A DNA stretch of 63,348 nt, the filler included, from Salisapilia sapeloensis CBS 127946 (taxonomy: Eukaryota; Protista; Oomycota): the NCBI GenBank assembly GCA_023334545.1. It is 12 parts of 12 records of this genome, joined end to end, with 100 filler letters (N's around TTAATTAATTAA, not from the genome) between each part and the next. Parts side by side here need not be neighbours in the genome. Positions count along the whole stretch, not along the records: positions 25,404 to 55,743 come from JAADVB010000223.1; 11 more parts are not named here. One strand, given 5' to 3'. The notes beneath the pieces are model-generated. The model was not told the origin of the DNA and did no database searches. It was given only the letters and a program-made list of their open reading frames with translations. The stretch's first letter is position 1. Each line of letters starts with the position of its first letter. Shown piece after piece: positions 1-63,348 of this stretch. The translations under genes and the position numbers were made by a program.

Positions 1-2611
1 TAAAACTCCTGCAGATGATCCAATTCGAGCATTGCCAAGTATAGAGCATCTCGAAGTGTTCGCTTGGCGAAAGTGATATCATCTTTGCACTAGATCCAAA
101 CAAGAGCATTCAATAATCTTAGGCTAGCACATCTTTACGTGCTTCATGTCAGATACATGGTGAATGAAAGACGGTGTCCTGGAGATTAAATCATCTACAT
201 ATGCAACCAAAAGAATTTGTTTAATGCATTACCTGTATGCTGCTTAATCGAAATACATCACCTTTATTTTCTTTTGAGTAACTGGAAAGTGTACCGCAGT
301 TTCCTTGATGACTGCTACCAAGGGCGCAGTCATCAAAAAGTATAGAAACTTTTTAATGTCCCTTAAATGAGACGTAGTACCTGAGTTGTTCACTTGTACA
401 AGAGAAAATACAGACAACGTGTACAGTTATGGACAATGCTCAAGTCAATTATAGTGACTATATTTACGTCTTACCGGCCGTAAGCATCCATGGCATCTAC
501 ATCGGTCGGGCTTAAACCTTCGCATTATAAGCACAAAGTACTCATCTGTCGAATCCCTGTGCTTTATTTTATACAACACGCACGAGTTCGAGAAAGTAAG
601 CGAGTAAATAGTCAATTTAGCTTTGGCAACTAGCCAAAGCGTCCAGAGACCAGAAATGAAGTTAGGACAATTGGCAATCTACTATGTACCGACTTTTGAA
701 TACAATACCGGTATGGGTCACTTGGGCGCGATCTCACTGAAATTTTACATGACAAACTGATGGCAATAGCACGTATCTCGATGGAGTTATAAGAGCTATA
801 CTATCTGCCTAGACACCGTTGCTACGAACTACTGCTATGCGGACTCCAGTTACTGTCCAGGACCATCTCAGGTTCCAGCTTGTACATTGCCAGAGTTTGC
901 CTAGCTCTTCTATACAAAGAGACATGAGCATGAACACCGCTCACTACAATATATAGAGTTGGACTGATTTTTTGTCTGAATCAACCGATCACTTTAGTCA
1001 CTTGTTATTCAACTCATCAAGTAGTTTCCATGATAGAGACCATAGACTCGATTATCTCGCATTTTTGGTTGTCATGCAAGGGATGAAAGCTTGGAAGACT
1101 GGTTGGAACTACACTTCAACTTTATTTCAAGAATAGCGTATAGTTTTCCATCTAATTTGTAGCTACTACTCCCATCTGAGAAGCACATTTGCAATCCTAA
1201 TGATGATCCCTCCTCCCTTCACTTCCGCCTCCGTGGTTATTCAGAGCAAACATCTCCAATTCCCTCCTCTTGTCGATGACGTAGCTGAATTCATCACTGC
1301 CTTCCCTGGACCATCTCTTAGTATACGCATTTTGAAAGCAAGTAGATATGGCTCGATCCATGTTCTCGAGCGATGGTGTGTCCTCGTCGAGTGCTCTGTC
1401 CCTCGTAAAGAGTAGAATGATGCAGTCACCAATGTTGCTCAAAGTGGTCGTTTAAACAGCATCATTAGCCTCCATTACTTCCGTCCAGACTGGCACCTCC
1501 CATTGGAAGCACTGAAAGCCGTTTCCATCCACAGACATTTGGCTTTAGCTTAGTAGACGTATCTCAATCGACCGTATGCGTCTTTTACCTACCGATGCAT
1601 GGATAATGCAGCTAGAGGAAGCCACTTGCAAAGAATCCAGTGGCTTCATTCACTCGGAGACGACTGTTGGAATAACAAGTCTGAGCTTCGGAAGGGAAAT
1701 CGGAGAGTGATTCACATAACTTTAATATGCAAATATAGAATGCGTATGCAGTCCATCTGATGACTGTTTCAACAGTAGTATTCAGTGTCCAGGTTGTTAA
1801 GTCGTCCTGGCTCCTCTGATGCGCCAGGTCTGGGGCTGGTGTCATCTTGGAAGATCACGAGGGGCTCCAAGGAAACGCTTACTCCAACAGAGACCACACA
1901 ATTACAAGGAGAGACTATGGCCGAGTTTATTTAGCAGACAATCGAGGATCGTGCGAGGAACAATAGACATTTATTGAACAAAGACAGTGAAATCTTAGTT
2001 GGTACCAAGCCTTCTAAATTCCTCTCTTTCTAATCGACAAAAAGATAGATGATATCGAGAGGGTATATCGATATAGGCATCATTTGTCCCAAAAGATATT
2101 TTCACAAGTGTTGCAAATCTCATACAACTCACGCCACAGCGAGCATGGCAACGGAAAACTCAATTTTGACATAGGGTGGAGCACGAGAGGCGAGATGTAT
2201 TAGCAATATAAAGCGACGTATCCATTGACACCACTGATCATTCGCTTTTGCACTTCTAATTTGGCAGGATAAATATATCGAAGTGTCGCGTTAGCTTTCC
2301 AATGGCAAGTGGCAGATCAAAATCGGTTATTCTCAGCAAGCACAGAATCGCCCGATTTGATTATCGTTATCAGAGTTACAAAATATGAATCCGAATTATG
2401 CCGACTAAGTACTTGGCGCGAACACGACCTACAGAACGCATATTGTAAGATAGAATTAAAGACGTGATCGAAAGATCGATATATAAATATATTTGTATAT
2501 ATAGCTACATATTTGTCTCCACGCAATTTAGCGGCTACTGCACAACAACAGAGTGTAGTCTTTGGTTCTTTATCCATTCCAACTGTTCATCAACCATCCT
2601 AACATGTTAAA

Positions 2612-2640
2612 CCGCTCGCGCAGCGAGCGGCAACAGCTAG
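2612..2640 (+). mobile_element. Helitron 3' terminus (hairpin + CTAG)
   Basis: GC-rich hairpin CCGCTCGC-GCA-GCGAGCGG (2612-2630), then CAACAG, CTAG (2637-2640) and T: the canonical Helitron 3' end inserted before T. No 5' end or RepHel ORF identified. Confidence 0.65.
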
Positions 2641-3985
2641 TGTGTAATTACTATTACCAAACGTTGCCATACATGTAGATATAAATGAAGGATTTATCGG
2701 GCGTATTACTAAATGCAGTTTGGTACATTCGTTGATACGTTATCGGACCTGACGAAGATAATTGCCAAATGAGATTCGAATGAACGCATCGCAAGTGTAT
2801 GCTTAATTAAACTGCTATAAATATGTAAGCATCGGACGCGCCTACTATTACACAAAATATCGGTCATCTTGTGCTGCTGCACTAGATTACGCTAGCGTAA
2901 ATGCTGTCACAGTTGCTGCGATTTTTAAGTTTTTCATGTCAAATATATCGAAGACAATTAAGCTTATGAACAATATGGAAACTTGTCCTCCTCTTAGCTT
3001 TCTCGCTGAAAAGATTTGGGAAATGATCTAGTATGTGAGTTGTAGAACTGGCAACACAAACTGTTTTAAAGAAATAGGCATAGTTCTGATGTGAAGAGCT
3101 TCAACTAATAAATATAAACTACCTTCGATAGCTTTGATGACCTTGGTAGTCTCCGAGTAGCATTAATAGAAGGCAGTAACCAAGAGCGTGCCATTTTACT
3201 GACATTCGATTCGAGAACCCCCATTCGGGTGAAATCTTCTGCATGCAGCAAGTCAGAGCCAACGACAACATCATCTGTATAAGATTCACCCGAGGTTTTC
3301 CAGTAGTTTGTATTTAGAGTTAGAGGCTAGTTGGAGGATAGCATATAGCGAAGAGTTGTCTCCTTAATTAGAAGCGAAAATGATGAGATGGACTTGTTGG
3401 CAATAAAGCTGAAGTATATCGAAAACTTTAGTCGAAGACGGCTAAGTGATAATACTGGAGACAAACAAAGCGATTCAACCTACTTTCGAAAGCATTGGTC
3501 ACTCGAAGGTAAAGAGTTAAAATGGGGATAGCTGCTTATGACGAACCACTAGGTGCAACTATAATCTTGGGCCATTTACTAGATCATTTTCCGAAACAGT
3601 TCATCGGCCCACAACTAAGCGTGTCAATATAAACAATAATTTAAACCTAGTGTCATTGAAATCAACTCTTTAAGCACAGCTATACCGAAGTTCCTAAGTC
3701 ATGCTAATCATTTCTTAGCTTTCATTCGTTGAGTCATCCAGTCGGAGACGCAGTTCAGTCATTTTCAGCCACGCCAGTTGACGACCACGCTCTTGGTCGT
3801 TCAGAGAAAGTTCGGAAATGCTTCCTCTCCACACTTTTTCAATCATTGTATCTAACTCATCTTCGCCACTTCGTCTACCTTGAGTAAGAGATTCCTCTTG
3901 CGCAGACCTTTTCGACTCAAAAACCTGGACATTTTCATTTGTCGAAGTCAGCTGGGCAAAGGCGCTCAGTGAGCCTTCAGTTGAA

Positions 3986-4085
3986 NNNNNNNNNNNNNNN
4001 NNNNNNNNNNNNNNNNNNNNNNNNNNNNNTTAATTAATTAANNNNNNNNNNNNNNNNNNNNNNNNNNNNNNNNNNNNNNNNNNNN
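3986..4085. other. Artificial contig spacer
   Basis: 44 N + TTAATTAATTAA (stops in all six frames) + 44 N. Confidence 0.97.
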
Positions 4086-4226
4086 GACAGCATCCTTACT
4101 CTATTATTGAAGTAAACGGTTCACAGTCGCGGAAGAGTGAACTCCTACATGCAGAGACCTTTCTTTATGGGAATCTATGCATCTTGGAAAAGAAGTTCAA
4201 TCTAATGTTTGTCATCTTGATTGGAA
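4086..4226 (+). repeat. 141-bp inverted repeat, left arm (partner 5578-5718)
   Basis: Exact reverse complement of 5578-5718; both arms abut the contig ends. Confidence 0.95.
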
Positions 4227-4479
4227 GCTGACAACAGTTAAAGAGAAGGATGCAGGTGTCACTCCTTGGATGCTTAAACAGAAAGATTTTGCTGCTCTTA
4301 CCTTAAAAAAGGCATAGAAGGAATGCATCCTTCAAAATTACGATACAAGTAGAAGCCAGTTGTGAATAGTAAATGAATTCCATAGGGTTTCAAGGCCACG
4401 GTGTTTGTTGACACTACATTTAAAATAACAGTTAATCAAGGCTAGTCCAGGCTGGTGAACTTCCTGCTAGTCTGTCGGC

Positions 4480-5470
4480 TCATGGTGCCCTAGCGAGCGC
4501 ACAAATTTTATGTCAGCATCTCTGGCGAGTCCACGTTGGCAATGTTCTCCATACAATCTGGAGGTGGTATTTAAGCTACCAGCTAGATGATAACCCATGG
4601 ACATTCCCCACTGCTCTTGCTCATCTTAACAAAAGACTTCGCTATCAAGAAGGATTCTGCAATGGCAGTATTTTAATGACCGACATTCCATGGCGGCGGT
4701 TATGCGGTTGATGCTTACTACTGCTGAGTCCTGCCTAAAGCTCCCAGTTCCGAGCCTGTCTTCGCCTTGGGTAGATGACAGCATCACGCATCTCCTCTTC
4801 TTTGATGCAGGTAGCCGCGGAAACCCGGGTCCTGGTGTCTCTGGTACAGTTATCGTCAAAGCTCACCTTCACTCTTGGGAAGCAAGCCTCGTCTGGGTTG
4901 CTAGTATCCCCTATGCGTCACCCTCCACGACCAACAACGTAGCCGAATACAGAGGCCTGGAAACTGGTCTGAAAGCGGCACTTCGTTTGCGCCCGACCGA
5001 TCTCCATGTGATCGGTGACAGTGCCATTATCTTACGACGAACACAAAAAGGTATCTCCGCGAAGGCATCTCATTTACAACCATTATACGAAGAGGCTCAA
5101 GCGTCAGTAGCGTCCGTAGGTATCCGTTCGTGGACACATCGTCTTCGACAATTCAATCGAATGACTTACTCGGCAGTCAACATTTCCATGGACTCGAGGA
5201 GCAGCTTCCAGATCTCTGGACAGTCTTCACGATCCCATGTGTCCACTATCCTTGCTAACTTGTCCGATCACGTTAGACAGTGTTATCACTACAGACCACT
5301 TGGTTGTTAGGAACTGGGATCACAATATCTAAGTTAAGCTTTCACTCTTGTAGCTTCCTTTCCTTCCCTTACAGGCTTCACTCAAAGGCTATTAGCACTC
5401 GCATTAGGTAGAAAATGATGTAAAGTAATGAACAAAGGTTTTTCGACAAAACTAAATAAATAATAATAAT
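4480..5470 (+). mobile_element. Decayed L1-like non-LTR retrotransposon 3' end with archaeal-type RNase H
   Basis: ORF 4690-5310 has LLFFDAGSRGNPGPG, TTNNVAEY and VIGDS RNase HI motifs; the fourth acidic residue (NxxAD) reads NRMTY, so it is degenerate. The upstream frame reads LWRVHVGNVLHTIWRW, like an L1 ORF2 C-terminus. A TAAA/TAA-repeat tail lies at about 5453-5470. Confidence 0.65.
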
Positions 5471-5577
5471 CAACGCGTGAGGCGAGGGTGACTACGCGGT
5501 GGCCATAGAAAGATTGGAAAGTCTTGAAAAATGTATGTGTGATAAATTACATGAGCTACTCGAAAGAGAGAAAGGGA

Positions 5578-5718
5578 TTCCAATCAAGATGACAAACATT
5601 AGATTGAACTTCTTTTCCAAGATGCATAGATTCCCATAAAGAAAGGTCTCTGCATGTAGGAGTTCACTCTTCCGCGACTGTGAACCGTTTACTTCAATAA
5701 TAGAGTAAGGATGCTGTC
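5578..5718 (-). repeat. 141-bp inverted repeat, right arm (partner 4086-4226)
   Basis: Exact reverse complement of 4086-4226. Confidence 0.95.
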
Positions 5719-5818
5719 NNNNNNNNNNNNNNNNNNNNNNNNNNNNNNNNNNNNNNNNNNNNTTAATTAATTAANNNNNNNNNNNNNNNNNNNNNNNNNN
5801 NNNNNNNNNNNNNNNNNN
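5719..5818. other. Artificial contig spacer
   Basis: 44 N + TTAATTAATTAA + 44 N. Confidence 0.97.
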
Positions 5819-5861
5819 CACCCTAGACGTGCGGAAGACGAAACATAAAGCCGCTACCATC

Positions 5862-6467
5862 ATGAACACCACCAGGAACGACGCGCAAACCACACGCGCG
5901 CCACGCAAGACAGACAAGGAAAAAATGCTCGCAGGACAAGTGCACTCCACCACAGCACCTGAGCTCGTGGCCGACCGCCAAAAGTGCCGCAAGCTTATCA
6001 CGAAGTACAATTCTTTCGAGAACTGCACGGGAGAGTCTCAGGAGGTTCTCCGAGAATTGCTAGGCCATCTAGGCGAAAACGTTCGGATCGAGATGCCGTT
6101 CCGTGCTAATTACGGCTACAATGTCTTCGTCCACGACACGGTGTACATGAACTTCAACTGCGTTTTGCTGGACGAGTGTCCAATCACAATTGGCAAGTAC
6201 ACCATGGTCGGCCCGAATGTCCATTTCTATACTGTCACACACGATCTCGATCCGATCAAGCGCCGAGGTACCGAGTTCGCGAAACCAATTACGATTGGAG
6301 AGGACTGCTGGATCGGCGGAGGTGTCATTATCCTGCCTGGCGTGACGATCGGCGACGGGTGCACCATCGGAGCAGGATCTGTCGTCACCAAGGACGTCCC
6401 TTCGTACACTGTCTACGCTGGTAACCCAGCCAAATTCATTAAAAGCGTCGATATGTCCGACAGCTAA
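5862..6467 (+). CDS. maa: Maltose/galactoside O-acetyltransferase (Mac domain + hexapeptide repeats)
   Basis: KEKMLAG...PELVADRQKCRKL Mac domain; PFRANYGYN, LDECPITIG, PITIGEDCWIGGGVIILPGVTIGDGCTIGAGSVVTKDVP, GNPAK; first ATG at 5862. Confidence 0.9.
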   Translation: MNTTRNDAQTTRAPRKTDKEKMLAGQVHSTTAPELVADRQKCRKLITKYNSFENCTGESQEVLRELLGHLGENVRIEMPFRANYGYNVFVHDTVYMNFNCVLLDECPITIGKYTMVGPNVHFYTVTHDLDPIKRRGTEFAKPITIGEDCWIGGGVIILPGVTIGDGCTIGAGSVVTKDVPSYTVYAGNPAKFIKSVDMSDS

Positions 6468-6646
6468 GTCCGTGACTTCGATGCTCCTACCATCCAACTG
6501 AATATATATACCTTTGTGTCGTAAGCTGTCTTGCTTTCCATCTAGGCACGTAACACAAAGCAAAGTAGTACAAAAGCCTGTATTCAGGGCTTGTCTACCG
6601 AGACCTCACTACCCTCGGTCCGTGGAATCAAAGATGCAAAAGACCG

Positions 6647-8848
6647 CTACTTTTTCTCTCCCGGCTGCGACGATGTCGGGCCTTCCGATGTCTCGACGCC
6701 CTTCATTCCTGCCGCCTTCATCAGCAGCTTCTGCCTTGCCGCCGATCGGAAGGCCATGCCGACGGTCAGCGCCGTCAAGATGAAGACTGCTAATCCGACG
6801 GTGATGGATAGCGCGATCGGAGGCCCGAACACTCCGTCAGACGTGCCAGAAGCGGACTCGGACAGCGCTGTCGTGCAGCGAGGTCCGCCCCACGACTTGG
6901 GGTGGGTGCACACGCACCGCTGCTTCTGACAGCGTCCTGTCACGAGGAAGCTCTTACCGCCGCCGTTTCCGACCGTGCAGTCGTCATCTGTCTTGCAAAA
7001 GGCCTTTCCGACGACCTCCTTCCACGGGTTGTCCAGATCTTCATAGTCCTCAATATGTCCCTGGATCCACTGCTTGGTCGGATGCGTCTCTGGGTCGCAC
7101 CCGATGTGCATGAGCGACCCGTCCTTAAGGTCGCCACTCGTGTCCTGGTACAAGCGGACGTAGTCCACCTTCATGTACATGGGGAAGTCGTCGCAGATGC
7201 GGTTCACCTTGGCGTCGGACCCGTCACCGCGGCACTCGTTCCCGATGTTCGGAGGCGTCGCGCCCCACGACTGCGAGAGTGCGACGTTAAAGATCAAATA
7301 CATGGGTTCCTCGACCATCAGCTTAATCGGATTGGACTTGTCTTTGTCCTGCGGGACGTCCGAGAAGGCGTCGGCCGTGATCTCGAAGATGACGTGGCCT
7401 GCCAGCATCCACCGGACGTAGCCCTTGGTGCCGGTCACCCATTCCACCTGATACACCAGGTAGTCAGTGTACGCCCCGACGTGGATGGGCCAGTTGGACG
7501 AAATGGCGTCCATCTGATAGTTGAAAGGATCCATCATGCCCGTCGGCTGAGTCGTCGAGTTCCGCGGGTCGGAGCACAGCTTGTTCGTGTTGTCCGGATC
7601 GCACAAGTACGCGCCCATGTACGAGTTCATGACCGGGTAGCACGTTCCGTTGGCGTTGATGCCCCAGTGGTCTGGCCCTGTGCCGTCCATGAGACCCAAG
7701 TCGGCGTTCACGTCGTACGAGGCAGGGCAAGTGTCGACCGTGCAAGAGTTCTTCTCAATCCCTTTCTTCACCGAATTCGATACGCTCTTGTAGCTCTGCT
7801 TCAAGTCACCTTGTGGAGCGCAAAAGTTGTTCGCGGCGTACCGAAGACCTTGGTACCAGCTCTTATGGCCTCGCTTGTCCATGTAGTAGTCTGTCGGAAC
7901 GTCGATGTAGTTGGCTCCCTCCGTCTTGCAGTCGTACGAATAGACGCAGTACGGGTTCGTCTCGTCCGGGTCTCCCTTCCCCACCTCGGCGTCGAACAGT
8001 CGAAAGTCCATGGGCATGCCAGGTCCGACCTGAATGGAACTGGAAATGTGCGTGCCTCCTCCTTCGAGAATGTCGATTTCAGGCGCACCTCGCCCCTGGT
8101 TCGGATTCAGACCGTAGCCTGGGTCGTCGTCGCAAGCACTGATGCGCTGGTTCCTGTGGTCGAAGACCTTGTCGTCGCAGTGGTCGTACGAAAAGGGCCA
8201 CATCCTGCCGGTGGAGCCTGTGAAAATGGCTCGACCGAGGTTTCCGAGCATCCAGATACCAGGCCACGTCGGGTAGTAGGCGGCGGCTTCCACTCGACCA
8301 GAGGGCCCTTTGTCCAGATCTGGGTTGCCAGACTTGGAACTGACGGCGGCAGGGAGCTGCGCCCTGACTTCCATCATGCCACCCTGGAAGCAAAACTTGT
8401 TCCACCCTTGTACCATGGCAGCCCTGTAGAAGAAGTCGACGTCTTCGTAGCCAGGAGGTTTCAAGTAGGCATTGTAGACGTTGATCGTCGTCTTCTCATC
8501 GATCGTCTTGATGTAAAAGTAGCACGTCTCTTTACCGTCCTTGTCCTTCTCACACGCCGTGGACGTCATGTTGTGCGAGTAGATCTCGAGCGCGCCATTG
8601 ACACCGTCCGGTTTCTCTAAAGACGTCCATAGATGGTCTTCTCCAGGCTCAAAGCTGCGGTCCGGAATGTTGAATTCATCCGACATGACGAGTTCCCACG
8701 TCTCGCCGCGAGAACTCGTGTACGTCTGTCGTTCGGCAGGCGTGTCCGGGTCGACCCACATGCGAAGGCCAGAGCGGCTGGCGTACTCCTCCGAGTTATC
8801 GGCCACCGCCGTCGCCATCACAACGGAACAGAGGAGGAACCTCAGCAT
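6647..8848 (-). CDS. KRE6: Beta-glucan synthesis-associated KRE6/SKN1-like GH16 membrane protein
   Basis: Signal peptide; WVDPDTP, LVMSDEF, WPGIWMLGNLGRA, GRGAPEIDILE (GH16 ExDxxE), EEPMYLIFN, VDYVRLYQ; C-terminal TM helix. Confidence 0.88.
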   Translation of the reverse strand: MLRFLLCSVVMATAVADNSEEYASRSGLRMWVDPDTPAERQTYTSSRGETWELVMSDEFNIPDRSFEPGEDHLWTSLEKPDGVNGALEIYSHNMTSTACEKDKDGKETCYFYIKTIDEKTTINVYNAYLKPPGYEDVDFFYRAAMVQGWNKFCFQGGMMEVRAQLPAAVSSKSGNPDLDKGPSGRVEAAAYYPTWPGIWMLGNLGRAIFTGSTGRMWPFSYDHCDDKVFDHRNQRISACDDDPGYGLNPNQGRGAPEIDILEGGGTHISSSIQVGPGMPMDFRLFDAEVGKGDPDETNPYCVYSYDCKTEGANYIDVPTDYYMDKRGHKSWYQGLRYAANNFCAPQGDLKQSYKSVSNSVKKGIEKNSCTVDTCPASYDVNADLGLMDGTGPDHWGINANGTCYPVMNSYMGAYLCDPDNTNKLCSDPRNSTTQPTGMMDPFNYQMDAISSNWPIHVGAYTDYLVYQVEWVTGTKGYVRWMLAGHVIFEITADAFSDVPQDKDKSNPIKLMVEEPMYLIFNVALSQSWGATPPNIGNECRGDGSDAKVNRICDDFPMYMKVDYVRLYQDTSGDLKDGSLMHIGCDPETHPTKQWIQGHIEDYEDLDNPWKEVVGKAFCKTDDDCTVGNGGGKSFLVTGRCQKQRCVCTHPKSWGGPRCTTALSESASGTSDGVFGPPIALSITVGLAVFILTALTVGMAFRSAARQKLLMKAAGMKGVETSEGPTSSQPGEKK

Positions 8849-9072
8849 GCTTCTCTCGAAATGGAAAAAATTAAATGTCAGTTGATCCTCGTCCTGTCGT
8901 CGGCCTGATCTCGGCTGGTGACTCGATTAAAGTATGCGCTGGATACTTGGACAGAAAAGGGAGAGGGAGGCGACGGAACAGAACGACATGGGTTAGTAGA
9001 TAAATGTAGATCAATTCATTTCGCTTAGATACTTCAATCCATACATGAAGACGTCCTTTCCTATGAGACCAA

Positions 9073-10302
9073 CTACGCATCGCCTTCCAACCGCTCGGTG
9101 TAGTGGCCATGGAAGTGATCGGTTCGTCTCATAAGAGCATGTAGCATGTGCCACTGCTCGTCCTGCACAGCACTATGTCGATCTAGGGCTTCTAGCACCT
9201 TGGCATGCATCTCGTTCTGCTGAGCACGCATGTCCTGGATCGACAGACACAGGTTGTTGATTGCCTCTAGGGTCGCGAAGCCAGTTTCGGAATTACGCTC
9301 CATGGCTCTGGTCAAGTGCTTCCACATCGCTTTTGTCGATATGTCAGCCTGATCACCACAACGGGGAAGAGATTCGAGCGAATTGCTACTCTCGATGGAC
9401 GTGGCATCGTACATGCCCTCAGCGCTGCTATATCGTTCCACATCGGACGGCCGAGCTCGAAGCGGTACGTCCGTTCGTCTCTTTTTGACACTCTTACCAG
9501 CGCTCATCTCACCTTTGGCACTCTCCTCTTCGGTAGGCGGATACGGGCGATAAGGGTGGCCCCAGCGATGATCGTTCGACGGACGCAGAAATGAAGCACG
9601 TCCAGCCATGTTCTCGACGCTACGTTTCATGCCGCTATGACGTGCGTCAATCCGACCGACCCAAGCATCCTCTTCGTAGCTTGGGCTTCCACTGCTGTTC
9701 GAAGAGGTGTGGGCTAGCAGACTCTCTGGCTCGTGTTCACGACCTGAGCGATCAGTATACAAGGAGCGGGATAAACTCTCCTGTTCGTGTTCTCGGCCTG
9801 AGCGTTCAGCATACAACGAGCGGGAGGGAGGAAGCGCAGTTGCCATGGTGGACTGCTTGCTCGAATGACGCACCTCCAGAGGCGGTAGTGGAGACGGCTT
9901 CTTGGCGATCGGACGAGAGACAGAGGAAGTTGTCACGACTCGCGTGTGGTCGGTCGTCGCGGCCGACACGACGGCATCCAGCGCCGCTTCATGCGGAGAC
10001 ACGTTCGACGGTAGACTAGCGGAGGGTAGCGGAACAGAAACACGAATCTCCGTGGTGCTCGTGGTGCTGCTCACAGCTCCCGAGCGGTATAAATGTGCGT
10101 TTGTGCGGTTTTTATGGACATCCCACGCGCGGGTGCGAAACGTAGCGTTCATGAGCACCGGCTTGGGTTTCTTTCCCCCGTGGGCAGCGTAGTGGATGTG
10201 GCAGACCTTGCACAGCACATACTTTCCGTCCTTGTCGAGATCCAGGACGTCGGGGTCTTCCAGTATGGCTTGTGGCCATGCGGAGGCTTTTTTCTGCGGC
10301 AT
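9073..10302 (-). CDS. Putative zinc-finger nuclear protein with C-terminal coiled coil
   Basis: Long ORF; N-terminal DGKYVLCKVC...WDVHKNRTNAH (CxxC...H...H), low-complexity middle, basic KKRR and heptad C-terminus; first ATG at 10302. Confidence 0.6.
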   Translation of the reverse strand: MPQKKASAWPQAILEDPDVLDLDKDGKYVLCKVCHIHYAAHGGKKPKPVLMNATFRTRAWDVHKNRTNAHLYRSGAVSSTTSTTEIRVSVPLPSASLPSNVSPHEAALDAVVSAATTDHTRVVTTSSVSRPIAKKPSPLPPLEVRHSSKQSTMATALPPSRSLYAERSGREHEQESLSRSLYTDRSGREHEPESLLAHTSSNSSGSPSYEEDAWVGRIDARHSGMKRSVENMAGRASFLRPSNDHRWGHPYRPYPPTEEESAKGEMSAGKSVKKRRTDVPLRARPSDVERYSSAEGMYDATSIESSNSLESLPRCGDQADISTKAMWKHLTRAMERNSETGFATLEAINNLCLSIQDMRAQQNEMHAKVLEALDRHSAVQDEQWHMLHALMRRTDHFHGHYTERLEGDA

Positions 10303-11523
10303 GTTCGCAGGTAGTTGGATGTAGCGCTTGGTGGGCGCAGGCGGAGTGGATAGGAGGTGTTGAATAGCAGTAGACACTTGAGGAAGTGTACACTTGAGCT
10401 CGTAGCTTGTTCGGGGGAACAGATATAAGGTCGAGTGGAGCTCGTTTTCTTACCAGGAGACTGCTCGTTGCGGTTGTGAAAACGAAAAATTGAAATGTGC
10501 GGCCAGAGGGGGAGACGCCTCGAATTCCCTCTACGAAAAGCAACGTTTTTATGCCAGTGCAATAGGAGGCCCCCGTACTGGGGGTTTCCAAAAACGGAGG
10601 TCTAGGTAAATAGTAATAGACACGAATGAGCCTCTCCGGGTTATCCCACATGCTATTTTTACTCAGTTGGACAAGAGTAGAAAATGTCAAATTGAGAGGT
10701 TTCTGTAGTTGACTTTGACAATTATGGAATATACTGGACTGCTGAAATGGCTTCGCTTAGATGCACATGTCCCCCTTTTGGCATTTCGCCCCGCTCTTGG
10801 AAAGATCCGCTACGAGCCGTTATGAGACTGCGCGACGTTTTTATCACATCAGCGTTTGAACCGTCTGCATACAATAGGACCCACGATTTTGCAGTAGTTT
10901 TCTCGCATGTCTTGCATTGTAAGCAGAGAAATGGAGCTCGAATCCATGAGTAAAGGCTCGATGCCTACTTCCTGCCAAAGGATACCATGAATATTCATCC
11001 ATAGAGGACGTTAGAATGCTTTTTCTTTATTTTTCGACGGAACGACGCTTAAATTTTCGTGCCAGATCAGATTGTAGTCCAGTCACCACCACCTCTAGCC
11101 CCAACTAAATCGTCGCCATTGGTGTGCTCTCATCGCATGTCTATATTTAACATGGTTGCAAATCACATGGGTTCACTCGAACGCATCACCCTTGCGTAGA
11201 AAGAAAAAGTGGAAGCCTTCGTTGCGACGGACATAAAATCACCAAGAAATGACTCCAGATAAGACATATACAGATGAACCTGAGAAACTTGATCCTCTCA
11301 AACACAATAACCCGTTGGTATATAATCACGACCCAGTCTGCCGATTTTCTTATCTCCTTTTCGTATGCCTCTTGATAAACCTCTCTAACGTGAAGCTTGA
11401 TAGAGATTTAACAGATTTTACCGTGGTTTTTGTAGACATAGCTCTTATTAGGGGTCAAAGCTACTAAAATTTTTGCTTACATTGAGACTTTGCTTATGCT
11501 TATTCCTACGCACGGACCTTGCT

Positions 11524-11559
11524 AATGCTTAGCATTTAAGCCACCTCCGGAGGTGGCTT
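11524..11559. repeat. Two abutting palindromes
   Basis: AATGCT-T-AGCATT (11524-11536) and the perfect 22-bp AAGCCACCTCCGGAGGTGGCTT (11538-11559). Confidence 0.85.
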
Positions 11560-12264
11560 GGAATAAAGTTAAGCAGAAAAGCTACTCTTCAAACGGCAAC
11601 TTGCTCATTACTTCAACTTAATGCACGAAAGTTAATGGATCTGCTTACTTGTAACTTTGAACGGACTGACAGTGTGCGTCTAAAGCTGCATATAGATAGA
11701 GCGATAGGCTGCGCAAAAATTGTATCTTTGACCCCCCTTTTGGAGGGGTATTTTAATGCTTGATACAAAGATCTAATCTATAAGAAGAGACCAACTGACC
11801 TATTTTCATTTATCTACACGTCCAATCAAATCTCTTAAACTACATTGTTATCTAAGTGCGTCCCTCTCACGCTCATCTCATCCCGCAACCGACTTTGTAT
11901 GATTCCCAGGCTTACTGCTGCCATTGCTTCTTCGTTCAGGGACTTTGGTGTTGTGCTCGAATATGGCTTCAATACAACATAAAGTCTGCCCTTCCACGAA
12001 TGATTCTCACCGTGGAAGGCTTCAGCAGTATTAATTATCATATTTGACAGTTTTTAGGCTATAAAGTAGTGCTGTATATGGTCATGTCTATATCATGAGA
12101 CGGTAGTAGTGTTAACCAATAGAAATCAACAGTCGGTACGTCATCAAGGGGAGGCTTAAACCAATATAACTGCATGGGAAGCTTGAAAACGTTGTTTGAA
12201 GACAAATCTGATGGTATATCCCCTTCAGAAGATCAGCAAGCAGTAGGTGACTAGGATAAACGGA

Positions 12265-12364
12265 NNNNNNNNNNNNNNNNNNNNNNNNNNNNNNNNNNNN
12301 NNNNNNNNTTAATTAATTAANNNNNNNNNNNNNNNNNNNNNNNNNNNNNNNNNNNNNNNNNNNN
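12265..12364. other. Artificial contig spacer
   Basis: 44 N + TTAATTAATTAA + 44 N. Confidence 0.97.
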
Positions 12365-12505
12365 ATTTCCCGAAAAGCCTCGAGCTACTCAAGACCACTG
12401 AGCGCTTCCCGACACCCGACTTCGACCTCCGACACGCTCGAGATCGAATCCAGACCTCTTACACTTCGAAAAATACGCAGCAACACACAGGACACTCGTA
12501 CTCTT
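12365..12505 (+). repeat. 141-bp inverted repeat, left arm (partner 15335-15475); upstream region of bZIP-like gene A
   Basis: Exact reverse complement of 15335-15475; both arms abut the contig ends. Confidence 0.95.
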
Positions 12506-12589
12506 CCAGAAAAGTAATTAATCACGGCGAAGACATCAGTTGCACATCCCAACGTCGCGAAGCAAGCAGCAAAGCGATCTCACGAAAAT

Positions 12590-13117
12590 ATGAACTCAAA
12601 CGGTAACAAGCAAGCCAGGAGGCAACCTTCTATTGCCAGTAGACCACAAGCGGACACTTACGGTTCTTCCAACTTTCCAGAAATGCCTGCGTCAGCGGAT
12701 GGTAGCCAGAATGCGAAGCGATCAAAAGCAAACTCACGTCAAGGCCGCAAAGTTATATTAAAGCAAGAAGTGAATCGTCTGCAAAGCATTGTGAACGACA
12801 TGCAGAGTCAAGTGGATAATGCATCTGTGGAAGTGCGAGAATTAAAAGGTCTCGTCAATCAGCTTGGCTCCAGTCATGCCGCTTCGGTGACTTCATCAAC
12901 GACGACTTCATCTCCGATGCCTTTATCTGCTGATGAGATGAATCTTGCAACCACAGACGGTGAGTCGTTCCCATACTTTCCGAGCGACATGGGCTTTGAC
13001 ATGAATGACTTGCACAATTACGATTCCAGCATGGCTCCGACTTCTTCCATGGCAAATGCGACAGATCCGAATCTTGGTCAGTTCGACTACTACGGATTCA
13101 ATGGCAAGTCGATGTAA
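12590..13117 (+). CDS. bZIP-like protein A (basic region + leucine zipper)
   Basis: KRSKANSRQGRK followed by heptads with V at a and L/M at d (LKQEVNRLQSIVNDMQSQVDNASVEVRELKGLVNQL); paralog of 14909-15316; may start at ACG 12524. Confidence 0.6.
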   Translation: MNSNGNKQARRQPSIASRPQADTYGSSNFPEMPASADGSQNAKRSKANSRQGRKVILKQEVNRLQSIVNDMQSQVDNASVEVRELKGLVNQLGSSHAASVTSSTTTSSPMPLSADEMNLATTDGESFPYFPSDMGFDMNDLHNYDSSMAPTSSMANATDPNLGQFDYYGFNGKSM

Positions 13118-14908
13118 AGTCTGGCCGAACGCGACTTCTGTGTGACTCACTTAGGACAACTTTTCGCTGATATTTATGCTGGGCAAGTGTGTATGAAAGC
13201 GGTGAGTGGAGCATTTTGCAAGGTGCCACATACGATAGTCAAGTATGCATGAAGTAGCTGGACCAAGTGATGAGTGTGATAAAAGGATCGAACAGATTTA
13301 AATAAATGAGCTGGAGCGTTATGGACTGTTTGGACACTTGTGTTGCCGCAAGCACACACCGCAGCTGGACCGGATTCAACTTTAAGGTCTGAGTTTGCCG
13401 GATTCGCCGCCCATGCATCGAACTTAGGACTCGACTTGAACGAATCTCAACAATCTAATCGACAATGGCTTTTGGATGATGCACATATCTTCACGAAGTA
13501 GTCATTGACTTGGTTACACGCTGGTCTTCTTCACTGGCATCTAGTTTTAGCTACCAGAAGTTAAGGTAGTTAGGCATATGTATCGATGTAAGCGCAATAC
13601 AGACTCGATGCGAATCGTGTTTCGACTATTTTGTTGATACTAGATGTGCTATACGTATACTTGCATCGAAATTTCTTATGTTAACGGCGTACGGTCTACC
13701 ATGCACTTTTTGCCCAGCTCTCTCATCTCAAGTAACACATCGCCGTGCAGTTTCTACATCGGATTAAAATTTACTGACTATATAAGCTTCAAGTGCCGCT
13801 CGCCCGGCGCGTGATTCCTTCTTTTAGCATTTTTCGCTGCTGGATGGAAAAAGAAGCCCTCCGTCCCGTCTCGCCCCCAAACTATCTACTTGTGTAGTCT
13901 CGGTCCATGCTCTGCACGAACAAGGGAGGAAATAATGGTGGCAATGGATGGCGACAGTGCCAAAAATTCTGCTACTGCACCAACGTCTACTCGTAAAAGG
14001 ATAGTGAAAAGGAGCATATCTTTCCCTGCAAAATTTTCCAGCGGCTCAATGACAAACTAGGGATACACATAAAAGAGAAAACCAAAGCGGGAGTGCGCCA
14101 GGTTACCAAAAATATTTTTCTGTAGGATTTACGCCATGACGGAAAGCAGAACCACTGCGATTGAAGTTGTTTGAAAACAGTGAAGAGTTGCCACAAATAC
14201 ATTGATGAGAGGTGTGTCAACTGAAAGAGAGACAATGTATATCTCTTCAACTCCAAACTGCCAGTGAGATCACAATACGATCAATATGGATGCAGCGATG
14301 TGTCGTATGCTCACTGAGTGATCACCAAAGAAAGCTTATGCGTAGACAATGCATTCTTTCATGATGCAACGATAACACTTGCTAGCATAAATATTTGCGT
14401 TTTTAGAATCTCTCGAAATTAACATCTATTCGGATAGCTACGTTCGCGTCGAACTTCGAAGAGGCTAGTATCTGTTCGCGGGAATGGGCAATGATCACTG
14501 TTACAGGATTTCTCGCCTCCGTTGGATTGCTGACGTAAATAGACCGCCCACGAGTGCGAATAAGTCGTAGCGCGGACACCAATCCTTGCTTCCGCTTCCA
14601 TACCGATCCTTCTTTTTGAACTTCCGCTTCGTATGCACACACTTTGTCAATTACCTTTCAATTAACTGATGACCGCGTCAAATCGTCCGAAGTCTAATCT
14701 TACACACAAACAACAAAAACGAGCCACTTCACAAGATGCAAACGACTCTCATGTATTTTTCGCTTCGTCGAACTTCATAAAAAATTGGATCTGTTCATGA
14801 TGTGCTGAAAGATTTCTCTGGGGGCTCGTCTTCTGGGCCTTGAACTCTGAAAACATGCTCCTTATAAAACCAACCGTGGTAGTTAAATTCATCTTCACAG
14901 CATTCGAT

Positions 14909-15316
14909 TTATGGCGCTGCCAGCAAATTCTCGAGCGTTGGTACTTCGTCCACGGGTTCGACGCTTTGTGGGGCACATAGTAGTGATACCATGTCTTTTA
15001 GTTCACCAATTTCGCTCGATGCCGCGTCCACTTGACTCTGCATGTCATTGACAATGGTCTGGAGGCGGTGCACTTCTTTCTTCAATATAACTTTGCGGCT
15101 TTGTCGACTTGTCTTCGATGTCTTTGCTCGCTTCGATTTATTTTCATCGCTACTAGACCGCTGCCCATGCACTTCATTCACAGCTCGGTTATCACCAATC
15201 CAGCTTGGAGATGCCGGAGATGATATTTGTGTAGGACTAGCAGCATCCATCTCATGGCGCGTCCGTTTCATAGCTTGCTTCGCCGTTGCTGCGTTTGAGA
15301 TCGTTGTGTTGGCCAT
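14909..15316 (-). CDS. bZIP-like protein B
   Basis: KRAKTSKTSRQSRKVILKKEVHRLQTIVNDMQSQVDAASSEIGELK, clearly homologous to protein A. Confidence 0.6.
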   Translation of the reverse strand: MANTTISNAATAKQAMKRTRHEMDAASPTQISSPASPSWIGDNRAVNEVHGQRSSSDENKSKRAKTSKTSRQSRKVILKKEVHRLQTIVNDMQSQVDAASSEIGELKDMVSLLCAPQSVEPVDEVPTLENLLAAP

Positions 15317-15334
15317 GGTTGCTGGGTAGTGGGA

Positions 15335-15475
15335 AAGAGTACGAGTGTCCTGTGTGTTGCTGCGTATTTTTCGAAGTGTAAGAGGTCTGGATTCGATCTC
15401 GAGCGTGTCGGAGGTCGAAGTCGGGTGTCGGGAAGCGCTCAGTGGTCTTGAGTAGCTCGAGGCTTTTCGGGAAAT
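15335..15475 (-). repeat. 141-bp inverted repeat, right arm (partner 12365-12505); upstream region of bZIP-like gene B
   Basis: Exact reverse complement of 12365-12505. Confidence 0.95.
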
Positions 15476-15575
15476 NNNNNNNNNNNNNNNNNNNNNNNNN
15501 NNNNNNNNNNNNNNNNNNNTTAATTAATTAANNNNNNNNNNNNNNNNNNNNNNNNNNNNNNNNNNNNNNNNNNNN
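15476..15575. other. Artificial contig spacer
   Basis: 44 N + TTAATTAATTAA + 44 N. Confidence 0.97.
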
Positions 15576-16105
15576 TGGCAACCTGTCAATCTTGTCTGCT
15601 CACTGACAGCGACACCCATCAGCGAGACAAGTATCTTCTAGGCCTTGGTCTGTGACCATCTTCAAGCTCTCAATACCGGGATGTTTCGTAGGACGAGCTG
15701 TTCTGATCTGAAATACAACGAACGAAATCTAATCGTGTCGAAGCATGTGGTGATATTCTGACCGCGATCGATATGTTTGGAGGGCGTAATGGTTTCGCGT
15801 ATCCAAGTGGTTCCACTTTGTGCAAGCGTATAATCATAGAAAGGTACTACGGCATGCGGTGTTTGTGATATAAGTACGGAGTTAGGATCTAAACGTACTG
15901 GTCGGCACGTCTGGAAAATCAGAACCCGACATGCAAAGCACTGCCTCCATCAGGGCGTACACCTATCGACGCAACGTCCAAACTGCAGCAAAGTATCCAA
16001 CTACTTCACGTGAAGTGAATCACCATGCCGACAGTGCCAGCCTCCCAAGACCTCACTTAACAACTTTCGCACTCCAGCTCAATTAAAACGACTCAACCCA
16101 GCACA

Positions 16106-16537
16106 ATGGTTCGCACGACGGCAATCCTCTTCATGGCTGTAGCGGCTCTCGCGACACAAGCTACCGAGGCAACCTACGGTCACAACGGTCTGCTTCGTGT
16201 AAACACTGCTGAATATGAAACCCCGTACGGAAACGGCGTTGCTGGTGTCGGTGCAGGAGCTGATGTCGGAGCTGGTGTCCATGGTGGTGTGGATGGTGCC
16301 GCTGGCGTTGGAGCTGGCGTCGGAGCTGGTGTTGGAGCCGCCGCCAATGGTGCCCTCAACGCTGCCGCTGGCCTCGGAGCCGGTGTTGGAGCTGCCGCAC
16401 ACGGTGCCCTCGACGCTGCCGCTGGCCTAGGAGCTGGTGTTGGAGCTGGCGTCGGAGGCTATGGAGCTGGTGTCGGTGCAGGCGCTGGAGCTGGTGCGGA
16501 CGCTGATGTCAACGCTGGCCACAACGGATACTACTAA
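16106..16537 (+). CDS. Small secreted Gly/Ala/Val-rich repeat protein
   Basis: Signal peptide MVRTTAILFMAVAALATQATEA; GAGVGA repeats; two 54-bp tandem units; ends in GHNGYY; consistent codon usage. Confidence 0.8.
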   Translation: MVRTTAILFMAVAALATQATEATYGHNGLLRVNTAEYETPYGNGVAGVGAGADVGAGVHGGVDGAAGVGAGVGAGVGAAANGALNAAAGLGAGVGAAAHGALDAAAGLGAGVGAGVGGYGAGVGAGAGAGADADVNAGHNGYY

Positions 16538-16739
16538 GGCGATTTATGGCACTGCCATAGAACTGAAGATCGTTTACTACTTTCGCCCACGCGGACGGGA
16601 TAGTACCTGCCCTCTCATTTGGAAGCTTAAAAGAATAAATGTGTGAGTTTGCTTCTGACACTTCACTCAAGTCCTCATTTCATTTTTATTTATAAATCTT
16701 ATTCCCTGGGTTTCCATGCTCCATACTACGTCCGGGATG

Positions 16740-18499
16740 CTATGCTGCCGCAGCATGACGCTTCCTCCTACCTCGATACACGTCATCCGGGCTGCTAGTG
16801 TGCTCCTTCCTCGCTCTCGCTTTCATCGCAGCGTGGTAGAAAGCGTCAAAGTTCTGCTCCGGCGACGGCATCTGCTTCATCGCCGCCTCCTCCTTCTCCA
16901 GCATCTTCCCTACTCGAGTCGACCTTCTCTCTCGCCGGATTCGTGACAGATGCTCTTGGTCGGTAAGCAGAGCATCAAGCTGCTGCTGCTGGTCCCTCCG
17001 TAGTTCCCGGAGCATCTGATTTGATGCCGAACGATGCGCCTTTTCGATCACCTGCCTCTCCTCCTGCTCCTTCTGAGTCTGTTCCTGCACCATTTGGATC
17101 TGTGTCGAGTAAAAGTGCTCGACAGCCTCCTCTCGCCTCGTGTGGTCTTTCTGAATGCGCTTGAGGATGGACGACGTCGCATGCCGCTCTTCTCGCAGCT
17201 TCTCTTTCTCGAGCTGCAGAGCTTGGGCCATCACCTGCTGTAGGTGGCGTTCCTCTTGCTCCTTCGCCTCCAACCCCACGGCTACACGTCGCAAGCGAAG
17301 GTCTTGCTCCAGCCTCTTCGATCGGATCTGGTGTGGCAGAGTGAGAACACGTCGCTGCTACTATTGAAAGAAACGGTCATCACCTTTTCGATGGCGGCGT
17401 TATGAGTTCCCACGCGATAGGAACGCTGCATTTCACGTCGCTTGCTTACTTCCTTCTGCCGCAGCTCTTGCAAGTGGTCTCGCAGCGCGATCTTGTAGCG
17501 CAGGAGCTCCTTGTCTGCTCTCGTATTCGCCCGCCTCGGACCTGGGCTAGATGTCTTTCGGACTCTGTCAAGCTGCTTGGTCGCCACTTTGCCACCTTCC
17601 TCCTCTACGCTAGAATGCACCTCTCTGACCTGCTTCTCAGACGCTGCGTTAGAAACAATGTCTTTGTGCGACGGTTTGGAAGTGTTGTGGCTGCTCGTGT
17701 CGGAGCGGAAGTGAGAAAAGTGGCGGGCAAAGTCGCCTTCCTCCTCCATGAAGTGGTCGCTCCCGCCCACGAGCGAGACAGAAGATACATCACCAAAGTA
17801 CATTCCCTCCGTCTTCGCCTGCGTCTCATTCCGATTCTCGAGCGCGGGATCGGCCTCTTCCTCGCGCTTCCCTCGGTCGCTCGAGACCGGACTGTCGGAC
17901 GTGTGGAGAGGCTCCCGACGTCCGCTGCTCTTGCGCTGTCGTAGAAAAGTAGACTCTTCGTCTCGCTTGCTTTTGCTGCTCGATTGCATGCGTCTTTTCA
18001 GACGATATGCAGAGCCACTCGAACGTAATCGGGCGCTCTCAACACTGGAGTCTGCTTTATGAGCCAGTGAAGGATGCGACTCATCCCTTGGGCTCTTCGA
18101 CCCGCCGTAAAGGGCGTCGTAGATGCGCTGGAGCAGTCGAACCATAACTTCCAAGCTGGACTCATCCCCCGCACACACCTTCTCACCAGTAAACATCGCG
18201 CTCTGCATCAACACACTGTCCTCGTTGTCCGCCAGTATCGTCGTCTGCTGTAGAGCTCCAGCCAGCCGATCCGCATTATCCACATAATCCTGTGCGTCTT
18301 GCGGTCGTCGGTTGATGCCGTCGATCTGGGACTGAAACAGACGCTCGTACAGCGCAACGCCCATGGAGGACGCGCTCACGACGAGCTCATCCCAGTCGTG
18401 GAATTTCCGGTCCTCCAGATCGAGGGTCTCTAGCAGCGTATTGGTTGCTTCCAGAAGCTTTTCGCGCCGGCTGGCGATAGAAGTATCCAACAACTGCAT
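16740..18499 (-). CDS. CEP95: CEP95-like centrosomal coiled-coil protein (intron 17328-17383; an upstream exon is possible)
   Basis: N-terminal ALYERLF...FTGEKVCAGDESSLEVMVRLL and C-terminal LEKEKLREERH...EHFYSTQIQMVQE...RELRR match CEP95 blocks; a 56-nt GT-AG intron joins the two ORFs in frame; a possible acceptor TTCCAG directly precedes the ATG. Confidence 0.65.
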
Positions 18500-19064
18500 C
18501 TGGAAGCAAGAAAGATCCTAGGAAATGCCGTTGATAGGCGAAGGAAGCGGGTTGACTGGGGGTTTCGCCTCTCGAAACGAGCTTTTTCAGTTTTGTGCTT
18601 TTAGAGTGTCTTTTCAGTGTCAAGTACCAGCGCGGTGCCATTTGAAGTACTCGTCTCTGCGCTTGTCTGGTCACAGGACGCGTTCGTCATCTTGGACAGA
18701 GATATGTCAAGGTAGTAGCAGTTTAATCTTTCTGGCAAGCACATCGTTCGTACTTGACACTAGTGATGGAAGTCCCTCGACCTCTCCAGCAGTCTCTAAA
18801 CACTCCGAATCCGTCGACAGTGACCAGACAGCAGCGATCTCGCAAATGAGAGCTACGAAATACGCTTATGGATGTTGTCCAATTGGCTGAGTCGGAGCTT
18901 CTATCAATGGGCTCCGGAGGTACTCGAAAAGCCGACAGGGATCTCAATATACGAGTCTCGAAGCTCGATTACCATACGGAAGAAAATATACTTTTCATAT
19001 CCGCGTGCTGCCAAGTGCAAAAGTATGACTGCTATAGATACAGCTAGGAGAACGAGTACAGCAA

Positions 19065-19164
19065 NNNNNNNNNNNNNNNNNNNNNNNNNNNNNNNNNNNN
19101 NNNNNNNNTTAATTAATTAANNNNNNNNNNNNNNNNNNNNNNNNNNNNNNNNNNNNNNNNNNNN
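19065..19164. other. Artificial contig spacer
   Basis: 44 N + TTAATTAATTAA + 44 N. Confidence 0.97.
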
Positions 19165-19426
19165 CATCAGCATATAGCTCCATGAAAACTCTCTTGCGCT
19201 TTCATTTAAATTAATCCTCCTATTACAGTAACCTGGTCTCGTAGAAGTTCATTTCATCGTATTGTCTTGCTTTGTCGCATCGTTTTGAAGCGTGCCCACT
19301 CATAGTATCGACTGGAAGAAACATCTCTCTGCTCGTTTTCATCTACATCGATCCCATTCTTCATCCTGCCTTCCAAGTAAAAGTATCAATTTCGCACGGG
19401 ACCAAATTGAACGAAAACGACTACCA

Positions 19427-22400
19427 ATGTCTATGTTTAGAATCCCAAGCAAGAATTTATACAACTACGCAAAATCAGGAGATGTAGAAGGTGTTCTCAA
19501 AATGATTCAAAAAGGTGCTGATGTAAACTGGAAGCTCTTTGAGGATGAGAAAAAGGGTATCCCCGCTTACAATGGAGGCGTTAGGTGGGCATGTCGAAGT
19601 GATCGAATATTATTTCCGTCATGATGCAGGAGACTTGACAATGAATAGTGACCATTCGACACCACTTCATTTTGCTGCCATGGAAGGGCATGTGGAAGTG
19701 TTAAATGTGCTGCTATAAGACAGAGCGTACGTGGATGTACAAGATTTAGACTTAAAAAGTCCATTTTATATCGATGCTGGAAAGGGTCAAGTTCAAGTTG
19801 TCAGTTTGCTCTCGCAGATGGGAGCGGACGTTAATAAGCAGAATAAGCATCCTGCAACTCCGCTGCACATTGCCGCTGGAAAAGGACAAATGGAGGTTGT
19901 TAAATTGCTGCTAGTGAATGGTGTAGACGTTGATAAACAAGGTGGCTACGATTTCACTGCACATTGCTGCGAAAGAAGGTCAAGTGGAGGCGACAAAGGT
20001 GCTTTTACAACACGGTGCAGACACGAATAAAGAGGATGGAAATGGATATACCCCACTCCATCGCTCTGTCCAAGAAGGATAGGTAGAGACTACCAGTGTG
20101 CTGCTACAAAACCATGCAGACGTCGATATACTTAATAAGCATAATGCTACCCCACTTCACACTGCTGCGAGTAAAGGACAGACCGAGATGCTAAATTTGC
20201 TGCTAAAGCATGGAGCTGATGTTAATAGTCCAAATCTACAGGGTACAACCCTGCTTCATATGACTGTCGAAGGAGTAAAAGTAAGAGCGTCAGACGTGCT
20301 ACTACAGTCTGATGCAAAACGTCCATAGCCAGGATGAAAGCAACTCTACTCCACTCCACTATGCTACTCGAGAAGGACAAGTGGAGTCGGCAAAGCTACT
20401 TTTAGAAAATGGAGCAGGCATCATTGCGCCGAATGTGTTTTGCATGACCCCATTCCATATTGCTGCTTCATTGAGTTGAACTGCAATTACAAAGCTTTTG
20501 GCTGAATAGGGAGCTGATCTAGACGCGAAAGACGACATCGATCGAACGGTCATGCAATGTATAGTCAGAAGGCTGATGAAGCGAATGTGATGCTCATCCT
20601 GAGATCATTTGCAAGTCTGTCGATAGCGATAAAGAGTGGAAACCGGAGAGTCTTGCGAGGCATTTCACGTCGTACATGTGCTCGAAAGTCCGTGAGCGAG
20701 ATGGTACCTGGCTATAGCAAAGTTCAAAACGCCATAGGTCATCTTACGGACTGGATATGGAAACATAAGCTCATCCGTCTTACACGTGAGCATCGAGTGG
20801 AAATGATGTATTTCGCTTTTGAGACGAATAGTAATTGTAAGAAGGATGCGATCTTCAAATAGATCGATGACAAAAAGTCGATTGAAACAGCGACATTCTG
20901 GGACGGATCGACCTTATTCCAACGAGCAATGACTTATCATAATGTAGCAGTGCTGGAGCGAATGCTATGCTTTGGCCTGAATACTTTCGAGGGTATAGGC
21001 AGCAGCAGGCCCACGTCCATCTTGCGTTGGCTGATCATTCGAAAGTCAGTAGATGAGATGGCAGCTAGCTATGAAAACCTGAAACCTGCTGCTGATACTC
21101 TACCGGAATCCAATCGAAAATGTACACTCATGAGAGTCATGCATGGTTTCAAAGTCGAAATACTATACTCGGCATTCGAGAGAAGTGATACGAACAAAAG
21201 AGATGCCATCATCACTTGGATCAACAACATGAATTGGGTCTAAATCGCAAAGTATGTGGACGGATCGGCCTTGATGCAGCGTGCAGCTCAATCTCAAAAT
21301 GTTCCTGCTCTGGAGCGCATGATATGCTATCGACTCGATCCTTACACGAGAATTGAAGACCATCAGCTGACGTCGGTTTCAGATGGAAGGCACCAGCTAA
21401 AGGATGAGACACAAGAGATGTGCATCGAGATCATGAAGCTCCGGTAGGTGAAGTGTCTTCAGAAACTAATGGGGAGTCAAGATATGTCAGTAAATGATAG
21501 AGCCGAATGTTTAAGCTTCATGCTCTTCTTTTCAATATTCAAGCATGAGGTCCGAACCACCCAACACTTCGCCATGGATCACTTTGAAGAAACAAAGCTC
21601 AAGGTGTTCATTCGAAAAGCTTTGGCGATGACAACAAGCCGCTGTTTTGTCTATAAAGACAGCAGTAGGAACTTTTGCATTAAACTCATCATCGAATTAA
21701 GAAAGCGAGAGTTTTTGTCGGAAGAAGAGAAAGAAATTTATCTCTACGAAGCGATTAAAGTAAACGTGGAGAATTCGCCCTGGGTACGAGGGATCAAACT
21801 CTTTATCCAGGAGCTCGATGAGCGGATGACGACCACTAAGCGAGCATTAGAAACACTTCATGGCAACTTTAATAAGCTCGTGGCAGCATTTAAGGAAAAG
21901 GGAGAACGGGACGAGAAGAATCGAAAGATCCGCCTCGCCATAGCGCTTACTTGTGCATCGCTCGCTCTCTTCGGAGGTTCGGCGATTAAAGCGCTGCTAG
22001 AGACTGTGGTTTTTATGAACCATCATGGGCTTGTACTCGATGCCATCACAAATACATCAAGAAATTTCGTGAACGACATAGTGATAAAAGAAGGTATTAA
22101 GCGCATTCTTGAAGACGCTGCCATCCACCCAGAAGACTATGTAGCCAGATTTCAAGAAGCAGAGGTAAGATTGAACATTAGAAACGAGTCACAAGAGTTC
22201 ATAGGCATGAATCAAGCTGACGAGAAGAGTGCTGGCAAAGCACGTCGACTAAGCATGTGGGATGTTGTCAAGATGATCCGAAAACAGCAGAAGGAGAGAA
22301 GGAAAAGATATGCTGGAATCGAATGTGTCTGTCATCACAGTTCGGAGCCACCAGCTCTAAAGTCCAGTTTCATGGATAGATCCAAGATCCCGAAAAAAAT

Positions 22401-22500
22401 TCGAGCTCATCCACTCCACTATGACACACGTTCTAGTAGAAGAGACGAAACGGAATTTGTAAAATTAGCCAAAAAGTTATATCAGATGATCTCATCGTAA
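19427..22500 (+). pseudogene. Ankyrin-repeat protein pseudogene with duplicated 119-aa unit and C-terminal coiled coil/hydrophobic segment
   Basis: About 10 ANK repeats (TPLHFAAMEGH, TPLHIAAGKGQ, TPLHTAASKGQ, GADVN) with several stops and frameshifts in 19427-20550; 20557-22500 is one frame with 3 in-frame stops. Confidence 0.8.
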
Positions 22501-22503
22501 ACG

Positions 22504-22603
22504 NNNNNNNNNNNNNNNNNNNNNNNNNNNNNNNNNNNNNNNNNNNNTTAATTAATTAANNNNNNNNNNNNNNNNNNNNNNNNNNNNNNNNNNNNNNNNN
22601 NNN
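22504..22603. other. Artificial contig spacer
   Basis: 44 N + TTAATTAATTAA + 44 N. Confidence 0.97.
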
Positions 22604-25303
22604 TCACGCCGGAAACAGCAACGGGCTCTAACTTCTACATGGACTACTTCCGACAAACAAACCTGCTGATGTCACCAGCTACAACCCTCCTCGCTAATAC
22701 GCAACAGATGTATAACCGTTTGTGGATCAGGACCAAACCATCTGCCCAGGCGCATCGCAAAGAGAAACCAGAATTGGATACCCCGGCTTTATTAGCACTC
22801 CAAGAGATGTATCACATAATAATTAATAAGCGATCCTACGATGCGGATAGATGGTGGACCTTTGGATCAAGCTTAATGCGAAAGATACAAAAGTCCAGCT
22901 GGTTACCGACAAAAATCCTACAAACAGCCTTACATAAATTGGAACCGAAGAAACATGCTCCGTCGGCCTGGACGAAGCCACTACTGCATGAACTATCCCC
23001 TTCTTCTTCTCAACAAAAAACTCAACGTTTTACATTCCACACCTCTACATCCTATATCCAAAAAAACAAGAAAAATCATAAAACAATGCCAAAAAACTTA
23101 TGCATATCCAACGGAAATGCGTAAGCCTACAGAGATGGAGGAAGAAGTAATGCTGGGATTGATGACGGGAGAGATAGTGGCAACGGCGCTGTCACAATTC
23201 TTTAAAAGAATTGGAGATTATCAGTTCGTAAACAAATATCGAGCAACGATCCAAATGCAAGTGGAAGGTGAGTTGATTGCCCCCTTACCACAGAAGATCA
23301 AGGTATACAAAGATCATCAGCATACAGAACGACTACAGGCTTTATTGCGCAACTCCAGATTAGCAAAAGGATGGTCTGTAGCGGATTTGGAAGAACTTCT
23401 CCTGGATGTAAAGCAAATAACTTACAATAAAGGAGCGCATCAACTTCATTTCATCTTCCCGGAGCGAAAGAATGCGGTAGCCTGGACAGGGTTTAAAACA
23501 CTGCTCTAGCATCACCAGATCGAGTTAGTGAATGCTCACGACCTGAAGGAAGCAGCACTCCCTCCTGAGCTAACCTGGCGACGACAAACACAAGGCGATG
23601 GAGTGGAAGATTTGAGAAATCCACAACTGTACAGCATCCGTCTCATGAATGCAGACAGGTTTACAGACGTCTCCCACCTGATCAGTTACTTTGATTCACA
23701 AGAAGACGGAAAAATCTTCAATGCGATACCACTGGATATGGATGGTCACAAAGATGCACTTTCCCTTCAATGGGAAGTACTGTTCATGAAAGCCTCATGC
23801 CCTCGATTTCTACGGAACATCTGGAAGATAAACTTTATGGGGAGAATATTGTTTGTCCACCACACCCGTGGAGGGTCTAATGGACCTTGCCTGGTATGTG
23901 GCAATCCAGCGCACATGATGAAACGGTGTTCCCACAAAGTGATGCCGGAGCAAGATGAACACACTTTGGTGATCACTGCTGAGGAGTTACGAAAGGTGTA
24001 ATCCCATCACAAACCATTCCGTACAATGCAAGAGGCAATGGAGGCACTACTAGCAAATGTTGAAAAAGAAGAGCAATCGAAGAAGACAGCGACGAAATCA
24101 CCTTCAGCAACTCTGACAAACGAGAAGAAGACGGCAAATAAGACAAAATTGGAAGAAAAACTAGCACTGAAAACCCAAGGAAAGAAAAGCAAGGAGGACG
24201 AGGAATGGATGACTGTGGAAAAGGGAGGAACACGGAAAGGAAAGAGAACCACCCATGAAGCGGAACCAGTCTCAGAAACGAAAGAAAAGACACCTGTGAA
24301 GGAGACCAAAGGGAAGCAGTATCAACAGCTAAAGACGAAAACTGTAGAGTCATGGGAAAGCGTAAGTGATCAAGTCAATTCACAAACGCCAGCGAAGAAA
24401 AAAAACAGAAGAGGGAAAGAGTAAGCCCTCTATGGAGACAAAGATCTCTCCTCAAGTGAAGAAAAAGAACTCAGAGCGCACCAAACTAGCAGGAAACCAG
24501 CTACAGCATATACGCAAAGAACTGACAGAGCCAATGAATAAATGGCTATTTCAGGACTATAATCGACAGAAACCCATGCAGATGCATGCAGAGCTAAACC
24601 AGCAAAGCAGCCTAGAGGAAATTCTGGCAGCCACAGGATTAACTAGAGCGACGACGCCAAGTAATGGAAACTGTCAATACACAGCCATATTACAGTCTCT
24701 ATACAGATGGAAGGATATCAACGGGGAAAATGATAAAGAGATGGAGAAAAAGCAACAACTATTAAAAAGAGGATTAGTTGCAAGCGCGCAACGACATCAG
24801 GAAATGAAATTTCCACATGAAAGGCGCAGGCAATTTCTATCAACACAAGAATACCCAGCGATATACGTATCACCGGAGGCATCGCTAAAATGCTTCGAGA
24901 CCTACCTCAGTCAATTTGCCCAGTCAACTAATAAACTGAGCAATATGCTCCCAATGCATTTATGGGGAAGCAATGACATGCTCATCCTAGCAGTTTAACT
25001 GTTGCAACGAACCATCTTTGTCATTAATGCGACAAAGGAAATGAAGAGCATCACGTTTCAAAAGATATTACCGGGACTAATCACTAGCAATGGAGCACTA
25101 TTTCGCTCAGCAAAGGAAAGAATGATATCGATGGAAAGATGGCTAGAGGAAGTTGAATTGGGATTCTCACTGAGTCAAGCTAATGACGAAGCACCACCGA
25201 TCGTCCTGGTTTTTGAAGGAAGTCATTTCTCAACAACAGTATGGAGCTCACCGAAGGAGCTAGAGGAGGAGCGAGAAAGGAAATTGTTTGATGATGAATC
25301 GGA
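22604..25303 (+). mobile_element. Decayed non-LTR (L1-like) retrotransposon ORF1 with CCHC knuckle and OTU-like protease
   Basis: A-rich sense strand; six ORF pieces separated by 3 nonsense codons and 2 frameshifts; CLVCGNPAHMMKRC (CX2CX4HX4C, 23888-23929); TPSNGNCQYTAI...WGS...IFVIN...IVLVFEGSHF OTU-like pattern. Confidence 0.65.
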
Positions 25304-25403
25304 NNNNNNNNNNNNNNNNNNNNNNNNNNNNNNNNNNNNNNNNNNNNTTAATTAATTAANNNNNNNNNNNNNNNNNNNNNNNNNNNNNNNNNNNNNNNNN
25401 NNN
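25304..25403. other. Artificial contig spacer
   Basis: 44 N + TTAATTAATTAA + 44 N. Confidence 0.97.
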
Positions 25404-26155
25404 GAAATCGAACTTCTACCTTCGGAAAAGGTTCTCTCTTTGCAGCGTAAAGTTTCTCGGATAAATCTCGGTGAAGCTGCCTCGAGCCATGCGCTGTCAT
25501 GGTCGCACTTGACGTGTACGAAATCGTCGGTGTGTCCACCATTGTAATGGTGTATTACAGGTGAAAACACAAGAACAGGTAAGCACTTAGCACTTAGAAT
25601 GCTATGGTAGGCACTTGGAAAGTTGAAAAGTGAGGTACGGTATCGAGGAAGATCGGATGGTATTCGTACTTTTACTAATCACGTCAGGGGCCACAATTGA
25701 TACAATCAACGCAGTATCATCATTTGGTGGTGCACGAAGAATTAAATCGACCGTCTGTTGTACCAGAGGTGCATCCGTTATCAAACGTGTCGTCTTGAAA
25801 ACATGGGACACACAAAGTAGAAGCGTACCGCTGTGGTTGCCTACCGTCGTACATGTTTACAAGATACGTTATGAAGCAAACTGTATAAGGCCTGAGTTTA
25901 AATAAGAATGGTGCTAGTGATTTGTTATCGTGTCATTCAGGTGCATTTTAACTGACAGTACCCTGTGTATTACAAGCAAATTGGCCGAGCTCGCAGTCTA
26001 ATCGTATAAGTTTCAGAATGGTTAGTTTCCAGAGACATTTGACTGACGTGATTAAAAGCACAGGATAGAGCCCACGCCTCCGACGAACATTTATATTAAG
26101 AATCGCAAAGCCGGCGATATACAATTCTGGAGGTAGCACCGAATCGAAAAAGTGG

Positions 26156-26176
26156 TACAGATGAACCCTCTATAAC
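26156..26176 (+). mobile_element. Possible solitary Tc1/pogo-type terminal inverted repeat
   Basis: TA followed by CAGATGAACCCTCTATAAC, resembling pogo/Tigger-type TIRs; no partner TIR found. Confidence 0.3.
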
Positions 26177-26686
26177 AATTCTGCTAGGAAGGGCCTTTTA
26201 ACGATTTTAAAGGGGTACCACAAAACAGAGGTACATACAAAATCTCTGTCGAGCACCATTTGTTCGACTTCGTATCAATAACGAATTATTCCCGCAATGT
26301 ATTATGACAGTAACTGGTATTGGATTATTATATCCGATCCCTGGTGCAAGCTCATGGTGGCGCGATAAAAAAGGCTGTGTCCATGTTGCATACCGAATCG
26401 GTAAAATAGGAATTTATAATTTGTAATTCTACTCTTGACAAGCGAATCGGAAAGCTCTGTGTTCGTTTAAAATTGCCGATTCGGACTAGCTAAATGTTAT
26501 GGAGACCCAAAGTAGCATTTTAATATAACTTTCTGTCATTGTACCAAATGCATAAGCGAGTATTCTGTACTGCCCATGGAGATCCGAATTCATATTCTTG
26601 GTCTATCTTTGTCTTCGTCTAGGATGCAATTATAGTACAGTGATGGATGAAAGTTGAGCGACTTTTGCGACTTGCACTGTACTCTA

Positions 26687-26750
26687 CCCACTAAAATGGC
26701 TTTTTTTCAAAGATTCATTTTTATTAAAATTTATATCCCACTAAAATGGC
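26687..26750 (-). mobile_element. 36-bp poly(A)-ended insertion flanked by 14-bp target-site duplication
   Basis: CCCACTAAAATGGC at 26687-26700 and 26737-26750; the insert on the minus strand reads ATATAAATTTTAATAAAAATGAATCTTTGAAAAAAA. Confidence 0.6.
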
Positions 26751-27254
26751 GAAGAGCTCACAAGCGCGAATAAATCGAATGCAACTTCAACCTGAACGAT
26801 TTCCAACGATACACCACGATACCCTTGACACTATCTCCCGCCAAAGCATGACAGAGGAGTGAACGATATACGTGGATAAGAATGGAAAGGTAGATAGCGA
26901 TGCAAGAGCAGGACGACCCGCCATAGACTTGGCACTGATTCCTACTATAATGCTTGCGTGTTTGTTCATATGATGCCTACGCTCCTCGCATACCACCCGA
27001 TTATCGACTCAACGAACACAGCCTTAAAGTAAAAGTGAGCAAAGACGACAGCGTGGCTTCTTGGAGAAGTACAGGCTTCTGCTTCGTAAGCAACGGGGCT
27101 TTTATTACGTGGTATGATGGTAAAGTGTCTTTGAGTCACTGCAAACCATGTAGCTTGGGCAATGACGCTACCCTTGCACGACAGAGAATAAGGAATGAGC
27201 AGCTTTATTTTACTAGTTCAGTTCGATCCTCCCAGCCCATGTGATCTACTAGCA

Positions 27255-29758
27255 TCAAAGTCTCTTTTGCCAAAATGTCTGCACTTCGTCCACTCTTAAT
27301 TTGTACACGGCACTTGCTTCCAGTACAGTCTTCACTTGGTCCATATCCCTTCCACTTTCGTTCGCAATGACACTGCGAATATCACGTACCCGATCCTCAT
27401 CCATCGTCCAGAGTGTTGCCACTTCCATCATCTTCTGCAAATGAGCTCGCGGATGGGACGTGCAAACGGAGAAGACGGACACAAAGGACTGCGCGTCCGT
27501 TTCAAACTGTCTTCCTCCTTCCTTTGCAATTACATGTTCGTCTGCATCAAGCACAGTGCCAGTAAGCTCTTCATCAATCTGCACGGCAAGCTCCTTCCAC
27601 AGCTGATTCCAGCAATGCTCATGTAGAAACTCTTTGGACAAAACTAAAACTGTCGATACCAGTGTGAGGCTGGGTGCTAGTTCACTCGAGGGCTCTCCAC
27701 ACACCTCTTGCCTGTCCGCCTTGTAACTTCCAAACCACGCAGATCGATATTTTCTCACATCACGCCGAACTAGACGCATGACATTTCTAGTAACGTCGCC
27801 CATGGAAGCATTCAACTGTTTTGTTAAAGCTTCTACTTCATGTTCAAAGATCGAATCCGAGAACAAGACAGCTTCCTCTTCCTCGACCGGATTTGAGGAT
27901 TGCACATTGTCTTCCGATACTACCGACCCGACTGAGTCTTCCACCACGGCATTCGTTTTCTCTACACCAGTCGTATCGTCGGACGCTCGGCCGAATAGAC
28001 TCTGCATGGCAGTAGACCCAGCAGAGTAGGCTGCTGCCAGAGCTCTCCCTGGTCCAATGACACTTCCAGGACCTGCAACTGCCTGGCGCACGGCAACCGC
28101 CTCCTCTCTCGCCAACACTGCATCCGACGCGCTTTGAAGCACTGCTTTCGAGTACTCGAGTCGAATCTGTAGCATCCGCCGGCGCAGTTGCTTCGACTCG
28201 GATGCCATTTGTGCCAACTCTAAGAAAGCGCTGCTCTCCTGCCAGTCATGTAATGCATCGATGACGAACTGGTAGGCGTTGAGTAGTAAAAGAATTTGGC
28301 GAAAGGAGGAAGGGTTTAAAGGACAGGACTCGACTGCATCACCGACGTCGAGGGACCAGAGGTGTTGAGCGCAATGTTGGGAAAAGTCCTGCAGCAACAC
28401 TTGGTGCACTTGGCTAACATAGAGATAGCGATGGGACGGCTTGGCCATCGGTAAGAACCGTCGGCAGAGGTAGTCTAGTGTTGACACAAAAGCAACCGCA
28501 CATCGAGGAACATAACGCAGAGGAGATGCGGCTGTTAGTTCGTCCAAGCCATCGAGATATGCGTCCCAAGGCCTCGTTGATTGGGAAAATATATCTGCAT
28601 TCAATTTCGCACGAGCATAAGAGACGTCCACTGCCGTCCACGTGAATAGCGTCTGCTCTTCCTGCGTGAACATGTCGATGCATCGAGGATACTTGTATCT
28701 TGCCTCATTCGCCCATGCATAATAATCGTACTCGTCGTCCAATGATCGTTCGAAGATCAACGTTTCATCTAGCGTATGACAAAAGAGCTCTTTATGCGCC
28801 AATAGCGTTGGCAATTCGTGCTGAAGCTTGCGTTGTGTTGCTTGAATAAAGTGGACGATCAGGATGACTGGCCCGTCACAACAGTCCAGATGTAAGCCGA
28901 CGTGGTTTCGCAATACAGGAGTGACGGTATGAGATAGGAAGCGGTGGTGACCACCAAGTTGCTCGTTGATGTAGGTAAACACCCACTCTGGCTTGGATAA
29001 TCGATTCGTCTTGCTTTCAGGTCGCTCAAAGTGGAACTGGAAACGACGCAGGATAGGATTGAAGAGCTCCTCCAGTGCCCATACCGAGTCTGATTCACTA
29101 TTGTGAGCTGAAGATGCATGCTGTAAGGCAAGCAAGTTCTCGAGCATAACGCTGAGAGCAGCAAGAGTCTCTCTTCGTTCATCCATCTCGTCTTTATCAA
29201 GCACCTGCGGCCAGGAGATGTGCTTCAAATGCTTGTGAAGAGCTGTAACGAGGTGCTGCTTTTGCATCACTGCGAGTGATTTGATCCGTGCTTGTAGACA
29301 GCTCTATACGTTTCGAAAAAGCTTAGTACGACTCTTTTGTGACTCCATTGAGTGTAAAGTACTTTAATGGGTAGACAATAATCCTTTCGAAGCAGTTCAG
29401 ATAGCTCTTGTGTCTTTCGGATTCCAGCCGGCATGTCTTCTCGATACTCTTCGACCAGTGTCTTGGTCACTTCCTCTGCTTCGATCGCTGCAGTAAGTCC
29501 AATCTGCATCTGTAACTGAAGAGCATCATCTTCACTCATGGAGCTACTGCAATCCTCCTTCCATTTGTATAGCATTTCAATCCGATGATCAATTGCATTT
29601 GCATCCTCCTCCTCGGACGCTTTCTCGATCACTTTAATGACCTGATTACACATTTCTTCCTTATCATCTGCAGGAATCTCGGCCTCATTCATCCTCTTCG
29701 AAACATTCAAAGCTTCCCATCGTCCATAGATCTCCTCTAGTCCGTTACGCTCGGTCAT
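27255..29758 (-). CDS. RINT1: RINT1/TIP20 family ER tethering protein (intron 29304-29362)
   Basis: RFQFHFERPESKTNRLSKPEWVF and HTLDETLIFERSL RINT1/TIP20 motifs; a 59-nt GT-AG intron with CTAA branch joins the two ORFs in frame. Confidence 0.85.
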
Positions 29759-29917
29759 ATCGGCGTAGGAGCTCTTCGATTCCGTCCAGATGGCAAATGA
29801 TCCGAGATCGTGTCATTGTACCACAATCGTACCATATAATTAAACTACCGTTTTGTATGTGATAGTTTATCACCGTCTACTGTATCGGTGGCTGGTCACC
29901 ATCGGAGCAATACATAG

Positions 29918-32632
29918 ATGGCAATGCCGAAGAGCACGAAGAGCAGCGATGCCAAGGCGAAGGGTTCAGCTGCTGCCGTGAAAAAGGCTGCTAAACCCTC
30001 CACAGCCACCGCCAAGAGCACGCACAAGAAATTTGGTGCTGGAAACGATACAAAGCCTGCAAAATCGGGTACCAAGGCTGACCTTGTGCAGGACGATGGC
30101 AGTCTCGAAGCCTTACGAGCGAAATTGGAGGAAGGGACAGCTTGGTATGACATTCTAGAGCCATTGCAAGCACCGGAGCCTTCTGCGAAGAAGTCTAAGA
30201 AATCTAAAAAGAAGCAAGCTGCCGAGACGGAAGAGCTGACTGCCGAGTCGCCTGCCGTCCAAAAGGCAAAGGCTAGAGGCCAGGCACTTCTCGAGCAGGA
30301 AGTCAGTCAGCACGAACGCAAAAAGGAAGGCAGTCTGTCAAGTGATGACAAGTACCTTGCGACCATGATGCGGTCTGGTACACTGTCGGATCGAGTGGCT
30401 GCACTCACGCTATCTGTCCAGGCGTCTCCGATCCTGAGTTTATCCAAGCTCTCTCAGCTGACCACCATGGCGGGAAAGAAAGCACGTCGGGAGAGCCGTC
30501 TGGCTGTCGAGTCCTTGCGCGATCTCTTCATCAACAACCTGCTACCGACGGACCGCAAGCTTAGCTTCTTCCACCAACAACCACTCAGCCACCCAGACAT
30601 CTCCGACGCGTACCTTTTGATCTGGTTCTTCGAACACTGCTTGAAGACTGCGTACGCCAACCTAGTGGGTGTCTTGTCGTCTGGCCTGGAAGACGCAGTT
30701 GCAGCGCATAAGAAGGGCTGTCTGCATGCAGCAGCAACCTTGTTGACGGAGAGACCGGAGCAAGAAGCTGTGCTCTTGTCCATGCTCGTGAACAAGTTGG
30801 GTGACCCTGACCGAAAGATTGCTGCGTCTGTCCAGACGGCACTGAAGCAACTACTGACAGCACATCCGGCGATGAAGAAGGTGGTAGCAGACGACGTCGA
30901 ACGTCTCGTCACTCGTCCGCACGTGGCGGATCGATCCAAGTACAACGCCATTCTTTTCCTGAATCAGCTGCAGCTGACGCATGAAGACGCAGATCTCGCT
31001 TCCCATCTCATCACAGTCTACTTTGGTCTGTTCTCGAAAGAGATTGCAGGTCTCCAGAAGGCTCCAACGCCCAATAGGAAGAAGAAGTCTGTCATGAAGA
31101 AGCAAAAGAAAGGAAAGAAGATGAAAGACGAGAACCCTCTCGACCGAAAGCTACTGAGTGCTCTGCTCATGGGTGTCAACCGCGCCTTCCCCTTCACGGA
31201 CGCCACGTCCGCTAGTTTGACGAAGGAGATCGAGTCACTCTTCTCCGTCGTCCACAAAGCTCCTTTCGCCACAGGCATCCAAGCTCTACTTCTTCTCTTC
31301 CAAGTGCTCAGCAGTACGCACAGCGTCTCGGATCGATTCTACGTCGCGCTGTATGCGAAACTCATGGACCCAAGACTCAGACAGACTTCCAAGCACACGG
31401 TCCTGCTCAACCTCGTCTACCGCGCGATCAAGAACGACGTGTCTCCCGCTCGCAGTGCTGCGTTTATCAAGAGACTGCTGCAGCTGAGTCTAGCGATGAA
31501 CCCTGCCTTTTCATGTGCCGTGCTGTACCTCGTGTCAGAGCTCTTCAAGGTCCAGCCACAGCTTCGTACGTTGTTGGATCAGCCATCGAGCGAAGTGTTT
31601 GAATCGACCGCAAGTGAGATGAAGGCGGATACGAACGAGCACTCTGACTCGGAAGACGATGAGGTCGTGAAGAAGGATCAGGAGCAGTCTCAAGCTGTCC
31701 TCGCCCAAATGTTCGGATCGTCGGACACGACCGAGACGAGTGGAGAGCGCAAGTCTGTTGCTACGGTCTACGACCCGATGAAGCGTAATCCTTTGTTCGC
31801 AGGCGCCGAACGAACGTGTGCGTGGGAGGTTCGGTCGCTCTTGACCCATTACCACCCATCGGTGCGAGTGTTCACCAAGCAATTGGTCCTGGACAAAGAG
31901 ACCGGTATCCAATACGACAGTGATCCTCTGATCGACTTCTCTGTGCCTTCGTTCTTCGAAAAGTTCGTGACGAAGAAGCCAAAGCCTACTGGTACCAAGC
32001 AAACGTCCACGTCGTCCGCACCGACAACGTTGGCTGACATGGGTGCGCGGGAGACTGTGTCTACTGAAGACGACGCGTTCTTCCACCGGTTCTTCCAAGA
32101 GAGGTCGAACCGAGAGCAGCAGCATAAGAGTCTCAGGAAGAAGAAGAAGAGTGTCTTGGACGAAACGGACTCTGGACCACAAGACGCAGATGTGTTCTCG
32201 GACAATGAGGACGGAGAGGATGAAGAGATGGAGGCCTTTGCGCAGCAGTTGGCCGAAGGTATGATGGAGGACGCTGATAATGACGACGAAGATCCGGACA
32301 CGGGCGACTGGAGTGGACCTGAAAGCGACGACGATGAAGCTGACGCTGAGGACATGGAAGAACCCGAGATGGACGATATGGAAGAGCCAGAGTTTGATGG
32401 TGCCGACGATGACTCTGACGACGAAGAGCTGATGGAGTTTGGCGAAGATGAAGACGAAGAGGAAGAAGCGGAGGAAGAAGAAGAGGAGAAACCGGCGAAG
32501 AAGGATGGGAAGCGCAAGTCTCCTTTCGCTAGTGCAGATGATTATGAAGAGATGGTCAAGAAGGCGATGGAAGCTCGAGAAGCCAAGGCCGACAGTGCTC
32601 CATCCAAGAAGAAACGTAAGAAACAAAAGTAG
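29918..32632 (+). CDS. CEBPZ: CEBPZ/Noc1/Mak21 ribosome biogenesis protein (CBF domain)
   Basis: SGTLSDRVAAL, PEQEAVLLSMLVNKLGDP, SDRFYVALYAKL, YDPMKRNPLFA, HYHPSVRVF, acidic tail with SPFASADDY. Confidence 0.92.
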   Translation: MAMPKSTKSSDAKAKGSAAAVKKAAKPSTATAKSTHKKFGAGNDTKPAKSGTKADLVQDDGSLEALRAKLEEGTAWYDILEPLQAPEPSAKKSKKSKKKQAAETEELTAESPAVQKAKARGQALLEQEVSQHERKKEGSLSSDDKYLATMMRSGTLSDRVAALTLSVQASPILSLSKLSQLTTMAGKKARRESRLAVESLRDLFINNLLPTDRKLSFFHQQPLSHPDISDAYLLIWFFEHCLKTAYANLVGVLSSGLEDAVAAHKKGCLHAAATLLTERPEQEAVLLSMLVNKLGDPDRKIAASVQTALKQLLTAHPAMKKVVADDVERLVTRPHVADRSKYNAILFLNQLQLTHEDADLASHLITVYFGLFSKEIAGLQKAPTPNRKKKSVMKKQKKGKKMKDENPLDRKLLSALLMGVNRAFPFTDATSASLTKEIESLFSVVHKAPFATGIQALLLLFQVLSSTHSVSDRFYVALYAKLMDPRLRQTSKHTVLLNLVYRAIKNDVSPARSAAFIKRLLQLSLAMNPAFSCAVLYLVSELFKVQPQLRTLLDQPSSEVFESTASEMKADTNEHSDSEDDEVVKKDQEQSQAVLAQMFGSSDTTETSGERKSVATVYDPMKRNPLFAGAERTCAWEVRSLLTHYHPSVRVFTKQLVLDKETGIQYDSDPLIDFSVPSFFEKFVTKKPKPTGTKQTSTSSAPTTLADMGARETVSTEDDAFFHRFFQERSNREQQHKSLRKKKKSVLDETDSGPQDADVFSDNEDGEDEEMEAFAQQLAEGMMEDADNDDEDPDTGDWSGPESDDDEADAEDMEEPEMDDMEEPEFDGADDDSDDEELMEFGEDEDEEEEAEEEEEEKPAKKDGKRKSPFASADDYEEMVKKAMEAREAKADSAPSKKKRKKQK

Positions 32633-33106
32633 ACGTTAGGATGCATAAATACTACCATTAGTTTTGTCTTTCCTCATCGTACGTTCAAATGCGGATACGA
32701 TGGATGTTGAACTCATAGCTATTCCTCACGTGTTCACCTTGTAAAAGGGGATTCGTATCCATCATGATTTATTTCTGCACTCGACCGACATGGAGAGGAG
32801 CGGAATCAAATTCTACTTCTCTTCGATTTAAAGCTTCCGTAGGAATGGGAAGAGCAAGAATAACCTCAATGAAGGTCACATTTCTTCACTAACAATACCC
32901 TACAACCTTGTCGACTCCTCTGACTATCAGCAGACAAGACTATGACTGCTGCACTGTCACGATGACTGCATAGGAGCTGCTAGACTACCCTCCTTCTGAC
33001 TTGATATGAACACAAAAAGAGAGCTCACGTGATTAAATCTTCCATCTTATGATTGAACTTCACTGACTTCTTCAAAACGTGAACTTCTCAGAGTCACTCG
33101 TTCCAC

Positions 33107-34396
33107 CTACAAAGCAATCCTAGCGGTCTGATCGGCGATACTACGTTCTTCATCCGTAGGCAAGACCAGTACCTTGATCTTCGAGTTCTTGCTCTGGATC
33201 TCCGTTGGACCTTCTCCCATCATCGCCTGTCCGTTCTTCTCGTCATCCAGCTCGATGCCGACAAAGGCCAAGTCCTTGCAAACACGCTCTCGGATCATGG
33301 CACTGCTCTCGCCTGTGCCAGCCGTGAACACGATGGCTTGGCATTCACCAGCCAACTCGAGCAAGTACGCACCGAGGTACTTGCGCACACGATGCGCGAA
33401 CACGTCCAGAGCTAGAGCAGCTCGTTCGTCGCCTTCACGGACACGATCCTGGATGTGTCGGACGTCACTGTCTCCGCAAAGTCCGAGCAATCCGCTCTTC
33501 TTGTTCAACATCTTGTCCACGTCATCGAGCTTCATGTCGAGGTGGTTCGTGAGGAAAGAGTGGAGAGCAGGGTCGACGTCTCCACTGCGCGTGCCCATGA
33601 CCAGACCTTCAAGCGGCGTCACGCCCATGGTCGTATCGACACACGTTCCATTCTTGACTGCTGCCATCGACGCTCCGTTACCCAAGTGGCACGTAATAAT
33701 GTTGCACTCTTCTGTCTTGCAGCCGAGAATCGACGCAGCCTTCTCCGTAACGAACTGGTGAGAAGTGCCGTGGAAGCCGTAGCGACGAACGCCGTGCTTT
33801 TCATACAACTCATACGGAAGAGCGTACATGTACGCCTTGGGTGGCATGTCCGCATGGAAAGCAGTGTCAAAGACACCGACGTTCGGGAGCTTATTGCCAA
33901 AGACTTGCGTCGCGACGTCGATGCCCAGCAGACCTGGGGGGTTGTGGAGAGGAGCGAGACTCGCATTGCTCTCAATTGCTTCCTTCACCTGAGCATCGAT
34001 GAGCGCGGCCTGATGAATTTTCTCTCCGCCATGGACAATTCGATGGCCGATCGCAGCGAGGCCAGCCATGTCATCGGCGTGGAAGTATCTTTCGACAGCA
34101 GCCTGAAGTGCGTCCTTGTGCGAATGCAAGGGCAGCTCAACCTTTTCCTTTTTCTCCTCTCCACTTGGGCTATAGCTCGTGTGCTTAATACAACCGTCTT
34201 TGCCCTCGCTCGGCGAAAGCTCCACGAGACCAGAGAAGACGGGAGACCCGACCTGTTTGTCTTCCAATCCGAACATCTTGTACTTGAGCGACGAGCTGCC
34301 GGCGTTCAGTACTAGCAGACGAGCATCACTGTGGGCAGCGGACGAGAACGACCGGCGCAGAGGTGTAGATAGACGAAGAGAACGAGATGCGAGCAT
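33107..34396 (-). CDS. ackA: Acetate kinase with mitochondrial-type presequence
   Basis: LVLNAGSSSLK, GHRIVHGG, APLHNP, YGFHGTSH, HLGNGAS, GTRSGDVDP, PTDEE; N-terminus MLASRSLRLSTPLRRSFSS; first ATG at 34396. Confidence 0.93.
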   Translation of the reverse strand: MLASRSLRLSTPLRRSFSSAAHSDARLLVLNAGSSSLKYKMFGLEDKQVGSPVFSGLVELSPSEGKDGCIKHTSYSPSGEEKKEKVELPLHSHKDALQAAVERYFHADDMAGLAAIGHRIVHGGEKIHQAALIDAQVKEAIESNASLAPLHNPPGLLGIDVATQVFGNKLPNVGVFDTAFHADMPPKAYMYALPYELYEKHGVRRYGFHGTSHQFVTEKAASILGCKTEECNIITCHLGNGASMAAVKNGTCVDTTMGVTPLEGLVMGTRSGDVDPALHSFLTNHLDMKLDDVDKMLNKKSGLLGLCGDSDVRHIQDRVREGDERAALALDVFAHRVRKYLGAYLLELAGECQAIVFTAGTGESSAMIRERVCKDLAFVGIELDDEKNGQAMMGEGPTEIQSKNSKIKVLVLPTDEERSIADQTARIAL

Positions 34397-35868
34397 GATG
34401 CTGCGGATATGAAAATGCGATTGCTGCTTCCGGTCGACGTTTAGCTGCGCGCCTCGTCTCAGGATCGTTTTGCGGCAGACAGGCGTTGGAGGAAGGGTGA
34501 AGAATACGCAAAAACGCACTTTTAGACATAAATTAGGGTCTCTATCACGTAAGTACGCGCTTAATTATTTGCGCACGTTTAAAGTTACAGCTCATTCTTT
34601 CAAATCGTAGCTTTTGCGGATAAAAACGACAAAAAGAGTGCTTTTGTCCAATTAAAACGTCCGTCTGGTTACGTGCTTGGTATGTCGTCTACGGAAGCTG
34701 CAGACGCGACGCCAAGTGACCGTGAGTGCAGTATGCTAGCAAGGCAATGGATTGGACTACGAGTTAGTATTTGCGTAGTAGATTTGAAGGTGAGCCAAAT
34801 GGAAACTAGGAATGGATGAAGAGAGCGAGAGTTCAATAGTTTAGATAAACGACTTCGCTTTAGCACGGAAACTCACAACCTTTGCTGTCTAGTTAGCTTC
34901 ATCAGTTCTTTATGAAGGAGAAGTTCCTCGGACAAAATGCAGGAGACAAAACTTTATGTGTTCTAGGATTGGTCTATAAACTATAAAGACCTGTAGAAGA
35001 TATAAAGTGCCCATTCCGAGCAATGCTTGATAGAAAACAACGGAAATGCAATGCAGCACTCGTAATACGATAATTGTTTACTGCGTGTGTCCGTACGAGA
35101 TGGTTGAAGATAGATTGGCAGCAACCCCACTATCGTATCGGATACGTATTGTTCGAGCACTGGCGTAAACTACTTGGTACTGTCCGATGCAAAGAGTCTG
35201 TACATTCGGACATTAGCTCTTTCTGTCCATCCCTTAGAAATTTGCCTGCGAAAAATGCGATTCATTCTTTGCATTGAGTACAGCGCCCTAAGCGAGTGCC
35301 CTCTAGGTCAAACTGCTGCACCGACATTCACTATCCTTCAAATTATCCTTTAATACCTACTCGTCTCCATACTTCGTGCTTCCTACAGCATATACTTTTC
35401 GTACTTCTCTTCTTGATACATTTTAACTAGGATACATGAATCCAGCTTAAAGAAATTCCCCGCCCTTTCTTGAAGCAAAATACTCTTTGCTTTTCGTAGA
35501 AGCCCAGTTGTAAATTCTGCATCGCCGAAGATGGCACAGCAATAGCTTTAAGCACGTAGTATACCTTTTGAAATCCCTGTTGCTTCCTAGTTTCCACTGG
35601 CGATGCCGAACTATTTTGACGGATGGTACAACAGCCTTGACTTGGCCATAAACTTTTTACCATGGGCCCATGTATGACTTCGCACGCTTCAGTCATTTCG
35701 TCTCTAAAAGTGGCATGGTTAGAAAGAAATCTCGAGCTACCATGCGGTCCACAAATGTTGGCTACAGACGAAAAAGTGATGACTTAGCACGAAGTCACCT
35801 TGGTAAGCAAGTAGGAACCAAGTTTGATATCATTGCCCTTTTCGACGCCATTGATCACAAAGCAGATA

Positions 35869-37299
35869 ATGGTGTTTCTAGCACTTGCAGCAGTCGTAGT
35901 AGCCGCATCCATCAGCACAACTCATGCTGGGTTGATTTACCCTCGTCCCATCACAGGACCTTTCAAGCTAAATGAAGTTACCAATACTTCTATGGCTTGC
36001 GGAGAAGACTTGGGCGAGGCCGTTGTAGCGTATTTCCCGGTGGGCGGTACTGTTGAAGCACAGTATCATCGCGACGTTGAAGATCACTATGGTGGAATTA
36101 TGAATGGATTTATTCGTTGGGCTCTGGTTCCCATTAATTCTATCAAGGAGAACCCGTCGGCAAGTGATTTTGACAACAATGTACTGCAGTACACCTGCAA
36201 CGGAGGCGATTTTGTGTCGTATCTATATGACGACGTAGAAAGAGTGCCGTATTATGAACTTGATGAAAAGTTTGGTATGACACAGGAAGAAAAAGAGATG
36301 TACAATGGATACGTGTGCAAAAATGAACTTGAGCTTCCGGACTCTCTTCCAGTCGGATTGTACAAGCTTCAATTTACCCGCTTCGGTGCCGTGAAGGCAA
36401 CTCGGACGAATGACGACGGCTGGGATACTGATGATTTCGAGTATGAAGTTAAGGTCGCTCCTGCAACTCCGCAACGCACGTGTGCCTACTTGAGAATCAA
36501 TGCCAAAGATGATACGGATTCTGACGAGGATTCAGCTACAGTTTCAGGCTTGGACTTGGACTCAAACTCAGGGTCCTTGGAATCAATAGATAGTTCTGGT
36601 TCCACTTCCGGCTCATTCCAGCCTGGTAAAGCACAAGGCAACCAGGAGACGGAAGATGATAGTGGTACGAGGAAGCCCTGGGATTGTTGGGGCTGCAGTA
36701 AAAATGACGACGACTCTGCGAATGGCTCCAATGGCAGCAAAGTTGACGTCGGTGACAGCGACAGCACTGATGCTAGTGGCGGATTTTTAAATAAGGACAT
36801 GTCTGCCTCCGCAGGTCATGCTGACTCGGATTCTAGTAGCGCGCATGGGTCTCGTGCTGGATCTCATTCTTCTCTAAGTGAAAGCCGCAGTATTAGTACC
36901 ATTGACGCTACTTCAGGTCAAGGCAGCGCTAGCAGATCTGAGGGCAGTTTACAAAGTACGGACATCTCAAGCACTGACACTGTTGTCGGAGACGATGATG
37001 GCGATGATAATCGGAATGAGGCCGCTGTAACAGTCCGGAAACTACAGGATACTTCAAATTCTGGTGATCGCACTAAAGTAGATCTCGGATGCCCCGAACT
37101 CAGCACCATATACATGTCTGGTATGGTTGGCGGGGAATGTTACTTTGCTTTTACGAACGAGATTGAGAGTGCGGAGGATTTGTCTACTATTTTGGAAAAA
37201 TTGATCCACCTCGATCTTTATTTTGGTATGTTTTTCGAAGACCTGCCGAAACCGTTTGAAAAGGGTCAGCCTGCCGATTTCAACCCTGATTGTTCCTAG
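35869..37299 (+). CDS. Secreted protein: H-x-x-L-x-x-P-x-P N-terminal domain, Asp/Ser-rich linker, small Cys-containing C-terminal domain
   Basis: Signal peptide MVFLALAAVVVAASISTT followed by HAGLIYPRP; long uninterrupted ORF; LPMO-like function is inference only. Confidence 0.75.
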   Translation: MVFLALAAVVVAASISTTHAGLIYPRPITGPFKLNEVTNTSMACGEDLGEAVVAYFPVGGTVEAQYHRDVEDHYGGIMNGFIRWALVPINSIKENPSASDFDNNVLQYTCNGGDFVSYLYDDVERVPYYELDEKFGMTQEEKEMYNGYVCKNELELPDSLPVGLYKLQFTRFGAVKATRTNDDGWDTDDFEYEVKVAPATPQRTCAYLRINAKDDTDSDEDSATVSGLDLDSNSGSLESIDSSGSTSGSFQPGKAQGNQETEDDSGTRKPWDCWGCSKNDDDSANGSNGSKVDVGDSDSTDASGGFLNKDMSASAGHADSDSSSAHGSRAGSHSSLSESRSISTIDATSGQGSASRSEGSLQSTDISSTDTVVGDDDGDDNRNEAAVTVRKLQDTSNSGDRTKVDLGCPELSTIYMSGMVGGECYFAFTNEIESAEDLSTILEKLIHLDLYFGMFFEDLPKPFEKGQPADFNPDCS

Positions 37300-38238
37300 A
37301 CACGCTATAAAGCGTTTAACAGAGGATCAAAATATCAAATGATGGCACCTTCATCTGCAAGCTAGCTCTTGTAGCTTCGTTTGTTATTTGACAAATAGTA
37401 ACTTACCGACATTTCCTCTGCAAGAATAAAAGTTGGCAAGCATATCTGCCACTAACTTTGGCATTTCATTTCATTCACGAACTCTACGAGATAAACTACT
37501 TTGTTCATGGTCCAAAGCAACGTACTGGCTCATCGAGATCGATAAATGATTCCAAGTGGGCTACTTTGTCCAGAAAAAGACGCAATTCAAACGTAAATTG
37601 AATTGATCGGATTTCACCGACCAAACTTGCAAATAGAGAACGCTGAGGCCGGTGTACTGGTGCACGAATAGCATGTACTGAGACGGACATTCGATATCAT
37701 AAGTAACTTGATGTCAATGCGCCTCACTTTCATTTTAATTCAACTGCCTTTGGCATCACCATTCATAGACACTCGACTGCATCCGCGTCTGGGTTCATAC
37801 CATGGCCTTTGGCAACAACATTCGCATGAGAAAAAACAGCAGCACCTGCTCCAGATGTATGCTCTATAGAATCCATATCCCCTGGACTACACTACTAAAG
37901 CTACAATACCACCAATACCTTTTCGCTACAAAAGTAATTGATTTCATTGCTCACACCTGAGGAGAGAATTCGCATGACACCACCCACGCATCCTCCGTGA
38001 CGATGTCCTGTAAACCCTCGTACATAACCTCGATACTTCATCTGGAACTGAAGTAGTCCTAATTTCGAGGGTTCGTATCGCACGCTTGACAACTACCTCC
38101 GTTCCGAAATCACCGCAACGTGCATCACAAAACGAAGTATTAACTGTACCTACTAAACTGATATCGAGGTACACTCCCGATCGCTCGTCGTTCACAATCC
38201 GAAATCGCCGCAAGATCCCAAGCGCTCTTCCATCCGTC

Positions 38239-39921
38239 ATGGCAGAGTCCTTCGATAACTTCCTTGCCGAGGGCAAAGGCAACGCCCCTGAGCCGCTCAT
38301 CTCGGGCACGCTATACAAGCGCCCGGAGAAGAACTCTTTGCTGTGGAAAAAGCGATACTGCGTCATTTACAAGAACGCGTCGTCACCACAGATTGTCTAC
38401 TTTGAGAGTGAAGAGGCTTTCCAGGAGGGACGTGTCCGCGGAAAGATCTCGTTCTCGTCTGTCCACGCGTGGGACGGAAAGCCCTATGGCATCCAGTTCT
38501 ACACGCCCACTAACAAACTCTACCGCGTCTACTGTGAGAATGACGAGGAGCAAAAGCAGTGGCTCAGCACCATGCAGCAAGCCATTGACGCCACGCCCGA
38601 CATGGGGGATGGTACCTCCGTTCCGCACGACCGACCGGTCGTTTCCTCCCCGACATCTTCCCCGAAATCGTCGGACGGATCGCCCGAAAAGGCTCGATCC
38701 TTCCGCAAGGCTCGCCAAGACTCGTGGCGTGAGGAGGATGGCGACACGGCTGCCATGACACAGGAGCTAGAGGACTTGCGTAGCGAAGTCGCCACTCTCC
38801 GTGCCGAACTCGTGTCGTACGAAAAGACCGAGCAGAAGTTTGCTCCGGAGATCAAGAAGCTGCGTACGCGTCGTGGTAGTATCCTAGACGACGGTACCGA
38901 GGTCGATCTCAACCCTCGTGAGATGGAGCGCATGCGTGGTATCTTCGACCTTTTCGACACGCAGGGCAACGGATGCATCTCTGAAGACGACTTGATCGAC
39001 CTCCACGCCAAGCTTGGTGAGCCGATCACGGCTGAGGAGGCCAAGGAGGCCGCAGCGTACATGCAGCCGGAGGGAGGCAAGATCAACTTCGACTCGTTCA
39101 TCAAGTGGTGGAACGACGACCACTCGAGCAGCAGTCAGACGGAGGCCATGAAGCGCTACCAGGCCAAGTTCAAGTTCCTCAAGGCTCGTATCGCGAACCC
39201 TCAGATCGGCAACCTCGAGACGCTGAGTGAAGGCCCGTTCCCGAGCTTTGAGTTCCGTCTCCAGTTCTTCCATAACAACCCCAAGGACGGTACGCGCGAG
39301 CAAATCTCTCCGTGGCACGATATTCCGCTCTACAATGCGGACGGAAGCGTCAACTTTATCTGTGAGATCCCCAAGTGGACGCGAAAGAAGATGGAGATTG
39401 CCACGGGCGAACCGTTCAACCCGATCAAACAAGACACCAAGAATGGTAAACTGCGCGAGTACACGTGGGGAGACATGATGTTCAACTACGGCTGCCTGCC
39501 GCAGACGTGGGAAGACCCGGCGCACGTGACGGAGGGCACCGGATGCATCGGTGACAACGATCCGATCGATGTGCTCGAGATCGGTACCAAGCAGTGGCGC
39601 ACGGGTGCTGTTGTCCAGGTCAAGATCCTAGGTGTCCTTGCCCTCATTGACGATGGTGAGACGGACTGGAAGGTCCTGTGCATCAATGTGGAGGACCACT
39701 ACGCGTCGCAGATCCACGACGTGGCGGACATTGAAGCGCACATGCCTGGCTGCATTACTGCCATCCACGACTGGTTCCGTGACTACAAGGCTCCTAAGGT
39801 CAACAAGTACGGCTTTGAGGGCCGATGCCTCAGCCGCGACTTTGCGGAGGACGTAGTGGCCGAGACGCACGAGTTCTGGAAACTGCTCATCCAGGAACGT
39901 GGTGGTCAGGCCACGGTCTAG
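38239..39921 (+). CDS. PH domain/coiled coil/EF-hand/family I inorganic pyrophosphatase fusion
   Basis: PH: GTLYKRPEKNSLLWKKRYC...QWLSTMQQA; EF-hand: FDLFDTQGNGCISEDDL; PPase: ISPWHDIPL, EIPKWTRKKMEI, NPIKQD, NYGCLPQTWEDP, GDNDPIDVLEIG, IDDGETDWKV, WFRDYK. Confidence 0.92.
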   Translation: MAESFDNFLAEGKGNAPEPLISGTLYKRPEKNSLLWKKRYCVIYKNASSPQIVYFESEEAFQEGRVRGKISFSSVHAWDGKPYGIQFYTPTNKLYRVYCENDEEQKQWLSTMQQAIDATPDMGDGTSVPHDRPVVSSPTSSPKSSDGSPEKARSFRKARQDSWREEDGDTAAMTQELEDLRSEVATLRAELVSYEKTEQKFAPEIKKLRTRRGSILDDGTEVDLNPREMERMRGIFDLFDTQGNGCISEDDLIDLHAKLGEPITAEEAKEAAAYMQPEGGKINFDSFIKWWNDDHSSSSQTEAMKRYQAKFKFLKARIANPQIGNLETLSEGPFPSFEFRLQFFHNNPKDGTREQISPWHDIPLYNADGSVNFICEIPKWTRKKMEIATGEPFNPIKQDTKNGKLREYTWGDMMFNYGCLPQTWEDPAHVTEGTGCIGDNDPIDVLEIGTKQWRTGAVVQVKILGVLALIDDGETDWKVLCINVEDHYASQIHDVADIEAHMPGCITAIHDWFRDYKAPKVNKYGFEGRCLSRDFAEDVVAETHEFWKLLIQERGGQATV

Positions 39922-40180
39922 AGAGGAAAGATAGATTTGTGAGCACATTGGCCTTGGGCGGTCTGTGCTCTTTTTTTCAAATACACATGCCATCGCACTG
40001 CATGATTTGGATTAGATACACATACCTCTGTCTTTACTCTTGTTCGATACCATTGTAAATGTTATGAAACGATTAGAAGTGCAGGTAGAGGTGCGCTTCG
40101 GACTAGCTGACGATAGCAACTACGTAGGAAACGATTCGAATCAACGTTAATCGACTAGGAGCTTTCAACTACGAATGAGG

Positions 40181-41058
40181 CTAATATAAAGACTCTCTGA
40201 CGTCTTGGTCACGATCCAGGCGTGCATTGCACTCGATCACTTCTTGGAAAATGTCATCCAGGGCACCACTTGAATCGAGAATATCGTCCACATCACTCTC
40301 GTCCAAAGCCATCTGAAACCCACCGCCATATAGAACGTTGATGGGCTCGTGGGGATGATAATAGTCCTCTTTGCCCAAGTTGCACGTCGGCTTTGGTTCT
40401 GCCTTGAGACTTTTGCGTTTATCCAACACCCTAGAGACTTCTGCACAAGAGGATGAAGCCTTTACACGCTTCGCTCTCTTGTCGATTCGGTTCATCGGCG
40501 AGATGGTGGAGGTTTCCATCGTATCAACGCAAGCTTGGATGTCGTCCTTGGTCAATATGTTGGAATCAGCCATGGCGCTGTGATATGTGCGCTTGCGTAT
40601 AGATTTCGGCTCTACTTGTTTAACTCGATGGAGAGCATGCCAATGGTTCTTGACTGCGTTATCGGTTCGCCCTTGTAGCATTTTTGCCAGGACAGACCAC
40701 TTGTTACCATGAATTCGATGCAGCTCTTCTAGTCTTTCATCCTCTTCCTTAGCCCATGGTATATGGCGGATGCTCGGGTGAAGCTGATTCTTCCATCTGC
40801 AACAGCTTAGTAGGCAGTCAACAGCAAGTTGAAACATAGGACAGCGTACCGGTCGCGACACTGTTTGGCAGTACGATTTGTAAAGTAGGAAGCGATCTTC
40901 TTCCACTTATGAGCTCCCTGGTGCTGCACAAGACTTTTCAGTTTGTTGTCCTCATCCTGAGTCCAAAACTTTCGTCTACCCTGGACTTGTTTCAGGGATG
41001 GACTAGGAATAGCTCTTTTGCTACTGGCCGAGGAGGGCTCCGCAGTTTCAAAATCCAC
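40181..41058 (-). CDS. R2R3-Myb transcription factor (intron 40797-40849)
   Basis: WTQDEDNKL...WKKIA...RTAKQCRDR|WKNQL...WAKEEDERL...GNKWSVLA...GRTDNAVKNHW; 53-nt GT-AG intron. Confidence 0.9.
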
Positions 41059-42051
41059 CCGATGTCGATCATCATGCTATCAGTATTCGTAGTTAGAAGA
41101 TATAGATTGATACGGTATGAATAGTGCTGTACCTCCTCGACAACCGATAGTCGCGGCTTGGACACCTTAATCGACATGCAGTCTTCTTATTAGCAAGTAT
41201 CAAGCTAATATTTCAGAAAATGAGTCGGATGGTATGGAGCGAAGAGATTGAGAGCTCTAGTTTCGATGATCGGGTCGGATTAAAAGTGGGGACGATGACT
41301 TCGATCGTCAGTTAGTTGCGACAGCTTGTTCGACTCGTCCCAAACTGAGATTCACAGCCAGTATGATCCGAGTTGCACACTTGGATAGTCTCGATAATAC
41401 TGTACTACTCGCGACGTTTTCCGGCGTCGTGCTCTGTACTACGATAGATTTTGCCGATGGAAATGTTAGAAAATTCTGATCAAAACCTCATGCATCGATC
41501 ACACACTTTTTCACTTCGTTCTCATCGACAGAAACATTCCTACCTTATCATATTAAACTAGAGGGAGTACCCTGTATCTTGGTGTTGAACTCATGCTTCC
41601 CCGCTACATGCGGCCGATTTGTTTCAAATTCGCTCATAAATATTCATTTATCGATCCTGGAACAAAGTCAATAGTATATAAGGTAAGGAGAAATGTGTCG
41701 ATGATGGCAACCACTATAAAACCATAGGCTACCCATCTAATAGCAATGGATAGATGTCTCCTGTATATATGATATGCATTCAAGCATCAACGGCTTATGC
41801 GATAATCTTAAAGGTACGAAAAATACTGGGAGCAGGGTTTACAGTGATCTATATCCCAGTTGCATTGCTTTCGCTGATACTATTCATATTCAACAGACAA
41901 AGAATCAATTATAGGCAGACAAGATTGAAGGGAGTTTCACGTAGCTAAGTTTAGATCAATGGCACCGACGGGTTGAGCAAACTGCAACCCGATGGGACTG
42001 CTCACTTTCAAATTTGCAGTCTTCCCGCGATCTTGTGTCCCGCAGAGCCGC

Positions 42052-43090
42052 ATGAATCTCCTTCTATCGGTGATTAACGTCGTCGTGTCGATCTCATCGA
42101 CGTACATGAGTATTAGCCCGACAACGGCGATGTACCGGATTCACAAGCACAAGTCTACTGGTCTGGCGTCCGTCGTTCCGCTTGCTGCTTTATGGTTTTG
42201 CAACAACACTTGGTGGGTTGCTCTATGGCTACTGCATTAATCATTTCAATTCTAATATCTCGACTTCGCATTATAGGATGATGTATGGCATTCTCAAAGG
42301 GGTTCTATTTCCTCTTATTATCACCAACGCAGTTGGGAGTGTCTTCAGTATTGGCTATTTGATGGTTTTCTACCAACACACCATGGATAAACGCTTCGTT
42401 TTATTTTGCTGCCTGATAGCGTTGATGACCAATACAGTGGTTGCCACGTACGCAATGCTAGGGAAAGCGCTTGTTTTCGGGCAAGCATTGGAAACTGTGA
42501 CAGATATCGTTGGATATATTGGCATGACTTCTAGCTTTATGCTTTACGCCTCACCTTTTATTCAGGTGGCTCAAGTGTTAAAGACCAAAACTTCGGAATC
42601 CATTCCGATCCTGATGTCTACCGTTGGGACTTTAAATAACTTGCTTTGGATCATATATGCATACTTGGCAGGGGATAACCTTATTCTTATTCCATCCACG
42701 GTCAACTTCTCCTTCGGCGTCTTGCAAATCATCCTCTTCATATTATACCATCCACGCATTCAAGGATTGAATCACGGCATCAAGAACTTTAACACGGTCA
42801 CTCTTGGAGCAATCCAGACAGTCTCAAGTGAAGTGCTCGAAGCGATTCATCCATTGAAACAAGGCGAGCTCATTTTCGATATGATCGCACCAAGCGTTAT
42901 CGTGCCGGTTGAAACGAATGTAGAATCGTGTAAAGTTTATGCGGATCCATCCAATTTAACTTCTTCTGAGTCTCTTGACACGGACGTTGTGGAGGCAGTT
43001 GACAGCACCACCTCTTTTAACTATGACAGCTCAAGTAATTTAGTGGAGCGAAACGTTGCCAGCGATACACTTGAGGACACAACCGAGTAG
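42052..43090 (+). CDS. SWEET: SWEET/MtN3 sugar transporter (intron 42213-42276)
   Basis: Two MtN3 repeats (SPTTAMYRIHKHKSTG; YASPFIQVAQVLKTKTSESIP...WIIYAYL...IPSTVNFSFGVLQIILFILY); a 64-nt intron restores the frame; long acidic tail. Confidence 0.88.
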
Positions 43091-43695
43091 CTTCCCGAGT
43101 CACGTTTAATACTTTACTACACTAGTCAACTCAAGAAGCGTACGTAGCCTCACAAGCTTCACTAAGCTTCCTTTTCCGTCGGATACATCACGACCTACCC
43201 TGCTTGTATCCAAAACAACCAACATGCTAATAATTCAAACAAAATTATACATAAACTTGCTTGACATCTCTGCAAATCAGCTCTGTATGGATCAGTTTTC
43301 GTAGTAACCTATCCGTCATTCTAACTAAACATCAATTAAACTTTTAATATATTAATTAAAACAAAATAAAAGTTCACGATTTTGCTTTCGGTAGGAACCC
43401 ACAGCAACAAAATTCTAGTTATGTACCTGGCTAAAAAGGGGCTGAGTATCCTTAAGACGTAGTGCATGGCGGGTGATATCTCGACGGATTCTGCTATAAA
43501 CATCACTTTACGCTGCTTAGATTTTAAAGAACCGCTACCTACCGTGGTACTTATAATCGATCCTTTACTGCACGAAACACGTTTACTCCCATTTGGCAGA
43601 GTACTTGTAGATACTTGTAAGCATGCCCTGGTAATAATAGTAATAAACCCATAAACACCAAACCCATGACAACATTTCATGTTTATGATTTCAAC

Positions 43696-45553
43696 CTATA
43701 GCAGAGGACGGTATTCATCTTGGCGGCGTTTTAACGTGATCATGGCAAACGCAACGGCACCGACAACTGCAACGAGTCCTGCTGTACCAGCCACTAGTAA
43801 GGTAGAACTGTGCACGTCAGAGGTAGTGGCAGACAGGCTGACAGCGTACTCTGATCCTTGAAGGATTTCGCTTCGGGGGGCATCAAGCATTTCCTGTGTC
43901 ATGCACTTGGTTTTGGACAGATTCGCAAACCAATTGGCTGCAGGACGAGGAAGGCGCTTCAGGTCAGAAGCCTTTGGTTCGTAAATCTCATGTGAACCAA
44001 CTTGTGGCGGGAAGTCGACGTAGTAGAGCCCGAAGCGCGGTTCAAAAGATCCCCATTCCTATTACATAGCAATGTCAGCAGGTCATTTGCATTTCGAATA
44101 CGAACGTAATCTTACATAGTTGTCCAGAAGCGACCACGCAGTGTATCCGATGATCGGAATGTTCTCTTCGTAGATGGCCTTGTGCACCTGGTCAAGGTAC
44201 GCCTGGTAGTACCACAATTGCGTCTTACTCTCGATGATATCATTGCCACAGTATCCATTTTCAGTCAGAAGGATGTCTGCCTTCGGGTCAAACGAATGGG
44301 TGTACTTGATGTTTTGCATGTAGCCTTCAGGATGAGCTGCCCACGACGGACAGTTGTAATCACCCTTTCGGTTCTTCGCGGCCATGACGGAGTCTTCAAA
44401 GAACTGAGTCTGCCAATCCAGTCCCATATCTTTTTCAAATCCAGGCACAAGACTCTCGCACTTAATGTTTGACCTCGGAGAGTCACAGTCAGTAACCAGC
44501 CAGGACGTGTAGTGGTTAACCATGAAGAGATCATACGATCCCTTCACAAGAGCTTCTTCTTCCTCGGAGAACTCCGGGAGACGGTCGCCAACGCGCTCTC
44601 GCATAATAGCAGGATACTTACCCGTCGTAATAGGGCTAAGCCACCATCCAATGAAGAATGAGTTCAATCGCTCGGCAGCATCGATATCCGCCTGGCTGTC
44701 CGAATCAACTGGGTAGGAACCACCCATAGGAATCACAATACCAATGCGAGCATCATCTCGTACGACACCTGCTGTCTTGAGGTTGCGGAAGTTGGCTACG
44801 GCTCTGGCATGCGAAAGTAGGATGTGATGCGTGACAACGTACGTATCTGTGTCTGATCCGGACATACCAGGAGCCATGCGACCATTGCCGTACCCAAAGT
44901 ACGACGTTACGATAGGCTCATTAAAAGTAGACCAGTACTTCACCTTCTCTCCAAACTCGTGGAAGATGAGAGTGGCGTACTCTTCGTAGTGGCTGATGAT
45001 CTCCGGGTTGATCCAGCTTGGAGGAGAAAGCTCCGTGTGCAACTCAGATGGGAGGTCCCAGTGGTAGATCGTGAGGATTGGCTCGATGTTCTTTTCAACG
45101 AGCTTGTCGACTACAGCATGGTAAAACTTGATTCCCTCTGGATTAGGCTTCATTCGTTCGGTCTCTGGATCCCAGTTCATCACACGAGACCAGGATATGG
45201 AGAAACGGAAGGTATCATGGCCGTCAGCAACCATCAGATCCACATCCGAAGCGTAGCGGTGAAAGAAATCATCAGCAACGTTGGCGCATGCTCTTTCTTC
45301 ACTTTCACGACAAAAGCTATAGGCGTAAATTTATTAACAACCAGAATTATTTTAACGATTATAGCAAGACGTACTCATCCCAGATACTTGGCGTACGTCC
45401 ACCCTCTTCTACAGCCCCCTCAACTTGATAAGATGCAGTAGCAGAACCAAAGAGGAAGTTGTCAGGGAAGCATTTGGTTTCTTCTGAAGCAGCGGACGAG
45501 GATACCAGTGCGACCGTGGCAGTAGCTGCCAAAGTCCATATCTTTCCCAGCAT
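43696..45553 (-). CDS. GH1 beta-glucosidase, secreted and C-terminally membrane-anchored (introns of 58 and 57 nt)
   Basis: [33 protein letters not shown] (acid/base), LTENG (nucleophile), DNY|[16 protein letters not shown]; signal peptide; C-terminal TM helix followed by [11 protein letters not shown]. Confidence 0.92.
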
Positions 45554-46831
45554 GATCGGCTCTTATTTTAATGCAAGTGGGAGTCGAAATGAACTCGTTG
45601 GATGCTTGGATGAGAGAAGAGCATCAAAACGTAGTGATTGAAGTTCGCTGCATCCTGATCAACTTGATTACCATCTGCTTGAAGTCGAAGCATTTAGATA
45701 TCGCTCGACTTTAATTTGCCTGTGGCTTTCTTCTCTAGCACTTGGGTTGGGCAATGTGAAATTACTGGAAAAGTACTTGGGACTAGGTCCATTATGAACG
45801 GAAAATTTGTCTGCATTTCTGTAAATATACGCTGACAAAATATCTTCATTGACGAGAGGATGGTGCCTTGGTCCTGATGAGATATCTCGGCAACGAAAGT
45901 ATATCGAATGGTAGCTAAATAAAAGAAGAGCTGACTGAAGATACGCTGGATATTCTCCAGTCAATTGAAATTTAGGACGTCGCCTATTAAGATAAGCATG
46001 CTCAACAAACTTCTTATCCTTTGCAACAATAAAATCGAAATCGTAGGTTGGCATTTAAATATCTATTGCATACTTGTTTTCGAGCGATTCGTGGACTTGC
46101 TTTCGAATAAAGCCAAGTACCTTTACATTGATCTTCAAATGTGCTTCTTTCCTATTTATTGTCAATATGGCGCGATAGCGAGACTACGCTGTAGCAATGG
46201 TACAAGCCCTCCTCCATAGGAGCTTTTATCTATTATAGTCTCAACTTAAACAAATGCTATCATATATCCCGCTAATGGTGAAGACGATATATTAAAGTTT
46301 CGATGGTTGACTACCGGCAACGAGAATCCGTACTAAAGTCGATCGGCTACTATCGTCCTTTAACCAAGGTTACTACGCCAAGCCGAACGAAGCAAGTCTG
46401 ACCATCATGAAGACACGCCGGTCTCGGTCCAGAGATGCGGATACGGCGATCCTCCTACCTTTTACACACATAACCATACCAATATTCAGGAGGTTACCAT
46501 GATTGCCCACAAAAGATAATTCCATCTTCCGATAGCTGTCCAACAAAGTCATCGCGGACAATAAAGCTGTGAAAACTACAAGTCTATGCCCAATGTACCG
46601 GGGATAGTTCACATGACTGGAAGGAGTTCGGGTGGCGTAATAGTTAACAAGGACTGCAATATCTTTCAATTGATAAGACTCCTTTCATCGCAGTAGACTG
46701 GATAGAAAACGTGTAGCTAAGAAATGAAAGAGCTCAGACTATGTGCAAATTGAACAGTTGAAGGGAACGGACCAGAGCATTGAACAATGACTTCATATGA
46801 CATAGTAGCGTCCGTACGTAGCAACGCTCGC

Positions 46832-47539
46832 TTACTCATCCGCTAACCGACCAACTATGACGTATTTTTCTTTAAATTTCTTCACCCAGTCGTCAAGCAC
46901 CTTTTGCTGTTCATCCGTCAAGTCGTCGACTCTCGGATCATCCAGATCGGCCTCACTGAGTGACATGCAGGCGAGGGCTCTTGTCACATCTCTTCCAGCA
47001 AACTGGCCGTACATACCTTGTTCAGGATGATAAAACTCTTTCCCTGTCAACGTGACATCGTATATCTGTCCAGCGACAGCTACGAGGATTTCCTTTCGTG
47101 GGTCCTGTACACCATCATACCTTTGCAATTCTTCTCTTGTCATGTCTCTTGTCATAACGATACGTCCGACAATTTGCACCTGCTCCTCTTCCAGTAGCTT
47201 TTCCTGCCATTGTGCCATTCGACTCATCATCTCCTCTTCCAGATCTCTCAAATCCTCTTTGCGAACGACATTCTTCTTGTCGCCTGTTGCAACTGCATAC
47301 GACACATCTTTTCCAGCCCACATACAAAGCTCTCCATTCGGACCATACTCATCCGCCAAGCTGGTCACGTCATAGACATCACTCGCGACAGATATATAAA
47401 TTGGAAGTCCACATCTTCCATTAAAAGCTTCTAACTCATCAAAAGTAAAGCAGCGTCCAGAAGGATCCCTCTCATCGCCTGTCGGCCGTGGCGGAAGTAC
47501 CTTCGGACCTTTTGGATTCGTCGCCACGGCATTTCCCAT
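46832..47539 (-). CDS. Tandem cytochrome b5-like heme/steroid-binding (MAPR) protein
   Basis: Two repeats: FTFDELEAFNG...VYDVT...YGPNG..MWAGKDVS and MTREELQRYDG...IYDVT...FYHPEQGMYGQFAGRDVTRALA...W...F..KY..VGRL; N-terminus MGNAVAT. Confidence 0.88.
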   Translation of the reverse strand: MGNAVATNPKGPKVLPPRPTGDERDPSGRCFTFDELEAFNGRCGLPIYISVASDVYDVTSLADEYGPNGELCMWAGKDVSYAVATGDKKNVVRKEDLRDLEEEMMSRMAQWQEKLLEEEQVQIVGRIVMTRDMTREELQRYDGVQDPRKEILVAVAGQIYDVTLTGKEFYHPEQGMYGQFAGRDVTRALACMSLSEADLDDPRVDDLTDEQQKVLDDWVKKFKEKYVIVGRLADE

Positions 47540-47671
47540 CGTGTACAAGTGAAAAACGAAACGGGCAACGTAACAAGTCCATGATAACGCGCAAGATCAA
47601 GTAATTTATGCAAAGGTAGAGTGTACTTGCGTTTATAAATACCACCTTGGGCATATTTCTACAATAAACAA

Positions 47672-49813
47672 CTAGGCAGTTGGCGAGGAAGTCGGGTGCA
47701 GACGGACACGAGCGATCGCGTCTTCCAAAGTAATGGATGGATCTCCTGCTACTAATCGCTTGCTCAGCTTGGACGCAGTCATCATATCACTGATACGACC
47801 ATTGGCATGCGCAATGCCGAGGCAAAGATCTTTCCTCGCGAGCTTCTCCTCCAGATCGGAAAGCACCTGCAACGTCGTTGCGTCCATATCGTTCATGTGT
47901 CTCGCATCCAGGACGACTCCCTTGATCTCGACATCGAGACTGTTCACGCGAGAAAGCTCTTGCTCGATACACACGACGACTCGTTCGCAGTTGGCAAAGT
48001 ACAGAGAGCTCTCGACTCGCAACGCCACCACATCCTCCAACACTGAAGTGTACGGGTACATGCTTCGGTCCACGAGGCTTCCGTCGTCGAGCTCTGCCAG
48101 GACAGCGACAGGCTGCGTCTTGGTCTTGTACATGAGCGCCAGGACGGACGAGATAATGGAGGCAAAGAGACCGTTGAGGACACCAAGGCCGAGCGTCAGG
48201 ACGAAGGCTGCGAGCCAGACGAAGAACTCGTCTTTTTTCACCTGGTACAGCCACTTGGCTTCATGCATCTCCACAAGAGAGCTGCCGGCGACGATGATGA
48301 TGGCCGCTAGACTCGCTGCTGGGAGGTAGTACAGCGCACTCGTCATGGTGTAGAGCGCGATGATGATGATCAGGACGGTGCAAATGGACGCCAGTTGCGT
48401 ACGCGCATTCTGCATGTTGACAGCCGTGCGGGACATGGCACCAGTCGATGGGATGGCGGTGAGGAAACCGCAGACGATACTGGCCATGCCGAGACCCATG
48501 AGCTCCTGGTCCGTGTTAATGTCCTCTCCACGCTTAATCGCTAGTCGCTTGGACATGGCGATAGATGAAAGGTACACGACGGCGGCAATGGAGCATGCGT
48601 GGCCGATCATGCTGCCAAAGTCACCTGCATCCAGCAGCCCTTCGTTGAAGCCATACCATGGCACACGAGGGGTGCCATATCCACTAGGCACATCACCTGT
48701 GAGCTCGAGACGCTCCGGACCGACAATATAGCCGACGACACCGCCGAGGATGCAGACGATGAGAGGTCCGAGGTCGCATACGGTCTTAGCGACGAAGAGG
48801 AGCAAGAGCGTCGTCTTGGACATGGGTTTCTCCTGCTCTTCTTCTCCAAACGGATCCACTTCGTCCTTTTCAACGACGGTCGTGGGAGACTCCGGAACAG
48901 CGGATCGCTGCGCTTGCATGTGCTCCATACTGACGTACTGTTGATCTGTCAGAGAGAAGCCGTGGCTCTGATTGTTCGAGTTGACAGGCGTGAGGACCAT
49001 CGGGTTCTGCTGCGTGCCAGATCCGTAGCTGAGTGACTCGGATTCCTCATCTTTCGTCGTATCTGCGTCTTCCTCAAAGATGCTGTTTAAAGAAATCTGT
49101 GCGAGGAACTTGCGTTTGATGATCCGGAGCGATAGAAGGAGGACGATGGAGACGAGACCGAGCACGAAGCTCGTGATATTCGTGTGTGGAATGCTCTCCA
49201 AGACACGGTAGACGGTTACGGGCGGAAAGTCTTCGTGCTTGACCTTGACATCCAGCCAGTTCTTGACCTGCGACAGCATGATGAGGAGACCACCGGCTGA
49301 GATGAAACCTCCCATGACCGGACGAGAGAAGAAGTCGGCGATCTGACTTAGATTAAGCGCTCGGAGGACGAGAAGGATGGCGCCAGAGAGGAACGAGTAG
49401 AAGACGACGGTCGCTGTACGCGTTTCTTCATCCTCAATGTCACTAACAGTCGATCCGACCAGTAAAGACACTTCGGATCCACTCGCGACGGAGAGGACGG
49501 TCGAGCTACCGAACAAGGCGTAGATGAAAGGAGCAGAGGCAGCTGTGTAGAGTCCGTGCTCCGGTGCGACCTGCATCAGTTTCGACAAAGAAACTTCCTG
49601 TGGAATGAGCATCATGGCGACGGTGATGCCGGCAACGATGTCAAACATAAGATCGCGCTTGACATTGTACTGCGGCAGCCATTGGAGGATCGGAAGTAGG
49701 TACTTGACTCGCTCCTTAGCAGTCGGCCGTCGTACTTGCAAGTGGAAAGATGAGTCGTGGGACGCCTGGCTACTGGACGACGCGCCATTTCGACGTTGGT
49801 GTATCTCGGACAT
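47672..49813 (-). CDS. SulP/SLC26 anion transporter with STAS domain
   Basis: PILQWLPQY, DIVAGITVAMMLIPQ, FFSRPVMGGF, NTDQELMGLG, GAMSRTAVN, STAS RVESSLYFAN...VVLDARHMNDMDAT; first methionine ATG at 49813. Confidence 0.92.
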   Translation of the reverse strand: MSEIHQRRNGASSSSQASHDSSFHLQVRRPTAKERVKYLLPILQWLPQYNVKRDLMFDIVAGITVAMMLIPQEVSLSKLMQVAPEHGLYTAASAPFIYALFGSSTVLSVASGSEVSLLVGSTVSDIEDEETRTATVVFYSFLSGAILLVLRALNLSQIADFFSRPVMGGFISAGGLLIMLSQVKNWLDVKVKHEDFPPVTVYRVLESIPHTNITSFVLGLVSIVLLLSLRIIKRKFLAQISLNSIFEEDADTTKDEESESLSYGSGTQQNPMVLTPVNSNNQSHGFSLTDQQYVSMEHMQAQRSAVPESPTTVVEKDEVDPFGEEEQEKPMSKTTLLLLFVAKTVCDLGPLIVCILGGVVGYIVGPERLELTGDVPSGYGTPRVPWYGFNEGLLDAGDFGSMIGHACSIAAVVYLSSIAMSKRLAIKRGEDINTDQELMGLGMASIVCGFLTAIPSTGAMSRTAVNMQNARTQLASICTVLIIIIALYTMTSALYYLPAASLAAIIIVAGSSLVEMHEAKWLYQVKKDEFFVWLAAFVLTLGLGVLNGLFASIISSVLALMYKTKTQPVAVLAELDDGSLVDRSMYPYTSVLEDVVALRVESSLYFANCERVVVCIEQELSRVNSLDVEIKGVVLDARHMNDMDATTLQVLSDLEEKLARKDLCLGIAHANGRISDMMTASKLSKRLVAGDPSITLEDAIARVRLHPTSSPTA

Positions 49814-51316
49814 GCCTTGTCGACGTAAGAAGAAATTGTGGAATGAAACTTCGCCTCGAGTCGATGGTCCTCCATGATGCTGCGACGAGAAGAGGTGGCG
49901 GCCGAGGAAGAGATGATTGGGTCGCGGTCGATGACGTGGTTTGGGCGGGTACATACAAAAAGCAAGGTAGATCTTGGCATGGGGATAGGGGACACAGTTG
50001 ACAGCCAATAAGATAAAAGGCGTTTTATAGCAAATTGGAAGGTCGCTAGGGACGAGACGATGAAGAGGAGATAAAGGGGAAAAGTAGGCACGAGCTACAA
50101 GGCTTTTAGAGTCTTACTAGCCAGTGTGTAAAGGGCTGGGCCGGATGGAATCGAATGCGGGACGAGCGGCTAGATACTTGTAGACGAACATAAAGTAGCC
50201 AGACTTGGAAGTTTGATTAATCGAGGTTGGATATTAGCGAATGAAAAAGCAGTAAAGTATACATGAAAGCCAATCAAATAGTTTGATTTTGGGCTGTTTG
50301 CGTGTTCGCCAGGCAACGGACACTACAGCTCCGATCCAATTGATAGCAGTATACATACTGATAAGGCAGCCTCTCCTTAACGCACTCATCATAGCTCTAT
50401 AATAAGTCTAGAATAAAAGTACTAGACACGTGATACGTACTGCACATATCCATAAGGCAACCTCTACGTGGTAAAGTCCTTGAAGATGGAGGACCCGCCG
50501 AATATATGGAAACCTAGCACAGAAAAGAATCTACGTCACGAAGTAAAGTAGCTGTAGACCTGACTTGATCAGTATGGAGCAACGTGAGCAGGCTTTGCCC
50601 TTAGTTGCTTCTCTTGTTGCCACCCACTGGAATCTGCTTGCACCACCCACTGCCGATGTCTTTTTTTACTTCTATTCCTCATCTATCGGATCTGTGCTTT
50701 CAAGATCCTTTCACTAAAGCACGCCCTACGCCTCGTTTCGCTGGTCTCTCTCACTTACAACTGCCTCGAGATTGTCATGCTTTTACGTCTATAAACGTAT
50801 CTTTCACCTTCACTACGGACAATCGATAAGATGACAGTGCTCGTGTTTCTACATCTTATACATACCAGAGTTGGTCATTATCCAACATTTTGAGGCGCTA
50901 TCTATAATTGTCTAAAAGATGTATATACTTATTACTTTGTGTTTTAAATTAATTTTACTTCATGCTGTCTTCTTATCTTTCCTATCGATAGCTTCTTCTT
51001 AGTCAATTGCACATCACCGCTCTTGATACTTTACGCATACTTGCGTTTCCATTCATATGCAGTTCACACCCCTCCTCCTGTCTTCTCGGATGAATTTAAA
51101 GTCATTCTAGCACTGAAGGTCCAATGTCAACTTTACCTTGGAACTACCAGCTACGACCATGGGCACTCGACAAGCATCGCTATCTATTACATAGACATAT
51201 TTCATCATACTCGGGATTCAGTTTAAAGTAGCAAGTACATTTGAGCACAACTTTTTGTTTCTTTTCGATTTACGTGCAACGATGCCGTCGACCATGGCAT
51301 CCTCAACTACCTCCGA

Positions 51317-53107
51317 TTAAGCGTGGTATGGCGTCACCTTCAACGGCAAGTCGCTGTCCACAGTCAACTCCAGTCCTTCAGACGTACCGATCTGGTGCGG
51401 ATCCTCCAGCATCGTCAAGTCAAACTTGCTCAGCAAGGCGCACATGACGATCTCAAGCTCGACCATGGCCATTCGCTCTCCAATGCACTTCCTGGCTCCA
51501 GTAAGCTATGATCACAAACAGCATGTCAGACCCGTAGGCTAGCTATAAACTACATTAATATACGTACGAAGATTGGGAACTCGGACGCCGTGACATTGAT
51601 AAGACCTCCCGTCGATTCGTCAATCCAGCGCTCAGGCTTGAACTCACGAGCGTCTTCACCCCAGACTTGAGTCAAGAATCCCGTCGCGCGCATGACAGTC
51701 ATCACTTCCGTGCCTTTGCTCACGTAAGTCCCGTCGACCAGTGTAGTGGACTGAGTGGCAGCACGTTGCGAAAGAGGGACCGTCGAGTTTAGACGGAGCG
51801 TCTCTCGAATCACCGCTTCCAAGTACTTAAGCTCAGCAACCTCTTCCACGGTCGGGATACCCGCCTCTTCCTCCAAAAGATGCGGTAACTTGGCCTGGAT
51901 TTCGGCACGGATCTTGGGTAGAACATTTGGATGACGGTGCAGTTCGACGACAATCCATGCCATGGTAGAGCTCGTCGTCATGGCTCCACCCAAGAAGAAG
52001 TTGAGGGCCATGTCGCGCATCAAGGTAGGGTCCGCGTCCAACTTGCCAGTCTTCGACGCTTCCTTGGCCTGACTCTCTAAGAAGAGAGCGATCAAGTCCT
52101 TTGAACGGGACTCATCAACTTGACCACTTTCCATCTCTTGCTTTTGCTTCGCGATAGACTTGTGAATGATGTCATAGATCAATCCGTCCAAGTATTTTTT
52201 GCCCTGGGCAACTTCGGCTTCTTCACCAATACCGAGCATACGTCGGATGGTCCAGTACCAGTATGGCTGCTGGTTACGATGGAAGATACCGCGAGAGATG
52301 AGGCGGATGTTTTCAATGAATTCGTTCTCTTCCCCACGCAAACCCTTTTGCATGCTTTCCAAATCAACGCCAAAGCCAACCTAGTTCGAGAACAGTTATG
52401 GACATGATCTATATGAAGATAGTTCATCTTTCTTACCTGGGTGAAGACGTCCGTTGTGAATTCCATGAATGAGATTCGGCCAGAGATGACGTTGCCTCGC
52501 TTCGCTCGCTCACGCAAGACTTGAATGAATTCTTGAGTACGCTCTCGAATCTTAGTGTGCATGACATCCTTCATCATCTGCATACTGAACAAGTGAGAAG
52601 CCGTCTTTCGTTGGTACTTCCAATGACTGCCAATGCTGTTGATGATGCCATATCCGAGCAAGTCGTAGTTGCGGTCAAGTGACAGTGGGTTGTTGACAAA
52701 GATACTGTTTTGTGTCTTGTAAATGTCCGTAATGTGTTCCGGGGTCGAAACAATCACCATCGGGTCGCGACCCAAGATTTCCAGAAGCCAAGGCTTGCCA
52801 TCCTTCTCCGCGCATGTCTCGGCGAGCCATGTAGTAAACCTATCGGATCCAACGTGTTAAGCACAGGTTATGCAGTTTAACTATCAGACGTTGGAAATTA
52901 CCGATGGCGATTGCGAGAAAGCACTAGAGTGCTACCTAAAAATGGCAGCGCTCCTTTCGGACGAGGCAAGGATTTGCCTTCAGAAGTGTAGGCACGAGGC
53001 TTTTGGTAGTATGACAAGAGCATGTATCCTGCTGCAAGTGGAAGCGCGACGACAGCCACTGATTGTGGTGTAGAAAGCTGCTCAAACTTTTCCATTGCAC
53101 GGTCCAT
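51317..53107 (-). CDS. Cytochrome P450, CYP86/704-like clan (introns of 62, 56 and 62 nt)
   Basis: N-terminal TM and PKGALPFLG, WKYQRKTASHLFS, ExxR (ETLR), FKPERW, heme motif FLTGARKCIG restored by splicing; atypical I-helix GGAMTT. Confidence 0.92.
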
Positions 53108-55397
53108 AGTCTCAAACGGGTAGGTGCTCTGTGGGGTCGATCGGAAGTTGCGGAATGATAGACTCCTGATTTTTGCGGGGGTCCAGCGTTGTTTGTACGT
53201 CTTATGCTGACCAACTGCATAGAGCGGAGCATGAATCAATGCATCGCACACAAAAAGATCATCATAGTGGTCAGTTTCCTTGAAATAGACACGGTATCAT
53301 CGGCTGTCGCCATGTGTCGTGGCAAGTCGAGTACATGGGAAGAGACATTGAGCCGAAGTGGAGTGATCGTGTGAGGATCATCTGATCGATGAGCTCATGA
53401 AAAGGGATAGCGAGTATCTATTAGGGCGGATTTGCATTTCCGACACCAGCCATGGGAACATTGTTAAGTGTACAGGGTATCGAGTATTTGAGTTGGCAAT
53501 CGACGATCGTCGCACGTGCGCCCGTCTGACTGTCGTTCTTCGAGTAACCGGCCTTCAAGCATGGACGAGACGTACTGGCAAGGCAACTCCAATTCCGAAA
53601 AGATCGGTCTTGCGTCGTTTTGTGTGGGGTCGATGTGCATGGACGACGCCGGTATTCTGGTAGCAGATGCATGCCTTTTGGCAGCCAAGACACCCAAAGA
53701 TGCTGTTTGACAGGAGGGCTCCTAATGTGTAGTCATTGAAAGATGAAAGTCTACACAGGGAGAGCTTCAGATCATTTGGAAGATGGTCTTGCTAGTTGGT
53801 TAGTGATCAAGTAGTTTTATTGCTAACGAATTAAGGAGCCTGTACAAGGTTGGAAAGCAATCAATCGCCGCCATATTGCTTGTAGCATAGTAACAAATTG
53901 TACGTCAACTCACCCAGCTTTGACTGTTTCGTAACCTCTTGAATGCGATTATTTTTGTCTTGAGGTCGATGACTCGTAGAGAGCGATTGTATTTTATACT
54001 CTACCCTCGTACTCATGGATATCCGCGATTTTGTTAGCTTTTACTTGTGATTAATACCAAGCGGAGCTTTGGCTATCTGTAGTCTGGTCGAATCTTTCAA
54101 CAATAATTGGATCAACAGTTCGTGGGGGTAGTTTCTGGGAAATTTGTTATTGCTGTCTCATCTTCTGCCTACCTGCACTTGTTCTTATATCAATATGAGA
54201 TATAAATTTAGTAGCTTCGATTGCATTTTGGAATCATAGCATTCCAAGGTCCCACACGATATCAAAGCAGTAGACAAGTAACCCACAAAATATGTATGCG
54301 ACTGACTCATATCCTTATCAGCGTAGCGACTCGTTTTTTATCCTTGGCAGAATGCATAATATTCTGCAGACAGGTGGGAGTTTCGAAATGACTACTGAAC
54401 AAGGTTTCGTTGTAGCACTCGCGATGAATTATAAAGCGCAAGTGGAAAGTGGCACAGTTTCCATTAAAAAGTCGGGATTTAATGTAGATATATGATACTC
54501 CATCATGCATAGTGACAATTCGAAGGCGATTTAAATGTTTTATCCATATGATGATCGTTAAAGCAATGGATTGTAGCTCACCGTCTGAATGTTGCAATAT
54601 AACATTGCTTTAGTTAGAGCTTGCGCTAATCTGTTTTAATCGCAATTTTGGTATTGTAACCTGAAGTTGCGTTGGCAGACAACAAAACTGCGTGTTCAGA
54701 CACAGTCGCTTGAATAGACTTTCTTTCTCTTTTCTTTTTCCTAGGTTTCCATATCTTTTCTACAAGCCATCGTATCTTAAAATCCCGCCGTAAGGAAGAG
54801 AATCATTAACACGGATTTGCCGACATGCATATTGCACATGAACGTAATACTAGAAAAGGAACGAAGCACAATCGAGTGGTTGAAGCTCAAGAAAGAGTAG
54901 AACTGTTGGAAGAACTAATCTATGTTTAGCGACTTTACCAACATGGATGGATCTCCTCAGCTATCGAATTAAGACTCGACCAACGAGTTCAAAAGCCAAC
55001 TACGACCATATTTACTAGGTAGCCGTGAGATTTATATGTGCATGAGATTACTATAGTCGTGAAAACTTGACAGCTCGGATGAATGAAGAAGACGCAGTGG
55101 GCGTTTCCAATATGCTAGAAAAACCATTATACATAGCGTGCATAGCATCACTGCTGCACGCGGTGCTGGGTATACGCTAGTCGACATCATTGCCTAGTAT
55201 AATGATTTCCAGTGGAGAAACCGCGATGCTTTGATGGGGCGTGACCAGACAGCGCACTTCAATCCAATCTATCATTAAGACAAGCAAGACGATGATTATG
55301 TGACCAAACAATCAATAAAATGCTTTTCTTTCCTTTCTTACTCTTTTACAGCCGAGGCGTATCGTACTCCTAAGGAAAATCACCTGGCCTAACACAT

Positions 55398-55743
55398 TTA
55401 GTTCGCCAAAGCGTCGTCACGGATCTTGCACGTCAAAGCGTACGTGTTGACCGTGTCCGAGTACTTGGCTCGGATGACACCACCCTTGCCCGTGACGGCC
55501 TTGTAGAACTCGTCATCCTCCGTCAAGTACATGTCGTCGCCAGGGAACTCGAAGACCTCGTCCTCGTCGCTTGGGCCGCGGAGCACGCGCAGCTTCGGGC
55601 AATCCGAGTACGGCTCGATGATCTGGATGCGCAGGCCGTCGCCCATGAGCTCAAAGTCGGCGTCGTACGCCTGGCCCTGCAGCAAGGCGCCGTGGACGAG
55701 CGAGCCGAGGGCGCCCGTGTCGAAGAACCACGTGGCTGCGTGC
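55398..55743 (-). CDS. Gfo/Idh/MocA-like oxidoreductase, C-terminal part (5' end cut by contig end)
   Basis: AATWFFDTGALGSLVHGALLQGQAYDADFELMGDGLRIQIIEPY...YSDTVNTYALTCKIR; strong GC3 codon bias. Confidence 0.6.
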
Positions 55744-55843
55744 NNNNNNNNNNNNNNNNNNNNNNNNNNNNNNNNNNNNNNNNNNNNTTAATTAATTAAN
55801 NNNNNNNNNNNNNNNNNNNNNNNNNNNNNNNNNNNNNNNNNNN
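55744..55843. other. Artificial contig spacer
   Basis: 44 N + TTAATTAATTAA + 44 N. Confidence 0.97.
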
Positions 55844-56425
55844 AAGGCCAAGTTGCCGCATCTTTTGGATGAAAATGCCGATGTTCCGACGGTTGAAGAG
55901 GCTGCTCAGCTCTATTACTTGGAAGCAGTCATCCGAGAGACACTACGTCTTAACTCAGTGGCACCGCTTTCGATGCGAGTTGCCGCACAGCCAACTACAC
56001 TCGTAGACGGGACGTACGTGAGCAAAGGTACTGACATCATGGCTGACATGATGGCAACAGGAGTTCTGCCCAATGTCTGGGGCAAAGACGCACATGATTT
56101 TAAGCCCGAACGCTGGATTGATCCGTCGACGGGAGGCATTATCACTTTTACTCCAGCAGAATTTCCGGTCTTCGTACGTTTCCTACTACTATGTAATATT
56201 TGTCGAAGTATTGAGCTTTACTAATCGCATTCATAGCTTACTGGACCAAGACGATGCATTGGCGAGCGGATGGCAATGGTCGAGCTACAGATCGTGATGT
56301 GTGCAATGCTCAGCAAGTTTGACTTGAAGATGCTGGAAGACCCGTATCAGATCGTTTCTTCTCCAGGTTTGGAATTGACCGTGGAAGGTGATTTGCCAAT
56401 GAAGGTAACACGGTGCCAAAGCTAA
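55844..56425 (+). CDS. Cytochrome P450 paralog, C-terminal part (63-nt intron; 5' end cut by contig end)
   Basis: EAVIRETLRL, FKPERWID, FPVF|LTGPRRCIG with the intron at the same position as in the 51317-53107 gene. Confidence 0.88.
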
Positions 56426-57028
56426 TCGAGAGCATACGAGGATGTTGTGCAAATTAATGATCTTCCACATGGGACAACAGAAATAAAGAAAAGTTTCTCT
56501 CACGCACTTGATACTTTTAAATTTGATCAGTATATAAAGAGGATTCAGCAGAAGGTCAGACATTAGCCTAAAGCGTAACATGGAAAATATTCCAGTCGTA
56601 TACATTTAGTTATGGGATCTTGTTCACACTGAATTTTACATTGTCGTGCTCAGTACAGCAAGGTTTATGTGAGTAGCGCAACAGCTAGATGAAGCTTTCC
56701 AAGAGCATGCATATCTAAAAATTGAAGCTATGCATGCTGGTATCTAGTTCATTGGGCAATTTAAAGAGGTAACTAGCGTGGTGTGTAGGTTCTTTGCTTA
56801 GGATGATGCTGACTGTTCTCTCAACGAATGCTAGATTGATTGCCTTTTACGACAGGAAGTCTATTGATAATTGCATATCGTCCGTGCCATGAAACATGAC
56901 TAAGCCCTAAACATGAAAAGATTTTGAAAGCATAGTAGAGTGAAATAACTAGTGTCGAAAGTTTCTTGTTAAAGCAAGTTGCTCCAAGCCACACTTGATT
57001 ATCCAGTAACAGCATAGCTTCTTTCATT

Positions 57029-57736
57029 TCACCACGCAACAACCTTTCCTTCGTAATTGTACCATTTGCCGCTGATATCAGATGACATTTTCGGTAGAAC
57101 GTTGGTCAGGATGGCATTTGTGCAGTCGTCAACACTATTCTCAGCTTGATACCCGTTTAAGTTCGTAGACACATGACCTGGACACAAGAGGAAGGTATTG
57201 ATGCCTTCCTTCTTCATGTCTTCACAAAGGCTCAATGTGAGCATGTTTAACGCCGTTTTGGATACGCGGTAGGGCGTGAACGTGCCTGGTATCATGTTCT
57301 CGTTGAGGCTACCAAGCACACTCGAAATGTTCATAACGTACGCTTCGTGGTCGGGCGACTTGCCCACCGCTGCTCTCAAGTTTGGACGAAAAGCTTGGGT
57401 CACCAGGAACGGGCCGACGGCGTTCACTTCGAGTGACTCCATGATCTGTTGCTTCGTGGAGTCATTGGCCAACGCATCGTGGCACATGCCAGCATTATTG
57501 ATGAGGAAGTCGATGGAAATCCCTTCACAGGCTTTCGCAGCGGCTCGAATAGAAGCTTCATCCGAGATGTCCAGCTGGATTATCTTGAACGGTGTAAGTG
57601 CTTTCAGTTCGTCCGCCTTATCTGGCTGACGCGCAGTTCCAATGACCTTCCATCCAGCTTGGGCCATCTTTTCGGCGAGACCAAGTCCAATACCTTGGTT
57701 GGCACCAGTGATAAGACAAGTCTTTTGGATGCTCAT
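57029..57736 (-). CDS. Short-chain dehydrogenase/reductase, C-factor (CsgA)-like
   Basis: LITGANQGIG, LINNAG, NISSVLGS, YRVSK (YxxxK), PGHVSTNLNG. Confidence 0.9.
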   Translation of the reverse strand: MSIQKTCLITGANQGIGLGLAEKMAQAGWKVIGTARQPDKADELKALTPFKIIQLDISDEASIRAAAKACEGISIDFLINNAGMCHDALANDSTKQQIMESLEVNAVGPFLVTQAFRPNLRAAVGKSPDHEAYVMNISSVLGSLNENMIPGTFTPYRVSKTALNMLTLSLCEDMKKEGINTFLLCPGHVSTNLNGYQAENSVDDCTNAILTNVLPKMSSDISGKWYNYEGKVVAW

Positions 57737-58088
57737 GACTCGCTTAAGTTGTCGGTAGTGCTTGTTGCTGGTGCTTATGCAGTCCAAGGCAGAATTGGAA
57801 ATGAAGTTCTAGGAGAAGCGGGATATAGAGTGCTTAAGAACAACCGACATTCAGAATACAGAAGTTCACGAATGACAGAAATTGAGGACATCCCTTTGTG
57901 GAGCGTGAGTGGTGACTTCACGACTTGAGCTACGTCGAGCTGCTTTTCAAGGATCGTCTCAAATGAACCCACTTCGTACGTTTTACGTCGCTTCGCAGTC
58001 CGTTTGATTATGCAATCATTTCAGGATGAATATCAGGTCGCACACATTCTTTAGGAGACGATGAGTCGGAGGATAGCGATGTCTTCGC

Positions 58089-58188
58089 NNNNNNNNNNNN
58101 NNNNNNNNNNNNNNNNNNNNNNNNNNNNNNNNTTAATTAATTAANNNNNNNNNNNNNNNNNNNNNNNNNNNNNNNNNNNNNNNNNNNN
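58089..58188. other. Artificial contig spacer
   Basis: 44 N + TTAATTAATTAA + 44 N. Confidence 0.97.
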
Positions 58189-58527
58189 ACACTCAACTAC
58201 AAATAAAAGCTCTATGGAGAAAAGTATAGGTTTTGTTTCTGCTGCTCTCGTATTTCTGGTCAGAAGGGTTTCGAAACTGCCGTGGGAGCAGCTATCCCGC
58301 TCCGCGACCTGGTGTGGCGTGTATGGGAGGCATTCTTTGGTATCGGCAAGCAGAGCGCATTTTTTCAAAAGTAGATCACAAAGCAGCTCTATAAAGCAGC
58401 TCTAGGGTCATGCTTGTGCCTTTGACTTGTAGACATTTGGATACGATGCAATAGTCGGTCCAAGTGCACCTAGTCTACTGTACGCGCCAAAGTCTAAAGT
58501 TGTCAGTCCAAGAGGAACGAAAAAAAG

Positions 58528-58600
58528 AGTCCTCGACGGGATTCGAACCCGCAATCTCCCGCTTCGTAGGCGGATGCCTTATCCGTTGGGCCACGAAGAC
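58528..58600 (-). tRNA. tRNA-Arg(ACG), copy 1
   Basis: Cloverleaf: acceptor GTCTTCG/CGAGGAC, anticodon loop CT-ACG-AA, T-loop TTCGAAT; T7 Pol III terminator downstream. Confidence 0.95.
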
Positions 58601-58626
58601 TTGTTACAACTACACAACCACTAATA

Positions 58627-58640
58627 ATATATATATATAT
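58627..58640. repeat. (AT)7 microsatellite
   Basis: Direct inspection. Confidence 0.8.
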
Positions 58641-59396
58641 ACATATACATATTGTTTACACACATATACAATCAAACAAAACATACCTTGGCAACATGTA
58701 TCATTGACCGTAGGTATTCGGGAAAGAAAGCAGTCGACTGCCCTGCATGTTATCAAGGACTGGTTGCTACTGCATGCACTTTGCACAAACGTAGCCATCA
58801 GTCTATCTCGGACCACCACGAGATTGCAGACTTGGTGCACCTACTTGCACGGGAGATGGCATGCTCGTACGCCCCAGCGAGATACTCCACGGTACATCAA
58901 GGTGTTCGAGTAAATATTGCCCACCTAGTTTGCTGTGGGTTTGTAGATGTACATGTAGCTCGAAGCAGGTATTGGGAGGCTCCTCCTACAACTATCTTCT
59001 GCACCTTGCACTGCTTCGGAGCGTGCTCATGTGCAGACTAGTTGTACGCAGCCAGCATATTTTACACGTAGCTTACCGGTCCATCTACAATGCAAGACAG
59101 AATCTAGACAGACTAGCCTAGGCGTATGTGGCAAGTGCTCGTTTTTCTTTGCTAGGTTTCCAGTGTAGTATGAAAGCAACTTGATGCGGTTTCCTGCTTG
59201 GTTCATTTGGTGTAACAATACACGTGATGCATCTTCTTCGCGGCAAATAATAAATTGTGGCGCATTTCATAGCAGTCTTCCATTCAAGTACTATCGGCGT
59301 CCTCGGCAAAACGACAACAGACCTTGCATCCTTTTCATGCCATGCGTGATAGACTGACAGGCATGGAAGAGGTGTAGCGTAAAAAACGAAAAAGAA

Positions 59397-59469
59397 AGTC
59401 CTCGACGGGATTCGAACCCGCAATCTCCCGCTTCGTAGGCGGATGCCTTATCCGTTGGGCCACGAAGAC
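59397..59469 (-). tRNA. tRNA-Arg(ACG), copy 2
   Basis: Identical to copy 1, offset by 869 bp; T-rich terminator. Confidence 0.95.
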
Positions 59470-60110
59470 TCGTTATACATTTATACGCATGTGTACTATA
59501 AAATGCTACATCACTCGCAAGTGGCTAATTCATCCCACTCACTACACCTCGCTGCAACATGGCGTCTTGCATCTACACACCAAACATACTTGCGCACCAA
59601 AACGCACCCACGTGCCCGCCGTGAGATACACCCGACAGAGAAACATCATTAACTCCAAAGCTCCCGAACACGGGCAGAGTGCGCACTACGCCATGCTACA
59701 AATTGATACTTTGAAAGGATTACAATGTACAAGAAAAATACGGACAACGCTCTGCCAGTACGAGATCGATAGGCATGGCGCTATGCTCGACTAAAGGTTT
59801 CGGATTACTGTCAGACCCGCATGCAGACTACATGACTGTATAGATATTGCTGGTCATCGTAATGATGCCGATAAACACGTACTTGGAAGTGACGAGAAAG
59901 CTACGGATTCTGCGCTGGAAGGATACCGATTGAGCGATTAAACTGTCGAAGTGGCTACAGTCAAGGAGTCTAGATATGGAGTTGCTAATAATTTATAATT
60001 TTCACCGACTGTACATGTTTTTGAGCAGAAATCGACGGAGTCGAAACGTTGTGAGCATTAAATGAAAGAATCCTACTTTATGGTGGCAGGATGTGCTATC
60101 GTTGAAGGCT

Positions 60111-60210
60111 NNNNNNNNNNNNNNNNNNNNNNNNNNNNNNNNNNNNNNNNNNNNTTAATTAATTAANNNNNNNNNNNNNNNNNNNNNNNNNNNNNNNNNN
60201 NNNNNNNNNN
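60111..60210. other. Artificial contig spacer
   Basis: 44 N + TTAATTAATTAA + 44 N. Confidence 0.97.
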
Positions 60211-61253
60211 AACTGGATGTCCGGACGTGGCGACGTGGAGGACGAGACGTACGACATCGACGAAGATGTCCGGAAGGAAGCCGAGAAAGTCAGCTCGGGG
60301 AGAGCCGACGACGACATGATCGTCCTCAAGGGAATCCGCAAGGTGTACAAGGGAGGCAAGTCGGCCGTCCGCAACCTGACCTTCAGCCTCAAGAAGGGCG
60401 AGTGCTTCGGCTTCCTCGGCATCAACGGAGCAGGCAAGACGTCCACGATGAAGATGCTCACGGGAGACGTCCTGCCCACACACGGCAATGCGACGCTCGG
60501 AGGCTTCGACATCATGACGCAGCAGATCGAGGTCCGCCGCCTCATCGGCTACTGCCCCCAGTTCGACGCCCTCTTCGACCTCATGACCGTCAAGGAGCAC
60601 CTGGAGCTCTTCGCCCAGATCAAGGGCGTGCCGTCCGCCAGCCTCGACGCCGTCGTCCAGAACAAGATCAAGCAGCTCAACCTCGAGGCCTTCGCCGACA
60701 AGCTCGCCGGTAGTCTCAGCGGCGGCAACAAGCGCAAGCTCAGCGTCGCCATCGCCATGATCGGAGACCCGCAAATCATCTTTTTGGACGAACCCTCCAC
60801 CGGCATGGACCCCGTCTCCCGCCGATTCATGTGGGACGTCATCACCGGCATCTCCACCAGGAGCAAGTCGGCCACCATCGTCCTCACGACGCACTCGATG
60901 GAGGAGTGCGAGGCCCTCTGCTCCAAGGTCGGCATCATGGTCGGCGGCCGCCTCCGCTGTCTCGGCAGCGTCCAGCACCTCAAGAGTCGATTCGGCGACG
61001 GACTCATGGTCGACATCAAGATGGCGGCCACCACCGGCGGAGACCTCGACCACATCGACGACGTCCAGAAGAGCGCCACGATCACCAAGGACGAGATACG
61101 CGGCAAGTGCTCCCACTTTGGACACGAAGAGTACGCCGAACGACTCACGTCGACGCACGCCACCGGCTACAACTTGGCGGCGGCTCTGGAACGAGACGGA
61201 TACGTCCGCGCGAGAGCCTTCTACTCGTGGTGCATCGAAGAGACGCGCTTCGA
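60211..61253 (+). CDS. ABCA-family transporter, nucleotide-binding domain (internal fragment)
   Basis: GECFGFLGINGAGKT (Walker A), GYCPQFDAL, LSGGNKRKL (signature), IFLDEPSTGMDP (Walker B), TTHSMEECEALC, GSVQHLKSRFG; open at both contig ends. Confidence 0.93.
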
Positions 61254-61353
61254 NNNNNNNNNNNNNNNNNNNNNNNNNNNNNNNNNNNNNNNNNNNNTTA
61301 ATTAATTAANNNNNNNNNNNNNNNNNNNNNNNNNNNNNNNNNNNNNNNNNNNN
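61254..61353. other. Artificial contig spacer
   Basis: 44 N + TTAATTAATTAA + 44 N. Confidence 0.97.
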
Positions 61354-61493
61354 CGAGGTACTGATTGATCAAACTTTTGATAATGTCTGAGTGCTTCATG
61401 AACGAGTATCATCGCGATGCGCTTGCAGTCAGCCTTTTTTGCCTCCGAGAGGGAGAAGCCTTGGTATGCGTCCGCTGTCCACTGTGTCGTCAT
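61354..61493 (-). CDS. N-terminus of a gene resembling oomycete START-like/FYVE family proteins (cut by contig end)
   Basis: MTTQWTADAYQGFSLSEAKKADCKRIAMILVHEALRHYQKFD resembles the F..L.LS......L...LV...L..Y..F N-terminus of that family; family call is tentative. Confidence 0.45.
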
Positions 61494-63311
61494 GCCTTTG
61501 ATGTCGGTGCTATCGTGCGAAATTGGAAATGCCATGAAAGAACATTAATAATTTCCGAGGTGGAGACGATACTGCGGGAAGCATGTATGGCGTGCTTAGT
61601 ACACCGCCGTGTGTCTTGTATGATTTGCCTTACGCTAGGTAGTGTAACATACCTTGGGCAAAAGCCAAAATATAGCCAAAGTATTCAAAAGATCAATCTA
61701 GAGCTTACTCTGTTTGTATTCAAACAGCACTTGTGCGAACAATACAGATGACGTGCAGAAAGCTGGTGCTACGGAGTTACGTTAGATGATAATTCCACAT
61801 ACCGAGGACACAACATTCCGTTATGCTGGTCACTTAATACTCTTCTGTTTTTCAATTGCAATTGCCTTGGTAACTACCGACGGAATAGGATCAAATACCA
61901 ATCTTCTCAAGCTCCCGAGAGTGAGTGGGTGTGCTTTTGGATTGTTTACATTTACCTGATGCTTGTACAGTGCTGAAGCTGGAAATGGTATGAAGAAAGC
62001 TAAATGGGTGTAAAAAACGGTATTAGCAGTAAGAAAGTCTTAAACGGACGGACTCTTCATCTTGCCACCAAATAGAGGTGAATGATTATACAGCCATGGT
62101 GATTGCTAATTAAATGGACCAGGTCTCGGTTCAGGGCAGGTTAACGTGCTGATGTCCAGGCTATTGGAGCACCAGTGGCACTGAACCCGCGGGACCAAAC
62201 ACCTTACTTCATTGAAAATAGCTTTTATTTCTTCCTCCACATTTTTGTGGAAAATGGTTTAGTTTGAATTTGTCAAGCTCTTTAGAGTTCTACTGGACCC
62301 GCCCGCGAGCGCGGTTTTAATAAGTATGTATATCACTCATGGGTGATCCTATTCCTTCCTTCGCATGCAGACTGTCGTTGTGTGCTCAAGCAGTAAGTAT
62401 ATCGAATATCGCGCCATGTCTATCTGTAGATCGTTGATGTCATGGATCTTTTTACGCTGCGCTTCAAGGATGATCTAGCATCAATCTTCCTGTCGTTCCC
62501 TGGTATACTGTTAGCAGATACTGTCCTAATCCACGATACTATGAGTGTTTTAAATGCCCTGGCTTTATATTTCCACTGATCCGAAATAAGCTGCAATACC
62601 AGTAATCTAGATATACCACTACATACTCCCATTTTGTCATTTTGCCTCGGCTTCATTTCCCTCGAAAGTTACAAAGACGGTCGCAGTTGTAGAAAAGGAG
62701 AGCACGCAGTGACTGGCATGATGTAAGTCGTATACTCGACGTCTGGGTCAACTATTATCAGCAGTCACTACAAGGAAGACGAGAAGCGTTTTTACTAACC
62801 TCGAAAGCTGCAAAAGTGCCCGCAAGCAGAGAGCAAGAGGGCACCAAGTGGTCTGCATGGTAGGACGTGGTTTGCTTATCACCTAGTGCAATCATTTATC
62901 GCACCTTTTATCTTACTATTCCTCCATTTCACCACGGTCACTTTCATATTTTTTTAAGTAGTTGAACTCAGTTTTGGAAGGTTTTGAAGGTAGAAGCAAA
63001 GTAGGATAGACAGCTCAAACAAGGCTATCTTGATATGAGAAAGAATAGACATCGCTTACCCAGGCGCTCACCTAGCAGATACAACGTAAGATTGCGATTG
63101 AGCCCTCACAAGCCTACGAATTTTAGCTGCATAGGTCACGTTTCTGTTCGAGCGGTGTTACAGTACCTAGCACAAGTCGACCCAAACGCGACAGAAGGGA
63201 CGGTACATGAAGCACGCCAGACATGCTTCCCGCAGTATCGTCTCCATATTGAGAATTGAACGAGCATTTAGACCTCATTCATAGATTTGCACATCGACAC
63301 TACATCAAAGA

Positions 63312-63348
63312 CATGACGACACAGTGGACAGCGGACGCATACCAAGGC
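63312..63348 (+). repeat. Inverted copy of 61458-61494; start of an identical second gene copy (ATG 63313)
   Basis: 37 visible bp are the exact reverse complement of 61458-61494 and encode MTTQWTADAYQG; runs off the window end. Confidence 0.85.

What the first reader, a model, noticed from the sequence alone, without database searches (positions are those of the whole stretch)
35869..36530. Candidate histidine-brace (LPMO-like) copper protein outside the familiar families
Seen: a signal peptide directly followed by H-A-G-L-I-Y-P-R-P (His codon at 35923), a second His in EDHYGG...GFIRWALVP, four Cys, and LPDSLPVGLYKLQF plus a late QRTCAYLRI strand. Known: LPMOs and related copper proteins need His1 of the mature chain plus a second His on a beta-sandwich that often has LP..L..G.Y.LQ and YxxC elements. 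Inference: a divergent His-brace protein in which the usual axial Tyr position appears to be Gln, implying altered copper chemistry. Caveat: cleavage could instead fall after THA, removing the His.
Basis: inference. Interest (0 to 1): 0.72.

Follow-up and report, generated by a model that had tools for sequence, protein, structure and literature searches.

The report
Divergent secreted LPMO-like copper protein
This eukaryotic gene encodes a secreted protein whose first domain has the fold and both copper-holding histidines of lytic polysaccharide monooxygenases, yet it fits none of the curated families and may lack the usual aromatic residue under the copper.

Summary
An intact 476-codon ORF (35869-37299, +) starts with an 18-residue hydrophobic signal followed by His (35923). 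Pfam, NCBIfam and PDB sequence searches of the protein alone find nothing. An exhaustive search of 1.8 billion cluster representatives finds two true relatives at about 30% identity. One belongs to an oomycete family of LPMO-annotated proteins. In 33 relatives His1, His55 and four Cys are invariant. A family profile aligns His55 with the copper-binding His86 of AA9 enzymes. An AlphaFold model (pLDDT 73) matches only LPMO-type structures at the top of an exhaustive search (AA15 Z 13.8; AA10, AA13, AA11, AA9, X325). The residue three positions before the conserved Cys, which is the axial Tyr/Phe position, is Gln184. A 12-residue insertion leaves Phe172 as an alternative, and I had no model coordinates to decide. 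Signal-peptide cleavage before His rather than after Ala20 is inferred from homology, not shown. Seven family-invariant residues are changed. RNA-like contigs cover the gene, but their only splice is antisense, so sense expression is unproven. Verdict: a divergent member of the LPMO superfamily. Copper binding is likely. Catalysis and substrate are unknown.

The parts
35869..35922 (+). Signal peptide, 18 residues (MVFLALAAVVVAASISTT). The first in-frame ATG has a good initiation context.
   Evidence: All 33 relatives carry a signal peptide ending directly before the aligned His.
35923..35925 (+). His1 of the inferred mature chain, the N-terminal half of the histidine brace.
   Evidence: Invariant in 33/33 relatives, with Pro at +6 also invariant. 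Model residue 1 aligns with residue 1 of LPMO crystal chains.
35923..36510 (+). LPMO-fold domain, about 196 residues, with four invariant Cys (mature 26, 92, 132, 187).
   Evidence: AF2 pLDDT 73, pTM 0.74. VIA Z 13.8 to AA15 5msz, and the first 23 rows of the exhaustive search are all LPMO-type. Foldseek gives AA15 at E 1.7e-5.
36085..36087 (+). His55 (mature numbering), the second histidine of the brace, in D-H-Y-G-G.
   Evidence: Invariant in 33/33 relatives. The family profile aligns this column with the first His of the S-H-H-G-P motif in AA9 chains. That residue is His86 of TaAA9A by my own knowledge of the structure.
36436..36438 (+). Phe172, the alternative candidate for the axial aromatic residue.
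   Evidence: MAFFT and HMMER both align it with the family F/Y (18 F, 15 Y), which leaves a 12-residue insertion before R-T-C.
36472..36474 (+). Gln184, three residues before invariant Cys187. This is the register of the axial Tyr/Phe (Y/F-x-x-C).
   Evidence: Relatives have F/Y-[RKV]-[STP]-C. AA9 and AA11 chains align Y-x-x-C there. AF2 starts the strand at residue 184, and residues 181-190 have pLDDT 87.
36511..37014 (+). Ser/Asp/Gly-rich, probably disordered C-terminal region that includes a CWGC motif.
   Evidence: Composition S42, D26, G22 in 175 residues. No family hit. Such tails occur in about 60% of LPMOs (PMC8615602).
37015..37299 (+). C-terminal segment of about 94 residues with three Cys, then the stop codon. 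Fold unknown, and the 3' gene model is uncertain.
   Evidence: No Pfam or atlas hit. Single-sequence AF2 gave pLDDT 40. High-depth contigs end at 37200/37212, and GGTATGT lies at 37225-37231.
36486..36539 (-). 54-nt stretch skipped in RNA-like contigs, with GT..AG ends only on the minus strand. Probably an antisense intron.
   Evidence: The joint appears in runs X2, X3 and X4 and not in DNA run X1. The sequence was read.

Best explanation
The gene encodes a secreted protein with three parts: an N-terminal domain that is a highly divergent member of the LPMO superfamily, a long acidic Ser/Asp-rich disordered tail, and a small Cys-containing end segment. After signal-peptide removal, His19 becomes residue 1. 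Its amino group and imidazole, together with the imidazole of His55, form a histidine brace holding one copper ion on the face of a disulfide-stabilised beta-sandwich. Once reduced, the copper would react with O2 or H2O2. The protein would then either oxidise a cell-wall or extracellular polysaccharide or act as an H2O2-producing oxidase. The position under the copper is probably Gln184 instead of Tyr/Phe, which would alter the copper's redox tuning and its protection against self-oxidation. Shown here: the ORF, the homology, the conservation pattern and the predicted fold. Inferred: the cleavage site, copper binding, the identity of the axial residue, and any activity.
For: - **ORF:** intact, with a signal peptide followed directly by His.
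- **Relatives:** the only true relatives in 1.8 billion representatives are P0001 and the oomycete LPMO-annotated family of P0003. Pairwise BLASTP gives 1e-14 and 2e-15.
- **Conservation:** His1, Pro7, His55, GF-R and four Cys are invariant across 34 sequences.
- **Independent profile:** a family HMM built without the window scores it at 54.6 bits.
- **Link to solved LPMOs:** the family profile hits AA9 crystal chains (7ova at E 6.8e-5) with the brace His and the axial Tyr columns aligned.
- **Pfam:** 18 of the 34 sequences in alignment A1 hit AA9 and 19 hit DUF7492 (the window sequence hits neither).
- **Fold:** the AF2 model matches AA15 at Z 13.8, then AA10, AA13, AA11, AA9, X325 and AA16. 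Every one of the top 23 rows in the exhaustive search is LPMO-type. ESM Atlas shape and feature neighbours are all LPMO-type.
- **Selection:** in a variant 5' contig, five of the six changed codons after His1 are silent in the + frame, which points to purifying selection.
- **Architecture:** a disordered Ser-rich tail is typical of LPMOs (PMC8615602).
Against: - **Direct sequence hits:** none to any curated LPMO family or solved structure for this protein alone.
- **Cleavage site:** STT|HA has Thr at -1, and THA|GL also fits the -3/-1 rule. Cleavage there would remove the His.
- **Changed residues:** seven residues conserved in at least 31 of the 33 relatives are changed (R10I, N51D, N54D, D146L, W151F, W153R, D189Y). 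The N/Q/E-x-F/Y motif is not met.
- **Model quality:** confidence is only moderate, with loops 54-57, 95-108 and 166-169 below pLDDT 50. I had no coordinates to measure the His-His distance.
- **Expression:** sense-strand expression is not shown. The only splice seen is antisense.
Confidence: 0.6

Rival explanations
1. It is a non-catalytic copper-binding or copper-handling protein of the LPMO fold, working like fungal X325/Bim1. It would capture extracellular copper with the histidine brace, perhaps with help from the acidic tail, and pass it to the cell surface instead of oxidising a polysaccharide.
For: - LaX325 is among the structural matches (Z 10.7). BIM1-like clusters appear among the Atlas neighbours.
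- Many residues conserved in the enzyme-like relatives are lost, while both His are kept.
- The axial aromatic residue is possibly missing.
- The long Asp/Ser-rich tail could bind cations.
Against: - No Pfam BIM1-like hit for the window protein.
- The domain is about 196 residues with long loops, closer to the enzymatic families (AA15 Z 13.8) than to the roughly 140-residue X325 core.
- No hydrophobic GPI-type C-terminus in the current gene model.
- No third acidic copper ligand could be identified without coordinates.
Confidence: 0.2
2. It is a degenerate LPMO-fold protein without a histidine brace. The signal peptide is cut after Ala20, so His19 is lost, and the domain serves as a structural, adhesive or carbohydrate-binding wall protein.
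For: - THA|G has the preferred Ala at -1, while STT|H has the less common Thr (sequence; the -3/-1 rule is from my own knowledge).
- Seven family-invariant residues are replaced, and the aromatic W-x-W patch is lost.
Against: - His19 and His55 are both retained despite about 70% divergence from relatives in which they are invariant. The H-x5-P spacing is also kept.
- The variant allele keeps TT-H-A-G, although its signal peptide differs.
Confidence: 0.15
3. The + strand ORF is not the expressed product. The locus is mainly transcribed as a spliced antisense RNA, and the LPMO-like ORF is silent or decaying.
For: - The only joint in the RNA-like contigs is a 54-nt intron with GT..AG on the minus strand. 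It is absent from the DNA run.
- High-depth contigs stop about 90 nt before the sense stop codon.
Against: - A 476-codon ORF is intact. Antisense ORFs are at most 125 residues and of low complexity.
- Five of six changed codons in the variant contig are silent in the + frame.
- The ORF is homologous to a protein family with functional residues kept.
Confidence: 0.05

Closest known systems
Oomycete LPMO-annotated family (e.g. P0003 of Pythium oligandrum, P0021 of Phytophthora infestans, 'putative lytic polysaccharide monooxygenase 9') and the unnamed Logan protein P0001
   Same: - They are the only sequence relatives found, at 25-32% identity.
- They share the signal peptide followed by His, H-x5-P, H-x-G-G...F-I-R-W, L-P-x-x-L-x-x-G-x-Y-x-L-Q and [RK]-[ST]-C-A.
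- They share four invariant Cys and a Ser/Thr/Pro-rich tail.
   Different: - The window protein changes residues conserved in at least 31 of the 33 relatives: R10, N51, N54, D146, W151, W153 and D189.
- It has insertions around His55 and a 12-residue insertion before R-T-C.
- It has Gln where the relatives have F/Y directly before [RKV]-[ST]-C.
- It lacks their conserved C-P-x-F-V-G-G-D-R module after the domain.
- It gets no Pfam hit, whereas 18-19 of the 34 sequences in the alignment hit AA9 or DUF7492.
- I could not establish the CAZy family of these relatives. Neither AA16 7ZE9 nor any entry described as AA17 appeared in sequence searches.
AA15 LPMOs (TdAA15A, PDB 5MSZ; copper site His1/His91/Tyr184, PMC5823890)
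   Same: - It is the best structural match: Foldseek E 1.7e-5, and VIA Z 13.8 with 148 residues aligned, 1..195 onto 1..195.
- It is eukaryotic and secreted. The family has been reported in diatoms, other algae and oomycetes (PMC5823890).
   Different: - Sequence identity is 18% and rmsd 4.9 Å.
- There is no Pfam LPMO_10 hit, which is how AA15 members are usually recognised.
- The axial Tyr is not evident in the window protein.
AA9 and AA11 fungal LPMOs (Pfam PF03443; e.g. 7OVA, 2YET, 4MAH)
   Same: - The family profile reaches AA9 chains at E 6.8e-5 to 0.02, with the brace His, the L-P..G-Y-V-L motif and Y-x-x-C aligned.
- AA11 aligns over the W-T-W-F...Y-x-x-C-A segment.
- VIA Z is 10-11.
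   Different: - The window protein alone scores below every reporting threshold against PF03443.
- The second-sphere Q-x-Y motif is absent.
X325 / Bim1 LPMO-like copper proteins (LaX325, PDB 6IBH)
   Same: It has the same fold and a histidine brace (Z 10.7). It is a precedent for a brace protein that handles copper rather than cleaving polysaccharide (as summarised in PMC8615602).
   Different: X325 is a smaller domain. It is GPI-anchored and uses an extra Asp ligand (my own knowledge). No BIM1-like Pfam hit and no GPI-type C-terminus are seen here.

Membership tests
LPMO superfamily (histidine-brace copper proteins) | A histidine that aligns with residue 1 of the mature chain, directly after a secretion signal | tested here: met
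   His19 follows an 18-residue hydrophobic signal. It aligns with the invariant first mature His of 33 relatives and with residue 1 of LPMO crystal chains.
LPMO superfamily (histidine-brace copper proteins) | Signal peptidase cleaves immediately before that His, freeing its amino group | not testable with these tools
   No signal-peptide predictor was available. Both STT|H and THA|G satisfy the -3/-1 rule. Homology favours the former.
LPMO superfamily (histidine-brace copper proteins) | A second conserved copper-binding His | tested here: met
   His55 is invariant in 33/33 relatives. It is aligned with the brace His of AA9 chains.
LPMO superfamily (histidine-brace copper proteins) | Immunoglobulin-like beta-sandwich LPMO fold | tested here: met
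   AF2 pLDDT 73, pTM 0.74. The top 23 rows of the exhaustive structure search are all LPMO-type, with Z from 13.8 down to 8.8.
LPMO superfamily (histidine-brace copper proteins) | The two His side chains adjacent in space | not testable with these tools
   Model coordinates are not exposed. Only alignment ranges are returned.
LPMO superfamily (histidine-brace copper proteins) | Axial Tyr/Phe within the N/Q/E-x-F/Y motif (PMC6420742) | tested here: inconclusive
   Gln184 occupies the position three residues before Cys187. Phe172 aligns with the family aromatic residue only if a 12-residue insertion follows it. The motif itself is not present in either register.
LPMO superfamily (histidine-brace copper proteins) | Copper binding and oxidative activity | not testable with these tools
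   Requires experiment.
Pfam AA9 (PF03443) | Profile score at or above the gathering threshold of 27.8 bits | tested here: not met
   No hit at E<=10 for the window protein. Relative P0003 reaches 29.8 bits and P0001 reaches 25.0.
Pfam LPMO_10 (PF03067; AA10 and most AA15) | Profile hit | tested here: not met
   No hit at E<=10.
X325 / BIM1-like (PF20238) | Profile hit, and a C-terminal GPI-type hydrophobic signal | tested here: not met
   No hit. The C-terminus ...KGQPADFNPDCS is not hydrophobic, although the 3' gene model is uncertain.
CAZy AA16 / AA17 | Sequence similarity to a characterised member (MtAA16A 7ZE9; the characterised oomycete AA17) | tested here: not met
   Neither 7ZE9 nor any entry described as AA17 appears at E<=10 in PDB sequence searches with the window domain, the family profile, P0021 or P0010. 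7ZE9 gives structural Z 8.8, and no entry described as AA17 is listed in the top 50. dbCAN models were not available.

The most novel reading that the evidence does not exclude
This is the first seen member of a separate, possibly algal or stramenopile, lineage of histidine-brace proteins. In it the axial Tyr/Phe is replaced by Gln and most second-sphere and surface residues of the nearest family are replaced. That would give a copper site with different redox behaviour and a new substrate, or a copper-handling role, possibly coupled to an acidic Ser/Asp-rich tail.
Probability: 0.3. Interest if true: 0.7.

Novelty: new variant of a known kind. Interest (0 to 1): 0.52.

Why it matters
LPMO families have repeatedly been found by spotting a signal peptide followed by His on an unassigned beta-sandwich. 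Each new family has brought a new substrate or role, such as pectin attack in oomycetes, copper import in fungi and cuticle turnover in insects. This protein keeps the brace but differs from its nearest relatives at most other conserved positions, possibly including the residue beneath the copper. No relative closer than 34% identity turned up among 1.8 billion cluster representatives. If it binds copper with a Gln in the axial position, it would be a natural test case for what the axial Tyr/Phe contributes to LPMO chemistry. It could also point to an unrecognised copper enzyme or copper-handling protein in a small-genome eukaryote, probably a stramenopile.

Tried and rejected
- **Direct family and structure-sequence searches.** Pfam, NCBIfam and PDB sequence searches with the protein alone found nothing.
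- **Word-index protein searches.** Two searches, with the domain and with the full length restricted to the domain region, returned nothing.
- **Noise in the exhaustive search.** P0002, P0004 and P0005 are cadherin or LRR repeat proteins matched over 30-60 residues. I treated them as noise.
- **Metagenome scan.** It returned only L002. That locus has stop codons and no ORF, and its match is seeded by the search pattern itself. I rejected it as chance.
- **Paralogues.** There is none in the piece.
- **C-terminal segment.** No Atlas neighbour. Single-sequence AF2 gave pLDDT 40, which is unusable, so I did not search with it.
- **Organism.** Run and organism names are coded. An exact look-up of the neighbouring acetate kinase and of the protein itself found nothing. 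The gene content is eukaryotic.
- **CAZy family of the oomycete relatives.** PDB searches with P0021 and P0010 hit neither 7ZE9 nor any entry described as AA17. No paper mentions DUF7492. The AA17 paper is not held.
- **Sense-strand reading of the 54-nt skip.** Rejected because its ends are non-canonical on the + strand and it would delete the last beta-strand of the domain.

Full report
**Observation**

The piece carries an intact ORF on the + strand from ATG 35869 to the stop at 37297-37299, 476 codons. A stop lies 19 codons upstream, there is no other in-frame ATG before 35869, and the start context is A at -3 and G at +4.

The product begins MVFLALAAVVVAASISTT, followed by HAGLIYPRP with the His codon at 35923.
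- the second His, in EDHYGG...GFIRWALVP (mature His55);
- four Cys in the domain (mature 26, 92, 132, 187);
- LPDSLPVGLYKLQF and QRTCAYLRI.

After the domain, which ends near 36510, come about 170 residues rich in Ser, Asp and Gly that contain a CWGC motif. A final 94-residue segment with three Cys follows.

**Genomic setting**

The neighbours are ordinary eukaryotic genes: RINT1, CBF/Mak21, acetate kinase, a PH/EF-hand/pyrophosphatase protein, Myb, SWEET, GH1 and SulP. They are mostly uninterrupted ORFs, and G+C is 40-58% in 1-kb windows. The organism is coded in the read tools. Its contigs total about 24 Mb. I cannot name it. The nearest relatives of this protein are in oomycetes, so a stramenopile is a reasonable guess and no more than that.

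**Relatives**

The protein alone has no hit in Pfam, NCBIfam or PDB sequences at E<=10. Two word-index searches found nothing.

The exhaustive phmmer search of 1.84 billion cluster representatives found five proteins at E<=0.001. Three of them are cadherin or LRR repeat proteins matched over short stretches, and I discard them. The two real ones are:
- P0001, 185 aa, from a Logan assembly of SRR9993447;
- P0003, 324 aa, from Pythium oligandrum.

Pairwise BLASTP gives 1e-14 and 2e-15 at 29-32% identity. The exact sequence is not in the 15-billion collection, and no representative is closer than 34% identity.

P0003 belongs to a family present in several copies per genome in Pythium, Globisporangium, Phytophthora and Nothophytophthora. 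Its members are annotated as 'lytic polysaccharide monooxygenase', 'AA9 domain-containing' or 'chitin-binding type-4'. Of the 34 sequences in alignment A1, 18 hit Pfam AA9 and 19 hit DUF7492. The window sequence hits neither.

**Conservation**

In the 34-sequence alignment A1, these positions are invariant: His1, Pro7, Cys26, Gly41, Arg50, His55, Gly62, Phe63, Arg65, Cys92, Cys132 and Cys187. In every relative the His follows a canonical signal-peptide end such as VDA|H, VEA|H or VLG|H.

An HMM built from the 33 relatives without the window row scores the window domain at 54.6 bits, E 5e-19.

The A1 profile reaches AA9 crystal chains (7ova 6.8e-5, 7a8v 7.8e-4, 5x6a, 2yet), AA15 5msz (0.046) and AA11. 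In the printed alignments:
- the family R-N-N-H-x-G-G-F-I-R lies on W-P-E-S-H-H-G-P-V-I, with the family His on the first His of that pair;
- the family F/Y-R-S-C lies on Y-P-Q-C.

By my own knowledge of TaAA9A, those are His86 and Tyr175, the second brace histidine and the axial tyrosine.

**Fold**

An AlphaFold2 model of the mature domain, built with A1 as the alignment, has mean pLDDT 73 and pTM 0.74. Its beta-strands are confident and its loops weak, with residues 54-57, 95-108 and 166-169 below 50.

- **Foldseek against the PDB:** AA15 5msz comes first (E 1.7e-5), then AA9, AA11 and AA10.
- **Exhaustive VIA-align search of 48,161 chains:** the first 23 rows are all LPMO or LPMO-like (one search agrees).

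| Family | PDB chain | Z |
|---|---|---|
| AA15 | 5msz | 13.8 (148 residues aligned, rmsd 4.9 Å) |
| AA10 | 4oy7 | 12.4 |
| AA13 | 4opb | 11.5 |
| AA11 | 4mai | 10.9 |
| fusolin | 4yn2 | 10.9 |
| AA9 | 5nns | 10.7 |
| X325 | 6ibh | 10.7 |
| NIS1 | 8xgl | 10.1 |
| AA16 | 7ze9 | 8.8 |

  AA14 5no7 follows at Z 8.4, two rows lower, and generic Ig-like folds fill the list from Z 8.6 down.
- **Residue 1:** model residue 1 aligns with residue 1 of chains numbered from the mature His.
- **ESM Atlas:** neighbours by sequence features and by shape are again all LPMO-type.

The fold claim is therefore well supported. I could not measure the His1-His55 distance because coordinates are not returned.

**The axial position**

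All 33 relatives have F (18) or Y (15) directly before [RKV]-[STP]-C. This is the same Y-x-x-C spacing as in AA9 and AA11.

The window has Q-R-T-C, so Gln184 sits in that register. AF2 begins the last strand at residue 184, and residues 181-190 have pLDDT 87. TdAA15A, the best structural match, has its axial Tyr at residue 184 of a chain aligned 1..195 onto model 1..195 (PMC5823890). That is suggestive only.

Against this, both MAFFT and HMMER align G-W-D-T-D-D-F172 with the family G-W-A-E-P-Q-F. That puts a 12-residue insertion (EYEVKVAPATPQ) between Phe172 and R-T-C. A hairpin insertion could in principle leave Phe172 near the copper.

My estimate is Gln184 about 60%, Phe172 about 30%. Neither register reproduces the N/Q/E-x-F/Y motif described for LPMO families (PMC6420742).

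**Divergence from the relatives**

Seven positions conserved in at least 31 of the 33 relatives are changed in the window protein: R10I, N51D, N54D, D146L, W151F, W153R and D189Y. There are also insertions on both sides of His55. The window protein lacks the C-P-x-F-V-G-G-D-R module that follows the domain in the oomycete proteins.

Both histidines and all four cysteines are retained against this background. I read this as selection for the metal site and the fold, with a changed surface and second sphere. It is why I favour copper binding while leaving catalysis open.

**Cleavage site**

No signal-peptide predictor was available. STT|HA has Ser at -3 and Thr at -1, which is allowed but not preferred. 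THA|GL has Thr at -3 and Ala at -1. Two things favour His as residue 1: the alignment of His19 with the invariant first mature His of all relatives, and the conserved H-x5-P spacing. A variant contig in run X3 has a different signal-peptide sequence but keeps T-T-H-A-G.

**Transcription**

Four runs of the same coded organism hold the stretch. Contigs from three runs guessed to be RNA cover about 35915 or 36067 to 37200/37212 at depth 33-121. Depth in the flanks is 3-6.

One contig carries a variant 5' end. Of the six changed codons after His1, five are silent in the + frame and one gives R8L. This fits purifying selection on the + frame.

The only joint skips 36486-36539 (54 nt). Its ends are CT..AC on the + strand, which is GT..AG on the minus strand. 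It is absent from the DNA run, and in two runs it coexists with the unspliced form. In the sense frame it would remove AYLRINAKDDTDSDEDSAT, which includes the last beta-strand. I take it as an intron of an antisense transcript. The antisense ORFs are at most 125 residues and of low complexity.

Contigs cannot show strand, so sense expression is not demonstrated. The high-depth contigs end about 90 nt before the stop codon, and a GGTATGT lies at 37225-37231. The last roughly 24 codons of the gene model are therefore uncertain. This does not affect the N-terminal domain.

**Function**

The architecture is a catalytic-type domain followed by a long Ser-rich disordered tail. That arrangement is the commonest one in LPMOs (PMC8615602).

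The best-supported reading is a secreted copper protein with an LPMO-type histidine brace. Three functions remain possible:
- cleaving a polysaccharide;
- producing H2O2, as reported for AA16 proteins (PMC10088020);
- handling copper, like X325/Bim1.

None of these can be decided from sequence.

**Comparison with what is known**

The protein works like an LPMO-superfamily protein but fails the membership tests I could run for AA9, LPMO_10 and BIM1-like. It shows no sequence link to the solved AA16 protein, and no entry described as AA17 appeared in any search.

LPMO_10-type domains are already reported in diatoms (bioRxiv 10.64898/2026.07.09.737548; PMC5823890). An LPMO in an alga would therefore not be new in itself. 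What is new here is the degree of divergence and the possible loss of the axial aromatic residue. I rate it a new variant of a known kind.

Noticed in passing
window 36486-36539 (minus strand): A 54-nt skip in RNA-like contigs of three runs has GT..AG ends only on the minus strand and is absent from the DNA run. An antisense spliced transcript probably overlaps the gene. Spliced and unspliced forms coexist.
   Followed up: partly
window 35915-35968 and upstream: A variant contig (run X3) differs at seven listed positions. Five of the six changed codons are silent in the + frame and one gives R8L. Upstream of 35915 it carries a different signal-peptide sequence that still ends ...CTT before HAG. 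It is probably a second allele or strain variant.
   Followed up: partly
window 35969-36014: In the DNA run, a 46-nt contig at about twice the depth of its neighbours (85.6 against about 42) breaks the assembly here. This short stretch is shared with another copy or haplotype.
   Followed up: no
window 37200-37231: High-depth RNA-like contigs end at 37200/37212, about 90 nt before the stop codon, and a GGTATGT donor-like site lies at 37225-37231. The 3' end of the gene model may be wrong.
   Followed up: no
window 36685-36696: A CWGC (CxxC) motif sits within the Ser/Asp/Gly-rich tail. Redox-sensitive Cys in disordered tails have been noted for AA11 and AA15 LPMOs (PMC8615602).
   Followed up: no
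window 33110-34396 (minus strand): An acetate kinase gene (Pfam E 5.6e-139) is transcribed divergently from the LPMO-like gene across a 1.5-kb intergenic region. Its N-terminal extension looks like a targeting peptide.
   Followed up: no
window 38086-39921 (+): One ORF combines PH, EF-hand and inorganic pyrophosphatase domains, an unusual fusion.
   Followed up: no
window 42182-50008: Three sugar- or anion-related genes lie within 12 kb downstream: SWEET (42182-43090 +), GH1 beta-glucosidase (44083-45243 -) and SulP/STAS transporter (47672-50008 -).
   Followed up: no
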